Positions 1 to 64,000 of a stretch of DNA of 64,000 bases are shown here, in pieces; position 1 is the first letter of the stretch; each line of letters starts with the position of its first letter. Both the position numbers and the translations under genes were made by a program. This DNA comes from Armatimonadota bacterium (GTDB taxonomy: Bacteria; Armatimonadota; SYMT01), in contig JAWLHY010000001.1 of assembly GCA_041690135.1 (NCBI GenBank), positions 416,001 to 480,000 of the forward strand, in the 5' to 3' direction. Below the pieces are notes generated by a model. That model was not told the origin of the DNA and made no database searches. It saw nothing but the letters and a program-made list of their open reading frames with translations.

Positions 1-1
1 G

Positions 2-712
2 GAGGTCGGCGTCGTCTTGAACGGCGAGGGCGGCGACCCGCTCTTCGGCGGTCCCAAGAACCTGCCCATGCTGCTCCACGAGCTCTACGCCGACTCCGGT
101 GATGCCCGCGAAGCGGCCTACCTGCGGGCTTATCAGAAGTGCTACGACGACCTGCCCACACTTCTAACCGAGCCCGTGCGCAAGGCTCTCGCCGCGGAGC
201 CGCCGCTGGAGAGCCTGGCCCGGCCGTACCTGCACGATCCGCATACCCGGCACTACCTCAACCGGCTGATGCGGATCAATACCTGTCTCAAGGGCGCGGA
301 CCACATCCTCACCAAGGTGAGTAATCTCACCAGCGCCCACGGGCTGGTGGGGCGCTCACCGCTGTTCGACCGGCGGCTGGTGGAGGCCGCGTTTTCGATC
401 CCGCCCGAGTACAAGCTCTCCGCCGCCGAAGAGAAGGCCGTGCTCAAACGGGCCGTGGCGGACCTGCTCCCCCAGGAGATCCTCACCCGCCCGAAGAGCG
501 GGATGCTGGTGCCGGTACAGGCGTGGTTCAAGCGGGACTTCAAGCGGTATGCGGCCTCGCGCCTGCTCTCGCGCGGCTCCCGCATCCGCCCCTACCTCAA
601 CCAGGACCTCATCCGCACCTGGCTGCGCTACCAGGGCAACCTCTGGCCGCGCCACGGGGTAAAACTGTGGCTGGTCCTCACGCTGGAAGAATGGCTCCGG
701 GTCAACCAGTAA
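2..712 (+). CDS. Asparagine synthase (glutamine-hydrolysing) family, C-terminal part; truncated by window start
   Basis: Frame open from the window edge; GEGGDPLFGG motif, RSPLFDRRLV, EKAVLKRAV..LLPQEILTRPKSG typical of the Asn_synthase C-terminal domain. Confidence 0.85.
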   Translation, partial: EVGVVLNGEGGDPLFGGPKNLPMLLHELYADSGDAREAAYLRAYQKCYDDLPTLLTEPVRKALAAEPPLESLARPYLHDPHTRHYLNRLMRINTCLKGADHILTKVSNLTSAHGLVGRSPLFDRRLVEAAFSIPPEYKLSAAEEKAVLKRAVADLLPQEILTRPKSGMLVPVQAWFKRDFKRYAASRLLSRGSRIRPYLNQDLIRTWLRYQGNLWPRHGVKLWLVLTLEEWLRVNQ

Positions 713-720
713 TATTCAAG

Positions 721-1389
721 ATGGACGATTTCACTCCTTTCGCACTCGAGCCCGGTCTGCGGTTCCGCCTCCAGGATAACGGTTCCGAGATCGAGGTCAC
801 CGCCTGGGCCGGCGGCAAACTGGATCTGCTTCCGGGCGCTACCCATTACGGTATGGTCACCGGGGGGAGCGCCCGCGTGAACTGGGGGGAGTTCGATCCC
901 TTTCCGCTGCGTGCCGGGATGTTCTTCGTGCTGCCGGGCCCCGCCGCGGTTCAGGGCGAACATGGCTCCGGCCTGGTCATCACCCTGCCGGACTACTCCG
1001 GGCTGCCGGCCTTCGGGGGACCGCTGGAAGGCGAGGGACGGCTCCGCTATATCGACGGCTGCTCCGATACGCTGCTCGTCGCGCCACCCCGGCTCGGTGA
1101 TCCGTGCCTCAACCACCTCCATATCCCGCCGGGGGTGAATCAGACCGCCCACACCCATCCTTCGGCGCGGATCGGGGTCATTGCCCGGGGGAGCGGCGAG
1201 TGCCGGACGCCCCGGGGTGCCTATCCGCTCCGGGAGGGGATGGGCTGGTACATTCCCACCGGTTGCCTCCACTCCTTTCACACGGAAGAGGAGTCCCTCG
1301 ACGTAGTCGCCTGGCATCCCGACAGCGATTTCGGTCCTACGAACCAGAACCACCCGATGCTGAACCGCACCCAGATTCGGACGAAATAA
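721..1389 (+). CDS. Cupin-domain protein
   Basis: ATG at 721, 8 bp after the previous stop; HTHPS..IG and WYIPTGCLHSF cupin metal-binding motifs. Confidence 0.8.
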   Translation: MDDFTPFALEPGLRFRLQDNGSEIEVTAWAGGKLDLLPGATHYGMVTGGSARVNWGEFDPFPLRAGMFFVLPGPAAVQGEHGSGLVITLPDYSGLPAFGGPLEGEGRLRYIDGCSDTLLVAPPRLGDPCLNHLHIPPGVNQTAHTHPSARIGVIARGSGECRTPRGAYPLREGMGWYIPTGCLHSFHTEEESLDVVAWHPDSDFGPTNQNHPMLNRTQIRTK

Positions 1390-1492
1390 TCGGCTGCTAC
1401 ACGTGGCGCAGGGTGGGTATATATCGACTGCGCCTCGCTCCGGTCCCCTCGTTCCAGCGTCCGGAGCCGTGATTCTGGAGCAGCACTGGTTC

Positions 1493-4400
1493 ATGTCTCG
1501 CGTTAAGCTTTCCCTCAACGGCCGATGGCAGTTCGTTCCCGATCCCAAAGATCAGTTCCGCGCCGACTCGCTGCCGGAACGGATGGAGGAGATCGAGGTC
1601 CCCGGTAGCTGGGAAGGTCAATTCCCCACCGAAGCCGGCGTCTTCGGACGCGCCTGGTACCGCCGCACGGTGGAAGTTCCGCCGGACTGGAAGGGGCGTG
1701 CCGTCTTCCTCCGGTTCGGCGCGGTGAACTACTACTGCCAGGTGTGGGTCAATGGCTCGTTCGTCGGGGACCACGAGGGCGGCTATACGCCCTTCCACTT
1801 CCGCGTCGATCCCTTCCTGGAGTCGCGGGATCGGGTGGAAGTGGTCGTCAAGGTGATCCACCCCGCGCACGCCACGCCCAGCTTCCCCGAGTTTTCCTAC
1901 CAGGAGATCGCCGGCACGCTGCACGACATGTTCGGCTATTCCATCGGGGAGATTCCCCTGGGTAAGCAGAACTGGTACGGCAGCGTCAGCGGCATCTGGC
2001 AAGATGTCTACCTGGAAGCGGTCTACCCCACCTTCTTCACCCACCTGCTGGTCACGCCGGACGTGGACGGCTCGCAGGCCCTGGTCCGGGTGGGCCTCCA
2101 CGATCCGCCGCTCAATGCCTCCGACCTCTTCCTTCACTACCGCCTGCTGGACCAGGAGGGGAAGGTCATCGGTGAGAAGAAGCGGGTGCCGCTCTCCGTG
2201 GCCTTGGGCGAAAGCCATTCGCCCGACCGGGCCATGCAGTCGCCCTTCGTCGAGCTTCCCATCGACGGCATGCGTCTCTGGCAACTGGAGGACCCGCACC
2301 TCTACCGTCTGGAGGTGAACCTGGAAGAGAACGGTCACGAGCGCGATACCCTGTCGACGCGGTTCGGCATGCGCAAGGTAGGTATCCAGCACAACCGCAT
2401 CTACCTGAACGACGAGCCGCTGTACCTGATCGGGGCGCTCGACCAGGATTTCTACCCGGAGACGAGCTACACGCCTCCCTCGGAGGAGTTCCTGCGCGAC
2501 CAGGTGGACAAGGCGAAGCACATGGGGCTGAACATGCTCCGGTGCCACATCAAGGTGCCCGATCCTCGCTATCTCGACGTGGCGGATGAGAAGGGGATCC
2601 TGGTGTGGGAAGAGCTGCCCAACTGGCTGCGCCTCACCGAGGAGTCCGGCGCGCGCGGCCGGGAGACGATGACCCGGATGATCGAGCGGGACTTCAACCA
2701 TCCCTCGACGATCATCTGGACCATCATCAACGAGAGCTGGGGTGCGGACCTGGTCGGCAAAGAGTACGACCGGCGCTGGCTCAAGCAGATGTACCACTAC
2801 GTGAAGCGCCTGGACCCCACGCGACTGGTGGTGGACAACTCCCCCTGTAACATGCCGATCCACGGCCGGAACTTCCACCTGCGGACCGACCTGGAAGACT
2901 TCCACATCTACTTCCAGATCCCGGATCACTACCACAAGTGGAAGGCCTGGGTGCGGGACTTCTCGCAGCACCCTTCGTGGACCTTCAGCCCGCATGGGGA
3001 CGCGGAGCGCACGGGCGAAGAACCGCTGCTCTGCTCTGAGTTCGGCAACTGGGGCCTGCCGACCCTGAAAGACCTGCTCACCGATTACGGCGAGGAGCCG
3101 AGCTGGTTCCGCACGGGCGTGGACATCACTATTCCGCACGGGGTGCAGCGGCGGTTCAACCGGTTCCACCTGGACGACATCTTCGGCAGTTACGACCAGT
3201 TTGCCATCGCGACGCAGTGGCAGCAGTACTTCGCGCTGAAGTACCAGATCGAGGAGATGCGGAAGTACTCCAGCCTGGTCGGGTACATCATCACGGAGTT
3301 CACCGACCTCCACTGGGAAGCGAACGGCCTGCTCAACATCTGGCGCCGGCCCAAGGTCTTCTACCATTACCTCCAGCAGTTCCAGGAACAGGACGTGGTG
3401 CTGGCGGACTGGAACAGGATCAACTACTGGGAAGGGGACCTGTGCCGCGTCTCGGTGGTCGTCTCCCACTGGAGCCGCGAGCTGATCCAGGGCTGCACCG
3501 TAGACTGGAACGTGAGCGAACTGGGCGTCTCCGGCACGATCACGGACGTGAACGTGGAACGGGCCGAATCGCGCGACGTGGGCTGCGTGAGTTTTGTGGT
3601 GCCGCAGATCGACCAATCGATGCGGTGCCGGCTCCACTTGCGCCTCAGGGATCCCAAGGGCCGCATCCTGGCGCGCAACGTTCAGTACCTCTCCTTCTTT
3701 CCTGCCTCTTGCCGGAAGCCCAGCGTCCCCTCCGAGCCGATCTGGGTCCACGACCCACTCGAATTGTGGGACCTGGAGGAGCGGATGAGCAACGCCGGCT
3801 ACCAGGTCTACCGCACTCCGGAGGGCAACGGCGCCGCGCAGCCGCCCCGGATTGCCGTGGCCGCGCGCCTGGACGAGCAGGTGGTTCAATTCCTCGAGGC
3901 CGGCGGGACCGTGCTGTTCCTGCCGCACTCCCCCGCCGACATCGACGCGGCCGTCCTGAGCCGGACTTCCATCCGGGTGCGCGACCGGCGGGCCCGCATC
4001 GACGAGCGGACCAAGGAAAAGAACCCGTGGGAGGGGGACTGGATCTCCAACTTCACCTGGTGCAAGCACGAGGGCCTGTTCGACCACATCCCGCGGGTGA
4101 TCGATAGTCCCTTCCCCGGCGAGTTGATGGATATGCAGTACTACCACGTGCTGCCGAACCAGGTGCTGCTGGGCTGGAGCCAGGAGCGGGAGTTCTCCGA
4201 TATCCTGGCGGGCATGGTCGTGGGGTGGGTCCACGCGCCCGTCTCGATCCTCTCCCAGTGCAAGTGGGGTCAGGGGAAGCTGCTGGTCAGCACGATGCGG
4301 CTGGAAAGCGCCTACGGCGATGACCCGGTCAGCACGATCATCCTGAACAACTTGCTGCGTTACATCACCGGCAGCCGGTTCCGCCCGCAGAAGGACGCTC

Positions 4401-4540
4401 GCGCCGCCAGTCGCAAACCGACCCGGACAGAATCGCTGAGCGGCCCCGCGATCATCGAGCCGATCGAGCAGGAGTTCGAAGATGAGGCGGCCCCCGTGGC
4501 GAGCGGAGGGGGAGTAACCCCGGAGTCGGGGCCGGAATAG
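1493..4540 (+). CDS. Glycoside hydrolase family 2
   Basis: LSLNGRWQF, FGAVNY..VWVNG..VG.HEGGYTPF, SGIWQDV, FGMR; acid/base NE (TIINESWG) and nucleophile SEFG. Start chosen at ATG 1493 (track uses GTG 1403). Confidence 0.9.
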   Translation: MSRVKLSLNGRWQFVPDPKDQFRADSLPERMEEIEVPGSWEGQFPTEAGVFGRAWYRRTVEVPPDWKGRAVFLRFGAVNYYCQVWVNGSFVGDHEGGYTPFHFRVDPFLESRDRVEVVVKVIHPAHATPSFPEFSYQEIAGTLHDMFGYSIGEIPLGKQNWYGSVSGIWQDVYLEAVYPTFFTHLLVTPDVDGSQALVRVGLHDPPLNASDLFLHYRLLDQEGKVIGEKKRVPLSVALGESHSPDRAMQSPFVELPIDGMRLWQLEDPHLYRLEVNLEENGHERDTLSTRFGMRKVGIQHNRIYLNDEPLYLIGALDQDFYPETSYTPPSEEFLRDQVDKAKHMGLNMLRCHIKVPDPRYLDVADEKGILVWEELPNWLRLTEESGARGRETMTRMIERDFNHPSTIIWTIINESWGADLVGKEYDRRWLKQMYHYVKRLDPTRLVVDNSPCNMPIHGRNFHLRTDLEDFHIYFQIPDHYHKWKAWVRDFSQHPSWTFSPHGDAERTGEEPLLCSEFGNWGLPTLKDLLTDYGEEPSWFRTGVDITIPHGVQRRFNRFHLDDIFGSYDQFAIATQWQQYFALKYQIEEMRKYSSLVGYIITEFTDLHWEANGLLNIWRRPKVFYHYLQQFQEQDVVLADWNRINYWEGDLCRVSVVVSHWSRELIQGCTVDWNVSELGVSGTITDVNVERAESRDVGCVSFVVPQIDQSMRCRLHLRLRDPKGRILARNVQYLSFFPASCRKPSVPSEPIWVHDPLELWDLEERMSNAGYQVYRTPEGNGAAQPPRIAVAARLDEQVVQFLEAGGTVLFLPHSPADIDAAVLSRTSIRVRDRRARIDERTKEKNPWEGDWISNFTWCKHEGLFDHIPRVIDSPFPGELMDMQYYHVLPNQVLLGWSQEREFSDILAGMVVGWVHAPVSILSQCKWGQGKLLVSTMRLESAYGDDPVSTIILNNLLRYITGSRFRPQKDARAASRKPTRTESLSGPAIIEPIEQEFEDEAAPVASGGGVTPESGPE

Positions 4541-4627
4541 CAGAAGACAGCACGGCGCATACACCTATCCATCCCCTTGGGGCGCAAATCCATGAGCATT
4601 AGCTTTGGCGGCTAGCGTCCCCAGGGT

Positions 4628-4680
4628 GCCCTCACCCCTTCCCCTCTCCCGCAGCGTGGGAGAGAGGAAGGGGTGAGGGC
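4628..4680. repeat. Long REP-like hairpin between convergent genes
   Basis: gccctcaccccttcccctctccc-gcagcgt-gggagagaggaaggggtgagggc: about 23-bp stem with one mismatch; similar CCCCTCCCC...GGGGAGGGG element near 15571-15610. Confidence 0.7.
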
Positions 4681-5064
4681 CCAAGGCGGAGCAAGTCCTA
4701 TCCCCTAAACAGAACCGCGGATTTCGAAGCTCTTCTCCCGATCTTGCAGTGCCGGCGCAGGTTTACGCCCCGAGGGGGTGCCGGCACCCCGCAGGGTTTG
4801 GAAAGCGACGTGGATTTATCCCGTCGCTTCACCCCATGCGGACAGGATTTCCGCTGTCGTGGTTAGCGGTGGCGCGGCCACGGTCGGTTCGGCGTAAAGA
4901 CAACAAGCATGGAGCTTGCGGCCGGCGCTTACAGGTCCAGTTTCCCCGATTGCTTGTGAACCGTCTGAGAACGAGCCTCCGTGAGAAGACACGAGTTGAA
5001 CTGTTTGGCACTACGCGTTCCGATCCGGTGACCGGGAACCGAAACAGGGCAAGAAGATGCCCGC

Positions 5065-5385
5065 TCACGCCGCGCGGGGGATGTCCACTGCGCCCGCTTC
5101 GGAGAGGACCGCGAAGGCGCAGAGGTAGCCGGGGGCTTCGGAAGGCTCGGTGGAAAGGATGCGCACCGGAAGCGTCTGGCCTTCCTCCGTGAGGATCCGC
5201 CCGCGTGTACCGACACTGGTCAGCAGGCGGTTCACCGCATTTCCCTGCCCGAAGGCAATGCGCAGGTAGCCGCTCGGTCCTTCCGCCTCCGGACAGAGAA
5301 CGTAGTAAACGGCGACGCGCATGGTTCCGTCGTGCAGTTCCAGGGTCCCGGCCAGGTCGTCGGTTGCTTCGTTGTCCATCGTCAT
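5065..5385 (-). CDS. Hypothetical protein (~106 aa)
   Basis: C-terminal part of track ORF 5065..6075 (MTMDNEATDD...) has globular composition and a GGAGG RBS upstream of ATG 5385. Confidence 0.55.
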   Translation of the reverse strand: MTMDNEATDDLAGTLELHDGTMRVAVYYVLCPEAEGPSGYLRIAFGQGNAVNRLLTSVGTRGRILTEEGQTLPVRILSTEPSEAPGYLCAFAVLSEAGAVDIPRAA

Positions 5386-5570
5386 GGGGGGTGTCGCGGC
5401 CTCCGTATCGTCAATGCCGCCCACCCCCATCGAGGTGCAGATCCTGGTTTTTTTGTGAGTGGTGGGAGTGGCGAGCCGGAGGAGCGCGGGCGTCTCGCCC
5501 ACCAGAGATGAGGTGATCCGCAAAGGGGGATTGGGGGAGCCGGGATGTACGGGATGGACGCGGGGTTCGC

Positions 5571-6797
5571 TCACTCTGGAGGGGGTCCGATATATCGCGC
5601 CCGCGGGCGGATCAGGCGTCCGCTGCCGTACTGTTCGATGGCGTGGGCGATCCAGCCGGCCGTGCGACCGAGAGCGAACAACACCAGGGGGGCTTCGGGG
5701 GGCAGGTCGAGGACCCGCGCCAGCGTCACCAGCGCGAAGTCGATCGTGGGATGTTCCCGGACCAGGGTGAACGCCTCGCCGGCCGTCTCCCGCGCCAGCA
5801 GCCGGGCGGGGGAGGAAGGGTAGGCCGTCTCCAGGGCTTCCAGCAGGTAGCGGCCGCGGATGTCGCCGGTGGGATAGAGGGGGTGACCGAAGCCCGGCAG
5901 GCCCTCCCCGCGACTCAGGCGACCCGCCAGGGCGGCTCCCACATCCGGCGCGCCCTCCACCTCTCGGAAGAGGGCATCCACTCGGGCGGTGTGGCCCCCG
6001 TGCCGGAACCCGCTCAGGGCTGACAGGCCCGCCCCGACCACGGCGTAGGGAGTCGCGCCGGCCGAGGCGACACACCGGGCGGTGAAGGATGACACGTTCA
6101 ACTCATGGTCCGCGCACAACACCAGCGCGGCATTCAGGAGGGGCTCCGCACCCGGCTCGTCCGGCGCCCAGGCAGCCGCCAGTGATCCCGCCAGGTTCCC
6201 CGGAAGGCGCTCACCGGTAACGGTGGAAAAGAGCAGGGAGAGGATCCGCGCGCCCGCCCCCGCGACCGCTTCGGGCCGGAGATCCCAGGCTGCCGGATCG
6301 GCGGCCCCTATCGCGGGCAGCACGGTCTGGAGCCGGTGGAAGAGGCCCAGGTGTTCCACTGCTGGTGAGAATTCCCGCACCGCCGCCTTCTCCCGCGCCT
6401 TCGCAAAGAGGGGGGCGGCCGCGACCGTCTCGCCGGTCCAGAGCAGGGTCGCCACTTCTTCGAATGGGGTCGTGGAAGCCAGTTTTACGGCATCTATACC
6501 CCGGTAGTAGAGGCGCCCGTCCGCAATCAGGGTGAGGCCCGATTCCAGAATGGGCGTGCCCCAGTCCAGCGCCCCCTGCACGGCACCCTCAGGGTCGCGA
6601 CGCCGCTCCTTCCGCGCCTGGAGCAGCCGCACGTCTTCCGCGGAGTAACGCCGTCCCCGGCGCCGGCTCTCGTTGCCTTCCGCGCTTTCGGAGCGGATCA
6701 GCCCCCGGCTCACGTAGGCATACACCGTTTCCAGCGTCACCCCAAGTGCCTCCGCGGCTTCTTTCGCGGTCAGATACTGCGACTCTCTCGCTGGCAT
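5571..6797 (-). CDS. N-terminal HTH (MerR/excisionase-like) fused to citrate-synthase-family domain
   Basis: YLTAKEAAEALGVTLETVYAYVSRGLI HTH; DHELNVSSF, RHGG, GFGHPLY, TIDFAL citrate synthase motifs. Confidence 0.88.
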   Translation of the reverse strand: MPARESQYLTAKEAAEALGVTLETVYAYVSRGLIRSESAEGNESRRRGRRYSAEDVRLLQARKERRRDPEGAVQGALDWGTPILESGLTLIADGRLYYRGIDAVKLASTTPFEEVATLLWTGETVAAAPLFAKAREKAAVREFSPAVEHLGLFHRLQTVLPAIGAADPAAWDLRPEAVAGAGARILSLLFSTVTGERLPGNLAGSLAAAWAPDEPGAEPLLNAALVLCADHELNVSSFTARCVASAGATPYAVVGAGLSALSGFRHGGHTARVDALFREVEGAPDVGAALAGRLSRGEGLPGFGHPLYPTGDIRGRYLLEALETAYPSSPARLLARETAGEAFTLVREHPTIDFALVTLARVLDLPPEAPLVLFALGRTAGWIAHAIEQYGSGRLIRPRARYIGPPPE

Positions 6798-6821
6798 TAC
6801 TCCCTCCGTCTCTCAGCTACA

Positions 6822-6869
6822 TTGATTATACGATCAACGTTGACGGGTTATCCGGTCGCGGCACAGAAT
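6822..6869. promoter_or_regulatory. Divergent promoters with TTGAT-N6-ATCAA palindrome
   Basis: Palindrome 6822-6837 contains the minus-strand TATAAT (6825-6830); plus-strand TTGACG (6840-6845), 18 bp, CAGAAT (6864-6869). Confidence 0.6.
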
Positions 6870-6885
6870 CCAGGCAAGGAGGAAA

Positions 6886-8052
6886 GTGACGATGACTGCC
6901 GACTATCGGCCCGGGCTGGAAGGGGTGATCGCTGCGAAGACGGCACTGAGCAGCGTGGATGGGACCGCGGGTGAACTATTGATCCGGGGTTTCCCGGTCG
7001 AGGAGCTGGCTCCGCGGGCCACGTTCGAAGAGTGCCTGTGGCTCCTCTGGTATGGTGAGCGGCCGGACGGCGCTCAACGAGTCGCCATTCAACAGGCGCT
7101 GGAATCGCGGAGAGTCCTGCCGGCGCCGGTGCTGGAGCTCCTGCGCCAGGCGGCCGCGGAACCCCTCGACCCGATGGATGCGCTCCGGATGGCGGTGGGC
7201 GCCCTCTCGCTGGGCACGGGTCCCGACGGGCTGGAAGCCGTTTCGACCTTCAGCAAACTAGAGTTAGAAGCGCTGCGCCTGGTGGCGGCCTTCCCGCCGC
7301 TGGTGGCCGCCTATCACCGCCTCCGGCAGGGGCTCCAGCCGCTGGAGTCTCGTCCGGATCTCGCTCACGCGGCGAATTTCCTGTACCTGCTGACCGGCGA
7401 GGAGCCGCATCCCGCTCGTGCTCGCGCCCTGGAGACCTACCTCAACACGGTGGTCGACCACGGCCTCAACGCCTCCACGTTCACCGCGCGGGTCATCATT
7501 TCTACCGGCACGGACCTGGTTTCCGCCATCACCGGCGCGGTCGGCGCGCTCAAGGGCCCGCTCCACGGCGGCGCGCCGGGCCCGGCGCTGGAGACGGTTT
7601 TCGCCATCGGCCGCGAAGAGGACGCAGAACCCTACCTCCGCGATTTACTGGAGCGGGGCCAGCGTTTGATGGGCTTCGGGCACCGGATCTACAAGGTCCG
7701 CGATCCCCGCGCCGAAGTGCTCTCCCGGGAAGCCGCGCGTCTCTTCCTGGAGGCCGGTGATCGGAACCTGTATGAGCTGACCCGCCACGTGGAGCAGGTG
7801 GCCGTTCAACTACTGGAAGAGTACAAACCCGGCCGAAGACTGCAGACCAACGTCGAGTTCTACACCGCGCTGCTGCTGCACGGCATCGGTCTGCCGGTGG
7901 AACTGTTCACCCCCACCTTCGCGATCAGCCGCGTCGCGGGCTGGACCGCCCACTGCCTGGAGCAGATGCGCGACAACCGGATCTTCCGCCCGCAGTCCCT
8001 CTATACCGGCCCCACGGGACGGCAGTGGGACCCCACTCCGAATGGGGTTTGA
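6886..8052 (+). CDS. Citrate synthase / 2-methylcitrate synthase family protein
   Basis: PGLEGV, DHGLNASTF, GPLHGGA, GFGHRIYKVRDPR, TNVEFY; AGGAGG RBS. Confidence 0.9.
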   Translation: MTMTADYRPGLEGVIAAKTALSSVDGTAGELLIRGFPVEELAPRATFEECLWLLWYGERPDGAQRVAIQQALESRRVLPAPVLELLRQAAAEPLDPMDALRMAVGALSLGTGPDGLEAVSTFSKLELEALRLVAAFPPLVAAYHRLRQGLQPLESRPDLAHAANFLYLLTGEEPHPARARALETYLNTVVDHGLNASTFTARVIISTGTDLVSAITGAVGALKGPLHGGAPGPALETVFAIGREEDAEPYLRDLLERGQRLMGFGHRIYKVRDPRAEVLSREAARLFLEAGDRNLYELTRHVEQVAVQLLEEYKPGRRLQTNVEFYTALLLHGIGLPVELFTPTFAISRVAGWTAHCLEQMRDNRIFRPQSLYTGPTGRQWDPTPNGV

Positions 8053-8179
8053 CACGGATGATACGGAGCGAGCGGATTTACACGGGTGAGCCTGTCAGAA
8101 TGAGTACCACGGAGAACACAGAGCGCACCAAGAGGGGAGGGGAAGGCGTGGAAGAGTTGAAAGCGGTGCAAGGTCAAGC

Positions 8180-8698
8180 ATGAGACCAGATTGTGTACTC
8201 ACCCCTTCAGCAGTGGAGAGGAAGATCCGGGAGGCATTCGCCGACCTGGAGATCCCGGAAGAACCACTGGTCATCCGAGCCTACCAGCAAAGCGACGAAG
8301 GGGATGCTGTGCGGAGATGCTGCCTGGGCAGAAGCTGGCAGGCAATCACCAGATCGGACATTCAGGCACTCGAAAAGGGTTGGGTCCTTACTGTCATGAC
8401 GCCGGTCGCCTGGAGATACTACCTGCCGGCCTGGATGACTGCATCCATAGACGCCTATGCGGCGGATTTCATCCCAGATTATGTAGTCAGGAGTCTCGCT
8501 GAACCTGGCGAAAGGAGAAAGGGCAGCATTAGGGTCAACACGGAAAAGCAAGCCCTGATCACTGACAGGCAGGCCGAAAGCATATTGACCTTCTTGCGGT
8601 GGATCGAGTTGCACTATGGCGAAGACGCCGACGAGTCCCTGGATTGCGCCTTGAAGTACTGGGGGTTCCGATGCAACCAACACGCGGAGCCTGGATAG
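8180..8698 (+). CDS. Hypothetical protein (DUF6714-like)
   Basis: IREAF.D...P, MTPVAWRYYLPAWM, terminal ALKYW pattern resembles DUF6714 proteins; visibly less GC-rich than neighbours. Confidence 0.6.
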   Translation: MRPDCVLTPSAVERKIREAFADLEIPEEPLVIRAYQQSDEGDAVRRCCLGRSWQAITRSDIQALEKGWVLTVMTPVAWRYYLPAWMTASIDAYAADFIPDYVVRSLAEPGERRKGSIRVNTEKQALITDRQAESILTFLRWIELHYGEDADESLDCALKYWGFRCNQHAEPG

Positions 8699-8908
8699 AT
8701 GGGTTCGTTCGGAAGCCCGATCCCGCTACGACACGTCTCGTAACCTCGCCCCGAATGATGGAGCAGGGCCCCCGGAGGCTCGGCAGGGATGACCAGTGAG
8801 GAACGTTCGAGACTGCTCCGGGGGGCTCGAGAGAGGCGCGACTGCAAATTGGGAGTTAACCGCGGAGGCTGTTGTTCCCGAGTTAGATCCCAACACGAAA
8901 GGACTGGC

Positions 8909-9688
8909 ATGCTGCCCATGAGCGAGGGAACCGTGTGGAAACGTGGGGTGGTCAGGGCCGGATGGCTCGGGCTGGGTGCCGCGCTCATCTTGTGGGTCCT
9001 CGCTCCGCGGCAACCTTCCCGGGCAGAGATGGAACGGGAACGGGTCGCCACGCCGGAGGGAATGGTCTACGTCCCCGGCGGAACGTGTCTCATCGGCTCG
9101 CCCGACCCGGATGATAGCGATGCGCCCGCCATGCGGAAGGTGTTCGTCCCTTCCTTTTACCTGGACCGCCTGGAAGTGACGAACGCCGAGTTTCGACGGT
9201 TCCGATCGTCCCACGCCTACCCGGAGGGGGAGGACCGGCTCCCCGTCACCAACGTGCAGTACGAGGAGGCGGAAGCGTACGCCCGCTGGGCCGGGAAGCG
9301 GTTGCCGACGAACGAGGAATGGGAGAAGGCGGCGCGGGGAATCGACGGCCGGAGGTATCCCTGGGGCAACGGGTGGGACCCGAAACGGGTGGCGCCGCGC
9401 GCCCGCCGTAAGCCGGTGCCTGTGCCCGATGGCGGTCACTGTCCGCCATCCCGCGTACAGCCGGTGGGGACCGTTCCGGCCGGCCTCAGCCCGTTCGGGT
9501 GCCTGGATATGGCCGGAAATGCCTGGGAGTGGGTCTCCGGGTTCCATGGGGGTAACCGGGAGCAACGGATCATCCGGGGTGGTGCCGTCGGCTACGGAGA
9601 GCGCGCTTGCCGCACCTACTCCCGCGGGATCGAGGGCGCGGGCGTTACGTGAAGGGACGTCGGATTTCGCTGCGCGAAGTCACCGTAA
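8909..9688 (+). CDS. SUMF1/FGE-sulfatase-domain protein, probable selenoprotein (UGA 9650-9652 read through)
   Basis: N-terminal TM/signal segment; EVTNAEF, RLPTNEEWEKAARG, YPWG, DMAGNAWEWV, RGG; the family-terminal GFRC motif lies after the UGA (T-U-RDVGFRCAKSP-TAA); SECIS-like hairpin at 9663-9681. Confidence 0.75.
9663..9681 (+). promoter_or_regulatory. Putative bacterial SECIS hairpin
   Basis: GATTTCGC-TGC-GCGAAGTC: 8-bp stem (one G-U) starting after a 10-nt spacer from the UGA; G at second loop position. Confidence 0.55.
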
Positions 9689-9696
9689 TCAGCACA

Positions 9697-11583
9697 CTAG
9701 GCAGGGGCGAGTAGGCCTCGCTCCATCACCACGTCCTTGGCCAGGGTATGGTAGCCGGACGCCTCGAAAAGCACGGTCACGCCCTCGTCGGTGACGCGGG
9801 TGACTTCTCCGGATCCGTACTCGGAATGGGTGACGTGATCGCCGACCCGCACCGCGTCGAGCCAGGTCCGGGGCTCGGGCGGCTCCGGCGAAGGGTCCTC
9901 CGCGGAGGGCGGCGCGGTGACTTCCAGTAGGCCTTCGCGTTCCACGACCTCGCGGGACAGCACCTTTCGTTCTCCGGTATCAAAGTCCACCGTGAGGGTG
10001 TCGCCTTCCGTACTGGAGACTCGACCTTCGCCCCATTCCCGGTGACGCACCTGGGCGCCGGGTTGGAACGCATCCGGTTCAGTCACTTCCGGAGCGAGGT
10101 CGGTGCGGAGGTCGTTGTCGCACCAGTCGCAGTTCTCGAACTCGGTCTCCTCCCCGAAGTAGTTGAGCAGGTAGCGGCGACGGCACTCCCAGAGCTCAGC
10201 GTAGCCGCGGACCATCTCCAGGCGGCTGCGCTCGTAGCGCTTGCGCCGTTCTTCGCATTCCAGCGAGATTCGCTCGGGATCGAAGTCCTCCACGCGGAGG
10301 CGCACCGAGTCTCCGGTCGTGTCGAGCATGCCTGCCGCGGTTAGCAACTCGATGGCGCGCGCCGCCTTCGCCTTGCCCAACCCGGTGGCGGCCCGGAGGT
10401 CGGCCGGAGTGATCGGGGCGCCGGACCGTAGCGCCTTGCGGATCTTGCGCAGGTCCTCGACGGCGACCCGGCTGCTGCCGCCCAGAAAGGCCGCCCGCCC
10501 CAGGTCGGCGGGACGGTAGATCAGCACGCACCGGGCCGGCTCCCCGTCGCGACCGGCTCGCCCGGCCTCCTGGTAGTACTCTTCCACGCTGGCCGGCACG
10601 TCCCGGTGGATCACGAAGCGCACGTCCGGCTTGTCGATGCCGAGACCGAACGCATTGGTGGCGGCGATCACCCGCAGTTCGCCCGCCATGAAGGCTTCCT
10701 GAATGCGGTCGCGGTCCGCCTTCTTCAACTGGCCATGGTAGCAGCCGGCCTCCACGCCCCACTCCCGCAGCCAGGCGGCAGTCTCTTCGGCTGCTCGGGT
10801 GGTGGCCGTGTAGATGATGCCGCTACCCTGCATCATTCCGGCGAGCCGCTCCGCGAGATCCGGAGGGTACCGCTCGTCTTCGCCCTGGAAGAGGGTTCGC
10901 AGCACGGAGAAGTCTTCCTCCTCCTGCCGGACCGTGCGGACCTCGAAGAACAGGTTCGGCCGGTCCACCCCGGAAACGATGACCCGCGGCCCCCGCAGGT
11001 CGAGCCGCTCCACGATATCCTGCCGGACCCACGGGGTGGCCGTCGCCGTCAGGGCCAGCACCGGGGGCCGGCCCAGCCGTTCCACCGAGTGAGGGAGCGC
11101 CAGGTACGCCGGTCGGAAATCATAACCCCATTCGGAGATGCAATGCGCCTCGTCCACGGCCACCAGCGAGATTTCACCCGCGGTAAACTGCGCGACGAAC
11201 TCCGGGTTCTCCAGGCGCTCGGGGGTGACGTAGAGGATCCGCGTTTCCCCCTCCCGGGCGCTCGCCAGGCTCTCCTCAATCTGTCGCGCCGATTGGCCGC
11301 TGTGGATGACGCCCGCCTCAACCCCCTGCGCCTCCAGGGAGTCCGCCTGGTCCTTCATCAGGGCGATGAGCGGAGAGACGACCAGGGTGATCCCCGGAAG
11401 AAACTGTGAGGCTACCTGGTAGACCAGAGACTTGCCTGCCCCCGTCGGCTGGATGTAGAGGACGTCCCGCCCCCCGAGGAGAGTGCGGATGGCCCGCTCC
11501 TGGCCGGGGCGGAAACGGTCGTGGCCGAAATCGTTGCGCAAACAGGCGAAGAGTTCCTCGCCCCCCGGTTGCCGGTTCCCCAT
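9697..11583 (-). CDS. recQ: RecQ-family ATP-dependent DNA helicase with two C-terminal Tudor/SH3-like repeats
   Basis: PTGAGKS, VDEAHCISEWGYDFRP, ALTATA, ATNAFGLGIDKPDVRFV, YYQEAGRAGRDG, CRR...CDWCDN zinc site. Confidence 0.92.
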   Translation of the reverse strand: MGNRQPGGEELFACLRNDFGHDRFRPGQERAIRTLLGGRDVLYIQPTGAGKSLVYQVASQFLPGITLVVSPLIALMKDQADSLEAQGVEAGVIHSGQSARQIEESLASAREGETRILYVTPERLENPEFVAQFTAGEISLVAVDEAHCISEWGYDFRPAYLALPHSVERLGRPPVLALTATATPWVRQDIVERLDLRGPRVIVSGVDRPNLFFEVRTVRQEEEDFSVLRTLFQGEDERYPPDLAERLAGMMQGSGIIYTATTRAAEETAAWLREWGVEAGCYHGQLKKADRDRIQEAFMAGELRVIAATNAFGLGIDKPDVRFVIHRDVPASVEEYYQEAGRAGRDGEPARCVLIYRPADLGRAAFLGGSSRVAVEDLRKIRKALRSGAPITPADLRAATGLGKAKAARAIELLTAAGMLDTTGDSVRLRVEDFDPERISLECEERRKRYERSRLEMVRGYAELWECRRRYLLNYFGEETEFENCDWCDNDLRTDLAPEVTEPDAFQPGAQVRHREWGEGRVSSTEGDTLTVDFDTGERKVLSREVVEREGLLEVTAPPSAEDPSPEPPEPRTWLDAVRVGDHVTHSEYGSGEVTRVTDEGVTVLFEASGYHTLAKDVVMERGLLAPA

Positions 11584-11679
11584 CTCTCGCGCCGCCCTCG
11601 CCCTGTAGTTGAACCACTTACGCCGAAGGGCTATACCCCGACCTAAGAGGGCCTAGACGAGAAGCCGGATCGAATTCCT

Positions 11680-13092
11680 TCACTCCAGATAAGTCAGCGC
11701 CACGTGCGAGAAGGCGGTGCCGGGAGAGGCGGACAGCGCCGGAGTAACCGGCCCGGCGGAGATACGAGCGGTGACCGAGGGGAAGGCCTCCAGCGTGGCC
11801 ACCAGTTCGCTTCCACGGCGACATACCCGGAGGTGATGGAGCGCATCCGGTCGGAAGTCCGAGGGCAGCCGTGCTTCCCGGTCGCCGATCCGGAGGACTC
11901 CGCGTCCCACGCGCACTTCGTGGTTTCCCAGGTTCACTCCCCATTCGGCATCCGGGTTCTCTGCCGAGGCTGCTGTCTCAAGGACCAGGTTCTCCGCCGG
12001 GTCGCCGAGCGCGAGCACTCCATTACCGGAAGCCTGCAGTCCGGCCGAGGACCGCCTCCATCCGGAGGGTACTTCCAGCCCCTCCAGGGAACGCTCCTCA
12101 GCGAACCAGTCCACGAGGTCCGGCATTCGGGGGACGGGGCGAGCATCACTGCTCGCTCCCTCGCACACTGGCCGCCAGCCCTCCCAGCGGAGCGGGTCGA
12201 TGCGGGGATAGCGCCCGGTGCCTTCCAGGTCCCAGCCATGGTAAACGATGTATTGGCTGACGAGGTCCGGACCGAGGACCACGGAGTTATGCCCGGGCCC
12301 CAGCACGTGCTCGGGAATCGTCCGCAAGATCAGTGGCGCGTCCCGGTTGCTGTCGTCTACCCAGGGCCCCAGGGGGTGGTCGGCGTGCGCGTAGCCCACG
12401 CCGTAGTTGGGGTTCTCATAGCGTCCGCCGCTGTAGAAGCAGACGTAACGGTTTTCCACCCGCAAAACGAATGGCCCTTCAATGGTGTACCAGTCTAACC
12501 CCTGCTTGACGGCACGCTGCAACTCGAATACCTGCCACTCGGCGTAGGGTCGCAACACCGGCCGCGGCTTACCTTCCAGCCGGTCCATGGCGACCAGGCG
12601 GTCGACGACGATCCCGGTTCCGGCGAACGGTGGCTCCAGTTCGTCGCGCGCGTAGAAGAGATACCACTGCCCATCCGCCGGGTCCTGAAAGGGGTGACCG
12701 TCGATGGCAAAGATCTCGTGCGGGGTGAGGTCCACGCCCGCGTCCTGCCACGGGCCGATTGGGTGGTCGGCCACTGCTAGCCGCATATGGTGGTCCGGGT
12801 TCTCGGTCTGGCCGGTGGCGTAATACATGTAGAAGCGGCCTTCCCGGTAGGCCACTTCCGGTGCCCAGTATTCCTCCAGGCCGGGGTGGGCCAGCGGGTC
12901 GAGGGCGCCGCCATGCGGTTCCCAGTCCACCAGGTTGCGAGAACTCAGAATTGGAAACCGGCGATTATCATCGGAGATGCCCGTGCCGTAGGCGTAGTAA
13001 ATTCCGCCATGCCGGAGCACGAAGGGGTCGGGAAAGTCGCGTGGGTAAACGGGGTTGGTGTAGATGGTAGGGGCGGGTTTCGGCACGCTCAA
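11680..13092 (-). CDS. Glycoside hydrolase family 43
   Basis: NPV...FPDPFV, WAPEV, AIDGH, EGPF, GPGHNSV five-bladed propeller motifs. Confidence 0.9.
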   Translation of the reverse strand: MSVPKPAPTIYTNPVYPRDFPDPFVLRHGGIYYAYGTGISDDNRRFPILSSRNLVDWEPHGGALDPLAHPGLEEYWAPEVAYREGRFYMYYATGQTENPDHHMRLAVADHPIGPWQDAGVDLTPHEIFAIDGHPFQDPADGQWYLFYARDELEPPFAGTGIVVDRLVAMDRLEGKPRPVLRPYAEWQVFELQRAVKQGLDWYTIEGPFVLRVENRYVCFYSGGRYENPNYGVGYAHADHPLGPWVDDSNRDAPLILRTIPEHVLGPGHNSVVLGPDLVSQYIVYHGWDLEGTGRYPRIDPLRWEGWRPVCEGASSDARPVPRMPDLVDWFAEERSLEGLEVPSGWRRSSAGLQASGNGVLALGDPAENLVLETAASAENPDAEWGVNLGNHEVRVGRGVLRIGDREARLPSDFRPDALHHLRVCRRGSELVATLEAFPSVTARISAGPVTPALSASPGTAFSHVALTYLE

Positions 13093-14210
13093 GTCCTCTC
13101 ATCCAGGGGTGCTATCTGCCGCGGCTCCGGACCGACGTAAAGTCCCCGCGGCCGGATCAGGCGGTTATGGTCCAACTGCTCAATGATGTGGGCGGCCCAG
13201 CCGGCCGTGCGCGCGGCGACGAACACTGGGGTGTAGAGATCCACGGGGATTCCCAGCATCGCGTAGACCCAGGCGCAGGGGAAATCAACGTTCGGCTTGA
13301 GTCCCTTCTCCTGCTCCACCACGGCCTGGATCCGGTCTGCCGTATCGAGCCAGTGGGTATCGTTCCATCGCCGGGCGAGCCATGCTCCGCAGTCGTGTAG
13401 GATCGTGGCCCGGGTATCCCCTTTCCGCACCACGCGGTGGCCGAAGCCCATGATCCGTTCCTTACGGGCGAGCCGATCACGAACCCAGGCTTCCGCCTGC
13501 TCCGACCCCCCGATTTCAAGCAGCATCTCCATGGCGCGCTCGTTGGCGCCGCCGTGGAGCGGCCCTTTCAGCGTCCCTACCCCCGTCACGATCCCCGAGT
13601 GGAGGTCGGAAAGGGTGGAAACCGTCACCCGCGCCGCGAAGGTGGAAGCGTTGTACTCGTGCTCGGCGTAGAGGATGAGGGAGACATCCATCACCTTCTC
13701 CGCGTCCGCGTCCGGTTCTTCGCCGGTCAACTGGCGGAGCAGGTAACGGGCATGGCTGCCCTCCCAGGTATCGATCTCGCCGTTGCCGCCGGTCCGTGCC
13801 CGGTGCCACTCGCCGATGAGAGCCGGGATCTGCGCCAGCAGCCGGACCGCCTTCCGGACATTTGCCTCGTGGGAGCCGTCGTCGACCTCCGGATCGAAGT
13901 GCGCCTGGAAGGAAACTGCGGAACGGAGCGCGTCCATCGCCGGAATCTGCGGGGGAATGCAGCGGACCAGGGAAGCCAATTCGGGGTGGAGGGGCCGGTT
14001 CTCGACTAGTTCGTGACGGAACTGTTCCCCCTGTTCCGGATCCGGCAACTCCCCATGGAGTACCAGGTAGGCGACGTCCTCGAACGAACACTGCTCCGCC
14101 AGGTCCCGGATGGAGTAACCGCGGTAGAACAGGCCCTCCTCCGTGATCGAACTGATCGCTGTTTCACCCGCGATCACGCCTTCCAGGCCGGGACTGTAGT
14201 CGTTCGCCAT
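13089..14210 (-). CDS. prpC: 2-methylcitrate synthase / citrate synthase
   Basis: SPGLEGVIAGET, AEHEYNASTF, GPLHGGANE, GFGHRV, PNVDF; directly downstream of prpB. Start at ATG 14210 (GAGGT RBS); GTG 14249 is an alternative. Confidence 0.85.
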   Translation of the reverse strand: MANDYSPGLEGVIAGETAISSITEEGLFYRGYSIRDLAEQCSFEDVAYLVLHGELPDPEQGEQFRHELVENRPLHPELASLVRCIPPQIPAMDALRSAVSFQAHFDPEVDDGSHEANVRKAVRLLAQIPALIGEWHRARTGGNGEIDTWEGSHARYLLRQLTGEEPDADAEKVMDVSLILYAEHEYNASTFAARVTVSTLSDLHSGIVTGVGTLKGPLHGGANERAMEMLLEIGGSEQAEAWVRDRLARKERIMGFGHRVVRKGDTRATILHDCGAWLARRWNDTHWLDTADRIQAVVEQEKGLKPNVDFPCAWVYAMLGIPVDLYTPVFVAARTAGWAAHIIEQLDHNRLIRPRGLYVGPEPRQIAPLDERT

Positions 14211-14245
14211 GCCGCACCTCGCTTCGGAAACCCGCCGGACTTCGC

Positions 14246-15133
14246 TCACTGGTAACCCGCGATCTTCTCATCCAGCCGTGCATATTCGGGATAGCGCACC
14301 AACTCGTAGAGCTCGGCGCGAGTCTGCATTCGCTCCAGAAACTCGCGCTGGGTGCCCGTGGCGGCGAGTGCGGCAAGCGCCTCTTCCACCGCCTTCATCG
14401 CTACCCGGAACGCGGTCATCGGGAAGAGCACCAGCCGGTAACCCAACTCCGCAAACTCCGCTACGGAAAGATAGGGTGTCTTTCCGAACTCCGTCATATT
14501 GGCCAGCAGCGGGGCGCCGATCCGCTCCTTGAACCGGGCGAATTCCTCCGGCGTCTCCAGCCCCTCCGGAAAGATGACGTCCGCGCCGGCCTCCACGTAC
14601 CGCTCGGCCCGCCGCAAGGCTTCTTCTATGCCTTCTGGACCCGCGGAACCTTCGGCGGAGGCGGCGTCGGTCCGCGCGATGATGACAAAGTCCGGGTTCC
14701 GGCGCGCGTCCGCGGCCGTGGCGATCTTGCGCACCATGTCTTCCGTTGGGACCACCCGCTTGCCTTTCAGGTGGCCGCACCGCTTCGGGTTCTCCTGGTC
14801 CTCAAGGTGAATGCCCGCAATCCCCGCCGCCTCAAACTCGCGGACGGTCCGCATCACGTTCAGCACCTCGCCGAACCCGGTGTCCGCATCGGCGATCACC
14901 GGCACGGAAACCGCCTCCGCAGTGTAACGCGCGTGGCGGACGACCTCTTCCAGCGACAGCAGGCCAACATCGGGGAAGCCCGCCATCCCGTTAGCGGTCC
15001 CGGCTCCGGAAACGTAGAGGAGTGGGAACCCGGCACGCTCCGCGAGGAGCGCCGTGGCCGCATTGAAGGCGCCGGGCACGGCGTGGGTTCCGGATTGCAG
15101 CAGGGTGCGGAGTTGTTGGCAGCGAGGGTTCAT
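14246..15133 (-). CDS. prpB: Methylisocitrate lyase
   Basis: DADTGFG, EDQENPKRCGH, ARTDA, LLANMTEFGKTP. Confidence 0.93.
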   Translation of the reverse strand: MNPRCQQLRTLLQSGTHAVPGAFNAATALLAERAGFPLLYVSGAGTANGMAGFPDVGLLSLEEVVRHARYTAEAVSVPVIADADTGFGEVLNVMRTVREFEAAGIAGIHLEDQENPKRCGHLKGKRVVPTEDMVRKIATAADARRNPDFVIIARTDAASAEGSAGPEGIEEALRRAERYVEAGADVIFPEGLETPEEFARFKERIGAPLLANMTEFGKTPYLSVAEFAELGYRLVLFPMTAFRVAMKAVEEALAALAATGTQREFLERMQTRAELYELVRYPEYARLDEKIAGYQ

Positions 15134-15231
15134 GGTCCAGGTCTCTCCAGCAGCGACTCACCCCCATTGTGCCCCGGCCGGGCGCGGGACCGCCACACAA
15201 GGTCAGGTGCGAGGGACGGTGGGTGAGTTGC

Positions 15232-15610
15232 GAGGGAGTGTGGGAGTGTGGGAGTGTGGCGGTCCGGGCGGGGACCGGTGGTCAGCCCCCTGTGGGGGTA
15301 AATGTTTGGGTGTTCAGGCACTGCGGAAACGGGATCAGATCGTCATTGCGAGGAGCGGGGTGTCTGCAGCAACTTCTCAGCCCAGATGAGGTTTTCGTCG
15401 GAGCACACCCCCAAAAGAGCCTGAACCCGACAGCGACGTGGCAAGCCCCCTGGTCAGGGAACTTATCCTGAAGTAGGACTCCTTATCCTGATGCGGATAT
15501 CGAGTCAGGGGACTCGTCCTGGGACCGGACTCCTTATCCTAATCGTAATCCCAATCCTAATCCATCGGGGGCCCCTCCCCCACCGTTTGCGGGAAAGGGG
15601 GTGGGGAGGG
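15232..15610. repeat. Composite intergenic repeat patch
   Basis: GGGAGTGT octamer x3, GTCATTGCGAGGAGC...GACGTGGCAA element, CTTATCCT/ATCCTAATC oligomers and a CCCCTCCCC...GGGGAGGGG hairpin. Confidence 0.6.
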
Positions 15611-15623
15611 GTGTTGTGGGGGA

Positions 15624-16421
15624 TCAGGCGGCCGGAGCGATCCGGTGCTCCAGGGCCTCTTCGGCGTCGTGCACCTGTGCCGCCAGTTGATCGGCAGCCC
15701 GCTTCAGCAGTACCGAGTCGGCCTGCATCTCGGCGGTCCGCTCCGCCAGGCTCTTCTGGTGAAGCAGGAACTCGCCATGCGAGCGGTCGATGATCTCCAG
15801 CGCCTCTTCCGGCGTATCGACCACGTGCGCTTGATCGAGATCGCGCTGGTCCAGCAGCCGCATCTCCGCGGGCACGTTGTCCAGCCAGTCGATGAGCCCG
15901 CCCCAGAACTCGCGGCCGAGCAGGATGAACGGTCGCGGCTCGACGGTTCGCAACTGCAGAAGCTGCCACACGTACATCAGTTCCAGCAGTGTGCCGATCC
16001 CCCCAGGGGCCACAACCACCGCGTGGGACAGGCGGATGAATTCGTCCAGCCGGCTGGAGAACCGCTTGTGCGCGCTCTTGATATCCAGGTGCCGGTTCGG
16101 CTTCTCCGGCAGCGAAGGGATGTCCAGCGGCAGTCCGTAGGACTTCGACCGCGACCGCTTCGCCGCGAGCACGCCCCGGTTCGCCGCTTCCATCAGCCCG
16201 GGCCCCCCGCCGGTGATCACGTCGACCCCGCGTTCCGACAGGCTCTGGGCGAGGCGGAAGACCTCGTGATAGATCGGGTCCTTCGGCCAGATACGCGCCG
16301 AACCAAAGATGCAGACCCGGTAATTCGTGTTCTCCAGTGCGCGAAGTTCGATATCTAACTGAACGTACTCTTCGATGGTACGACTCAGACGCTCCCGCGC
16401 CTCGTTGAGCGTTAGCGCCAT
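15624..16421 (-). CDS. LOG-family (Rossmann-fold) nucleotide phosphoribohydrolase
   Basis: VCIFGSAR, TGGGPGLMEAANRG, PGGIGTLLE (PGGxGTxxE motif); AAAGGAAG RBS. Confidence 0.88.
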   Translation of the reverse strand: MALTLNEARERLSRTIEEYVQLDIELRALENTNYRVCIFGSARIWPKDPIYHEVFRLAQSLSERGVDVITGGGPGLMEAANRGVLAAKRSRSKSYGLPLDIPSLPEKPNRHLDIKSAHKRFSSRLDEFIRLSHAVVVAPGGIGTLLELMYVWQLLQLRTVEPRPFILLGREFWGGLIDWLDNVPAEMRLLDQRDLDQAHVVDTPEEALEIIDRSHGEFLLHQKSLAERTAEMQADSVLLKRAADQLAAQVHDAEEALEHRIAPAA

Positions 16422-16613
16422 TTGTTACTTCCTTTCATTAATGGACTACTCTAATCGGCGTTTCGTACTTTGGTGCTGTTCTACACCTCCCCGGTTAACC
16501 CGGACTTAGCCGAACGTTAACTCTTCCGATCCTTGGCGGATCCGGCCCAGTCCGGTCGGTTCTATTCCGCAGTTCTCCGGCTGCCTGTAGAGCAGGCAGT
16601 ACCGGAGAGACGA

Positions 16614-16647
16614 GGAAGGAAGCGCCCGGGAACGGGTGCTTCCTTCC
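16614..16647. terminator. GC-rich hairpin downstream of the peroxiredoxin (terminator or REP)
   Basis: ggaaggaagcgccc-gggaac-gggtgcttccttcc, 14-bp stem with one wobble; no clear U-tract. Confidence 0.4.
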
Positions 16648-16805
16648 AGGAGCCGTCCGCATATTCGCGGCCAACGGTTCTTGCGAAGATCCTTCTGCCT
16701 GCTTCCGATCCGGCCAGATACTTATTCAGACCCGGATCGAATGCATCGCGTTCCCCTTACTGGTAGTACAACGATCTTACCCAGAAAAGGATGCGGTTAC
16801 AGGCG

Positions 16806-17351
16806 CTATTTCTTCGGGATGCCGAGGGCTTCCAGCTTGGCCGCCAGGTCTTTGCCATGGTTGGCCGGCTTGACCGCCTTATCGATGTCGCGGATGATGC
16901 CTTTTTCGTCGATGATGAAAGTCCACCGGTTGGCGAAGCCGCGCTCGGGATTGAGCACGCCCAGCGCCTTAGCGAAGGACTTTTCCGGATCGCTGAGGAG
17001 CGGGAAGTTGTATTTTCCCTTCTCCGCGAACTGCTTGTTGAGGTCGACCGGGTCGGTGCTGGCACCGAAGTACTGGGCTTTGAACTTGGTAAGTGCGCTC
17101 ATCTCATCACGGAGTGAGTTACATTCGGCCGTTCACCCACCGGTCAGGGCTTTGGGGTACCACGCGATCACGACCGCTGACTTGCCCAGGAACTGCCCGA
17201 GGGTATAGACCTTTCCGTCCGTTCCCTCGAGTTTGAAGTCGGGAGCCTTGTCGCCCACCTTGGGCGCCGGGGCTTCCTGTCCCTGGACCGGCGTCGGACC
17301 GCCAAAGGCCATGAGCGCGACCAACGCGCCGAGGCCGAGCAGCCACTTCAT
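16806..17351 (-). CDS. Exported peroxiredoxin (AhpC/TSA, Bcp-like) selenoprotein, UxxC
   Basis: Track ORFs 17133..17351 and 16806..17102 are one frame joined across a TGA (17133-17135): WYPKALTGG-U-TAECNSLRD. The TGA sits at the peroxidatic Cys position (PxxxTxxC). Signal peptide, KVGDKAPDF, RWTFIID..GII. Confidence 0.88.
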
Positions 17352-17530
17352 CGAACGCCTCCCTGGCTATTCGGTTGGCACCGGCACGAGCGCCGGTGCC
17401 TCCATGCTTTTCCGCGCGAGGGGCGCCGGCCCCTCCACATGGGTTTACGAAAAGAGGGTGTGACCCGTCATCCGAGGCGGGCATATTACGATACCCGCCG
17501 CTGCTTGTCTGCCGGAGTTAGCTGTTAGCC

Positions 17531-17869
17531 ATGTCCTTTTCCAACTCGAATTACCGCCCGACCACTTCGCTCGTTCGGCGACCGGATGAAGCGGACCTGA
17601 CCCCTCTGTTCATTCCCCGGCTCTCGGAACTTCGCGAGTTGCTCTCCGCCCAGGAGCGGATCGCGGATCGGATCGTGCGCGCCCGGAGGATCTTCTGGGC
17701 AGCGGCTTACGTCGTCGGCTTCGGCAGCGGACTGTTCGTGACGCACCTGATCCAGCGAGGCCGGGCCGTACCCGAAGCTCGGGCCAGCGCTCCCGGAGTG
17801 AAGGAGCGCAAACCCAAGGTTGCCTCCGTGGAAACACCTGTGGTGACGATCCGGGAGGTCGAAAGGTAA
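17531..17869 (+). CDS. Hypothetical single-TM protein
   Basis: 112-aa ORF with GGAG RBS and one hydrophobic helix (IFWAAAYVVGFGSGLFV). Confidence 0.55.
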   Translation: MSFSNSNYRPTTSLVRRPDEADLTPLFIPRLSELRELLSAQERIADRIVRARRIFWAAAYVVGFGSGLFVTHLIQRGRAVPEARASAPGVKERKPKVASVETPVVTIREVER

Positions 17870-17898
17870 ACCTCAGCCCCGGCGCGAGCCCGGGATTC

Positions 17899-18245
17899 GC
17901 CCCGGCCCAGAACGGCCGGGCTCTGGAACAGCACGCTGCCCACACCCCGTCGGGGCGCAAGCCTCCGTGGGCGCTCGCATTAGGTCCAAAACGGCGGTGG
18001 AGAACCCAGACTGGGCGTGGGACGCCCCGGCCCTGAACGGCCAGGCTCTGGAAAAGCACGCTGCCCACCTTCGTGGGCGCCCGGTTGAGAGACAAGGCGG
18101 CGGAGGAGGGTAAACCAGGCAATGTTACTGAACCGTATCCCGCTCTGCCGCTAAACGGGCAGGTTCTGGAAGAGCACAATGCCCGCACCCCCGCGGGGGT
18201 GCGGGCATTGTGCAGTACTGGAGCGCGGGGGTTCAGCCCCGCGCG
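17899..18245. repeat. Three REP-like ~45-bp units, each followed by a hairpin
   Basis: gccccggccc(ag/tg)aacggcc(g/a)ggctctggaa(c/a)agcacgctgcccac at 17899 and 18024, degenerate copy at 18142; perfect palindrome gcacaatgcccgcacccccgcgggggtgcgggcattgtgc. Confidence 0.7.
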
Positions 18246-18260
18246 GGCAGGCGCGCAAGG

Positions 18261-19631
18261 TCATCCATCCAGCGCCGTTGCCGCCATGACCTCACGGGGA
18301 TCTTCGGCCTCGAGGCGCCACACCCGTTCGGCGAGTTGGGCGGCGCGTGCCTCGCCCAGGCGAGGAACCGCCATGCTCCGGTATTTTGCCAGCACTTCTT
18401 CGTCGGTCATCGGGTTGCGGGCGTGGCCGCGAGGGTAGGTGACCTCCCGCGTGTGGGTGTTGCCGTGCCAGAGAGCGATCTCCAGGCGGTTTGGGATACC
18501 GTCCGGATAGATCGCCGTAAGTCCCGCGTCCCGGTGGATGCTGATCTTCTGCATCAACTCCTGGACGTCGCGGCGCGCGATTCTCTCGTCGCTGAACTGT
18601 TCCAGTCCCACCATTCCATCCAGGAGTGCCACCGCCACGCAGTAAGGCATGCTGTGGTCGGCCGTCTCGCGGGTGGTGGGGTGCCACTTCTCGGGCTCGC
18701 TCCCGATGATCTCCACGGCGGCGTCGAAGCTGTGGATTTCGATTTTGCGGATGTCGCCCGTGCCGCCGTCCGGGTCGATCACCTGGTCCCGCATGGAGAG
18801 GGCCGCATCGATGGCGCTCTGGGAGTGGTATTCCGCCGGCCAGAACTTGATGGAAGTTTCCCCGATCATCGACGGCGGACCCCATTCCTCGAGCTCCAGG
18901 TTGAAGGACCCGGAAACCTGGTGGAAGAACCCCATGGGTCCTTCGAAGATCTCGTTGGGACCGGTCATCCCGAGAGAGGCGAGCCAGGCCGCGAAAACGC
19001 CGTTCCGCGCCGCGTTCGCGAAAGCGCAGCCCTTCCAGTGGGAGAGCTGCCCGACGCGCGTCTGGCGCATCGCCGCCGAGTTCACCCCGGCGAGGTTGAC
19101 CGCCTGCTCCAACTCGTGGGCCTTCAGCCCCATCAGGCGGCCCGCCGCGAGGGCCGTGGAGAAGCAGCCGTAGGTGACGTGGTCCCACCGTCGCGCGCGG
19201 ATGCTGGCGGCGTCGCAGAGGCGGCACTGGATTTCGTAGGCGAGGGCAATCGCCGCAATCAGGTCCCGCCCGCTCGCCCCCACACTTTCCGCGACCGCGA
19301 AGCAGGCCGGGATGTTGTCGCTGGGGTGCGCCGGCTCCAGCGAGAGGTAGGTATCGTTATAGTCCAGGTAGCGCACCAGGGCGCCGTTCGCGAAGGCGGC
19401 CAATTGCGGCACGGCGCTGTGGCGCACCCCCAGCACCCCCGCGCCCGGCCGCGCCTCGGCGCCGAGCGCCACCTTGCGGACGATCTGCCCGACCTCGGAG
19501 TCGTAAGCGCCATACGCGCACCCGAAAGAGTCGATGATGCGGCGCTTCACCTCATGCACCACCGCGGGTGCCAGGTCTTCGTAACGGACGGATGCGGCGT
19601 ACTCCGCCAGGCGTCGGGCCAGGGTGTTCAT
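18261..19631 (-). CDS. prpD: 2-methylcitrate dehydratase (MmgE/PrpD family)
   Basis: RYLDYNDTYL..EPAHPSDNI, WDHVT, SHWKG, PAEYHSQ, RETADHS.PY; start MNTLARR with GGAGG RBS. Confidence 0.9.
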   Translation of the reverse strand: MNTLARRLAEYAASVRYEDLAPAVVHEVKRRIIDSFGCAYGAYDSEVGQIVRKVALGAEARPGAGVLGVRHSAVPQLAAFANGALVRYLDYNDTYLSLEPAHPSDNIPACFAVAESVGASGRDLIAAIALAYEIQCRLCDAASIRARRWDHVTYGCFSTALAAGRLMGLKAHELEQAVNLAGVNSAAMRQTRVGQLSHWKGCAFANAARNGVFAAWLASLGMTGPNEIFEGPMGFFHQVSGSFNLELEEWGPPSMIGETSIKFWPAEYHSQSAIDAALSMRDQVIDPDGGTGDIRKIEIHSFDAAVEIIGSEPEKWHPTTRETADHSMPYCVAVALLDGMVGLEQFSDERIARRDVQELMQKISIHRDAGLTAIYPDGIPNRLEIALWHGNTHTREVTYPRGHARNPMTDEEVLAKYRSMAVPRLGEARAAQLAERVWRLEAEDPREVMAATALDG

Positions 19632-20063
19632 GCTGCCTCCTCTCACCCTATAGACTACCCCGGATACGGCTCCCTCCGCATGTCTCCAGGAAGGGAACCG
19701 AATTAACCGCAGAGACGCAGAGTGCGCAGAGGACACGCAGAGGAGAATGAGAAGGAGAAGGTGGGCGAGCCGCTGGATTCGAGATGGGAGTTCATGGTTA
19801 ATGGAAATGGGCAGGGTGATGGAGCGGGTCCGTGACAATCGTATTCGCGGTGTGCAAGCAGGTTCCCCCAGGATTGGGGGGTAGGGGGCCGAAAGGGCCG
19901 AAGTCCGTACATGCCAAGGGAAGAAACGAGCGAGTTCTGCCCCGGCCATCCTTATACTAATCCTGGTCCTCGTCCTAATCCGCGAAGCCCAAGTTGTGGC
20001 CAGAACATTCATTATCCTTATCTTTATCCGTACGATCCTAATCCGCGAAGCCCAGGGGAATGT

Positions 20064-21242
20064 ATGCTATCAAAGCGAATGGGGCGGGTGACCGCCTCGG
20101 CCATTATGGAGTTGATCAAAACGACGGCGGCGGGCGACTACATCTCCTTCGCCAGCGGCCTTCCGGACCCCGCCCTTTACCCGGTGGAGCGCCTGCGGGA
20201 GCTGACGGACGAGGTGCTGAGCACCGACGGCCGCGCGGCCCTGCAGTATGGCCCGGCCGAGGGGTACGCCCCCCTTCGCGCCTTCGTGGCGGAGATGCTG
20301 ACCCGGCGCGGTCTTCCTTCGACCCCGGAGGAGATCCTCATCACTAGCGGGTCCCAACAGGGACTGGATCTGGCGGCACGCGCGCTGCTCGATTCCGGCG
20401 ACCGGGTGGTGCTGGAGAGCCCCTCGTACCTGGCCGCCATCCAGGTCTTCGACACGCTGGAAGCCGAGTACCGGACGATCCCGCTCGATGCTGACGGGAT
20501 GGTCACCGAGGCGCTGCCGCGGGCCCTGGCCGACCGACCGAAGCTGGTCTACACGCTGCCGAACTTTCAGAACCCCACCGGCCTCACCATGACCCGGGAG
20601 CGCCGGCAGGACCTGGCGGAAGCGGCCGCCGCAGCCGGCGTGGCGGTGATCGAAGACGACGCCTACCACGATCTCCGCTTCGAAGGCGAGGCCCTGCCCC
20701 CGGTGTGCGCCCTGGCGGCGAACCCGTGGACCGTCTATACGGGAACGTTCAGCAAAACGGTCGCGCCCGGCCTGCGGGTCGGCTACCTCCGCGCTCCCGC
20801 CGCGTTGGTGGAGCGCCTGGCACAGCTCAAACAGGTCACCGATCTGCACACCGGGTCGCTCACACAGCGGGTGGTCTACCGCTACTGCGAGCGGGGCTAC
20901 CTGGAGCCGGGGATCCGGGCCTTCTGCGACAGCTATCGCGAGCGCCGGGACGTACTCCTGGGGGCGCTCGAAGCTCACTTCCCGTCATCCGTCTCCTGGA
21001 CTCGGCCTCGAGGCGGGATGTTCGTGTTCGTTACGCTTCCGGAGGGGCGGGATGCCACGGAGCTTCTCCGCCGGTCGATGGAGCAGGGTGTGGTGTTCGT
21101 GCCGGGGGCCAGCTTCTTCCCGGATGCAGCGGAGGGGAAAGGCGCCAATACCTTCCGACTGAACTTCGTGAGCGCGAGTGGGGAACGCATCCGCGAGGGG
21201 GTGCGCATCCTGGGGGAGGTGATCCGCACGTGGACCGCATGA
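20064..21242 (+). CDS. PLP-dependent aminotransferase class I (LysN/MocR-like, no HTH)
   Basis: ISFASGLPDP, LQYG..EG, GSQQGLDL, PNFQNPTG, EDDAY, GTFSKTVAPGLRVG. Confidence 0.9.
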   Translation: MLSKRMGRVTASAIMELIKTTAAGDYISFASGLPDPALYPVERLRELTDEVLSTDGRAALQYGPAEGYAPLRAFVAEMLTRRGLPSTPEEILITSGSQQGLDLAARALLDSGDRVVLESPSYLAAIQVFDTLEAEYRTIPLDADGMVTEALPRALADRPKLVYTLPNFQNPTGLTMTRERRQDLAEAAAAAGVAVIEDDAYHDLRFEGEALPPVCALAANPWTVYTGTFSKTVAPGLRVGYLRAPAALVERLAQLKQVTDLHTGSLTQRVVYRYCERGYLEPGIRAFCDSYRERRDVLLGALEAHFPSSVSWTRPRGGMFVFVTLPEGRDATELLRRSMEQGVVFVPGASFFPDAAEGKGANTFRLNFVSASGERIREGVRILGEVIRTWTA

Positions 21243-22207
21243 TTCTGGAGGGGATTTCCGGCGTGGCGCGGTCGGCGGTGGAAACCATCGGCCAGACGCC
21301 CCTGGTCGCGCTGGAGCGGCTGTGCGAGGGGCTTCCCGGCGTGGTCCTGGCTAAGCTCGAAAGCTTCAGCCCCGGCGGCAGCGTGAAGGACCGGGTCGCG
21401 CGCCGGATGGTCGAAGAGGCGGAGCGGACCGGCCGTCTCCGTCCCGGCGGCGCCATCGTCGAGTTGACCAGCGGCAATACCGGCATCGGCCTCGCCATTG
21501 TGGCGGCGGTGAAAGGCTACCGGTTCTATGCGGTGATGTCCGAGGGCAACAGCATCGAGCGCCGGCGCATCCTGCAGGCGTTCGGAGCGGAGGTGGTGCT
21601 GGTCCCCCAGGCCCCCGGCGGCGTCCCCGGCCAGGTGAGCGGCGAGGACCTGGCTCTCGTCGAGCAACGCGCCGCGGAGTTAACCGCGGAGCTCAACGCC
21701 TTCCGTCCCGACCAGTTCGGCAACCTCTCGAACGTGGAGGTGCACACCCGGACCACCGGTCCCGAAATCTGGGAGCAGAGCGGCGGCTGGGTCGACTACT
21801 GGGTCGCCTCCATCGGCACCGCCGGCACGTTCACCGGCGTAGCCCGCGCGCTGAAGGAGCGGAACTCCGAGGTCCGGTGCTATGCCGCCGAACCAGCCGG
21901 CGCCGCGGTCCTGGCGGGTCGGGAAGTCACCAACACCGCCCATAAGATCCAGGGGACCGGTTACAACATGCTCCCGCCCCTCTGGGACCCCACCCTTTGC
22001 GACGGCTTCATCTCCGTGACCGACGAGGACGCGGTCCGCACTGCCCAGCAACTGGCCGCGCGCGAAGGCATCCTCGGCGGCTTCTCCAGCGGCGCCAATG
22101 TCTGGGCCGCCCTGCAACTTGCCAGGGAAGTGCGTCCCGGACAGCTCATCGCCACCGTTTGCCCGGACACCGGGCTGAAGTACCTGTCCACGGATCTGTT
22201 CGGGTAG
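21239..22207 (+). CDS. Cysteine synthase family (PLP, fold type II)
   Basis: IGQTPLV.L, KLESFSPGGSVKDR, ELTSGNTGIGLA, GTAGT, HKIQG, SSGAN, PDTGLKYLST; ATGA overlap with upstream gene. Confidence 0.9.
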   Translation: MILEGISGVARSAVETIGQTPLVALERLCEGLPGVVLAKLESFSPGGSVKDRVARRMVEEAERTGRLRPGGAIVELTSGNTGIGLAIVAAVKGYRFYAVMSEGNSIERRRILQAFGAEVVLVPQAPGGVPGQVSGEDLALVEQRAAELTAELNAFRPDQFGNLSNVEVHTRTTGPEIWEQSGGWVDYWVASIGTAGTFTGVARALKERNSEVRCYAAEPAGAAVLAGREVTNTAHKIQGTGYNMLPPLWDPTLCDGFISVTDEDAVRTAQQLAAREGILGGFSSGANVWAALQLAREVRPGQLIATVCPDTGLKYLSTDLFG

Positions 22208-22486
22208 GGCATTCAGGCTTTCAGGCGGTGAGGCAGGTGATTCGCGAATTGGACGAATGGAGCGAATGGCGATGGAGCGGGTGGTCAGGTGTTCGGGAGT
22301 TCAGGCAACAGGCCCCGGTCGTCATCGCGGACGTCCCCGCGCGCAGATCCGGTACGGTTCCCCGAACGTCCGGAGGACGTCTAACCAGCGAGGGATTTCC
22401 AATCCCTCGCTTCCCCTTGCTCGTCCGAGGCGTTTCCAATTCCTCGAAGGCCCCCGGACACGCCCCTCCTTATCCTCATCTTCATC

Positions 22487-23764
22487 CTAATCCGTCTCGG
22501 CGGGGGGTATCGGCTTGCCCTGGGGATCCCGCTCGGGATGGCGGACGGCGGCATCAATGGCGGCGGTGACGGCGGGGGGGATGTGGTGTTCCACGCGGTC
22601 GGCGGCGGCGTGGAGGTGATCGTCGGGGTAGCCCAGTTCGCTCAGGTGCGTCTCGTAGAGGCGGTGGCGGCGGAGGAACTCCGTGGCGCGGGCGAGACCG
22701 GTGGGGGTGAGAACGAACCCGTCGCCGGAGCGGGCGAGCATCCCGAACCGCTCCAGACGGCGCGCGACGTTGGTGGCCTCGGTGGGGAGCCAGCCCTGGC
22801 CGCTGCTAATGTCGCGAGCGGAGAAGGGACCATCGGCTGCGACTTCCCGTCGCCGGACGGCCCAGAGGAGCAGGTCCTCTTCCGCCACCCGCTTGCGGAG
22901 GCGCTGCCGGGCGAGGGTGCGGATCAGCACACCGTGGCTGGGGGAGAAGAAGAACGCCGCGGCGAAGAGCACCCCGCACACGGCGGCCATGGCGCCGGCG
23001 ATGGAGCAGTCCAGCCGCTGCGCGATGAAGTAGCCGAAGACGGACGAGAGGATGCCGACGCCAATGGCGATACCCAGCATCCGCTCCAGGCGGTCGGTAA
23101 GCAGGTAGGCGGTAGCGCCGGGGACGATCAGCATCGCCACCACGAGGATGGCGCCCACGCTCTCGAAGGCACCCACGGTGGTGACGGAGACCAACCCCAT
23201 CAACAGGTAGTGCATCACCGGGACGTTGATGCCGACGGCGGCGGCCATCGCCGGGTCGAAGGAGCAGAGCTTCAGCTCTTTGTAGAGCATCCCAACCACG
23301 AGCAGGTTGAGGAGGGCGAGCCCACCGTTCACCCACACCGCTCGCGGCCCCAGTTCCACCATGCCGACCTTCAGGATATCGAAGGGCGTGTAGAGGATCT
23401 CCCCGTAGAGCACGCACTCCAGGTCGAGGTCCACGTCCCCGGCGAAGAGGGAGACGAGAACCACCCCAAGCGCGAAGAGGGAGGTGAAGGTCACGCCGAT
23501 CGCTGCATCTCCCTGCACGCCGCCCTGAGCGAGAGACTGGACGAAGAACGTGGTGAGCAGCCCCACGATCACGGCGCCCACGAACAACGGCAGCACCGCC
23601 CGGCTACTGGTGGCGAGGAACGCGCCCACGATGCCGAGCAGCAGGGCGTGGCTCAGCGCGTCCCCCAGCATCGCCAGCCGCCGGAGCACCAGAAAGCACC
23701 CCAGGAAGCCGCAAGAAGCGGCAACCAGGCAGCCCGTGAGTATGATCCATCCTCCGGCAGTCAT
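22487..23764 (-). CDS. Mn/Zn/Fe ABC permease (MntD/TroD-like) with C-terminal DtxR-like domain
   Basis: LGCFLVLRRLAMLGDALSHA, YKELKLCSFD, VGAILVVAMLIVP; C-terminal RRHRLYE...ADRVEHH...DPQGKPIP. Confidence 0.9.
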   Translation of the reverse strand: MTAGGWIILTGCLVAASCGFLGCFLVLRRLAMLGDALSHALLLGIVGAFLATSSRAVLPLFVGAVIVGLLTTFFVQSLAQGGVQGDAAIGVTFTSLFALGVVLVSLFAGDVDLDLECVLYGEILYTPFDILKVGMVELGPRAVWVNGGLALLNLLVVGMLYKELKLCSFDPAMAAAVGINVPVMHYLLMGLVSVTTVGAFESVGAILVVAMLIVPGATAYLLTDRLERMLGIAIGVGILSSVFGYFIAQRLDCSIAGAMAAVCGVLFAAAFFFSPSHGVLIRTLARQRLRKRVAEEDLLLWAVRRREVAADGPFSARDISSGQGWLPTEATNVARRLERFGMLARSGDGFVLTPTGLARATEFLRRHRLYETHLSELGYPDDHLHAAADRVEHHIPPAVTAAIDAAVRHPERDPQGKPIPPAETD

Positions 23765-23879
23765 TCCGTTTCACTCATTCTGTAGTGGGTGGAGAAGCAC
23801 ACCGGTAGGGAAGTAGGGAGGTTTGTTGGTATGGAAGTGCGGCCGAAGGGTGGTACGGAGCCGGCCGGTAGATCCGCTG

Positions 23880-23951
23880 CCGCCACACTCCCACACTCCC
23901 ACCCCCCCCCACACCCCCATACTCCCACACCCCCATACTCCCACACCCCCA
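23880..23951. repeat. Octamer tandem repeat CCCACACT/CCCATACT/CCCACACC
   Basis: About 8 imperfect octamers between the two permease genes; reverse complement of the 15232 octamers. Confidence 0.75.
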
Positions 23952-25247
23952 TCACCGCGTCGGATGCACGCTCGGCGGCAGCTCCAACGTGCGGCCGTGG
24001 AGCTGCAGCAGCCGCTCCAGCTCGTCGATCAGCTCGCGGGGGAGGTGATGCTCCACGAAGTCCGCGTCGCGGTCCACATGGTCCGCGCCGAGTTGCCCCT
24101 CGTGCATCAGGAACATCTCCCATAACCGGTGCTTGCGGACGATCTCGTATGCCGCTTCCCGGCCGGCTTCCGTAAGCCGGTGCCCTCCCTCGGCGGCGGC
24201 GACCAGCCCTTCTCGCTGCAGGCGCTGCATCAGTGTGGTGACGGTACCGCCGGACCACGAACGGTGGCGCAGCAGCTCCTCCGCGGTGATGATCACCTCC
24301 CACGAGCCGGCCGCCTCGGCAATCTCGTAGATGGAGCGAAGGGCGTTCTCCCGGCCGACCTGGGAGCGCAGCGCCACGAGCCGCAGCAGCTTGCCGAGCA
24401 GCCCCCGGCGCGGGGCCAGGATCAGGGAGATCAGGAAGAAGACGGTGGCCGCCAGCACGATCAGGGGTCCCGTCGGCATGCGCGGGGCCACGGTGCTGAG
24501 CAGGGTGCCGAGCGCGCCGGAGAGGCCGCCGAAAACGCCCGCCAGGATCACCATCACGTTGAGGCGGTCGGTCCAGAACCGCGCGGCGGCGGTGGGCGTG
24601 ATGAGCATGGCGGCCATCAGCACCACCCCCACGGCCTGGAGACCAATCACCACGGCGAGGGAGATCAGCAGCATCAGCAGACCATCGAGGAGGGTGGTGG
24701 GGAAGCCGAGACCCCGCGCGAAGTCGGCGTCGAAGCAAAGGAGCTTGAACTCCTTGAACAGGGCCAGGGAGGCGAGGCAGACGACCGCCGCGCAAACCGC
24801 CATCACCTGCACGTCTCGCCCGATGAGCGAGGCAGCCTGCCCGAACACGAACTTGTCCAGGCCCGCCTGGCTGCTCTGCTGCGAGTGCTGAATGAGGGTG
24901 AGCAGCACGATCCCGAAGCCGAAGAAGACGGAGAGGACGATGCCGAGGGCGGCATCCTCTTTGATGCGTGAATAGCGGGTGATCCCCTGGATGCAGGCGG
25001 CGCCGATCAGTCCGGCAATGAGAGCCCCGGTGAGGAGCACGCCGAGCGCCCGGTTCCCCGTGAGCAGGAAGGCCACGCAAACACCCGGGAGCGCGGCATG
25101 CGCCAGCGCGTCGCCCATCAGGCTGCGGCGCCGCAGCAGCGCGAAACTGCCGAGCACTCCGCCACTGATGCCCAGCAGCACGCAGCCGGTCAGCACCCAG
25201 CGGGTGTTGACGTCCGCGACCCACTGCATCAGCCACTCACCGTTCAT
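23952..25247 (-). CDS. Mn/Zn/Fe ABC permease (MntC/TroC-like) with C-terminal DtxR-like domain
   Basis: LGSFALLRRRSLMGDALAHAALPG, RIKEDAA, FKEFKLLCFD; C-terminal IVRKHRLWEMFL...DADFVEHHL; start overlaps the ATPase stop (ATGA). Confidence 0.9.
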   Translation of the reverse strand: MNGEWLMQWVADVNTRWVLTGCVLLGISGGVLGSFALLRRRSLMGDALAHAALPGVCVAFLLTGNRALGVLLTGALIAGLIGAACIQGITRYSRIKEDAALGIVLSVFFGFGIVLLTLIQHSQQSSQAGLDKFVFGQAASLIGRDVQVMAVCAAVVCLASLALFKEFKLLCFDADFARGLGFPTTLLDGLLMLLISLAVVIGLQAVGVVLMAAMLITPTAAARFWTDRLNVMVILAGVFGGLSGALGTLLSTVAPRMPTGPLIVLAATVFFLISLILAPRRGLLGKLLRLVALRSQVGRENALRSIYEIAEAAGSWEVIITAEELLRHRSWSGGTVTTLMQRLQREGLVAAAEGGHRLTEAGREAAYEIVRKHRLWEMFLMHEGQLGADHVDRDADFVEHHLPRELIDELERLLQLHGRTLELPPSVHPTR

Positions 25248-26059
25248 GGCCTTCTCCCCGGCAGGTCCCGGCTGACGGCCTCGGCGACCTCGCTCACGAT
25301 GTTCAGGCGGCCGCCGTAGGTCTTGTTCAGGTTCTCGCGGGTGAAGACTTCGGCGGTTGGGCCGACGGCGATCTGCCGCATGTTGAGCATGATCACCCAG
25401 TCGAAGTACTCCGGTACCGTCTGCAGGTCGTGGTGGACCACCAGCACCGTGCGGCGCTGGGACTTGAGCTCCTGCAGCAGCGTGATGATCGCCTTCTCCG
25501 TGGCGGCATCCACCCCCGCGAACGGCTCGTCCATGAAGTAGAGGCGGGCGTCCTGGGCCAGGGCGCGCGCCAGGAAAACGCGCTGCTGCTGGCCGCCGGA
25601 AAGCTGGCTGATCTGCCGGCCGGCGTAGTCCGCCATGCCGACCTTTTTGAGGCAGTCCATCGCGATGTCGCGGTCGCCCCGGCCCGGTCGCTTGAACCAA
25701 CCCAGGTGGCCGTAGCGACCCATCATCACCACGTCGAGGGCGTCGGTGGGGAAGTCCCAATCGACCGACTCCCGCTGCGGAACGTAGCCGATCAACTTCC
25801 GCTGGCGCTGGTACGGCTGGCCGTAGATCTTCACCCAACCCGAGGCGAGCGGGACGAGACCCAGGGCCGCCTTGATCAGCGTCGATTTCCCGGCCCCGTT
25901 CGGCCCGACGATCCCGATCAACTGCCCTTCCGGAACCGAGAAGTCGATATCCCAGAGCACCGGGCGCCGCTGGTAGGCCACGGTGAGGTCGTGGACCTCC
26001 AGGGGCGGAGCAGTTTCGGATGCGACTTTTTTCACCACGGCGTCATGCTGTGCGAGCAT
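25244..26059 (-). CDS. Metal ABC transporter ATP-binding protein (MntB/TroB-like)
   Basis: GPNGAGKST, YVPQRESVDWDFP, LSGGQQQRVFLARAL, MDEPFAGVD, VHHDL. Confidence 0.93.
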   Translation of the reverse strand: MLAQHDAVVKKVASETAPPLEVHDLTVAYQRRPVLWDIDFSVPEGQLIGIVGPNGAGKSTLIKAALGLVPLASGWVKIYGQPYQRQRKLIGYVPQRESVDWDFPTDALDVVMMGRYGHLGWFKRPGRGDRDIAMDCLKKVGMADYAGRQISQLSGGQQQRVFLARALAQDARLYFMDEPFAGVDAATEKAIITLLQELKSQRRTVLVVHHDLQTVPEYFDWVIMLNMRQIAVGPTAEVFTRENLNKTYGGRLNIVSEVAEAVSRDLPGRRP

Positions 26060-26085
26060 GCCTGACCTTTGAACTTCCATAAGGA

Positions 26086-26171
26086 GCGCAGTGCAACTGC
26101 GCACGAATGTTGGTCCTGCAGTGCAACTGCAGGACATCGGGGCGAGCGCGCAGTGCAACTGCAGGACATCC
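26086..26171. repeat. Three GCAGTGCAACTGC mini-hairpins
   Basis: GCAGT-GCA-ACTGC repeated three times between the binding-protein and ATPase genes. Confidence 0.7.
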
Positions 26172-26197
26172 AACTGCGGCTGACCAACAGCCTCGGA

Positions 26198-27172
26198 CTA
26201 CTTGAGGGCCTGGACGATCGTTTCGACGTTGTGGCGGACCATGCCGGGGTAGGTCCCGGCCGGGGTGCCCGGCTCGCCCATGGCGTCGGAGAAGAGCTCG
26301 CCGCCGATGACGACGGGATGGCCCTGCGCCTTGCAGCCCTCGACCACCGCCTCGATGGAGCGCTTAGGCACGCTCGACTCGACGAAGACGGCCTTCACAC
26401 CGCGCGAGGTGATCAGCTCCACCATGCGCCGGATGTCTTCCACGCCGTACTCGCTGGAGGTGCTGATGCCCTGGAGGCCCACCACCTCGATGCCGTAGGC
26501 CCGGCTGAAGTAGCCGAAGGCGTCGTGGGCCGTTGCCAGGATCCGCTGTCGTTCCGGAATGGAGGAGATCTGCTCCTTGCACCAGCCGTGCAACTCCTGG
26601 AGCTCGGCCCGGTACTTGTCGCCGTTGTCCGCGTAGAGCGACTTGTTCGAGGGGTCGAGCTCGGAGAGCGCCGCGACCACCGGCGGGATCGTCTGCGACC
26701 AGAGCTCCACGTCGAACCAGATGTGGGGGTCGTAGTGGCCCTGGAACTCCGGCGGCTCGCGCAGCAGCTTGGAATCGATGGCCTCGGATACGGCGACCGT
26801 GGGCTTGCTGCGGGCCATCTTGACGAAGATATCTCCCATCTTGCCTTCCAGCAGGAGGCCGTTGTAGAGGATCACATCAGCCTCGGTCAGTCGGGCGATG
26901 TCCCCCTGGGACGCCTTGTAAAGATGGGGGTCGACGCCGGCGCCCATGAGTTGCGTCACCTCGACCCGCTCGCCGCCGACCCGCCGGGCCGTATCGGCGA
27001 CCATCCCCACGGTGGCCGTGACCCGGATCTTACGGCCCGCCAGGTCCCCGGTAGAGCCCTGCGAGCGTGCAGCGTTGCCGGTCTCACACCCGGAAAGTAC
27101 TGCGGCGGTGCCGGCTAGCGCCCCGCCCAGGGTGAGGAGGAGGGTCCGGTGGATCAACTCTCTCCGTTGCAT
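26198..27172 (-). CDS. Metal ABC transporter substrate-binding lipoprotein (MntA/TroA-like), Tat-like signal
   Basis: MQRRELI...LSGC lipobox; GVDPHLY, DPHIWFD, TAHDAFGYF, ELFSDAMG. Confidence 0.93.
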   Translation of the reverse strand: MQRRELIHRTLLLTLGGALAGTAAVLSGCETGNAARSQGSTGDLAGRKIRVTATVGMVADTARRVGGERVEVTQLMGAGVDPHLYKASQGDIARLTEADVILYNGLLLEGKMGDIFVKMARSKPTVAVSEAIDSKLLREPPEFQGHYDPHIWFDVELWSQTIPPVVAALSELDPSNKSLYADNGDKYRAELQELHGWCKEQISSIPERQRILATAHDAFGYFSRAYGIEVVGLQGISTSSEYGVEDIRRMVELITSRGVKAVFVESSVPKRSIEAVVEGCKAQGHPVVIGGELFSDAMGEPGTPAGTYPGMVRHNVETIVQALK

Positions 27173-27831
27173 TCGTCATCCTTTCGCGACACAAAAATGT
27201 TGCCGGCCAGCTCGCGGCCGATCGCGTGCTCGGTATCGGAGACCCGCACCCGCAGGGGTCCGCCGAACGGCTCCTTGTGGAGCATCTCCACCTGCGTGGA
27301 GGGGTAGAGGCCAAGCCGCCCCATGTAGCGGAGCATCTCCGGGTCCCCGTCCGTCACCCGGCGGATCACCCCGCTTTGCCCCGGCTCCAGCTCCGCCAGC
27401 GTGCCGTGGCGTCGGTTGTCCACCACCCCCTCCTTGGTGGGGATCGGGTCGCCGTGCGGGTCATGCGTGGGAAAGCCCAGGAACTCGTCGATCCGGTCTT
27501 CGAACTCCTCGGAGATCACGTGCTCCAGCTTCTCGGCCTCTGCGTCCACCTGGTCCCAGGTGTAGCCGAGTGCCTCCATCAGGTACGCCTCCAGGAGGCG
27601 GTGATGGCGGATCACCTCCAGGGCGATCTTCTCCCCGGCGGAGGTCAGCGCCAGCTCCTGGCTCCGGCCGTAGTTGACGAGCTTCAACTCCTGGAGTCGC
27701 CGTAGCATTTTGGTGACGGCGGCGGGAGATACCTCGAGCCGGTCGGCCAGCATGGAGGGCGTGACCCGCTCTTCCGCGAGCGAGAGCTTGTAGATGGCTT
27801 TCAGATAGTCCTGGGCGGCTGCGCCGAGCAT
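27154..27831 (-). CDS. DtxR/MntR-family metal-dependent repressor with FeoA/SH3 domain
   Basis: QDYLKAIY, IRHHRLLE.YL, EAEKLEHVIS, DPHGDPIP, C-terminal FeoA-like GLYP....EPFGGP. Confidence 0.93.
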   Translation of the reverse strand: MLGAAAQDYLKAIYKLSLAEERVTPSMLADRLEVSPAAVTKMLRRLQELKLVNYGRSQELALTSAGEKIALEVIRHHRLLEAYLMEALGYTWDQVDAEAEKLEHVISEEFEDRIDEFLGFPTHDPHGDPIPTKEGVVDNRRHGTLAELEPGQSGVIRRVTDGDPEMLRYMGRLGLYPSTQVEMLHKEPFGGPLRVRVSDTEHAIGRELAGNIFVSRKDDECNGES

Positions 27832-27844
27832 GGAACGGGTGTCC

Positions 27845-28642
27845 TTACCAGAACCGGACCACGTAGCCGGCTCCGATGAAGAAGTCGGGCGCGGTGTTTG
27901 AGATCCCGAACCCGTAGTGGAGATCGACCTGGGAGTCGGGGGTCAGCGCGTAGGTGAACCCGTTGTGGACCACGTGCGAATCCCCGCTCCCCGGAAAATA
28001 GTCTCCTGCATATTCGAGGAAGGTGCCCCATGGTCCCCCCAGCGACCGGGCGACCGATACGGTGGCGCGCCACGAGAACTCTCGCTGGGCGCCTTGCTTC
28101 GTCCAGAACCCGGCAAAGAGCCCGGCCAGGTCGGTCCGGTCATCCAGGCCGCGCCCCCAGATCAATTGCACTTCGGGGTCCACGGCGCCGCTGGTGAACG
28201 CCCCCGACCCCGTGGGGACAGTGACCCCCGGCATCAGGGCGAGGGTGAGCGGACGGTCGCTGCCCACCAACTGATGCTTGAGGCCGAAGTAGGTGTCGGA
28301 GAAGCCGCTGGTGGAGTTTCCCGATCGCCAGGCCCGGAAGTAGTTGGGCAGTCCCAGGCGCAGCTCGGTCTTCTCCCAGGCTCCATAGCGGAGCAGCGTC
28401 TCGGGAGCGTTGAAGAACTTTACACCGCCGGAGGCCTTCTCGTAGGTGAGGCCGCTCTCGATCTGGAAGGTCCGGTAGTAAAGGACCAGTGGGTTCTCGG
28501 TGAAATCCGGCCGGTCCGTGGTGAGCGGCGGGCGCTCTTCCGGGGCGTCGTCCTGGGCGAACCCGGCAACGGGGGAGAAGGCGATGCACGCAGCGACGAG
28601 GGAGAACAGGTGCTTCCCCGGAAGCCGTACCTTGCGTTTCAT
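27845..28642 (-). CDS. Outer-membrane beta-barrel 'transporter' (MetA-pathway/phenol-degradation-like)
   Basis: Signal peptide, TDRPDFTE, QIESG, LLRYG...ELRL, alternating beta strands ending in an aromatic C-terminus (YVVRFW). Confidence 0.75.
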   Translation of the reverse strand: MKRKVRLPGKHLFSLVAACIAFSPVAGFAQDDAPEERPPLTTDRPDFTENPLVLYYRTFQIESGLTYEKASGGVKFFNAPETLLRYGAWEKTELRLGLPNYFRAWRSGNSTSGFSDTYFGLKHQLVGSDRPLTLALMPGVTVPTGSGAFTSGAVDPEVQLIWGRGLDDRTDLAGLFAGFWTKQGAQREFSWRATVSVARSLGGPWGTFLEYAGDYFPGSGDSHVVHNGFTYALTPDSQVDLHYGFGISNTAPDFFIGAGYVVRFW

Positions 28643-28711
28643 GGTTTTGACCCCATTCCTGTTTGGAGAGTGGCGGGGTTTGAATACTGCTGTGCCGCCG
28701 GTAGCTCAAGT

Positions 28712-28756
28712 GATTTAACCTGGGTTAAATCTATCGCGCGCCAGGGGTAGTGTCAA
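28712..28756 (-). promoter_or_regulatory. Sigma70 promoter overlapped by a DtxR/MntR-type operator
   Basis: Minus strand TTGACA (28756-28751), 17 bp, TAGATT (28733-28728); perfect inverted repeat GATTTAACC-TG-GGTTAAATC at 28712-28731. Confidence 0.85.
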
Positions 28757-28839
28757 GGCGGAGACCGGATTCCCGGCGGGTTTAGGAATAGGATTAGAAG
28801 CAGAACCCTCCATCTTTGTCACCACCGGATCGAGGACCC

Positions 28840-30084
28840 ATGCAGGAGTACACGCTACCATTGATGATCGCGGCATTGACCGCGGTACCCTTCATCCTGG
28901 CCTACTGGGTCGGGCGGTTCGTGAGCCGCCGCCGGATGGGTCGTCTCCTGCGGCTGCCGCGGCCGTGGCAGCTTCCCACGTTGGAGGGTTGGGCTCGGAG
29001 CGGCTGGCTCGATCCCGAGCTCATCGAGGCGCTGCCCGCGGAGGTCAGCCCCGCCACGGTCTTCTACCACTGGGCGGCGGTCGACCCCGACGTGGCCCGT
29101 GGCTGGCGCCTGCGGGAGCCGCTGACGGAGACCACCCCCTTCGAGGCGGTGGTGCGCGACGTGTGGCGGAACCTGCCGGCCGACCAGCAGCGGACGGCGC
29201 GGGAACGGTTGGCGGAAGCGGTGGTCACGGCTGGAACGTGGTGGGGCGGTGCCGAACGCGGTTGGACCGGCCGGCCCCTGTCCCTGCCGGCCGCCAGTGT
29301 CCCGAGGAAAGCGCAAGGTCTCCCGCTGCTGGGGATGCCGGACCTCACCGCCGCGCCGATGCCCGGACCGGTCCATGCGGATGCGGCAGCGGCGGAGGCG
29401 GATGGGGTGGACCTCGTGTTGATCCTGGTGGCGTTGCGCGCGTCCCAGCCTCGTTTCATGCACCCCCTGGCGCCCAAGGCCAACTCCACGCACTCGCTCG
29501 TGCAAGGACTGTCCAGCCGGGTGGCGGTAGACGTGGGCCGTCAGGTCGGCGCCCGCGTGGGTGGCATGCTGGGGCCCATCGGGGCGATGGTGGGCCAGTA
29601 CCTGGGGGAAATGGCCGGCACGCTGGGGGCCAGCAAGCTGGCGCAGCAGACGCTTCCGGAGCCGATCGCTTCTTCCGTAAAGCAAACGGAGGAAGCCCTG
29701 GCCCGCCTGGGAGAGCTGGCCATGACCGACGACTTCGCCCGCGGCGCGGGTCAGCCGGCCGAGGCAATCCTGGAGACCGGAAAGCGGGTCGAGGTGATCC
29801 GGGAGGAGCGGAACCGGCGCCTGCGCGAGCGGCTCTGGCCGACCCGCGGGCTGGTACTGGTGGAGGAAGTCCTCTGGGTCGCGCTGGATGAAATGAAGCG
29901 CTACCGCACCGCGGCCGAGGTCTTCGTCAAGACCGCGCGCGAGGCCAACCCGTCGATCGCAGGCGGAATGATCTTGCAAAACCCTTGGCTGGTGCGGAGC
30001 CTGCCGGGTGGGGTGGAGCGCCTCAACGCGGCACGGCAGGCGCTCAACCGGGCGGCCCTGGCGGTGAAGCAGTATCGGGGATAG
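28840..30084 (+). CDS. Hypothetical membrane protein with glycine-zipper segment
   Basis: N-terminal TM helix; GARVGGMLGPIGAMVGQYLGEMAG; GAGGA RBS. Confidence 0.7.
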   Translation: MQEYTLPLMIAALTAVPFILAYWVGRFVSRRRMGRLLRLPRPWQLPTLEGWARSGWLDPELIEALPAEVSPATVFYHWAAVDPDVARGWRLREPLTETTPFEAVVRDVWRNLPADQQRTARERLAEAVVTAGTWWGGAERGWTGRPLSLPAASVPRKAQGLPLLGMPDLTAAPMPGPVHADAAAAEADGVDLVLILVALRASQPRFMHPLAPKANSTHSLVQGLSSRVAVDVGRQVGARVGGMLGPIGAMVGQYLGEMAGTLGASKLAQQTLPEPIASSVKQTEEALARLGELAMTDDFARGAGQPAEAILETGKRVEVIREERNRRLRERLWPTRGLVLVEEVLWVALDEMKRYRTAAEVFVKTAREANPSIAGGMILQNPWLVRSLPGGVERLNAARQALNRAALAVKQYRG

Positions 30085-30202
30085 CGGGCGCGATGCGAAT
30101 CGTCGCCGGCATAGCTTTCAGCGGAAGCATCCGCCGATAGCCATGGACACCGCACCAGGGGCCGTGCCCGGCCCGCCGACACGGAGGGGGCCGGTGGAAG
30201 GC

Positions 30203-30532
30203 TTACTCCTCGGCCTCGACATTGGCGCCAAAGGCCCGGCAGGTCCGCTTGATCCAGTCCTTCAGTTCGTCGCCGCTGGGATGCTCCGGCTTGAGGTAGT
30301 GCTTCACCAGGTCCACCACCTCCTCACGCGTTCCCATCCCGGCCACCACTCCCGCTTCAAAACGGAAACGGTGGGCCGAGGCGACAATCCGCTTGAGGAC
30401 GGAAATCCGCCCTTCGTCATCCAGCTTCCGGTCGGAGAGCATGGGACGAAGCTGGTAGGTTACCAGGTTGGAATAACGGCGCTGGGCGTCGCTCCGGGAC
30501 ATCTTTTCCCCGGCCCAGGGATCTGAACTCAT
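30203..30532 (-). CDS. Hypothetical protein
   Basis: ~109-aa helical ORF with GGAG RBS and strongly GC3-biased codons. Confidence 0.65.
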   Translation of the reverse strand: MSSDPWAGEKMSRSDAQRRYSNLVTYQLRPMLSDRKLDDEGRISVLKRIVASAHRFRFEAGVVAGMGTREEVVDLVKHYLKPEHPSGDELKDWIKRTCRAFGANVEAEE

Positions 30533-30554
30533 GGACGTCACTCCACTGGGCAGG

Positions 30555-30794
30555 TCAACGCCCGAGAAAGATTACGGCCGCCTTGGCATTGCCCCGCACA
30601 ACACGGTCGAAGTCGGCCAGGGCCTTTTCTTGCAGGCCGGGAGGAAGGGCAAACCACTCTTCCTCGGTGACCGGCTCCTGGTCGGACCCGACAAGGGTTA
30701 ACCGTCCACTGCGGAGCCAGGCAAGAAGTTCCGGTCGCTCGCTGGTTCGGGCACCGGTTGGAGACGTCGATGCCCCGGTACTGATGCTGGTCAT
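30555..30794 (-). CDS. Hypothetical protein (79 aa)
   Basis: AGGAGGA RBS before ATG 30794; co-oriented with 30203..30532. Confidence 0.6.
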   Translation of the reverse strand: MTSISTGASTSPTGARTSERPELLAWLRSGRLTLVGSDQEPVTEEEWFALPPGLQEKALADFDRVVRGNAKAAVIFLGR

Positions 30795-30938
30795 CGAGAT
30801 CACTCCTCCTTTTCCGCCCCCTCGCCCCTGGGGCGCTGGTGCGAAACCGGGTGGGTGTGAGGTCCGGGATGCTGTCCCGGGCAGCAGGTGCCTCCTGGAG
30901 AGCGCCCACCGCACCTCGCCTGCTGCACCTGTCCGCTC

Positions 30939-30967
30939 AGTTTACCTTCCTATTGTGATCCTGTCCA
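30939..30967 (-). promoter_or_regulatory. Sigma70-like promoter for the two small genes
   Basis: Minus strand TGGACA, 17 bp, TAAACT. Confidence 0.55.
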
Positions 30968-31062
30968 GAGATCTTCCTCCTCATCGCACGCTGATCCGCG
31001 GTCCCTCGCCCTGGAGGCCACTCGCACTCGCATGGCATCAGCAGGCGAAAGGCCACCGCAGT

Positions 31063-31100
31063 AAAAAGCCGGAGTGCCGCCTCCAAACGGCCACTCCGGC
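31063..31100 (-). terminator. Intrinsic terminator
   Basis: Minus strand GCCGGAGTG...CACTCCGGC stem followed by TTTTT. Confidence 0.8.
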
Positions 31101-31147
31101 AGGTCCCCGCGTCAGGGACAGTATCTAGCATGCCGGCATCCCGGCAC
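31063..31147 (-). ncRNA. Candidate ~85-nt structured small RNA
   Basis: Three consecutive hairpins (31130-31147, 31103-31119, terminator 31068-31100) directly downstream of a -10 TATGCT (31158-31153). Confidence 0.35.
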
Positions 31148-31152
31148 TTTTC

Positions 31153-31199
31153 AGCATATCAAACGGACTCTCACAGAACTCTCACAGAACTCCCACAGG
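31153..31199 (-). promoter_or_regulatory. Three 11-bp direct repeats 8 bp upstream of a -10 element (SARP/OmpR-type activator site)
   Basis: Plus strand ACTCTCACAGA (31167-31177), ACTCTCACAGA (31178-31188), ACTCCCACAGG (31189-31199); minus-strand TATGCT at 31158-31153. Confidence 0.55.
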
Positions 31200-31250
31200 G
31201 CCAGACAAGGATGGAGGGGATAAGGATAAGGAAGACTGGAGCGAACGGCG

Positions 31251-34200
31251 CTATCGACTGTCGATTTCTTCGAGTTCACGGAGGATCAGCATGCGCTCGA
31301 CGCGGTCGGTCCAGGGTACGGGGAACTCGGTGCTGGTGCCTTCGGTGCGTTCGATCCACTGTCGCGCCTGGGCTAGCGAGTGCCTCGTTTCCGGGGAAGT
31401 CCCCTCGCCGGTCCGGTGCAGCGTCAGGACGAGATAAAGGTGGTACAGCGTGGCGTCCTCGGCCTTGCCGTCCCGCAGGGCCTGCCGGAGAGCGTCCGCG
31501 GCTTCCGGGTAGCGTCCGGCACGGTAGTAGAGGGCGCCCAGGGTGTGGTGATAGTTCGGGTTATGGGGTTCTCGCACCAGGAGATCCTGCATGATCCGGT
31601 ACGCCCGCCGGAGATTGGCGGGCGCATTTGGCCCCAGAACACAGGTCCAGGCGGTGAGATCCTTTTCATGGAGGCCGCCGGCGGTTTCGAAGCGGTCCAG
31701 CATGGCGGTACAAACCCGCTGGTAAGCATCCCGGTCGCCAGCGGCGAGACGCAGCAGGGCCAGGCTATAGTAGGTGTGACGGTCGTGGCTCCCCATTTCC
31801 ACGGCAACAGCGAGGTCGTCGGCCGCCCGTGCGTAGCGGCCGATCTCGGCTCGCGCCCGCGCCCGCCGGTGCCGGAGAGCTAGTTCCTGAGGGTGAGCCC
31901 GGATCACCTGGTCCAGGTGCGCTGCCGCACCGGCCCACACGCTTGCCTGCTCCAGTTGGTGCGCCATCGCGCGGCTGCGCTCGATCCGCTTTTTTTCGTC
32001 GGTCTCATCCACGCGCGTCACGCGGCGGGACAATACCTGCCACGCTGCGAGCAGCGACTCCGCGGAGACCCCCTGCAGGCCCGCCTTGCGATCAAGTCGC
32101 TGTGCGGAGAGTGTCTCCGCAATCCGTCTGAGGTCGTCGGCGGGACGGCGATCCGCCTCCGGATGCCAAACGTGGAGATCGCCGGAATCCAAGGCCAGGA
32201 GCACGCGTTTGCCATCGGAAGTGAACCAGGCTCGTCCGCCGTCCTGGCCGATGCGGGTAGGCACGGTCAGGGCCTCTCCCGTGCGGACGTCCCAGAGTTG
32301 TGCCATTCCCTGAGCAGTGAGCGTCACGAGGCGAAGACCGTCCGGGCTGAACTCCGCGCCGGCAAGTGCGCCGGCATGTCGCAGGACCGGCGCCAGCGGT
32401 TGCCGGTCGGCGATGCGCCACACGCGGACCGACCGGTTCTCCCCACAGATAACCACGAGCTTTCCATCGGGACTGAAGGCGGCATGGACTACTATGCTGT
32501 CGTGTTCCAGCGGAGGTCCGATTTGCCGGCCGGTGTCCGTGTGCCAGAGCCGCACCGCACGGTCACCGCCTCCCGTGAGCAGCAGGCTACCGTCAGGATT
32601 GAAGGCGAGGGTCCGGGCATCCCGGTGATGGACGTGGTAGGCGCGAACGTCATCCCGGAGCCGGCGATGGAGCAACACCTGTCCCGCATCCCAGACGGCG
32701 GCCATACCCTCTCCCGCGGTGCTGACGGCGACGAGTGGACGGTGATCTCCGCGGTTGAGGGTCGGCAGCGCGATCTCTCGGGTCTCCAGTTCCCAGAGGT
32801 AGACGGACCCTTGCTGGCCCACGCACAACAGGCGTCGGTCGTTCGCGGTGAACTGGAGGTGCTGAATCGTTTGCGCCTGTACCACGGTGCGACCGATAGG
32901 CCGGGCAGAGGCCACGTCCCACACGCGTACCTCGCCTCCCGGAGAGGCCACGGCCGCCTGCCGCCCGGCGCTATCGAGCGCGACCGCCACCACCCGAACT
33001 CCCGGCTGGATACGAGGCCCGACCGGCTTACCGGTGCCCACCTGAAGCACCCGGATCGAACCGTCGGCCTCCGCCGAGAGCACTCGCTGCCCATCGCGCG
33101 AGGGACTCAGGGGGAGGCGGGTTACAGGATGGTGCGACTGAACCTTCGCCCCCGCGGCGGTCAGATCCCACAGAAAGACCAGGCCCTCACCGCGCGAGAG
33201 CAGGACTCGATCCCGCTGCATGTCGAGGGCCGCACTCCAACCCGGTCCCGGAAGTGTGCGGGAAGGAGCTACTTCTTCTCCCGTAAGCGGGTGCCACAGG
33301 CGGACGGTTCCCTCCGCCGTGACGGTCTGCAGCCGCGTGCCCACGGGGTCGAACGCCAGGCTGAGGACGGCCTGGTCATGCTTCATGACGCGGCCGGTCT
33401 GCGCGCCGGCCACCAGGTCCCACACCCGGACGTGCCCGCCGCAGGCCGTGGCCAGGCGCCGGCTGTCCTCGCTGAACCGGAGGGCATGGATGTTTCCTTC
33501 CGGAATCGACAGGTGGAGACGGCCGGTGACGACTTCCCACACCAGGGCGCCGTGGCCCTGCCGCCCGACGAGCCAGCGCCCGTCCGGCGAAAAGCGCAGG
33601 TAATCCGGCAGCGCCTTCATTACGTGCGGGAGAGGCTCTACTCCGCCGCGGGGCCAGAGCCGGATGTTACCATCTTCAACGGCCGTGGCCACGAACTGCC
33701 CATCGGGACTGAAGGTGGCATATCTCACCGGTTTCCCGTCTTCCAGCGTAGGGCTCGCGGACCGGCCGGTTTGTAGGTCCCATACCTGCGACCGGGTGGT
33801 GTAGGCGGCTACGACCCGGGTGCCATCCGGACTGAACTCCGCCGACCGTAGTTCGCCGGCGTGACGCAAGGGGGCCCCGAGGGGCTCGCCTTGCGCCGTA
33901 TTGACGACGTGGATCGCCTCCTCTTCGCCCGCCACCAGGAGGCGCCGGCTATCCGCCGAGAAGTAGAGCGAACGAAGCGAGCCGTCGTAAGTCAGAGTCG
34001 GGCCGATTTGCCGGCCCGAGCGGGTGTCCCACATGCGGACGGTCCGGTTTGCGAACGCGCCGGCAGCGCGGGTTCCGTCGCCACTCAGGATCAGATCGAC
34101 GGCGCGCGCGTCCGCACCCCATACCTGGCGGACCCTGGGGCTTTCGCGCAGAAGGGAAGCGATGCGCTCCCGGTGCGCTCGCGCCTGCGCATCCGTTCCT

Positions 34201-35960
34201 TTCCGTTCGTCCAGTTCCAGGGCCTGTACCATCCAGAGGAGGCCTTCGTAGGGACGTCCCTCCGCCACCAGGCGGTTGCCGTTGGCTACCGACACTCGCA
34301 CGAGGCTTTCCCGGTTCTCCGCCCGTTCTCGCTCGGCGGTCTTCTGGAGACGAAGGGCCCGGCGCCGTCCCAACTCCGCCATGTCGGTCGCCTCCTCGGC
34401 CCGGAGACGGAGGTCATCGGCAACGTGGCGTTGCCGGTTGGCTCGCAGTTCCGACTGCCGGGCGCGCTCGGCCTCCCGGGTCGCGCGGTTCCGTTCTCGG
34501 CGTATGTTCTCCAGCGCATAGCGCAATTGGGACAGTGCCCGCTCCTTCTCCTGGAGGGCCGCTTCCCGTTCCGCCAGCGCCAGGCGTAGCCGTTCCGCCA
34601 GCCCGTGGGCCTCCCGTTCGTTGGTGACGGCCCAGCCCGCGAGGCCGGAAACCAGCGAAAGGACGACTCCGGAGACGAGCGCGGCGCGCGTGAGGCCCCG
34701 GCGAAATGCCGCCTGCTGGCGTCGCTGCTCCGCATGGGGCAGGTGTTCCCGGATCCAGGTCCGATCGAACACGGACGCGTAAATGCGGTTACGGGGCCGG
34801 AGGTATTCTCCCAGGGGACGTACCACGCCGGCCAGTTGCAGCAGGGCGGCGAGACGGTTGGTCTCGCGGTCTCTGATGGACTGCCCCTCGTGAATCCGGG
34901 CGTAGAGATCGAGCAGCGCGGCACGGTCGGCATCGGCCTGTAGCAGGCGCTCATGCACCAGGTGCAGGTTCGGATCGCGCTTGCGGGCCCCCGGTGCGAA
35001 GAAGAGGCTCCGGCATACCCGGTCCACGAGGTCCTGATGATCGGACCGGGACCAGAGAGGCCGGCGCCCGGAGAGCGCAGTCCGCAGGCGAGTTGCGAGG
35101 GAACTGCCAGAAGGTGGCTTCGCCGCACGCACCTCGACCAGCGCCTCCGCCACCGCCTGGCAGAGGCGCTGGGTCAGGTAGGGCTGTCCGGCCGTCCAGT
35201 AGAGGATCCGGGCGAGAAGATTTCGCGCGTGCTGTGACGGGTTGCGGGGTGTACCGGGTGCAATACCTGCCCCGCCAGCTTCAAGGCCCGGGGCCAGGGG
35301 CCAGGCTTCTTCCGCGGTGAAGTCCGTCAACTCGATCCGGCGCCCCACGTTGAAAGGGGTGGAGCGCGGATCGCGGATCAGGTCCGCGGGAATGGCTACG
35401 CCGAGCAAGCAGAAGGTCATGCGGGCGGCGCCGGGGTTCTCGGCCCGGCGATTGTGCAGTTCCCGGATGCCGGCGAAAAACTCGTCCGAGGAGAATGGGA
35501 GGCTCTGCACCGCGTCGATCTCGTCGACGAAGACCACCAGATCGGGCGCGGTGTCGGCAGCAGGAACGGTCGAGGCCGCCGTCTCCAGGGCCGCCATGAA
35601 CCGGCGAAACGGTCCCAGGTGAAGGTGCTTACTCCAGTACCGGGCCAGTTCGGTTTCCAGGCCCAACTGTTCTCCCACCAGATCCAGCAGAGAGCGATAC
35701 CACTGCTCCGCGGTAAGGTTCTTGCCGACCGCGGTGAGATCGAGAACCACCACGCGGCGTCCCTCGCGGCGCAGGCGCGCGGCAGTTCGCACCATCAGGG
35801 AAGATTTGCCCATCTGCCGCGAGGTGAGGAGATAGCAGAGCTCTCCCCGCGAAAGGGCGGCGAACAACTCCGCATCGGCCGCGCGTTCGATGTAACAGGG
35901 GGCGTCAGGCCGGAGCGTGCCGCCGGTTACGAAGAAGGGGTTCGGAAGTTCGACGGCCAT
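31251..35960 (-). CDS. AAA_35-type STAND NTPase - TM/coiled coil - WD40 repeats - TPR
   Basis: YIERAAD, SRQMGKSS (Walker A), VVFVDEID (Walker B), TPFNVG, WTAGQPYLTQ, RNRIY..VF; many FSPDG/WD repeats; C-terminal TPRs. Confidence 0.88.
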   Translation of the reverse strand: MAVELPNPFFVTGGTLRPDAPCYIERAADAELFAALSRGELCYLLTSRQMGKSSLMVRTAARLRREGRRVVVLDLTAVGKNLTAEQWYRSLLDLVGEQLGLETELARYWSKHLHLGPFRRFMAALETAASTVPAADTAPDLVVFVDEIDAVQSLPFSSDEFFAGIRELHNRRAENPGAARMTFCLLGVAIPADLIRDPRSTPFNVGRRIELTDFTAEEAWPLAPGLEAGGAGIAPGTPRNPSQHARNLLARILYWTAGQPYLTQRLCQAVAEALVEVRAAKPPSGSSLATRLRTALSGRRPLWSRSDHQDLVDRVCRSLFFAPGARKRDPNLHLVHERLLQADADRAALLDLYARIHEGQSIRDRETNRLAALLQLAGVVRPLGEYLRPRNRIYASVFDRTWIREHLPHAEQRRQQAAFRRGLTRAALVSGVVLSLVSGLAGWAVTNEREAHGLAERLRLALAEREAALQEKERALSQLRYALENIRRERNRATREAERARQSELRANRQRHVADDLRLRAEEATDMAELGRRRALRLQKTAERERAENRESLVRVSVANGNRLVAEGRPYEGLLWMVQALELDERKGTDAQARAHRERIASLLRESPRVRQVWGADARAVDLILSGDGTRAAGAFANRTVRMWDTRSGRQIGPTLTYDGSLRSLYFSADSRRLLVAGEEEAIHVVNTAQGEPLGAPLRHAGELRSAEFSPDGTRVVAAYTTRSQVWDLQTGRSASPTLEDGKPVRYATFSPDGQFVATAVEDGNIRLWPRGGVEPLPHVMKALPDYLRFSPDGRWLVGRQGHGALVWEVVTGRLHLSIPEGNIHALRFSEDSRRLATACGGHVRVWDLVAGAQTGRVMKHDQAVLSLAFDPVGTRLQTVTAEGTVRLWHPLTGEEVAPSRTLPGPGWSAALDMQRDRVLLSRGEGLVFLWDLTAAGAKVQSHHPVTRLPLSPSRDGQRVLSAEADGSIRVLQVGTGKPVGPRIQPGVRVVAVALDSAGRQAAVASPGGEVRVWDVASARPIGRTVVQAQTIQHLQFTANDRRLLCVGQQGSVYLWELETREIALPTLNRGDHRPLVAVSTAGEGMAAVWDAGQVLLHRRLRDDVRAYHVHHRDARTLAFNPDGSLLLTGGGDRAVRLWHTDTGRQIGPPLEHDSIVVHAAFSPDGKLVVICGENRSVRVWRIADRQPLAPVLRHAGALAGAEFSPDGLRLVTLTAQGMAQLWDVRTGEALTVPTRIGQDGGRAWFTSDGKRVLLALDSGDLHVWHPEADRRPADDLRRIAETLSAQRLDRKAGLQGVSAESLLAAWQVLSRRVTRVDETDEKKRIERSRAMAHQLEQASVWAGAAAHLDQVIRAHPQELALRHRRARARAEIGRYARAADDLAVAVEMGSHDRHTYYSLALLRLAAGDRDAYQRVCTAMLDRFETAGGLHEKDLTAWTCVLGPNAPANLRRAYRIMQDLLVREPHNPNYHHTLGALYYRAGRYPEAADALRQALRDGKAEDATLYHLYLVLTLHRTGEGTSPETRHSLAQARQWIERTEGTSTEFPVPWTDRVERMLILRELEEIDSR

Positions 35961-36042
35961 GGTGTTCCACTCCGTAGCTGGAAATGTACCGCGCTCTTTC
36001 GAGAACGCGGGCCGCAGTGCGGCGCCCTACGCGAGGCCGGCG

Positions 36043-37911
36043 TTAGCTCATGGGCGGGCAGCCATCGCGCGCCAGCCGGCGCCGGAGGTACGCGGCGTCG
36101 AGCTGGCAGCGGAAACGCGCGTCACGCGGAGCGAGGCCGGCGAGTATCCCGGCACTCCGAAGGCGATAGAAGTGCCCTTCCGGCGGCGGAGCCCCTCGCG
36201 CCAACAACTGGTCCACCGTTGCACACAGCTCCGGGTCCTGACCGAGAGCGGTGGCGAGGCGCTGAAGATGGTCCTGAAAAATGCCGCTCCCCTCGTCCGC
36301 CATCCGCAGGATCGCCCCCACCGTCAGCCCGTGATGGGATATTTCGTGGAAGGCCCGCCGGATCAGGTAGGGATGGCCACCCAGGAGGCCCATCAACGCC
36401 GCCAGCTCCGAAGGAGAGAGGGAGGAGAGACCGTAGCGAACCGCCAGGTCCGCGACCTGCGCCGGTTCGAAGTCGCCCACTTCCAGGCGGAGCCCCACGT
36501 TGAACGGGGATTGGTTCAGGTCGGTCACGAACAGGTGCGCTTCGGTGGCATAGGTAAGCGCGAGAGAGAGCCGGGACCACGGCCCGTTGGGGTCGAGGGC
36601 GCGCTCGTTGTGCCAGGAACGGAAGAGCCCAAATACCTCGCTGGCGTAAGGATAGGTGAAGAGCCGGTCCACCTCGTCCAGGGCCCAGACCAGGGGAGTG
36701 GAGGGGTTCGTGAGCACCTCCCGGCGCAGATAGCGACGCAGGTTCTGGTTGGGCCCGAACTGCGCGTCCCAGGTATCGCGCGGAAAGGTGTTCAACTCCA
36801 ACTGCTCCGCGAGACTTCCGGCCAGTGCCTGGAGAACGCCATCGAGCGAAGAGAGCTGTGCGGCGGAAAGGGTCTGGAGATCGGTGAAGACGACGCCGGC
36901 CCCCTGGCGCCGGGCTTCCTGGAGACCACGGGCCAGGAGGGAGGTCTTGCCGGTCTGGCGGGGACCCTTGATGAGCACCAGACTCTCCCGGCGCGCGAGC
37001 GCGCGCTCCAACTCGGCGTCCACCGTCCGCCGCACGTAAAAGGGCGAGTCGAGCGGGACGGCTCCTCCCAGAGACTCCAATACCACCCGGGAATCCGGTT
37101 CCGCGACTCGGACCGCGGGGGACGGGACGGGGACGAACCAACCGGTCTCGGCGCGCGGAGTGTCGCCCGCCTGCGCTTCGCGGATCGCCTGGAGGAGTGC
37201 TTCGCTTTCGGCTGAGGGCAGCCGCCCGAGCTCGTGCTGGAGGACACGAGCCATTTCCCGGTAATGCTGCAGCGCGAGGGCCGGCCTGCCGGCGGCGAGG
37301 TAGAGCCGGCAAAGGCGGGCGTGCTCCTGTTCGGAGAGGGGGTTGAAACTGATGGCGCGGGCGGCAAGCTCAATCGCCGTCTCCCACTCCCGTCGCTCTT
37401 CCAAGAGATCGAGCAGTTCCCGCAGGCAGGCGTCTTGCTGGGCCGCCAGCCGCACCTGCTCCGGAACCAGCCATTCCGCGCTGTAGCCGTGGAGCAATTC
37501 TCCCTGGTAGAGCGCCACCACCCGGCGCAGCTCTTCGCAGCGGACTGGGGGAGGGGCCGCACGCGCCCTTGCGCAGGCCGTCTGGAATTCGGCGACGTCC
37601 GTTTCTATCCGGGTCGCTTCGAGCCATACGGAGTTGCGGTCGGCATGCAAGATCTCCTCCGGCTGGATTCCCAGGGGGGCAAGGTCGTGTCGCAGAGCCC
37701 AGAGAGCCGTACTGAGACTATTGCGCCCGGCGTTTTCCGGACATTCCGGCCAGAACCGCTCGATCAAGTCGGCCCGGCGGTGGGCCTGCGGGTAGTAACC
37801 GAGGTAGGCGAGCAAAGCCCCGGTTTTCTCCGTACGGAAGCGGCAGACGCTGCGATCAGCCACACGGGCAACGAGCCCACCGAACAGCTCGAGGCGAAGG
37901 CGCAAAGACAA
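36043..37911 (-). CDS. SARP-type (wHTH-BTAD) regulator fused to AAA_35 STAND NTPase
   Basis: LELFGGL, LLAYL, R..L...FWPE, GRNSLSTALWALR, DVAEF, LYQGELL, NPLSEQ; GGAVPLDSPFYVRR, GPRQTGKTS, LDEVD, SPFNVG, GGHPYL. Confidence 0.88.
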   Translation of the reverse strand: MSLRLRLELFGGLVARVADRSVCRFRTEKTGALLAYLGYYPQAHRRADLIERFWPECPENAGRNSLSTALWALRHDLAPLGIQPEEILHADRNSVWLEATRIETDVAEFQTACARARAAPPPVRCEELRRVVALYQGELLHGYSAEWLVPEQVRLAAQQDACLRELLDLLEERREWETAIELAARAISFNPLSEQEHARLCRLYLAAGRPALALQHYREMARVLQHELGRLPSAESEALLQAIREAQAGDTPRAETGWFVPVPSPAVRVAEPDSRVVLESLGGAVPLDSPFYVRRTVDAELERALARRESLVLIKGPRQTGKTSLLARGLQEARRQGAGVVFTDLQTLSAAQLSSLDGVLQALAGSLAEQLELNTFPRDTWDAQFGPNQNLRRYLRREVLTNPSTPLVWALDEVDRLFTYPYASEVFGLFRSWHNERALDPNGPWSRLSLALTYATEAHLFVTDLNQSPFNVGLRLEVGDFEPAQVADLAVRYGLSSLSPSELAALMGLLGGHPYLIRRAFHEISHHGLTVGAILRMADEGSGIFQDHLQRLATALGQDPELCATVDQLLARGAPPPEGHFYRLRSAGILAGLAPRDARFRCQLDAAYLRRRLARDGCPPMS

Positions 37912-37926
37912 AAGGAAACCCCAGTT

Positions 37927-39429
37927 TCAGGTTGTCGGAGCGGTGGACACTTGCAGTTCCCGCAAGCGCCGGGCCGCCAGTCGCGAATGGTGCGTGTCGA
38001 GGTTCATGGCTACGGCCTGCTGCCAGGCGACGACCGCGTTGTGGTAATCCCCCGATGCCAGGAGACACTCGCCGTAGTAATAGAGCGCGCCTGGCCGGAA
38101 TACCGGGTCGGGGTAGGTCTGGAAGTAGGCCTCCCAATGTTCCTGGCAGCGCGTTAGATCCCCCAGCGCATAGCACGCTCTTGCCACCATCGCCCGGCAG
38201 AGCGACTGCGTTTGCCGGTCGGCACTGAAGTGCGGCGCCTGGGTCTGCACTTCCCATATCTTCCGCTGTGCCTCGTCCGTGCGCCCCAAGGCGGCGAAGT
38301 ACCAGGCCTGTGCCGCCGTGCACCAGAGCGACAACTTGTCGTCCCCGTCCATTTCCGGCAGCGCACGATCCAGGTAGTCGATGGCGAGCTCCAGGTTTCC
38401 CTCTTCGGCTTCCAGCCAGGATAGCCCCAGGTCAATCGTGGCCCGGCCGCGCCGCTCCAGATCGGGTTGCGGGTAAGGCTGCGCGGCTCGGGACGCTTCG
38501 AAGCCCTCGCGGGCCTCCACGAAATGACCCATAATGCGCAGGCATTCCGCGCGAGTCATGTGGGCTAGCCGGCCGGCGGAGGGGTGGAGCGCCGCGGCCT
38601 CCTCACAGTGCCGGATCGCGTCCTCGAGCTTCCCGTGCTTCATCTCCACGTCGGCCAACTGTGCCAGCAACTCGCCCGTCAGGTGCTTGTTGCCGGTTTC
38701 GCGCGCCAGTTCGTAACCCTTGCGCCGGTGCACCTCGGCGGCCTCCAGGTTCGCCACACCGGAGTAGCCGAGTGCGGCGATGGAGTGCGCCATGATCAGG
38801 AGCTGCTTGAGGGGCTTGAGCGGAATCGCCTCTTCGGCATACCGGATCGCGTCGGAAGGACGGCCCGCGTTATAGGCGGCCAAACCAAGCTGCAGCAGGG
38901 CCTGGGCTTTAACCAGCGTGTTCCACTCCGGGATGAGGGGCAGGGCCTTGCCGTAGGCCTCACAGGCCAGCGCATACTTGTGCTGTTTGTCGAGAAAGTT
39001 CCCGCGGGTCAAATAGAAGCCGGCATCAAGCTGCGCTCCGGCCAGGACCTGCTCGGCGCGGCGCTCCTCGGCCTGCGACTCCGCCTGTTGGCCCAACCCG
39101 TCCAGGCAGTCAGCGAGCAGCAGGCGCTGGCGGGCCTCGTCCGCCGCCTTCGGCTTCCTCGCCAGTAACTGTCGGCAGAGGTCGGCCGCTTCCTGGTAGC
39201 GGCCTTCCTGCATATAGCTCCACACCAGGCCCTGCCGCCACTCCGCACGCGCCCGGTCCCCGAAAACCGAGGGCAGGCGCGTTACCAACTCGCGCAGTTG
39301 GCGCAGACGCTTCTGGTCGCCCCGGGTCTCCAGGAAGACCGCAAGCATACCCAGGCCCAGAAATACGCCCAGCTCGTAGACCCCGAGGATCAAGAGCAGG
39401 AGCCGGATCAGCGCGGGCCAGTCGGTCAT
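37927..39429 (-). CDS. Membrane-anchored tetratricopeptide repeat protein
   Basis: N-terminal hydrophobic helix followed by about 10 TPR-like helical repeats. Confidence 0.8.
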   Translation of the reverse strand: MTDWPALIRLLLLILGVYELGVFLGLGMLAVFLETRGDQKRLRQLRELVTRLPSVFGDRARAEWRQGLVWSYMQEGRYQEAADLCRQLLARKPKAADEARQRLLLADCLDGLGQQAESQAEERRAEQVLAGAQLDAGFYLTRGNFLDKQHKYALACEAYGKALPLIPEWNTLVKAQALLQLGLAAYNAGRPSDAIRYAEEAIPLKPLKQLLIMAHSIAALGYSGVANLEAAEVHRRKGYELARETGNKHLTGELLAQLADVEMKHGKLEDAIRHCEEAAALHPSAGRLAHMTRAECLRIMGHFVEAREGFEASRAAQPYPQPDLERRGRATIDLGLSWLEAEEGNLELAIDYLDRALPEMDGDDKLSLWCTAAQAWYFAALGRTDEAQRKIWEVQTQAPHFSADRQTQSLCRAMVARACYALGDLTRCQEHWEAYFQTYPDPVFRPGALYYYGECLLASGDYHNAVVAWQQAVAMNLDTHHSRLAARRLRELQVSTAPTT

Positions 39430-39433
39430 GGGT

Positions 39434-40477
39434 TTACCGGACCCGGAAGGTCTTCAAGGGAGTGTTGGCGCCCCTGGAGACGGTGTAATGATCGCCTTCG
39501 ACCCGGACGCGCAGGAACTCACCCGAGCACTTCTCCTCCATATTCGCGATGAACTCCGGCTGGGTGTTGTCGTTCGGACCGGTGGTGATATTGCGATGGA
39601 GCTGGAAGATGCCCTCCAGCGTGGGGCTCTTCTTCAGCGTGGCATAGGTCGCCGCTGCTCCGCCCTTCTTCGGCCCGTTGCAAATAACCGCGCACCGTGG
39701 CTTGATCGCCTCGATCACGGCCGGGTTGTTGCTGGAGTCGGAGCCGTGATGGGTGACCTGGAACAGGTCTACCTCTCCCACGCGGTTCTTCGGGCAGGTC
39801 AGCTTGTGCTCGATATTCCAGGTAAGATCGCCGCAGTTCAGGAAGTCGAACCGTCCATACTTGAACAACAGCGCGATGCTTTTGCCGTTATCCGAGTTAT
39901 CCACCGGCTTGGAGGGGTGGCGCTTGCAGGAATGGCCCAGCTCCTTCTTGCCCTCGCCGAGGACTTTCCCCGAAGCAGCCACCACCTTGAGCTCGGCCGG
40001 CACCCCGCCGCCATTCAGCGGCAGGCGATCGCCCGGCTTCAGCATCGAGGTCTTTCCGCCGCTGGCCCGCTTGTAGGCCGCCATCAGGATAGGGAATCCG
40101 CGCGGGTCTTCCGGCAGGCTCTCCGGAATACCACGGTCCCAGTAGTGCCGCACCGGCATCAGCTTGGCGAGGTACTCGATTCCGCCGTAGTGGTCCGTGT
40201 GCCAGTGCGTGGTGACATAGTGGTCGATCTGGCTCAGCCCGGCCACGTAGCGGGCGGCATGCTCGATCCGCTTGGCGTCCCGTCCGTCCTCGCGGGGCCA
40301 GCCGCAATCGACGAGCACGGATTCCCCGCGAGGGGTGACCATCAGCGTGGCGGCGCCGCCTTCCACGTCGATGAAGTAGATGTCGAGGGGGCGGACCGGG
40401 GCCGCCTGGGGTCGGGAGTTGGAGGAAAAGGCCAGTGCGGCGGCGACGCCGACGGTGATGGCGATGATCCGTTTCAT
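39434..40477 (-). CDS. Secreted MBL-fold metallo-hydrolase (ComEC/Rec2-like)
   Basis: Signal peptide; FIDVEGGAATL, THWHTDHYGG (HxHxDH), NCGDLT, HHGS. Confidence 0.87.
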   Translation of the reverse strand: MKRIIAITVGVAAALAFSSNSRPQAAPVRPLDIYFIDVEGGAATLMVTPRGESVLVDCGWPREDGRDAKRIEHAARYVAGLSQIDHYVTTHWHTDHYGGIEYLAKLMPVRHYWDRGIPESLPEDPRGFPILMAAYKRASGGKTSMLKPGDRLPLNGGGVPAELKVVAASGKVLGEGKKELGHSCKRHPSKPVDNSDNGKSIALLFKYGRFDFLNCGDLTWNIEHKLTCPKNRVGEVDLFQVTHHGSDSSNNPAVIEAIKPRCAVICNGPKKGGAAATYATLKKSPTLEGIFQLHRNITTGPNDNTQPEFIANMEEKCSGEFLRVRVEGDHYTVSRGANTPLKTFRVR

Positions 40478-40602
40478 AGGCACACTCTTGAGGAAAGGGA
40501 CTACCGAAGGTACATAGCCCGGACTCTTAGTACAGAATTGTGCGTGCGGCGGGAGAATCCTCGTACCCTACGGCGATAGAGGCCCGCTTTTTGATTCCAT
40601 CG

Positions 40603-40902
40603 ATGCAACTCACCACCAAACAACGCGCGTACCTGCGCAGCCTGGGGCAGGAGCTTCGGGTCCAGCTACACATCGGTCACGAAGGCTACACGGAAGGAGT
40701 CCAGCGCTCGCTGGAAGAGCTGTTCAAGCGGCGAGAACTGGTAAAGGTCCGGGTGCTGAACACCACGGAAGAAGAGCCGAAGGAAGTGGCCGAGCGGATG
40801 GCGGAAGCTGCCCGGGCCGCCGTGGTCGGCGTGGTCGGCAAAACGTTCGTCCTCTACCGCCCGAACCCCGATCTTAAGGAGCCGATCGTGCTTCCCCGTT
40901 AA
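40603..40902 (+). CDS. yhbY: YhbY/CRM-domain RNA-binding protein
   Basis: LTTKQRAYLRSL, IGHEG, ELVKVRVL, VGKTFVLYR. Confidence 0.9.
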   Translation: MQLTTKQRAYLRSLGQELRVQLHIGHEGYTEGVQRSLEELFKRRELVKVRVLNTTEEEPKEVAERMAEAARAAVVGVVGKTFVLYRPNPDLKEPIVLPR

Positions 40903-40990
40903 AGGATAAGGAACCGGGGAAGATAACGAACCGGGAAGATAAGGAACCGGGAAGATAAGGAACCGGGAAGATAAGGATAAAGACGAGGAT
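40903..40990. repeat. Tandem ~16-bp repeat GATAAGGAACCGGGAA x4 ending in GATAAG oligomers
   Basis: Seen directly after the yhbY stop; no spacers between units. Confidence 0.8.
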
Positions 40991-41044
40991 GGTCTGATTT
41001 GGCTCCGAGACGGACGCGAATGGGCTAGCCCGCCAGGCTAATAC

Positions 41045-41303
41045 GCGTCATTGCGAGCCCCGACCGGTAGGCCAGAGGCGACGCATGCCGTGATCTGGAT
41101 CGCGCCGTATGCGAATGCGCGGTACGTCCTTTGCGGGAGGTGGCAATCCCCGGGTGAGCGGAGGTAGGGATTTGATTCCAGCGGGCCGTCCGCCGGTTTG
41201 GGCCTCCGCTGTCGGTTCTGCAAAGCCTGCGTGGTGTGGCGGAGGTGGCGGCGCGGAATACAGTGGGATTGCCGCGGTCGCTAAGGCTCCCTCGCAATGA
41301 CGC
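41045..41303. mobile_element. MITE/REP-like element with 13-bp terminal inverted repeats
   Basis: GCGTCATTGCGAG (41045-41057) ... CTCGCAATGACGC (41291-41303); internal GGCAATCCC / GGGATTGCC pair; related left end near 15342. Confidence 0.6.
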
Positions 41304-41399
41304 CGTCTTCCCCTCGGTTCTGGCTTCGCCAGATTGAGGTGACTGGGTGATGGGAGAGGACCGGGCGTCTCCGTTGTCCTCTCCCAGATTCTGGAACTG

Positions 41400-42086
41400 C
41401 TAGGAGCCGGTCTGGGGTTCTACTGCCTTCTTCGCCGTCCGCTCCTTGAGGAAATGGATGAAGGCGGGGAGCACCGAGAGGAAGATGATTCCAAGGATCA
41501 CCTTTTCGTTGTGCTCCTTCACGAACTCCACGCCGCCCAGGAAGAAGCCGAGCAGCGTCATGCTGAGGACCCACGTAATGCCGCCGACCACGTTGTAGGT
41601 CATGAACTCGCCGTACGGCATCTCGGCGACCCCGGCCACGATGGGGGCGAAGGTGCGGGCGAACGGCATCCAGCGCGCCAGGATGATCGTCTTTCCGCCA
41701 TGCTTCTCGTAGAACTCCTGGGTCTTGATCAGGTGCTCGCGCTTGAAGACCCGGGAGTCCGGCCGATTGAACAGCCGCGGGCCGGTCTTACGTCCGAACC
41801 AGTAGCCCACCGTGTCGCCGGCGATGGCGGCGACGATGAGGGTAGCGCAAAGGGCGGCCACCGACCCGGCCGGGTCCTGGGGGAGCGGTGCGGGGGCCTT
41901 CAGGATGCCCGTGCCGACCAGCGCCCCCGCGGTGAACAGCAGGGAATCTCCGGGAAGGAAGAAGCCGGCGAGCAGGCCCGTTTCGGCGAAAACAATAGCA
42001 AAGAGGATGACGAAACCGCCCCAGCGGATGAGGTCCGCGAGTTGTTCGCCGTGGAGACTGTGCAAGAAGTGCTGTATGGCTTCCAT
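41400..42086 (-). CDS. DedA/VTT-domain membrane protein
   Basis: IVFAETGLLAGFFLPGDSLLFTAG, GDTVGYWFG, HGGKTIILAR..PFARTFAP. Confidence 0.92.
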   Translation of the reverse strand: MEAIQHFLHSLHGEQLADLIRWGGFVILFAIVFAETGLLAGFFLPGDSLLFTAGALVGTGILKAPAPLPQDPAGSVAALCATLIVAAIAGDTVGYWFGRKTGPRLFNRPDSRVFKREHLIKTQEFYEKHGGKTIILARWMPFARTFAPIVAGVAEMPYGEFMTYNVVGGITWVLSMTLLGFFLGGVEFVKEHNEKVILGIIFLSVLPAFIHFLKERTAKKAVEPQTGS

Positions 42087-42109
42087 TTAGCTTCCGGGGA
42101 TAATGAGCC

Positions 42110-44182
42110 TTATGGCGGGGGCTCACCGAGTACTGCGTCGAGGTCGGGGGGCGGCGCGCTGCGCTGGCTGTAGCCGCCCATCTCCCAGTCGGCGGGGGGC
42201 GCCGGCCGAGTCGCGGAACTCCCCGCCCCCTTCTTCCCTGAACCGGCTGGGACCGGGGACGGCCCGCTGAACGCGGCTTCGAGAGTGGGGGCCAGACCAT
42301 GAAGTCGGCGCGCGGCGGGCAGAGACCGCAGTACAACCTCTCCATATCGCATCGTCACCACCCTTTTGTCGAGGATGGCGACCAATCCCTGGTCCGTTCG
42401 GGTGCGGATTAGCCTCCCGAAGCCCTGCTTCAACATCAGGATCGCTTTCGGCAGCATGTACCCCCCGAACCAGTCCTCGGAGCGGGCTTTCATCCGGTCT
42501 GTGCGGGCCTGAACCACCGGGTCGTCCGGGCTGGCGAACGGCAGCTTGTCGATGATGACGCAGGAGAGGGCGTCACCCGGCACGTCCACTCCTTCCCAGA
42601 AGGTGGCGGTGGCAAACAACACCGCGTTGGGGGTGGACTTGAACCACTCGATCAGGCGGGTGCGCGGCAGATCTTCCTGCGTCTTGCAGGGATAGGGGAG
42701 CGTGCTGAGGAGCCGGCCGGAGATCTCCCGCAGCGCGCGGTACGAAGTGCAGAGCACGAAGGCGCGCCCCTCGGTCATCGCCAGGATCTGCTCGATCTCC
42801 GGGCAAACGGCCTCCAGGAAGCGGGGGTCGTTCGGCATCGGGAGGTGCCGCGGCACGTACAGCAACGACTGGTTCGGGTAGTCGAAGGGCGAGCCGAGCA
42901 CGCACTCCAGAGACTTCTCGGGCAGCCCGAGCTCCTTCTTCACGAACTCGAATTTGCCGTCCACCGCAAGGGTGGCCGAAGTAAGGACGCAAGTACGCTT
43001 GTCCCACAGGAGATGGCGGAGTGGCTCGCTCACGTCGAGCGGCGCCGATTGGAGCTCGAAGTAGTCGCGGCCGGGATCGAGGTACATCCAGTTCGCCCGG
43101 TTCGCATCGCGGCCCAGGGTAGCGAAGTGGTCCCACCGGGTCGCGAGGTCCGTGGCGACCGACTGCATTTGCTCCCGCTGGACTTCGGCCCTCTCCTTCG
43201 CCAATCCGGGTTCGGTCTCCAGCAGCACCATCTGACCGGGGTCGGCCCGGCCGATCCATTCGGAGAGCTGGGCCAGTGCTTCCGACAGCTTGAGAGAGTG
43301 GTCCTGGAACTCCGCCTCCGGTTCGATCCGGAACTGACCGCGCCCCCGGCGGTAGAGGTGGTCCATCAAGCCGACTTCGGCGTCGGTGATGTCCTGCACC
43401 AGCCCCGAGGGCACGTTCGAGAACCGCCGCTGCACGCGTTGGAGCAGCTTGTTGTTCATCCAGCGGGTGAGCTGCACCGATAGCGCGCCGACGGCGGCCC
43501 GGTCGAGGTGGTGTGCCTCGTCGAAGACGACCACGTCGTGTTTGGGAAGGATGCCGGCCTCGCGCGCCAGGTCGGTGAAGTAGAGCGCGTGGTTGGCGAT
43601 GATGATCTGTGCTTCCTCGCACTCGGCCCGCGCGAGCCGGTGGGGGGTGTAGGTCCAATTCGGACACTTCGGCCCCAGGCAGTCCTCGGGGTCCGAAGCG
43701 AGTGCGTCCGCCCAGAACCGGCCCTCGATGTTGAAGGGGAGCTCGCCCCGGTCACCGTTCCAGAGGCGGCTGCTGGAGATCTGGACCAGGCTATCCAGCA
43801 CGGGGCGCTGGGGGTCCGTAAGGGGGAGGGTCCGGCGCGCCTCTTCCAGCTTGTTGAGACAGACGTAGTTCGAACGGCCCTTGGCAATGGCGACCTTGAT
43901 CTCCTTCCCATACGCCTGGGCGAGGAAGGGGATATCCTTGGTCAGCAACTGTTCCTGCAGGGCAATGGTGCCGGTAGAGATCACCGCCACCTTCCCCGAC
44001 TCGATGAGGGGAATCAGGTAGCCGAACGACTTGCCGCTGCCGGTGCCCGCTTCGATGAGTGCGTGACGGTTGCCGGAGATCGCCTCGCTGATCGTTTCCG
44101 CCATGCGGATCTGCTGCGGGCGGGGCTCGTAGCCCGGCAGTTGGGAGACGATATCCTCGATGACGCGATGAATGGGGCGCAA
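42110..44182 (-). CDS. DinG/YoaA-family ATP-dependent helicase
   Basis: EAGTGSGKS, KGRSNYVC, NHAL, FDEAH, TSATL, FWEGVDVPG, KQGFGRLIR. Confidence 0.92.
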   Translation of the reverse strand: MRPIHRVIEDIVSQLPGYEPRPQQIRMAETISEAISGNRHALIEAGTGSGKSFGYLIPLIESGKVAVISTGTIALQEQLLTKDIPFLAQAYGKEIKVAIAKGRSNYVCLNKLEEARRTLPLTDPQRPVLDSLVQISSSRLWNGDRGELPFNIEGRFWADALASDPEDCLGPKCPNWTYTPHRLARAECEEAQIIIANHALYFTDLAREAGILPKHDVVVFDEAHHLDRAAVGALSVQLTRWMNNKLLQRVQRRFSNVPSGLVQDITDAEVGLMDHLYRRGRGQFRIEPEAEFQDHSLKLSEALAQLSEWIGRADPGQMVLLETEPGLAKERAEVQREQMQSVATDLATRWDHFATLGRDANRANWMYLDPGRDYFELQSAPLDVSEPLRHLLWDKRTCVLTSATLAVDGKFEFVKKELGLPEKSLECVLGSPFDYPNQSLLYVPRHLPMPNDPRFLEAVCPEIEQILAMTEGRAFVLCTSYRALREISGRLLSTLPYPCKTQEDLPRTRLIEWFKSTPNAVLFATATFWEGVDVPGDALSCVIIDKLPFASPDDPVVQARTDRMKARSEDWFGGYMLPKAILMLKQGFGRLIRTRTDQGLVAILDKRVVTMRYGEVVLRSLPAARRLHGLAPTLEAAFSGPSPVPAGSGKKGAGSSATRPAPPADWEMGGYSQRSAPPPDLDAVLGEPPP

Positions 44183-44279
44183 TGCGGGTACCTGTTCCGT
44201 GGGGAGGACAGCGTACTGTAACGCGACGCGGGAAAGCCGTCAACATCCGTTTGCCATACTTGGAGCAGGCCCGCCGGAA

Positions 44280-46889
44280 CTAACGGATGAGCTTTTTCTC
44301 CACTCCCCGAGGCGCATGCATCAGCCGCGCGGTGTCCCAGAGGATCACGTTGCCGTCCATCCCTCCGGATGCCAGCCTTCCGCTGCGAGAGTCCCAGGCG
44401 ATCGATAGCGCGCGCTTGGTGTTCTCTTCCCCCTCGAGGCGCTCCTCGCCGGTGGCCGCGTCTACCTGGTGGAACTTCCGGTCGCCGCCCATGTAAAGGA
44501 TCTGCGAGCCGTCCGCACTCCAGGCAAGAGAAAGTGCGAGATAGCGCGGGAGATGGATGGAGGCGCTCATTTCCCCACTCTCGGCATTCCAGAGGTGGAT
44601 GCCGTGGTTGGAAGCCGTAGCCAGCCGGTCGCCGCGCGGACTCCAGGCCAGGGAATGGAGTAAGTTCGGCGCTAGGGGTAGGGAATGCATCGGCTTAAGC
44701 GTCGCGGCATCCCACAGCGAGACCTCAGAGGCCGGAATTCCCAACGACACCGCCAGGCGCGTGCCATCGGGCCGGAGTGCCAGGGCGCGAACCTCCCCGG
44801 CGAGATTGGGTAGCACCCGCACCTGCTTTCCCGCACGGATGTCCCAGACCCGGAGCGTCCGATCTTCCCCGCCGGAGAGAAGTCGCTCCGATGACTGCCA
44901 GGCCAGGGCTAGCACCCGTCCCTGATGACCGCGCATCGTTTTAAGGAGAGCGGACGCCTCCACGTCCCACAGGCGAACGGTCCCATCCGAACCGCCACTC
45001 GCCAGCCGCGAACCGTCCGGACTCCAGGCCACCGTACGCACGTGGCGGTTATGGCCGGCCAGCATCCCCACCAATTCGCCCGATGCAGAGGCGATACTGA
45101 TGCGGCCGTCCCACCCGGCCGCCGCGAGACGGCTTCCGTCTGGGCTCCAGGTTACGGCCGATACGCCGCCGGCATGCCCGTGCACCACGCGTAACTGCGG
45201 CGCCGAGGGCACTTCCGCGGGCGGCAAGAGATCGTCGTACCGCTTCCTGGGGTTCTTAACGCGATAAGCATGCTGGTGGCCGTGAGACGCATGCTGCTGA
45301 ACACCCTTTATCCAGTTCGCGATTTGCTTCCGCTCTTCCGCGGTCCGGAGCACCCGCGGGTAGAGCATGCCGCGAGCATCCCGGCTTTTGAAATTGTAGA
45401 GCACCTCCGCCGCGGCGATGCGGTCGTAACTGTGTTCGAACTCCGTCCGAGCCGTGGTCTCGGCGATCTTCTGGAGCTTGGCCGCATCCCCAAACCACTT
45501 GTCCTGGTAGATTTCGAAACCCCAGAAGAGCGCGCTGGTGCCGGTGCTGCCCAGCTCGATTCCCTTCCAGAGAGCCTGGTCCGCTGTCCGGGCATCACTG
45601 TTGAAGGTCGCCGCGTATGCCAACTCTACCCAGAGATCACCCATGGTGGGATCGAGGGTCACCGCCTGCTGTGCCGCTTCCTGGCGGGCGGCGTAGAGCG
45701 GGCGGAGCAACTCCCATTCCTTTGCGGAAATCCGGTTCACCGTGCGTCCCCTCCGGATGGCCTGCGCCTGGTTGCCCAGGGCCTGCGAAAGGGGGTGCCA
45801 CGCAAGCGCGTTCCGGGTGGCACAGCGAATAGCTTCTTCCTCCAGGTAACGCGTCTGTACCCAGTTCTGCGACAGGGCGGTCAGGTTGGCATAAGCGGAA
45901 CGGATCTGGTAGTTGCCGGATTGCTTCTGAGCCAGTTGCTCAATCCGCTGCGACAGCTTGCCCGCGGTGGAGGAGCCGGAATTGTAGTGACACAGGCCGA
46001 TGGTGCCCCATGCCACGGGATGGTCCGGTACGAGCTGAAGCAGTACCTCGGAACGCCGGGTGATCTCCTCGCCCGACCCGGACGCGAGACCGTCGAATAC
46101 GTACAGCGTGCCCGCGAGAGGAGAAGTGGCCGCGAGACTCGCCAGGCGCGCGGTCTGTTGGGCACTCAGTATCGACCGCTGCGGGCGCGGCAGCCCGCCC
46201 AGCAACTGGAGATCCGCCGGGCTCTCGACCACCCGCTCGCTGACAGCCGGCCGGGGAATTCCAAGACCGGAGCAGAGCTGTCGGGCCATCTGGGGGAGTT
46301 GCGACGCCACCTTCGTCAGTGAGCCGGATACTTTGAGGGAGGGACCTACCGGCCGTTTCGCGGGTACCTCGTAAAGCTGATATTCCAGCGTGCAGCTTTG
46401 GACAGAACCGGAGATACGGCCCACGGCGGCGTGAGTGGCGCCCACCCGCGTGGAGAGGTGTGCCGCCTCTTCCGGCGTCATCCACCCCTTGCGCCGATCC
46501 AGGGCGATCATCACGTCGTTCAGGTTGTCCCATGTGGGCGTCTTCCCCAATTCGGGATGGCCCGCCACCTGGAAATGCAGCCAACGGGAGCAACCTGCCC
46601 CGAAGTCTCGCAGGGGCCGAGGCATCCCGGCGGCTACCGGCTCACACACCACCACCCCGGGGCCATTGTCGAGCTGGATCAGTTCGGAAATGGATCTCGG
46701 CCTGGGGTCGACCGGCGAGGCGCCCCTACCTCCCCCGTTACGCGCGGCCTGCTCGCGAGCATATCGTGGTGTGCCCGGCAGCGCCGGCCGGTCGAGAGGG
46801 TTGCGCAGTCCGGAGCAACCGGCGAGCAGGCCGGTGGCCACGACCGCGCCCAGTACTGCCTTCCAGCCTCGAAGGTTCCCCATGCTCAT
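44280..46889 (-). CDS. Lipoprotein with TolB_N-like/TPR region and C-terminal WD40 propeller
   Basis: LLAGC lipobox, helical repeat middle, about 7 GH...WSPDG...WD repeats. Confidence 0.82.
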   Translation of the reverse strand: MSMGNLRGWKAVLGAVVATGLLAGCSGLRNPLDRPALPGTPRYAREQAARNGGGRGASPVDPRPRSISELIQLDNGPGVVVCEPVAAGMPRPLRDFGAGCSRWLHFQVAGHPELGKTPTWDNLNDVMIALDRRKGWMTPEEAAHLSTRVGATHAAVGRISGSVQSCTLEYQLYEVPAKRPVGPSLKVSGSLTKVASQLPQMARQLCSGLGIPRPAVSERVVESPADLQLLGGLPRPQRSILSAQQTARLASLAATSPLAGTLYVFDGLASGSGEEITRRSEVLLQLVPDHPVAWGTIGLCHYNSGSSTAGKLSQRIEQLAQKQSGNYQIRSAYANLTALSQNWVQTRYLEEEAIRCATRNALAWHPLSQALGNQAQAIRRGRTVNRISAKEWELLRPLYAARQEAAQQAVTLDPTMGDLWVELAYAATFNSDARTADQALWKGIELGSTGTSALFWGFEIYQDKWFGDAAKLQKIAETTARTEFEHSYDRIAAAEVLYNFKSRDARGMLYPRVLRTAEERKQIANWIKGVQQHASHGHQHAYRVKNPRKRYDDLLPPAEVPSAPQLRVVHGHAGGVSAVTWSPDGSRLAAAGWDGRISIASASGELVGMLAGHNRHVRTVAWSPDGSRLASGGSDGTVRLWDVEASALLKTMRGHQGRVLALAWQSSERLLSGGEDRTLRVWDIRAGKQVRVLPNLAGEVRALALRPDGTRLAVSLGIPASEVSLWDAATLKPMHSLPLAPNLLHSLAWSPRGDRLATASNHGIHLWNAESGEMSASIHLPRYLALSLAWSADGSQILYMGGDRKFHQVDAATGEERLEGEENTKRALSIAWDSRSGRLASGGMDGNVILWDTARLMHAPRGVEKKLIR

Positions 46890-46987
46890 CTCACCTCTCT
46901 CCTTTGCTCCGACCGCCTTCGTCCCCACATAGCGGTAAACTGGTTGCCCGTCGCCGCCTCTCCCAACCTGTCTCTACGCCGGCACGC

Positions 46988-48202
46988 TTAACGGCGCCAG
47001 AAGGCCCAAGCGGGACGGGTGTTGCTCTTAACCCGTGGATCCTCGGCGTACTTCCGTTCCCATTCCTTCCACGCCCCACCAGAGGCCGCCGCGCGTACCG
47101 CAGCCATGCAGCGGGCCGCAGCATCCACGGAGCCGTTCCCGGCGAGCGAGCCCGGAGTCGCCTTCGCCAGCAGCGCGTCCGCCAGTCTTCGCGGCTCGGC
47201 AGCGGATTTCAGTAGATCGATCACCACTTCGGGATCGCCGCCCAGAAAAGAACCGACCTGGTGCGGCGCTCGCTCCGCCAGGGCCGCCAACGCCAGGGGA
47301 GCTAGGGGAACTGCGCGCGGCGGGCTGACCCCGTCGTTTCCCGTCTCGCCGCAGATCGCCTGGCGGACCGCCTCGGCTTCCGCCACATTCCCGCTTTTCA
47401 ACGTGCGCGCCAGCCAGCGCACGTAGGCGCCAGCCGACGCCGTCGGCTCCGGCCTTACCGTAGCCGCCTCCAGATCGAAGGTGACGTAGGGGTTCCGCTG
47501 GCTTGGCCCCTCGCTTCCCGAGCGCACCGTGGCGATCCGGAACTGCTGGCGGTGGTGATCGCATGCCCGGTAAAAGTGGGTGGAGAAGGTCACTCCGAGC
47601 CGGTCCTGGGAGGGGAGCGCGAAGAGGAGCGCACCCAGTAACGCCCGGGACTCCGCTTCCGGACCGATCACCAGCCCCGGCTTTTCCGCCAAACCCAGTG
47701 CCGCTCCGACCCAGGCTTCCAGCCACTTCTCCGGAAGACGCTCGAATGCTTGGCTGGGGGCCGGCCGAGATACAGCGCCCAGCACCCTGGGCTCCAGGGC
47801 TCGGGGTGCCAGATCCAAAGACTCCATGGCGGGCCACTCTTGATCGAGAAGCGTAAACGGATCGGCGCCCAGGGCCAGGTACTGATCCTCCGGCAGGACC
47901 CAGTGGTACGCCAGGTAGTTCCCGCTGCGACCCGTGTGACTACTGCCCCAGTCGATGGTCTTACCCACGGCAACGGCGCCGGAAGGTAGGCGAAAGCAGC
48001 TCTCTTTCAAGGGCAGGTCGCCCTGCGCTCTTCGATCCGCGGTCACCTCGTAGTAGGCCGCCATGTCCTCCAGGCGACGCAAGTCGTCCGTGCCGACCAG
48101 GGCCTCGGAAACGGCCACCGTCTGGAACCCGGCGCCCTTCTGGGGAAAGTACCCTTTCTCCACATTTGAAGCCAGGTGCTGAAGTGCCTGCGCGGTAACC
48201 AT
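46988..48202 (-). CDS. GAP1-N2-like (GTPase-associated protein 1) domain protein
   Basis: GAGFQTVAVSE, G..HTGRSGNYLAY, LGVTFST pattern; lies directly downstream of a TRAFAC GTPase. Confidence 0.65.
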   Translation of the reverse strand: MVTAQALQHLASNVEKGYFPQKGAGFQTVAVSEALVGTDDLRRLEDMAAYYEVTADRRAQGDLPLKESCFRLPSGAVAVGKTIDWGSSHTGRSGNYLAYHWVLPEDQYLALGADPFTLLDQEWPAMESLDLAPRALEPRVLGAVSRPAPSQAFERLPEKWLEAWVGAALGLAEKPGLVIGPEAESRALLGALLFALPSQDRLGVTFSTHFYRACDHHRQQFRIATVRSGSEGPSQRNPYVTFDLEAATVRPEPTASAGAYVRWLARTLKSGNVAEAEAVRQAICGETGNDGVSPPRAVPLAPLALAALAERAPHQVGSFLGGDPEVVIDLLKSAAEPRRLADALLAKATPGSLAGNGSVDAAARCMAAVRAAASGGAWKEWERKYAEDPRVKSNTRPAWAFWRR

Positions 48203-48205
48203 CGC

Positions 48206-49129
48206 TTACATCACCCCCGCGGAGCGGAAAATCCAGAAAAGCGGATCGCGCACCCGGAAGGGCGCCGGCTTGCGGGTGAGCCGCAGCTCCACATCCCGGG
48301 TACGGTCACCCCCACACGTACTGCACTGCTGCTGTACATCCATCTCCATGGCGCTGCAATGGGGGCAACGCCAGGAAGGCTGATGGCCAATGGAGGAGAG
48401 GGCGCAGAAACGCGTGTCGGCGGGAACACGATTGATGAAGCCGCGGCCGCCCTGGGCTCCGTCCAGCCACCAATCCCGAAGCATCCGCGAAAGCGTATCC
48501 ATTTCGCGGTGATACTCCGCGAGGCGTTCACCTCGCGGCGGGTCGTCCGGCCAGAGGTCGGCGATCATCTCCGCCCAATCGTTCTCGTGACGCAGTTCGT
48601 CCATCTTCGAAAGGACCACGATGAAGTTCTTCTTATCGCTTCCCGGAACCAGGCGAGAGATCTTGTCGCGGAGATCCGCAGCCTGCAGGGCACGGACGGT
48701 GAAGTCCGTACGGGTAGGATCAAAGAGGAAGAGAATGTCCGTAGCCGCCGGCAGGAAGGGCGCATTCTCCAACAGCCACTCTTCGTCCGACACCGCTTCA
48801 CCTGGAATGTCGTAGAACGTGATCTTCAGACTCTGGCGCTTTCCCTTCAGCGTTGGTATGCCGGTGAATTCCAGCACGGCGGGCTCCGGCGGCGTGCGCG
48901 GGCTGGACGGAGGCAGCGTCATCTTGCTCAGCGTGATTGCGTTTCCGAAGAACACCTCCGCGGCCTTCGGATTAGCGGCCCGTACCGCGTACGGGTGGCG
49001 ATCGTGCGCGAACGACTCCGAGAGCGCAAAGAAGCTGTCCCAGAACAACCCGGCCAAGAACACGGTTTTGCCGTGGTTCGGGTATCCAATGATTACGGCG
49101 GTCCTATCTTTTGGCTTCTGCCACCACAT
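48206..49129 (-). CDS. TRAFAC-clade GTPase (double-GTPase-system type) with C-terminal zinc ribbon
   Basis: G1 GYPNHGKT, G2 Thr (PRT), G3 DIPGE, G4 SKMD, G5 SSIG; CPHC...CSTC; RVRDPLFW terminus. Confidence 0.8.
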   Translation of the reverse strand: MWWQKPKDRTAVIIGYPNHGKTVFLAGLFWDSFFALSESFAHDRHPYAVRAANPKAAEVFFGNAITLSKMTLPPSSPRTPPEPAVLEFTGIPTLKGKRQSLKITFYDIPGEAVSDEEWLLENAPFLPAATDILFLFDPTRTDFTVRALQAADLRDKISRLVPGSDKKNFIVVLSKMDELRHENDWAEMIADLWPDDPPRGERLAEYHREMDTLSRMLRDWWLDGAQGGRGFINRVPADTRFCALSSIGHQPSWRCPHCSAMEMDVQQQCSTCGGDRTRDVELRLTRKPAPFRVRDPLFWIFRSAGVM

Positions 49130-49166
49130 CCCGGAGCCGATCTCCCTGTCAAAGCCGCTTCCGGCT

Positions 49167-50699
49167 TCAATTCCGATCCTCGTAAACGGAATGCTGTATC
49201 GCTCCGTAGGCGCCCAGGCGGTAAAGCGATTGACACACGTCGCAACTGGGGTGGTCTGGCAACTGCTTTTCCAGTTGTTTGAGTACCGCAACCGCCCGTG
49301 CGTCCTCCGTGTGGCCTAACGCTTTAACCACCGAAGTCAAGACTTCCCTGTCGGAGATGGGGAGGGCCCCGATGAGCGCCGACGCCGACCGTCGACCCGC
49401 GCAATGTTCCAGGGCAAGTCCCGCTGCCCGCTGGAGATCCACACTGGGGTCCTTCAAAGCTGCCACCAGGGCGGGCACCACTTCGTCGGTGGGTGGAGCG
49501 AACAGTCCACTCTCCCGATCGGCGAGGTAGATCTCGTTGCCGTTCCAGTTGTGGCTCCGCCGAAATCCGGTGGAGAGCGCCTTGGCCGCCGCCAGCCGCA
49601 CTTCCAGCCGGACATCTCGGATGGCGCCAGCGAGGCCCCGGAGAACTTGCGTGAGGTCAGGAGGCCGCACGCGTTCATAGGAAGGTGGGGATACCTGCTC
49701 ACCGTAGCGGATCGCCTGAACCAGCCGCATCTGCTCGTCGCTGGCGGATTTCGCAATCTCGCCCAGGGATTCTGCCGCGGCAACCCGCACCCTAAGCTCC
49801 CGGTCGCGCAGCGCCGCCACTACCGGCTGTACGGCCGACGCGTCGGCAGACATTCCCAGGGCCACGACCGCGGCCTCCCGGATACTTGCCTCCTCACTCT
49901 TCAGGTGCCGCACCAGCACCGGAAGGACCTGCGGAACCACGTTCCGAATGAACGTGCTGACGGAAGTAAGATCTTGACGGTCCTGCGTCGCGGCCATGGC
50001 CAGCAACAATGGAGTGACGGCCCGTTCATCGAAGTGGTCCTGAAAGTAGTAGCGAGCCGCCGAACGCACGGAACTATCCGAGTCCCGCATCGCCGTCAGC
50101 AACATCGGCACACTGGAGGGATCCGGGTGCGCCCGGAGCGCGTAGACCGCCCTGGCCCGCACGCTGGCGTTCGGGTCGGTAACCGCGGCTTGAATGGGCG
50201 CCAACGGCACCGGCCTGCAGTCCTTGATGATAGCGAGTGCGGCCGCCTTGACTTCCGGGTCCGTATCGCGAGCTGACGCGGCGAGTGCGTAGCCTGCCCG
50301 ATGTCCGCCTATCTGGAAGAGTAATTGAGGAAAGCGCGCCGGGAGCAGTCCCAGCGCGGCCGTGGCCAGGAGAAGCTCGCAGGCGATGATTCCCGCTGCG
50401 AAAAGTCCGGCGACCGAGTGGAGCACCTGCATCCAGTTCCGGCTCTTCTCGCGCAGCACCAGCAGCGCAAGGATGACGGCGGCAGCTAGGGGCAGCCCAA
50501 CCAGAATGTCGCCCACCAGGGCGGGATAACTCCGCTTGACCACCCAGTAGCCCACCCCGCCAAGCAAGGCCGCGCCCGCCAGTCCCAACCGCTGAACGAG
50601 CCGGGCGGCTTGGGGAGCTTCCAGTCGCACTCCCCAACGGAACAGGGGAATGGCGAGAATGCCTCCGGCAAGCGTACCCACGATCAAAGCCAGCGTCAT
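49167..50699 (-). CDS. Multi-TM protein with HEAT/PBS-lyase repeats
   Basis: About 4 N-terminal TM helices; repeated D....VR..A..ALG units. Confidence 0.85.
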   Translation of the reverse strand: MTLALIVGTLAGGILAIPLFRWGVRLEAPQAARLVQRLGLAGAALLGGVGYWVVKRSYPALVGDILVGLPLAAAVILALLVLREKSRNWMQVLHSVAGLFAAGIIACELLLATAALGLLPARFPQLLFQIGGHRAGYALAASARDTDPEVKAAALAIIKDCRPVPLAPIQAAVTDPNASVRARAVYALRAHPDPSSVPMLLTAMRDSDSSVRSAARYYFQDHFDERAVTPLLLAMAATQDRQDLTSVSTFIRNVVPQVLPVLVRHLKSEEASIREAAVVALGMSADASAVQPVVAALRDRELRVRVAAAESLGEIAKSASDEQMRLVQAIRYGEQVSPPSYERVRPPDLTQVLRGLAGAIRDVRLEVRLAAAKALSTGFRRSHNWNGNEIYLADRESGLFAPPTDEVVPALVAALKDPSVDLQRAAGLALEHCAGRRSASALIGALPISDREVLTSVVKALGHTEDARAVAVLKQLEKQLPDHPSCDVCQSLYRLGAYGAIQHSVYEDRN

Positions 50700-51652
50700 A
50701 CCGCACCTCCCTGCCCAACTCTTGGAGCCTCCGCCGCGGCAACCTCCACCGTTCCCGGATCTTCACTGCCTCGTGACCGCCGAGGATCCGCGATCGAGTC
50801 CGGACCCAGGAACGCTTCCGCAGGGACCCGGTACTCCACCTCACCGAACCGAGACGATAGTAGGCGCTGTGCGGCGGGATCGAGCTCCGCGGCTGCAACG
50901 CGAACCCGGATAGCGGCGAGACGGTCCTCCGAAAGCTCAGCTCGGCTTACCAGGTGATCGATAATCTGCCCCAACCGGAGGGGATCACCCTCGGAGATCC
51001 ACACGGAAGTCAAACCATGTACGGCGTGGCTCCGGGGGAGCACATCCTGCTCCCGTGTCAGGTCTTCCAGGCAGAGGTTCCACTCCACTAGGCCCTCACG
51101 CTCCCGCGCAAAGCACCGCACGCCCGCAACCGTCCTGGTTTCGGCCTCGCCTCGCGCAGCTAACTCGAGAAAGTCGTGCGCCGTCACCGCTCCGTGGACC
51201 ACCACTTTGCGCTCGTGGAGCTGCCCGGCGTCGCCAGTAGCCCGGCACTGTCCGCAGTAAGCGTGCAGGCGATCGGCGCCGGACTCCGACCACTTGGCGC
51301 CGCAGTGCGGGCAACGACAGCCTAACAGTTCGCCCCCCAGGGCCGCGCGCGGATCGACTTCCTGCCCGCAGGAGTTGCATGCATAGCGAAACTCATCGCG
51401 GTGTAGGCAAGCGGGGCAGAGAAAAGCGTGCTCCGACCGCCGGTGTCGCGCCCGCTCGCGAGCCACGGACCGGTTCACCAGGGCCCATCCGCTCCCCATC
51501 AATCCCAGCAGCAGCCCCAGGTAACCGGCAATCCCTATCCAGCCCAGGGAGGGGCTCTCCCGCTGCAGACCCACCAGGAGCGCAATCAGGACCGGAAGCC
51601 ACCAGAGTTGCGTCAGGATGCGTAGCGCCGGGTTTCGCAACAGTAACTGCAT
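50696..51652 (-). CDS. TM + multi-zinc-ribbon protein, possible inactive GTPase partner
   Basis: Two TM helices; CPAC, CNSC, CPHC, CGQC; following alpha/beta region lacks GKT. Confidence 0.7.
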   Translation of the reverse strand: MQLLLRNPALRILTQLWWLPVLIALLVGLQRESPSLGWIGIAGYLGLLLGLMGSGWALVNRSVARERARHRRSEHAFLCPACLHRDEFRYACNSCGQEVDPRAALGGELLGCRCPHCGAKWSESGADRLHAYCGQCRATGDAGQLHERKVVVHGAVTAHDFLELAARGEAETRTVAGVRCFAREREGLVEWNLCLEDLTREQDVLPRSHAVHGLTSVWISEGDPLRLGQIIDHLVSRAELSEDRLAAIRVRVAAAELDPAAQRLLSSRFGEVEYRVPAEAFLGPDSIADPRRSRGSEDPGTVEVAAAEAPRVGQGGAV

Positions 51653-51661
51653 GTTCTGCCT

Positions 51662-53203
51662 CTAATGTCTATGCGGTCGCGCTAGCTCGCGCGCAAGCTG
51701 GAGAATTTGCCCCGCTTCCTTTTGCACGTCTTCCAGGCGTCGCGCTTGCTCGGAGCTCAATTCTTCCGCACCGTGTTTTCCTCGCGACAGCATCAACCGC
51801 GCGGAGCTCTGTGCCAGCTTCGCGTAGCGGACCGCCTCCTCGCCATTCCGGTACTCCAGTAAAGTACGAGCGAGAAGCGCCAGCCACTCCGGTTGCTCGA
51901 CGGGAGGGGCATGGCGCAAGGCAGCCAGCGCATATCGCTCTGCCTCGCTCAGGTTCAGGTCTTGGCGGTGGTAATCGAACAGGTAGCGGGCTGCCGCCGG
52001 GGCTAAGGGACTGTCGGGGTATTCGGTCAACAGGCTGACCGCCACGCCTGAACGGAGTTGATCATCGATCTGGGTGGTGGCAGGATCGAGTAAAGAAGCC
52101 AGAAACTCCGCGGAGATCCCGTACTTGAGGGCGCTGATTTGCGGAGATGAATAGTTGCCGCTCGCTTGGGAGAACCAGAGGCGGAGCTCCGCATTGAGCT
52201 CCCGGGTCAGTGCCGGAGCCCACACGCTGTGGGGCCACCTGTCAACGGCGTACCGCAGTTGTTCGAGACGCCGCGCGGCGACATCCGCCGCCTTCTCACG
52301 CCGGCCCTCACCGACATAGGCCGCGTATGCCGGCCCGAACAGACGAGCTGCGGGGAGGGGGCGGAAGTGCTCCAGATGCTGCCCCAATTGTACCGGGGTA
52401 ACTCCCAGATCCCAGCCGGCGATGATGGTGCCAAGCGTAAGCGCGGTCACCAGCCCGCTCACCCGTTCCACGGCCAGAATGCCGGCCGTCAGCACCAGTA
52501 GGTGAGCCGGCGTGGCAGCGAGGCGAGGACGGATGGAAGCGGGGATCAGCCGCAGGTGGATGGCCCACAAGACAGCACACGCCCCGGACAGCACCATCTT
52601 GTTCAGGGGCCATAGCTGGTGGAAAATATCACGATCGGCCACAGCCCGGTAACTCCAGAGCGAGAAGAGCGGGTTCTCCGCGAAGCTCCAGAGCGCCGAA
52701 CTGAGCCAGAGGACGAGTGCCAGAACCATTCCGGCCGCGGCGCTCCGGAAATAGGAGGCGGTGAGACTGGCCAGAAGAGCAAGGAACGTGGCGCCCGGAA
52801 GCGCTCCCAACAACGGCGTAACTACATCGGAGCCGGCCCCGAGAAAGCTCACGGCCACCACTCCGCACAGACCCACCACCAGGCCGAAGCCCAGGCTGGT
52901 CAGGATCCGGAGAGCCAGAGCCCGGCCGCGACCACTTCCTTTTCCGCAGAGGAGGGCATCCAACCCCGAACGCTCGGAGTCGGCCGCCAACCGTCCCGCA
53001 CACAAGGCGGCAACGAGCGACGGAAAACCCTCCGCCACCCAAACTGGGGCATCGGCATCCTTTGAGAGCAGGGCCACGAGCGCGGGCGCACCCAGAATTG
53101 CGATGGCTGCGCCCGCCCATAACGAAGGCCGCCAGAGGGAAGCCAGGCTGATCCACCAGTACTTCCAAACAGAGGGATCCGAACGCGTCTGGGTCGCTGT
53201 CAT
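51662..53203 (-). CDS. ABC-2-like permease fused to C-terminal TPR-like domain
   Basis: About 7 TM helices then helical repeats (RWPHSVWA, EYPDSPLAP, EEAVRY). Confidence 0.7.
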   Translation of the reverse strand: MTATQTRSDPSVWKYWWISLASLWRPSLWAGAAIAILGAPALVALLSKDADAPVWVAEGFPSLVAALCAGRLAADSERSGLDALLCGKGSGRGRALALRILTSLGFGLVVGLCGVVAVSFLGAGSDVVTPLLGALPGATFLALLASLTASYFRSAAAGMVLALVLWLSSALWSFAENPLFSLWSYRAVADRDIFHQLWPLNKMVLSGACAVLWAIHLRLIPASIRPRLAATPAHLLVLTAGILAVERVSGLVTALTLGTIIAGWDLGVTPVQLGQHLEHFRPLPAARLFGPAYAAYVGEGRREKAADVAARRLEQLRYAVDRWPHSVWAPALTRELNAELRLWFSQASGNYSSPQISALKYGISAEFLASLLDPATTQIDDQLRSGVAVSLLTEYPDSPLAPAAARYLFDYHRQDLNLSEAERYALAALRHAPPVEQPEWLALLARTLLEYRNGEEAVRYAKLAQSSARLMLSRGKHGAEELSSEQARRLEDVQKEAGQILQLARELARPHRH

Positions 53204-53206
53204 GCC

Positions 53207-54454
53207 TTACTCCCTCGTTTGCGCCACCAGGGCCGCTACCTGGTTCCGGAGTATCCCGGCCTCCAACCTGCCCTCGTGCCGGATCTGCCGTACGATGCGT
53301 TGCCGGTCCGTCACCACCAGCAGCGGCAACTCCGCGGCTTGATAGGCCCGCATCACCGCAGAGGCCGGAGCCCGATCGGAGGCGGTGGCGCTGGTGTCCA
53401 GTCCAATGGGGAAACGGTACTCGCCAACGCGCGCGATGGCCCACCGGTCCGCGACATTGGGGCTGATGCAAACCCCCAACGGCTGCACTCCTTCGGTTCC
53501 GAATTCGCGCTGAACGCTTTGCAGTGCTTCCAGCGAGGCGACCGCTTCCGGGTCGCTGGCGGAGAACAAGAGAACCAGCAGGATCTTTCCGGGGTAGTCG
53601 GCGGTGCGAAGAATGCCGCCCCGACCGTCTGGCAGACTCAGTCCCGGTATCCGGTCACCCACTCGCAGTTCCTGGGCCTCCATCCGGCGCCACCATGTAG
53701 CCGTGACTTCGGTGTGCGTGGGACGGCCGCGATAGGCCAGGGCGGCACTCCCGAATACCGACATCGCCAGCGCACCCAGAACCGCCGCGGTCGTCCAATG
53801 CCGGTACGGTTCGCCCCGCCTACTGCGCTCCAGAATGAGAGCGACTCCGACCACACCCAGGACCACCAGCAGCAGCCAGGCACCACTGTTCTGGGCGTAG
53901 GCCGCCGAGATTCCCCACCGGCGGAACGCCGGATCGAGAACGAACCAGCCGATAGTGGCGAGGATTCCCGCGGGCGGCCACCGTAACGCTCGGGTGGCCG
54001 TGAACGCCAGGGTGACCAGAATGATCACCTGAGTTGCGGCCCGGCCCATGGCAGCGAGCGGGCTAAGCAGACCGGTAGCGCCGCTCGCTGCGAAAATGGC
54101 CACCGGCATCAGGAAGCCCCCTGCAAGCAGCACCAGCCAGAGCCCAATTCCACAGACCCAGTCCACCAGCAGGCGCTGTGCCCCGTCTCCCGGTTTTGCG
54201 CGAAACAGAGCACCCTGGTCCTTTCCTCCGTGCAGATCAGTAGCCGCGCGAGTGGTGACCCAGACCCCACCCGCCAATCCGTAAAGACTGCCGAGCCAAT
54301 CCCCCAGCGCAATAGAGGCATAGGCAGGACTGTTCCGGAGAAGGACGGCCGCCAGGCCGGTCAGGATCGCCGCAGCCAGTGCCGGACGGCGCAGTGAGGA
54401 ATTCCGCAACTCATGGACCAATCCCAACCGGAGCAACTGCAGCAGGCGCTGCAT
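53207..54454 (-). CDS. ABC-2-like permease fused to TlpA/redoxin-fold domain lacking CxxC
   Basis: Multiple TM helices; LRVGDRIP.LSLPD..G..L..ADYPGK.LL..F, FPIGLD, YQAAELPLLVVTDRQ.IVR; active-site position reads FSASDPEA. Start uncertain. Confidence 0.72.
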   Translation of the reverse strand: MQRLLQLLRLGLVHELRNSSLRRPALAAAILTGLAAVLLRNSPAYASIALGDWLGSLYGLAGGVWVTTRAATDLHGGKDQGALFRAKPGDGAQRLLVDWVCGIGLWLVLLAGGFLMPVAIFAASGATGLLSPLAAMGRAATQVIILVTLAFTATRALRWPPAGILATIGWFVLDPAFRRWGISAAYAQNSGAWLLLVVLGVVGVALILERSRRGEPYRHWTTAAVLGALAMSVFGSAALAYRGRPTHTEVTATWWRRMEAQELRVGDRIPGLSLPDGRGGILRTADYPGKILLVLLFSASDPEAVASLEALQSVQREFGTEGVQPLGVCISPNVADRWAIARVGEYRFPIGLDTSATASDRAPASAVMRAYQAAELPLLVVTDRQRIVRQIRHEGRLEAGILRNQVAALVAQTRE

Positions 54455-55340
54455 CCGGTGAATCGGAAAGCCGCGAGTCTCTTGCCAGAATCCAGACATA
54501 GGCGTCCTCCAGGGTGGGGGGAACGGGTTGCGCTTCGGGTACGGGCGAGGCCGGGGCGACACCGCGGAGTGTGAGCTTGCCGTCCACTCGCGTCAGCCCG
54601 GTCCTGAGGAATGAGGGCGGCAAAGGCGGCATTCTTCCGTCGAACTCCAGGCGCCACACCTGGCCACGCACCAACTCCAGCAGGTCCGCGTGAGCGGCGT
54701 AGGCCAGCACGCGTCCTTCGTGCAAAATCAGAACCCGCTCCGCCAGCGCCTCGGCCTCGGCTGGGGACGAGGTTCCTACCAGCACCAGGTATTCCTGGCC
54801 AAGGGCGGCAATTACGGAGCGGACTTCCCAGGCGTCGGTCTCGGGAAGGTTTCGTGTCGGCTCATCCAGCAACAGGGTGGAGATCTGTCCTAAGCAGGCC
54901 TGCGCCAGAGCCACACGCCGGTGGACCCCCGGTGGCAAGGCGCGGATCCTCTGATCGCGGTGTAGTGTGAGGTTGAACCGCTCCATCACCCGGCTGATCC
55001 GGAGTTGCCGCGCTGCCGGGAGGTCCAGGTTGCAGAGGAGTGCGAGGTAATCCAGCATCTCGTACACCGTGAGATCGGGAAGCAAACCGGCTTCTTCTGG
55101 AACAAAGCCGATCCGGCGGCGGACCTGCGTGGCCTGTTTTCGCGTGTCGCAACCGTCCACCCGGATGGACCCTCCCGATGGCTGGTCGAGAGCGGCTATC
55201 AGGGAGAGAAGGGAGGTCTTACCGGCTCCCGCCGGACCCAATACGGCTAAAACGCCAGTCTCGACCTCGAAGCTCACCCCCCGCAAGCCATGCCCGGCAC
55301 CCCGCTGCTTTTTGCTGACCTGAATGAACTGGATTCCCAT
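54411..55340 (-). CDS. ABC transporter ATP-binding protein with degenerate motifs
   Basis: GPAGAGKTS, LLLDEPT, C-terminal PTLEDAY; signature reads LPPGVHRR and the H-switch position reads GTSS. Confidence 0.85.
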   Translation of the reverse strand: MGIQFIQVSKKQRGAGHGLRGVSFEVETGVLAVLGPAGAGKTSLLSLIAALDQPSGGSIRVDGCDTRKQATQVRRRIGFVPEEAGLLPDLTVYEMLDYLALLCNLDLPAARQLRISRVMERFNLTLHRDQRIRALPPGVHRRVALAQACLGQISTLLLDEPTRNLPETDAWEVRSVIAALGQEYLVLVGTSSPAEAEALAERVLILHEGRVLAYAAHADLLELVRGQVWRLEFDGRMPPLPPSFLRTGLTRVDGKLTLRGVAPASPVPEAQPVPPTLEDAYVWILARDSRLSDSPDAAPAAVAPVGIGP

Positions 55341-55343
55341 GGA

Positions 55344-56492
55344 TCAGAAGCCCTGATACTGCTGTGCCTGTTCAGCGGCGATTTGAAGGAGAAGCGCGGG
55401 AGGGATCCGTAGGCGACGGATTCGGTTCCCCTCATACTCCGCCACGTAGGTCGTCCCATCCTCATCCACAATCAACGCACACGGCGCTGTGAGGCGAGCA
55501 ACGTCCCCGTTTCCATCCACGGATGCGGGAGAGTTAGCCCGCCCCATGGGAGTACCACCCGCCAGGAGCACCTGTGAGCCTTCCCCTCGATCCAGAAGTA
55601 TCAGGTGGTTCTCCGGATCGGGGTACACCTGCGGCAGGCCGGCCGTCGCCAGTACGGACCCACCCAGGCGGGAGTTGTCGGCAAATGCTCTCCCCGCGGT
55701 GAGAAAACGCGTCCGTACCATGGTCGTGGCCGACCAGTAGGCGTCGATTCGATCCGGCACATGGTTGCCCTGGTAATCACCCAGGATGCTGCGGACGGTC
55801 TTGGGAGGCTGCGTTGGGGTCGTCACGTTGCCGGCTGCATCTACCCTCCGCACACAGCGGTTGCCGACATCCGCTACCCACAAGGCCCCATCCGGCCCCC
55901 AGGTCAGCGCGGAAGGGGAGCGGAAACGGGCGGCTGAACCTTTGCCTTCCGCCTTTCCGGCCTTTGAGCCGGCCAGGGTGCTCACCACGCCGTTCTGGAT
56001 GCGACAGATGCGATGGTTGCCCGTGTCTGCCAGATAGATGACGCCGGACGGAGACACGGCTACGCCCGTAGGATAGCGAAAGCGGGCGCTGTCCACGGGA
56101 CCATCGCTTTTGCCGCCGGGACCGCCAGGTTCTCCTCCACCCGCCAGCGTGGACACCTCACCTTCCCGGCTGATGCGGCGAAGGCGATGATTGCGACTGT
56201 CGCAGACCAGAATGCTGTGGTCCGGTCCGAACGCCAGGCCCGTGGGCCCGCAGAATCGGGCCTTCCAGCGCGGGCCGTCCGCGAATCCCGGCTCCGCTCC
56301 GGTGAGCGTTTCAACGCGAATGTGTTCGTATCCCCGCGCTTGCTCTCGGGGAGTGAGGGTGCTGGTGGTTCCGTAGGTGGAGTTGCTCCGCTGCGCCACC
56401 TGCGAACTGGGCCAGTAGAGGTACACGGCGATGCCGGTCAGCCCCGCAAGTATGGCGGCGGCGGTCCCGGGATTGATTCGGTTACCGAACAT
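55344..56492 (-). CDS. Membrane-anchored NHL-repeat beta-propeller protein
   Basis: ARF..PTG.A, DSRNHRLRRI, ADTGNHRI, ADVGNR.VR repeats; N-terminal TM helix. Confidence 0.88.
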   Translation of the reverse strand: MFGNRINPGTAAAILAGLTGIAVYLYWPSSQVAQRSNSTYGTTSTLTPREQARGYEHIRVETLTGAEPGFADGPRWKARFCGPTGLAFGPDHSILVCDSRNHRLRRISREGEVSTLAGGGEPGGPGGKSDGPVDSARFRYPTGVAVSPSGVIYLADTGNHRICRIQNGVVSTLAGSKAGKAEGKGSAARFRSPSALTWGPDGALWVADVGNRCVRRVDAAGNVTTPTQPPKTVRSILGDYQGNHVPDRIDAYWSATTMVRTRFLTAGRAFADNSRLGGSVLATAGLPQVYPDPENHLILLDRGEGSQVLLAGGTPMGRANSPASVDGNGDVARLTAPCALIVDEDGTTYVAEYEGNRIRRLRIPPALLLQIAAEQAQQYQGF

Positions 56493-57519
56493 ACCCTTCG
56501 TCCTCCACCTGAACCGCCACCGGTGTGGTGCCGCCCACCTGAAACAGTTGGTCCTGGTCGGCTACCACGCGCCCTGAGAGTGAACCGGGGAGTCGTTCGG
56601 CGGGCGCACGCCCGCGAAGCGCATACCAGCCGTCGGAAGCGAACCGGACCCCTTGAGGCGTCCCCAGGAGGACCCCGTTTTCCGGCAACCAATCACCGAC
56701 CAGGACAACGTTCCCAGCGCTTCCGAGGGTCCGGACGCAGCGCATCCCGGTGGCGGGGCTGGCTTCATCGGAGGGTGCGGTCCAGAAGAGCGTGCCCTCG
56801 TACAAAACCGCGGACTGTGAACCGCTCTCGACGGCCACGCGCTCCGCCTTTCCGTCGGCCAGCGCGATCCGGAGGAACTCCGTGCTGGCAGGCCTCCGGA
56901 CGCGGCAGAAAAGATAGTCCTCAGTCACTCCCAGCAGATCCTGGGCGGGAAGTTCGGTACCGGAAGGCCCACCTCCCGGCCACTCTGCCAGCGTGCGGAC
57001 CGCGCCGCTCCCATCACGCATCCGTAGGATCGCGGTCCAGCCTTCCGTGGGAATATAGCGGAAGGCCGCCGCTCGAGGAGCCCGGTTCTCCAGCCAGTAC
57101 AAACGGCCGTTGTCCGCGAAGAGTCCCGAGGGTTGTGCAAGGCCAGACACCACCTTTTCGGGCGTCACATCGCGGCCCGGGCGCAGCCGACAGAGGTGAC
57201 CCTGGTCCCGCTGCTGCTGCGTCAGCCAGAGTGCTTGGCCATCCCAGGCCAGAGCGCTCCAGCCGGATCCGGTAGCCAAAGATACCGGCGCACGCCCTGG
57301 CCCACCTTCAAAGAGGGTCTCTTGTCCCCCGGAGGCGTGAGTCCAGAACCACCGATCACCCCCCGAAGCGAAAAGGACGATCCCGTCGCGGAAGGGCCCT
57401 CCTACGAGTGACAGCGCGGGGTTACGGTCAGGCTGCGCGGCTACCAGGCTCGCGGTTGCGACACACACGAGTACTGCCGCCGTAAACCGGATGCGACGGA
57501 TCGATGCGTAGGTGTCCAT
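56482..57519 (-). CDS. Secreted hypothetical protein (beta-propeller-like)
   Basis: Signal peptide; LAWDGQALW, GLFADNGRLYW, EGTLFWT beta-blade patterns. Confidence 0.7.
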   Translation of the reverse strand: MDTYASIRRIRFTAAVLVCVATASLVAAQPDRNPALSLVGGPFRDGIVLFASGGDRWFWTHASGGQETLFEGGPGRAPVSLATGSGWSALAWDGQALWLTQQQRDQGHLCRLRPGRDVTPEKVVSGLAQPSGLFADNGRLYWLENRAPRAAAFRYIPTEGWTAILRMRDGSGAVRTLAEWPGGGPSGTELPAQDLLGVTEDYLFCRVRRPASTEFLRIALADGKAERVAVESGSQSAVLYEGTLFWTAPSDEASPATGMRCVRTLGSAGNVVLVGDWLPENGVLLGTPQGVRFASDGWYALRGRAPAERLPGSLSGRVVADQDQLFQVGGTTPVAVQVEDEGYVR

Positions 57520-57712
57520 GAGATCGTAAAATGCAGCCGGTCCGAGCCCGCCCCAGGTCGGGAAGGCTCACGCACAGATCGTATTCTGCACGACCCATTT
57601 TCGACCCAACTCGCTCAGTCTCCTTTGTGTTGCGGAAAAAAGTGTCTGGCTGTTGTGCTCGGCCGCCAGACGGCCGTGGTCCCGTCCCAGACCATACCGC
57701 TGGTCCCTATGC

Positions 57713-60598
57713 TTAACCCAGGCGCAGGTTGCGCAGCAAACGACCCTGCCGGAGATCCACCACCAGGAGACGTCCCCGGTCATCGGTGACGGTGAGAGTC
57801 TCTTCCTGGAAACGGCAGGCGATACTCCCGGCGCCCTCCAGGAGGATCTTCGCGCACAAGCTCCGTCGCCCCTGGTCGAACAGGAACAGCTCACAGGCTT
57901 CCGGGGTGCGAATCCCGGCCACCACCCATTCCTCGGAGGCTATCGGGGAGAGGCGCATCGCGTCGTTTGGAACGGACGCGAAGAGCCACTCCCGATCGGC
58001 GATGGCTACCGATCCCGCACTGTAAGGGGTCACCGCCTGGGCTGACCCTTCCGTGTTGCCGGGCGGGGGCAGGCCTGCCAGCCGGCCTTGCGGAGTGATG
58101 GAGCGCCACGGTGCCGAGCTCCAGCTTTCCCGCACGGGGCCGCGCTGGCGCAGCACGAGTTGGGGAAGCTGGTAGGTCCACCGCTCCCAGCTCTCGGTGG
58201 GAGGGATGGGGTTTCCCCAACTGTCCCGGTCCTCGTAGGCGTGGATCAGCAGGGAGCAGTGACCGGCATTCCGCGCGAGGGCGATGATCCGGCCCGGCAC
58301 TTCCTTCGTCCGCCAGAGGGCGGCGAACCGGGGCGCCGTGGCATCAATAGCGAGAAACCCTTCTTTCCCAGCCGCGAACCAGAGGGAGCCGTCGTAGTCG
58401 GACGCCCAGGCGTCCAGGCGCGCTTCGCACCAGCTTTCCGCGCGACGCGAAAGCAGGTCCAGCCGGGCGATGCGGTAGATGTCCCCGCGCCGGGCAAGAG
58501 CCAGGGCGCGGTCGCCGCGGTCCGAAACCACCAGGTGGTGAGCCGGCTGGTCGAAGTGAGCGACGGTGCGGCCGTCCCGCGTGAGCAGGCGGACCCCCGC
58601 CTCGCCCAGGGCTGCCAGGCACCGACCGCCGGGCAGGTAAGCCGCGTCCATAACCGGCAGCGCGCCCACGTCGGCGGCGGAGAACGCGAACTCCAGCGGG
58701 GTGGTGCGCAGGTGCAACTCCGACCGCTTCTCCGGCGGAAGCGGCGGCAGATCGGTGCGCAGGGCGCTGTCGCCGGCATACTGGATCAACTGGCGGAAGT
58801 CGGCGCCGGGAAGACGCTCGAGACCTGCTCCCGCATCACGGACCAACGCACGGACGGTGGCGCGCGCGAGGGTGGCGCTCGCGGGGGTCCGCTCCGTCTT
58901 CCGGAGGGCATCCGCGAAAGCCATGCGTTCCGGTCCGGACTCGGCGTCCTCCCGCGCCAGAAGCTCGAGGGCCCGGGTGCGGACTTCTCCCCAGGTTTCC
59001 GGCAACAGGGCCAGCTTGCGGGGCAGCATGCGGGCCGCCGGCACTCCGCCCAGCGCGAGTACGCGCTCGATCCACTCCTGAACGAGCGGGCGACCTTCCT
59101 CGATCGGCCAGGCGGCCTCGACCGCCCCGGCATAATCTCCCGCGGATGCCAGGGCATCCGCCCAGAGGAGGCGGGTATAACGGGCCAGTTGCGGATCGGT
59201 CTGTTCCAGGCGCGTCACCGCGTCCGCGAAGGCGCCGGTTCGGCGGGCGATCCGGACGGCCCTATCCCGATCACCCGCGAGGAGCCAGAGCCGGATGATC
59301 AGCCCCGGCGGCAGTTCCCTTGCTTCCGCGATCTCGGCGGCGAGTTGGAAGCGCCCGTGTCGTTCCAGGAAGGCAGCCGCCTCCGCGTAGGCCTGGAGTA
59401 GTTCTACAAGAACGAAGGCGGCCTCGTCGATGCGGCCCTCTGCGGCCAGGCGCTCGTGGGCACGACGGTAGATGCTCTCCAGGTCCTGGAAGAGACCGCC
59501 TCCCATGCCGATCGCGGATCTCACCGGTGCGCCGAACGGCTGGATCGTCAGGTCCGCCCGTGGAGCGAGGAAGCCGAGGGATGGCGGCAGGAACTCGGTG
59601 CCGGGAAGGCTCCCCAGCGGAATGGCATGGCGCAGCGCCTCGGTGAGGTCGCCCCGCTCAAACATGTCGAGCATGCGCGCCACGTACTCCGCCTGTCGCC
59701 GGCCTACCAGTCCGGACAGCCGGAAGTTGATCAACATCCGCGCGGCCGCCCGGCGCGCCACGCGAGAGAGACGGTCCAGTAGCGGAAGCTCCCAATCCGG
59801 TGGGATCACTCCGGGAGAAGATGGCGCTCGCCCCGCGCCATGGACCGGGAGACCGCCTGCCGGACCCTTCCCGGCGGCGCCACTGCTGGAAAGAAGGCCG
59901 CCCAGTTCCCGGAACAACCCTCGGAAGGCACTCCCCAGGGCCGTCGCCGCCCGCGCCATGCGGGGATCGACCTCGAAGCCCTGGTCGCGGTCAGGGGTGC
60001 GGCTCGTGGGCCGTTCCCGTGCCTTCTGCAACAGGAACAGGAGATCGCGTAACTCGGGAGAGGCGGGGGGAACCCCCTCCATTCGGGAGCGGGCCTCGAA
60101 GGGAGCCTCTTCGATCAGCACTTCGGCCGGTGGGGGCGGGGTCCCGAGCGAACGGGGTTCCACGTACTGGAATTCCGCCACCTCCAGCCATTTCGACAAC
60201 CACTCGGAGACATCAACTTCCGAGGCTGCGGAGAGGGCCTCGGTGAAGATCTCCCCCTTCCGGGCATACACCACCGCATCCGGGTTAGGAGAAAGGATAG
60301 CCCATTCCTGGGGAGCGAGGGGAAGCGAGCTCAGTATAAAGCCTGTTTCCGCGCCAGCCCGGCCGGTACCGAGACGAACCAGGGGGAGGCCGGGCGCAGT
60401 TGCGCAATCGACCCGAACCGAGGTCGGCAGGCGCAGGAGCCAACCGCCGCCGCAGCGATGCACCCGGGAGCCCGAAACCCACGCCTGTAGCACCCGCCGG
60501 CGGACTTCGGCTTCTCCCACGAGATCCGGGAAGAAGAGGAACCCGGAAGCTTCCACGGATCCCCGGTGCACCAGTTCTCGCGGTCGCAGCGGGTTCAT
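57713..60598 (-). CDS. bpX6-domain protein of a MoxR-vWA-beta-propeller ternary system
   Basis: RPR..VHRG.V.A.GF, RRRVL..W, GRRQAEY..RML.MFERGDL.EALRHAIPLG, GRIDEAAFVL.ELL; C-terminal propeller; ATGA overlap with upstream gene. Confidence 0.8.
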   Translation of the reverse strand: MNPLRPRELVHRGSVEASGFLFFPDLVGEAEVRRRVLQAWVSGSRVHRCGGGWLLRLPTSVRVDCATAPGLPLVRLGTGRAGAETGFILSSLPLAPQEWAILSPNPDAVVYARKGEIFTEALSAASEVDVSEWLSKWLEVAEFQYVEPRSLGTPPPPAEVLIEEAPFEARSRMEGVPPASPELRDLLFLLQKARERPTSRTPDRDQGFEVDPRMARAATALGSAFRGLFRELGGLLSSSGAAGKGPAGGLPVHGAGRAPSSPGVIPPDWELPLLDRLSRVARRAAARMLINFRLSGLVGRRQAEYVARMLDMFERGDLTEALRHAIPLGSLPGTEFLPPSLGFLAPRADLTIQPFGAPVRSAIGMGGGLFQDLESIYRRAHERLAAEGRIDEAAFVLVELLQAYAEAAAFLERHGRFQLAAEIAEARELPPGLIIRLWLLAGDRDRAVRIARRTGAFADAVTRLEQTDPQLARYTRLLWADALASAGDYAGAVEAAWPIEEGRPLVQEWIERVLALGGVPAARMLPRKLALLPETWGEVRTRALELLAREDAESGPERMAFADALRKTERTPASATLARATVRALVRDAGAGLERLPGADFRQLIQYAGDSALRTDLPPLPPEKRSELHLRTTPLEFAFSAADVGALPVMDAAYLPGGRCLAALGEAGVRLLTRDGRTVAHFDQPAHHLVVSDRGDRALALARRGDIYRIARLDLLSRRAESWCEARLDAWASDYDGSLWFAAGKEGFLAIDATAPRFAALWRTKEVPGRIIALARNAGHCSLLIHAYEDRDSWGNPIPPTESWERWTYQLPQLVLRQRGPVRESWSSAPWRSITPQGRLAGLPPPGNTEGSAQAVTPYSAGSVAIADREWLFASVPNDAMRLSPIASEEWVVAGIRTPEACELFLFDQGRRSLCAKILLEGAGSIACRFQEETLTVTDDRGRLLVVDLRQGRLLRNLRLG

Positions 60599-62427
60599 CC
60601 GGCCCCCTCTCCGGTCAGGCGGTACAGGTATGTCTCCAGCGGCAGGGAGTAGACGCAGACGTCTCCCGTAGTCGTGGAGTAGGCGACGAGCGGATCGTAC
60701 GGGCTCACGGCGACATGGGCGATTGCCGCGGAGGCACGCGGAAGCACTACATGCCGCTCTCGCCCGAGCAGCCAGAGCGTGTGCCGGTCCGCACCCAGGA
60801 CCACCAGCGCCGGGCCTGTCCAAGATGCTCCGGGAAAGACCACCCCCACGACCCGGCCGTCGCCCGGGGGCCGGAAGAGCTGTTGCCCATTCCGATCGTA
60901 TACGATCCACTCCCGCTCGCCGCTGCGCGCGGCCACCAGCCCGAACTGTGGGTCGGCATCCACACCGCCCCAACCGAAGTAGACTTGCGGGGGGACATCG
61001 CAGCCACCGGGAAGCAGCGGGGTCTCCAGCTTGACGGTCCGTTGCGTGCCGCCGGTGGGGTAGGTGGTGAGGGAATAGCCCCAGGCCATCCGGACCGCGG
61101 CGATGACCTGGCCCGAGGGTCCCGCTCCGGCCGCGATTACTCCTGGCAATTGCCGCACCGCCAGGTGCCCGGTACCCTGCCGTAACGAGCGGGCACTGGA
61201 CAGCAGGTACAGCACTCCGCCGAACAGCAGATGCATACAAACCGCCGCACCATCCGCTCCCGGGCTGAACCAGAGCGGCAGGAGGTCCTGTTGAAGTCCG
61301 CTCGTCCTGGTGGAGTTGATGCCTTCCAGGTAGTAAGTTCCCTCCGGCACGTAGCCCGCGCGGCCGGTCAGGATCTCGATCCGGAACTCACCGGCCTTCT
61401 CTCCCAGCGTCAGGACCACGTTATTCTTGCGGACTCGCCCCGCCGCCAGGATCGACCGCTGCGAATTCGGCCGTCGCAGCTTCGGCTTACCTGCTTCACT
61501 ACGCGGGCTGTTCGGAATGGAGTAGGTGACCAGCGTGTTGTCCGCGGCCCGCGCAAACAATTTGGTGCTGTTAGGCCCCCAAACCAGGGACGAGGTCGGC
61601 GCGTAACAGTTCGCGACCTGCGCCACCGGCGCCACGGCGGATCCGAAGGGGTCACGCAGGAGCCGAACGCAGGCCGCGGCCGGGGGCAGCTCCAGTTGGA
61701 TCCGCCGGTCTCCCCGATCCGGCCGACGGATGGTGACTTCCAGGTGGTGGGTTTCGGGTTCGTAAGGGTCCTCCACCTGGAGGGCGGAAGCGGACGTTTC
61801 CGCCGCGAGACAAGTCGCCGGCCGGCCGCCGACGAGCCAGAAGTCATCGGCTGGTCCCGCCTCCGTGCCCAGTTCCGCCCGCCACGCTTCCAGGTGTGCT
61901 GTTGTGGATGGGAGGGCGGTGCGGGCGCCCAGCAACTGGAGCACCCCGTCCCGGTCCGGTATCGCACGCAGCCGGCACTCCGGATCCTGAAGGAGACCCC
62001 ACCGGAACTTTGTACCGTGGACCTCCGCGCGCCGTGCCAGGACTACCAGGGAGGCCAGGTGCGCGAGCCGAGGAGTACCCACCTGGTCCGGCCCGGCATC
62101 AAACAGCGCCACGGAAACACGTGCCCCTCCCGGCTCCCGGCGGGCGAGTTCCAGGAAGCCATGTTCTCCCATCGCGGCACGGCGGGCGAACTCCTCGGGG
62201 AGTTCCTCGGCCAGGAGCCACTCGGATAACAGGAGACGCTCGTAAGGTCCCCGCCGCGTCAGGCCGGCAAACCCCTCGGGATCGCCGCTGCCCGGATGGT
62301 AGAGCGCCTGCATGGGGCCGATCGCCAGGTCCAGGCGTTGCACCAGGGGTCCCAGTAGCAGGGCGAGATCCCGGGGGAAGAGCGAAAGGCTCTCGGCCCA
62401 TGGCGCCAGTCCGCGCGGAAGTTCCAC
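60595..62427 (-). CDS. vWA-like + beta-propeller protein of the MoxR ternary system
   Basis: LP..LAPWA..L, GLTRRGPYERLLLSEWLLAEE.PEEF.RRA..GE..FL, VALFDAGPDQ.G.PRLAHLA; GTG start overlaps the upstream TAG. Confidence 0.78.
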   Translation of the reverse strand: MELPRGLAPWAESLSLFPRDLALLLGPLVQRLDLAIGPMQALYHPGSGDPEGFAGLTRRGPYERLLLSEWLLAEELPEEFARRAAMGEHGFLELARREPGGARVSVALFDAGPDQVGTPRLAHLASLVVLARRAEVHGTKFRWGLLQDPECRLRAIPDRDGVLQLLGARTALPSTTAHLEAWRAELGTEAGPADDFWLVGGRPATCLAAETSASALQVEDPYEPETHHLEVTIRRPDRGDRRIQLELPPAAACVRLLRDPFGSAVAPVAQVANCYAPTSSLVWGPNSTKLFARAADNTLVTYSIPNSPRSEAGKPKLRRPNSQRSILAAGRVRKNNVVLTLGEKAGEFRIEILTGRAGYVPEGTYYLEGINSTRTSGLQQDLLPLWFSPGADGAAVCMHLLFGGVLYLLSSARSLRQGTGHLAVRQLPGVIAAGAGPSGQVIAAVRMAWGYSLTTYPTGGTQRTVKLETPLLPGGCDVPPQVYFGWGGVDADPQFGLVAARSGEREWIVYDRNGQQLFRPPGDGRVVGVVFPGASWTGPALVVLGADRHTLWLLGRERHVVLPRASAAIAHVAVSPYDPLVAYSTTTGDVCVYSLPLETYLYRLTGEGAG

Positions 62428-62849
62428 TACCTGCTCTCCCGTAGCCACCCCGCCAGCATCTGACGGTCGACCGTTTGCGCGCAGCCCACCGGGATCACGA
62501 GAGAATGCTCCGGCACCAACACAAAGGGAGGCGCCGCGAGCGGAAAACGGCGCCGCAAAGCGCGCTCCAGCAGAGGAACCGGCACGCTGGGAGCCAGCCG
62601 GGTGGGCATCAGTAGACCGGTAGTCCCGTCCTCCCGCCCCAGGTAGACGACCCCGTCGGCCCAGGGAAGCTCTTCCTCCGGTCCCGATAACACGAGGACA
62701 CCGGCGGCAGCGCATCCGCTGAGCTTCGCGAGCCGTTCATCCGGTCGATCCAGTGACCGCCGCGCCAGGGCTGTCGCGGCAGCACCGATACCGAGCACAG
62801 CTACCGGTGGCAGGGGTTCCGCGCGTGGAACCCAGCCAATCCCGTTCAT
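62427..62849 (-). CDS. bpX5-domain protein
   Basis: W.PR.EPL.P.AV, LPWADGV.YLGRE, LL.PT...PSVP..LLERAL. Confidence 0.78.
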   Translation of the reverse strand: MNGIGWVPRAEPLPPVAVLGIGAAATALARRSLDRPDERLAKLSGCAAAGVLVLSGPEEELPWADGVVYLGREDGTTGLLMPTRLAPSVPVPLLERALRRRFPLAAPPFVLVPEHSLVIPVGCAQTVDRQMLAGWLRESR

Positions 62850-63322
62850 GGTACCGGAGGTAGCTTCGCCCGCAGTTTCGCGCATGCTTTGAGTACCTCG
62901 TCCCGGTGGCCGGCCGCCTTCAACCAACCCGGCAGCCGATTAGCGAGACTGTTATTCGACCAGCCGCTCTCTGGACGGCGGCGGTGCTCGCGCAGCGTTG
63001 CCCCTACGAACCGCTCGATAAAATACAGATGTCTTTCATTATAGGCCCAGAGGAGCTCGCCGCAGCAGGTCGTCGAGAGCCAGAGAGGTTGGTAGAAATA
63101 GGGGTCCTGACCCTCGGGCGATCCCACCCCAGATTGCCTCCAGTCGCGGATACAGCCACAAGAGGAGCAGATAAGGCGACGGGCAGTGAAAATGGAAAAC
63201 GGCTCTTCGCCAGTGGGTAAAACACGTGCGCAACGGCGACATGTCGGACATTCCACCAGCACTTCTTCCAGGAACTCGTAGATGCGCAGGTCGGGATCCT
63301 GGAACCGGCTCGGCTCGGGCAT
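62846..63322 (-). CDS. Zinc-ribbon hypothetical protein
   Basis: VLVECPTC, CSSCG, DPYF..PLWL...CCG..LWAYN..HL, LPGW.K.A..RDEVLK; GGAGGT RBS. Confidence 0.75.
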   Translation of the reverse strand: MPEPSRFQDPDLRIYEFLEEVLVECPTCRRCARVLPTGEEPFSIFTARRLICSSCGCIRDWRQSGVGSPEGQDPYFYQPLWLSTTCCGELLWAYNERHLYFIERFVGATLREHRRRPESGWSNNSLANRLPGWLKAAGHRDEVLKACAKLRAKLPPVP

Positions 63323-63337
63323 ATCTGTTCGCACCTC

Positions 63338-64000
63338 CTAGCCGGCCGGCTGCGGAGGCGAGAACAATGCCGCGATCTCCGCCCGCACGCCAGCCAGATC
63401 GGCCGGGAGTTCTTCGGGGCTGAAACCGGCGTCGATCTCTCGAACGATCCCTTCCAGTCGCAGCAGCCACGCCTGCCGTTCTCCGTTCGCATCGGCGGGC
63501 GGTTGGGCCAGGATCTCTTGCCCAGCCGTGATCAGACGTTGCGCTCGAACCAGGGGGCCCAGGGAGGCATCCTCCGCCGCGGCGGTAAGGGCACGGCTGG
63601 AAGTGGTGGCGAGAAACTCCCGCAGGGCTTCGCGCGCCAGTGCCTGCTCCTCGCGGGTCGGCACTGCCAGGACAATCGGCCAGAGGTCGGTCGCGGTCGG
63701 CGACGCTCGACCGTCGAGCACGGCGGCCGCGGCGATCAGGCGCTGGACCTTGACGGCACGTCGGTCGGTGAAGAAGACGCCGGCGCCGCGCAGAATCCGG
63801 ATCGCCTGCGCGAGAAGTGGGCGCACCGGGGCAAGGTCGGCCTCGCGTACGGCCTGTGCCAGCACATCCAGATCCGCCAGGGAGGCGGAGGGCGAGGCAA
63901 CCTCTTCCGCCCCCAGCGACCAGCCGCCCCGGAGCAGGTCCTCCAGATGTGGATCGGGGATTGGGTCCAGGAAGACACGCACGAGGAAGCGGTCGGCGAA
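63338..64000 (-). CDS. MoxR/RavA-type AAA+ ATPase, C-terminal part; truncated by window end
   Basis: FADRFLVRVF, TDRRAVK.QRLIAAAAVLDGR, DLWP; upstream of bpX5/vWA/bpX6. Confidence 0.82.
   Translation of the reverse strand, partial: FADRFLVRVFLDPIPDPHLEDLLRGGWSLGAEEVASPSASLADLDVLAQAVREADLAPVRPLLAQAIRILRGAGVFFTDRRAVKVQRLIAAAAVLDGRASPTATDLWPIVLAVPTREEQALAREALREFLATTSSRALTAAAEDASLGPLVRAQRLITAGQEILAQPPADANGERQAWLLRLEGIVREIDAGFSPEELPADLAGVRAEIAALFSPPQPAG

Follow-up and report, generated by a model that had tools for sequence, protein, structure and literature searches.

The gene studied here occupies positions 8909-9688 on the forward strand of the window, by which we mean the whole 64,000-nt stretch of DNA that was analysed. 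Read through an in-frame TGA close to its 3′ end, it encodes 259 amino acids before a TAA stop. The predicted protein of the window, P0002, takes the TGA as its stop and is 247 aa long. The features to which the analysis refers are the following.

8897-8903, + strand: Shine-Dalgarno-like GAAAGGA, 5 nt 5′ of the ATG at 8909, from direct reading of the sequence
8909-9688, + strand: coding sequence of the probable selenoprotein, 259 aa and a TAA stop; an FGE-sulfatase domain preceded by an N-terminal membrane anchor or signal
8954-9007, + strand: N-terminal hydrophobic segment, about residues 16-33; candidate signal anchor or signal peptide
9440-9442, + strand: Cys178 codon; nearly invariant Cys in a variable insertion loop, candidate partner of Sec
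9650-9652, + strand: in-frame UGA, putative selenocysteine U248; same column in orthologues, Cys in non-TGA loci
9663-9681, + strand: candidate bSECIS hairpin, overlapping codons G252 to S258
9686-9688, + strand: true stop TAA, from the sequence and the read-through translation

The first-pass annotation had described the frame as open beyond the TGA at 9650-9652, and it is. The codons AGG GAC GTC GGA TTT CGC TGC GCG AAG TCA CCG lead in the same frame to the TAA at 9686-9688; the post-TGA peptide is RDVGFRCAKSP (11 sense codons), and U is residue 248 of the 259-aa product when the TGA is read through. An alternative, longer ORF from an ATG at 8789 would add 40 residues to which nothing corresponds in the orthologues of a 38-sequence alignment.

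The selenoprotein gene lies between a DUF6714 gene and a gene for a RecQ-like helicase that is convergent with it. Across 32 orthologous loci, no conserved neighbour was found within ~1.5 kb on each side, with sharing limited to at most four loci from close relatives, so genomic context offers no hint of function. The selenoprotein gene has no sulfatase gene next to it, and no promoter-like site was found. Elsewhere in the window, 7.5 kb away, the second Sec candidate listed in the first-pass annotation proved real: it is a peroxiredoxin gene on the reverse strand (16806-17351, TGA at 17133-17135).

Fold and cellular location

The only Pfam domain found in the 259 aa is FGE-sulfatase (PF03781). 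Its match spans residues 50-257 and profile positions 3-255 of 255 (E = 1.1e-44; 153.5 bits against a cut-off of 23.3) and runs through and past the TGA, so a stop there would cut off the end of the domain. That a stop at the TGA would truncate the fold had been claimed from the window alone, and the structural model agrees. AlphaFold2, given a 38-row alignment, returned the FGE fold with a mean pLDDT of 90.6 and a pTM of 0.86, and modelled the post-TGA residues as a strand (251-253) in a block with a pLDDT of 97. The top solved structures in Foldseek were CalU17 (6vqp), FGE (6s07) and pFGE (1y4j), with a probability of 1.00; the best FGE matches included bacterial as well as human enzymes. 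None of the NCBIfam models reached its cut-off for the selenoprotein.

In 15-residue stretches, the hydrophobicity of the N-terminal segment peaks at 2.0; the orthologues have segments like it, and AlphaFold2 models residues 7-31 as a helix. Six orthologues (L024, L028, L064 and L066-L068) carry an L[AVS]GC lipobox instead of the anchor. Because the N-termini are hydrophobic anchors or lipoboxes, the selenoprotein is probably extracytoplasmic.

The TGA codon in orthologues

Six-frame whole-genome searches were run with the read-through protein as query, and matches at E ≤ 1e-45 were taken as orthologues. In an even set of 401 genomes from the same phylum, 33 had an orthologue, with one in-frame TGA in 25 and none in 8. 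A smaller search of 41 relatives gave best matches with exactly one in-frame TGA in seven other genomes and with no TGA in two. From these results 32 loci were extracted, 27 with the TGA and five without it; the non-TGA genomes G175, G157 and G045 were left out.

Every one of the 27 TGA-bearing loci has the TGA at the identical column, surrounded by E-G-x-x-x-T-U-x-D-[TV]-G-F-R, among orthologues with 40-67% protein identity. Each of the five extracted loci that lack the TGA has TGC or TGT (Cys) at that column. Cys or TGA in homologues was the pattern to which the first-pass annotation had pointed as support for Sec, and Trp or Arg, which it had set against Sec, never occurs there. Conservation past the TGA, to which it had also looked, is likewise present. 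Across the 38 aligned sequences T247, U/C248, D250, G252, F253 and R254 are invariant.

In our sample the family ranges over 27 Armatimonadota genomes and one Vulcanimicrobiota MAG. A search of genome contigs returned mostly paralogues at 29-44% identity, and among the matches listed the Sec form was found at one of 80 loci. This is the Vulcanimicrobiota locus (L075), a Sec form with the TGA, the same arrangement and Cys178 also present. At L150, another locus from this search, the Cys found at -4 is unrelated. A tree of the 38 sequences requires ~4 switches between Sec and Cys, at least two of which are forced by well-supported branches; we claim no direction for these changes.

A lone in-frame stop so late in a gene looks like a point error, and public gene calls, P0002 among them, do take the TGA as a stop. 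The codon could on that view be a nonsense mutation, a pseudogene lesion or an error of sequencing or assembly. Nonetheless, 27 orthologue loci, and a locus in another phylum, have this codon at this column, and the frame and residues downstream of it are conserved. Among the 120 closest proteins in a 5.8-billion-protein collection, 112 end directly before the Sec codon and eight are full length with Cys. Truncation at the Sec codon affects 16 of the 17 NCBI-derived proteins in this group, two of the 16 bearing the name ‘SUMF1/EgtB/PvdO family nonheme iron enzyme’. We regard the probability of an error or lesion as negligible. Judged by orthologue comparison, the UGA at 9650-9652 is a conserved sense codon exchangeable with Cys.

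Hairpin and selenocysteine machinery

A 10-nt spacer (9653-9662) separates the TGA from a hairpin made of a 5′ arm GATTTCGC (9663-9670), the loop TGC (9671-9673) and a 3′ arm GCGAAGTC (9674-9681). The hairpin has eight pairs, one of them U-G, with 18 nt from the UGA to the apical loop and a G at loop position 2. The bSECIS model, as laid out in the legend of Fig. 2 of PMC13188914, specifies a UGA-loop distance of 16-37 nt, a loop of 3-9 nt, a G among the first two loop nucleotides, a stem of 4-16 bp and an MFE ≤ -7.5 kcal/mol. At 18 nt, with the 3-nt loop UGC, 8 bp and -8.1 kcal/mol for the hairpin alone, the window element agrees with the model in that legend. The bacterial SECIS layout assigned to it in the first-pass annotation, an 8-bp hairpin after a 10-nt spacer, was therefore borne out.

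By itself the window hairpin is at chance level. The 61-nt stretch that holds it folds at -16.6 kcal/mol as compared to -15.4 ± 2.8 for shuffled sequences (z = -0.44), and 56 of 200 shuffles were at least as good. The part of the evidence that rises above chance is comparative. From 26 Sec-form stretches (TGA + 45 nt), RNAalifold predicted the same helix de novo. Paired cells amount to 97.6% of 208, a level reached by 0 of 500 column shuffles, and sliding the 3′ partner by 1-3 columns lowers this share to 31-64%. The pair 15-31 is compensatory (AU 15, UA 6, GU 2, CG 1), and L075 adds another C-G; in coding terms it joins the third base of a Gly codon to a Ser/Thr codon. Double-sided changes occur in only one of the eight pairs, and four pairs vary one-sidedly through G-U.

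With the register held fixed, 23 of the 27 Sec forms have a hairpin energy ≤ -7.5 kcal/mol and 26 have one ≤ -4.5 kcal/mol, three lying between -4.5 and -6.2 kcal/mol. L053, a Sec form at +2.6 in the fixed register, instead pairs in a stem that is longer and displaced (MFE -17.9). Fixed-register energies in the five Cys forms are -2.0, +1.1, -4.4, +1.0 and +4.2. All Sec forms but one, 26 of 27, have a G as the first or second loop nucleotide; the exception is L063, with the loop ACC.

Because the invariant G-F-R is encoded in the 5′ arm, conservation of the hairpin is partly driven by the protein. The evidence that counts comes from the 3′ arm, whose complementarity is kept in the Sec forms as the tail A-K/R-S/T, an antisense image of the G-F-R codons. 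This tail drifts in four of the five Cys forms, to A-Q-S, A-A-D, V-R-D and A-M-R, and L071 keeps A-K-A. Since Sec lies 11 residues from the C-terminus, the SECIS fills the last seven sense codons. On these comparative grounds the hairpin is of the SECIS type, kept with compensatory changes in TGA forms and lost in Cys forms.

The same structure could be taken for a transcript-end structure, the more so as the convergent RecQ-like gene ends 8 nt beyond the TAA. The TGA would then be a real stop, the protein would end at T247, and the downstream conservation would belong to an RNA element, for instance a regulator or a terminator. Several observations argue against this reading. D250, G252, F253 and R254 are invariant also in the Cys forms, where the hairpin is missing; the Pfam and AlphaFold models need the post-TGA strand to complete the fold; and the switch between TGA and Cys follows the presence of selA (see below). 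The sequence has no T-run 3′ of the hairpin, and a terminator scan found no terminator near the 3′ end. Termination at T247 is thus hardly credible.

The Sec machinery that the first-pass annotation had asked after is complete in the window's genome (9.1 Mb in 25 contigs), with tRNA-Sec, selA, selB and selD all above curated cut-offs. The tRNA-Sec scores 67.2 bits and is called SeC (tca) by ARAGORN; selA scores 566.6 bits and selB 383.6 bits. The selD gene (369.6 bits) has an in-frame TGA of its own and adjoins selA and tRNA-Sec.

Against a background of selA in 215 of 401 genomes, selA is present in 24 of the 25 TGA-form genomes and intact in none of the 8 Cys-form genomes, counts that overstate the number of events because the genomes are kin and not independent. 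The one TGA-form exception, G373 (86% complete, 560 contigs), has selB. Both additional TGA-form genomes from the 41-relative search (G016 and G004) have selA, and the Vulcanimicrobiota genome with L075 has selA and selB. In the Cys-form genomes a selA match is absent from seven of eight, and the selA of the eighth, G040, is interrupted by an in-frame TAG; G080, another of the Cys-form genomes, also lacks selB.

Read-through by itself would also yield the full-length fold, whether by near-cognate insertion of Trp or Cys or by a lineage-wide reassignment of TGA. Reassignment sits poorly with the use of the codon elsewhere: in many orthologues TGA is the true stop of this same gene, and many ORFs of the window also end at TGA, so the codon has undergone no general reassignment. 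A suitably spaced SECIS-type hairpin, complete Sec machinery, Cys and not Trp in the homologues, and replacement of the codon in genomes without selA all speak against insertion of anything but Sec. We consider read-through without Sec very improbable.

Taken from sequence data, the gene at 8909-9688 very likely encodes a selenoprotein with its UGA decoded as Sec. In the mechanism we propose, SelB with Sec-tRNA(Sec) would read UGA 9650-9652 as selenocysteine. The signal for this would be a minimal SECIS of 8 bp, with a G as the second of its three loop nucleotides; it begins 10 nt after the UGA and is contained within the final codons of the gene. Read-through would add the final beta-strand (D-V-G-F-R) of the FGE-sulfatase fold. 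An N-terminal anchor, or in some orthologues a lipoprotein signal, would hold the protein outside the cytoplasm, where U248 may serve as the catalytic chalcogen of a relocated active site, probably with Cys178. In lineages that lost the Sec machinery, U would have been replaced by Cys and the hairpin would have decayed.

Putative active site and relation to known systems

The conserved features specific to this family are the T-U/C-x-D motif four residues before GFR, E242, G228-Y229 and Cys178. Cys178 is at its column in 35 of 38 sequences, one residue earlier in two, and absent from L030, a Sec form. Its loop is an insertion of variable length and the least confident part of the model (residues 171-180, pLDDT ~60). 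A Cys four residues before GFR has a background of 7 in 382 GFR motifs among 149 representatives of the FGE-sulfatase superfamily, a frequency drawn from a search dominated by long multi-repeat FGE proteins. The partner cysteines proposed in the first-pass annotation, C234 in ACR and C255 in GFRC, were rejected as family-wide partners of Sec because both residues vary in the family; the nearly invariant candidate is Cys178.

Tentatively, U248 may be a catalytic residue at a site distinct from the copper site of FGE, with C178 as its likely partner in either a selenenylsulfide couple or a two-ligand soft-metal site of the copper type. A more specific and rather doubtful proposal is an FGE-fold oxidase, tethered to the membrane outside the cytoplasm, that acts on exported proteins or small molecules through a relocated Se/S site of U248 and Cys178, be it a copper-type centre or a selenenylsulfide. 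By analogy with FGE in the eukaryotic ER, an example of its chemistry could be post-translocational oxidation of Cys in exported unfolded substrates. If the oxidase reading is true, this would be the first selenium-dependent FGE-fold enzyme and a second, independent active-site solution for the FGE fold.

In FGE proper, copper is bound by two catalytic cysteines of a CxxxxC loop that follows RGGS. As noted in the first-pass annotation, the canonical CxxxxC is absent here and Sec lies elsewhere, which the translation, the alignment and the paralogue comparison all bear out. The selenoprotein has RGGAVGYGERAC, without CxxxxC, and since it lacks this copper site it is not a canonical FGE. It could still be proposed that the protein is a true FGE for the many sulfatases of its genome, in which Sec takes the place of the catalytic cysteines. 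In favour are the common fold, the presence of FGE among the closest solved structures, 71 sulfatase-domain matches in the genome (E ≤ 1e-20) and a location, suggested by the N-terminus, at which Sec-exported unfolded sulfatases would emerge. Against this stand the absence of the CxxxxC pair, an RGG-to-GFR spacing of 26 residues as compared to 29 in both canonical FGE paralogues of the same genome, and the selenoprotein gene's lack of a sulfatase neighbour. Those two paralogues keep LCxxxYC after [RK]GGS, and each lies within ~1.3 kb of a sulfatase gene. The selenoprotein is thus not needed as the genome's FGE, and we rejected the idea that it is the sole one. A true FGE with Sec in place of the catalytic cysteines is unlikely.

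As a whole, the statement that combines Sec decoding, an anchored FGE-fold protein and a relocated U248 site is quite likely to hold. If it does, the FGE-sulfatase fold (PF03781) joins the selenoprotein families, and nearly all public gene calls for this family are wrong, stopping at the Sec codon and missing the last strand of the fold. In the large ‘SUMF1/EgtB/PvdO family’ group, the invariant Sec/Cys would mark an active site, with U248 and C178 as the residue pair. The family would also provide natural examples of a SECIS hairpin that dictates the C-terminal peptide of its protein and of Sec-to-Cys replacement that tracks the loss of selA.

New bacterial selenoprotein families still turn up regularly. 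A 2026 catalogue lists 119 prokaryotic selenoprotein families and subfamilies in its Table 1 (PMC13188914), and neither PF03781 nor an FGE name appears among them. The terms sulfatase, formylglycine, SUMF, FGE, EgtB and Armatimonad have 0 occurrences in the main texts, from which the supplements may differ, of PMC13188914, PMC13326102 (BSepDB), PMC12013277 (deep-Sep) and PMC9312934 (a 2022 review). A full-text literature search, judged from titles and abstract openings, found no paper on an FGE-fold selenoprotein. As far as these sources go, the selenoprotein family is undescribed; it combines an ordinary decoding mechanism with an unusual fold and site.

With copper-dependent FGE/SUMF1 the selenoprotein shares the fold (Foldseek 6s07_A, E 6e-16, TMq 0.64; PDB FGE chains at E ~1e-31 by profile), the W-E-W and RGG motifs and the terminal GFR strand. 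It differs in its invariant T-U/C-x-D, in Cys178 within an insertion loop and in its N-terminal membrane or lipoprotein anchor. The best matches in both sequence and structure are SUMF2/pFGE (1y4j; E 2e-36 with the family profile) and CalU17 (6vqp, 7ml6; Foldseek E 4.4e-18 and TMq 0.69 for 6vqp_A), which resemble it in having the fold but no aligned catalytic Cys pair. In HMMER alignments the Sec column is occupied by Ser in 1y4j and Asn in CalU17, and neither is a selenoprotein.

The sulfoxide and selenoxide synthases EgtB, OvoA, SenA and OvsA also have an FGE-like domain, and some of them act on selenium substrates. The selenoprotein scores 73 bits with the EgtB model (cut-off 360) and 65.3 bits with the SenA model (cut-off 420). 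Unlike EgtB, OvoA and SenA, it has no N-terminal DinB-type iron domain, and its selenium would be in the polypeptide and not in the substrate.

Like other selenoproteins of the bSECIS type, the gene has an in-frame UGA, homologues with Cys, and a stem-loop, placed 16-37 nt past the UGA, whose loop carries G as its first or second base. It also shares with other bacterial selenoproteins a dependence on selA, selB, selD and tRNA-Sec, and genes of this kind are routinely truncated by gene callers. It is set apart from the catalogued selenoproteins by its FGE-sulfatase fold and by a SECIS located in the last seven sense codons.

SECIS and the C-terminal tail

At window positions 9662-9682, the tail A-K-S codons (GCG AAG UCA) of the FGE-fold selenoprotein are the reverse complement image of its G-F-R codons (GGA UUU CGC). 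This tail is nearly always A-[KR]-[STP] in Sec forms, the orthologues with TGA at the Sec column, and has drifted in four of the five fetched orthologues with a Cys codon there (A-Q-S, A-A-D, V-R-D, and A-M-R); the fifth, L071, retains A-K-A. The mirroring, its retention in Sec forms, and the drift in most Cys forms therefore indicate that the protein sequence of the tail is dictated by the SECIS. An apical-loop G is a requirement of the bSECIS model as described in PMC13188914. One Sec form carries a different loop:

L063:1486-1533, minus strand, apical loop ACC with no G and a stem lengthened to 10 bp

Genomic context and the Cys178 loop

The selenoprotein gene is flanked by two genes, and 8 nt separate its TAA from the helicase stop codon:

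8180-8698, plus strand, DUF6714 protein, upstream neighbour
9697-11583, minus strand, convergent RecQ-like helicase with C-terminal DUF3553 and tudor-like domains

Neither neighbour is conserved beside the orthologues in the 32 loci compared (~1.5 kb on each side). Elsewhere in the genome, two canonical FGE genes (LCxxxYC motif) each have a sulfatase gene no more than ~1.3 kb away, and sulfatase-domain matches number 71 at E <= 1e-20:

G000:C3:579837-582295, FGE and sulfatase genes (loci L047/L052)
G000:C5:420191-423209, FGE and sulfatase genes (loci L048/L051)

Sulfatases recognised by FGE carry the motif CxPxR, which is matched in the window protein by Cys178 followed by P-P-S-R (residues 178-182, window 9440-9454). 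The exact match is not conserved, since most orthologues have the spacing C-x-x-G-P-S-R and some lack S-R; it may be fortuitous, or it may hint at a loop resembling a substrate.

Sec machinery

Genes for Sec synthesis are consecutive in the window's genome:

G000:C1:1149453-1152359, selA, selD, and tRNA-Sec (loci L017, L020, L001)

The selD gene contains one in-frame TGA, so SelD is also a selenoprotein. In a genome with a Cys form (G040, locus L025), an in-frame TAG interrupts selA (G040:C1:1103614-1104993) and selB is intact. The Sec system of G040 may be in decay; a sequencing error is a possible source of the TAG.

A second Sec candidate

The first-pass annotation had named a second Sec candidate ~7.5 kb away, and this call is borne out by an exported peroxiredoxin:

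16806-17351, minus strand, AhpC/TSA peroxiredoxin (PF00578, E 6.4e-32)
17133-17135, minus strand, its in-frame TGA, where U ends a T-G-G-U motif and occupies the peroxidatic position

The fold 3' of this TGA, taken alone, is not significant. The TGA is present in six of the seven best matches among relatives (E <= 1e-50); it is absent from the G006 match and from the two weaker G019 matches. The protein fits the 'Prx, TxxU' selenoprotein family catalogued in Table 1 of PMC13188914.
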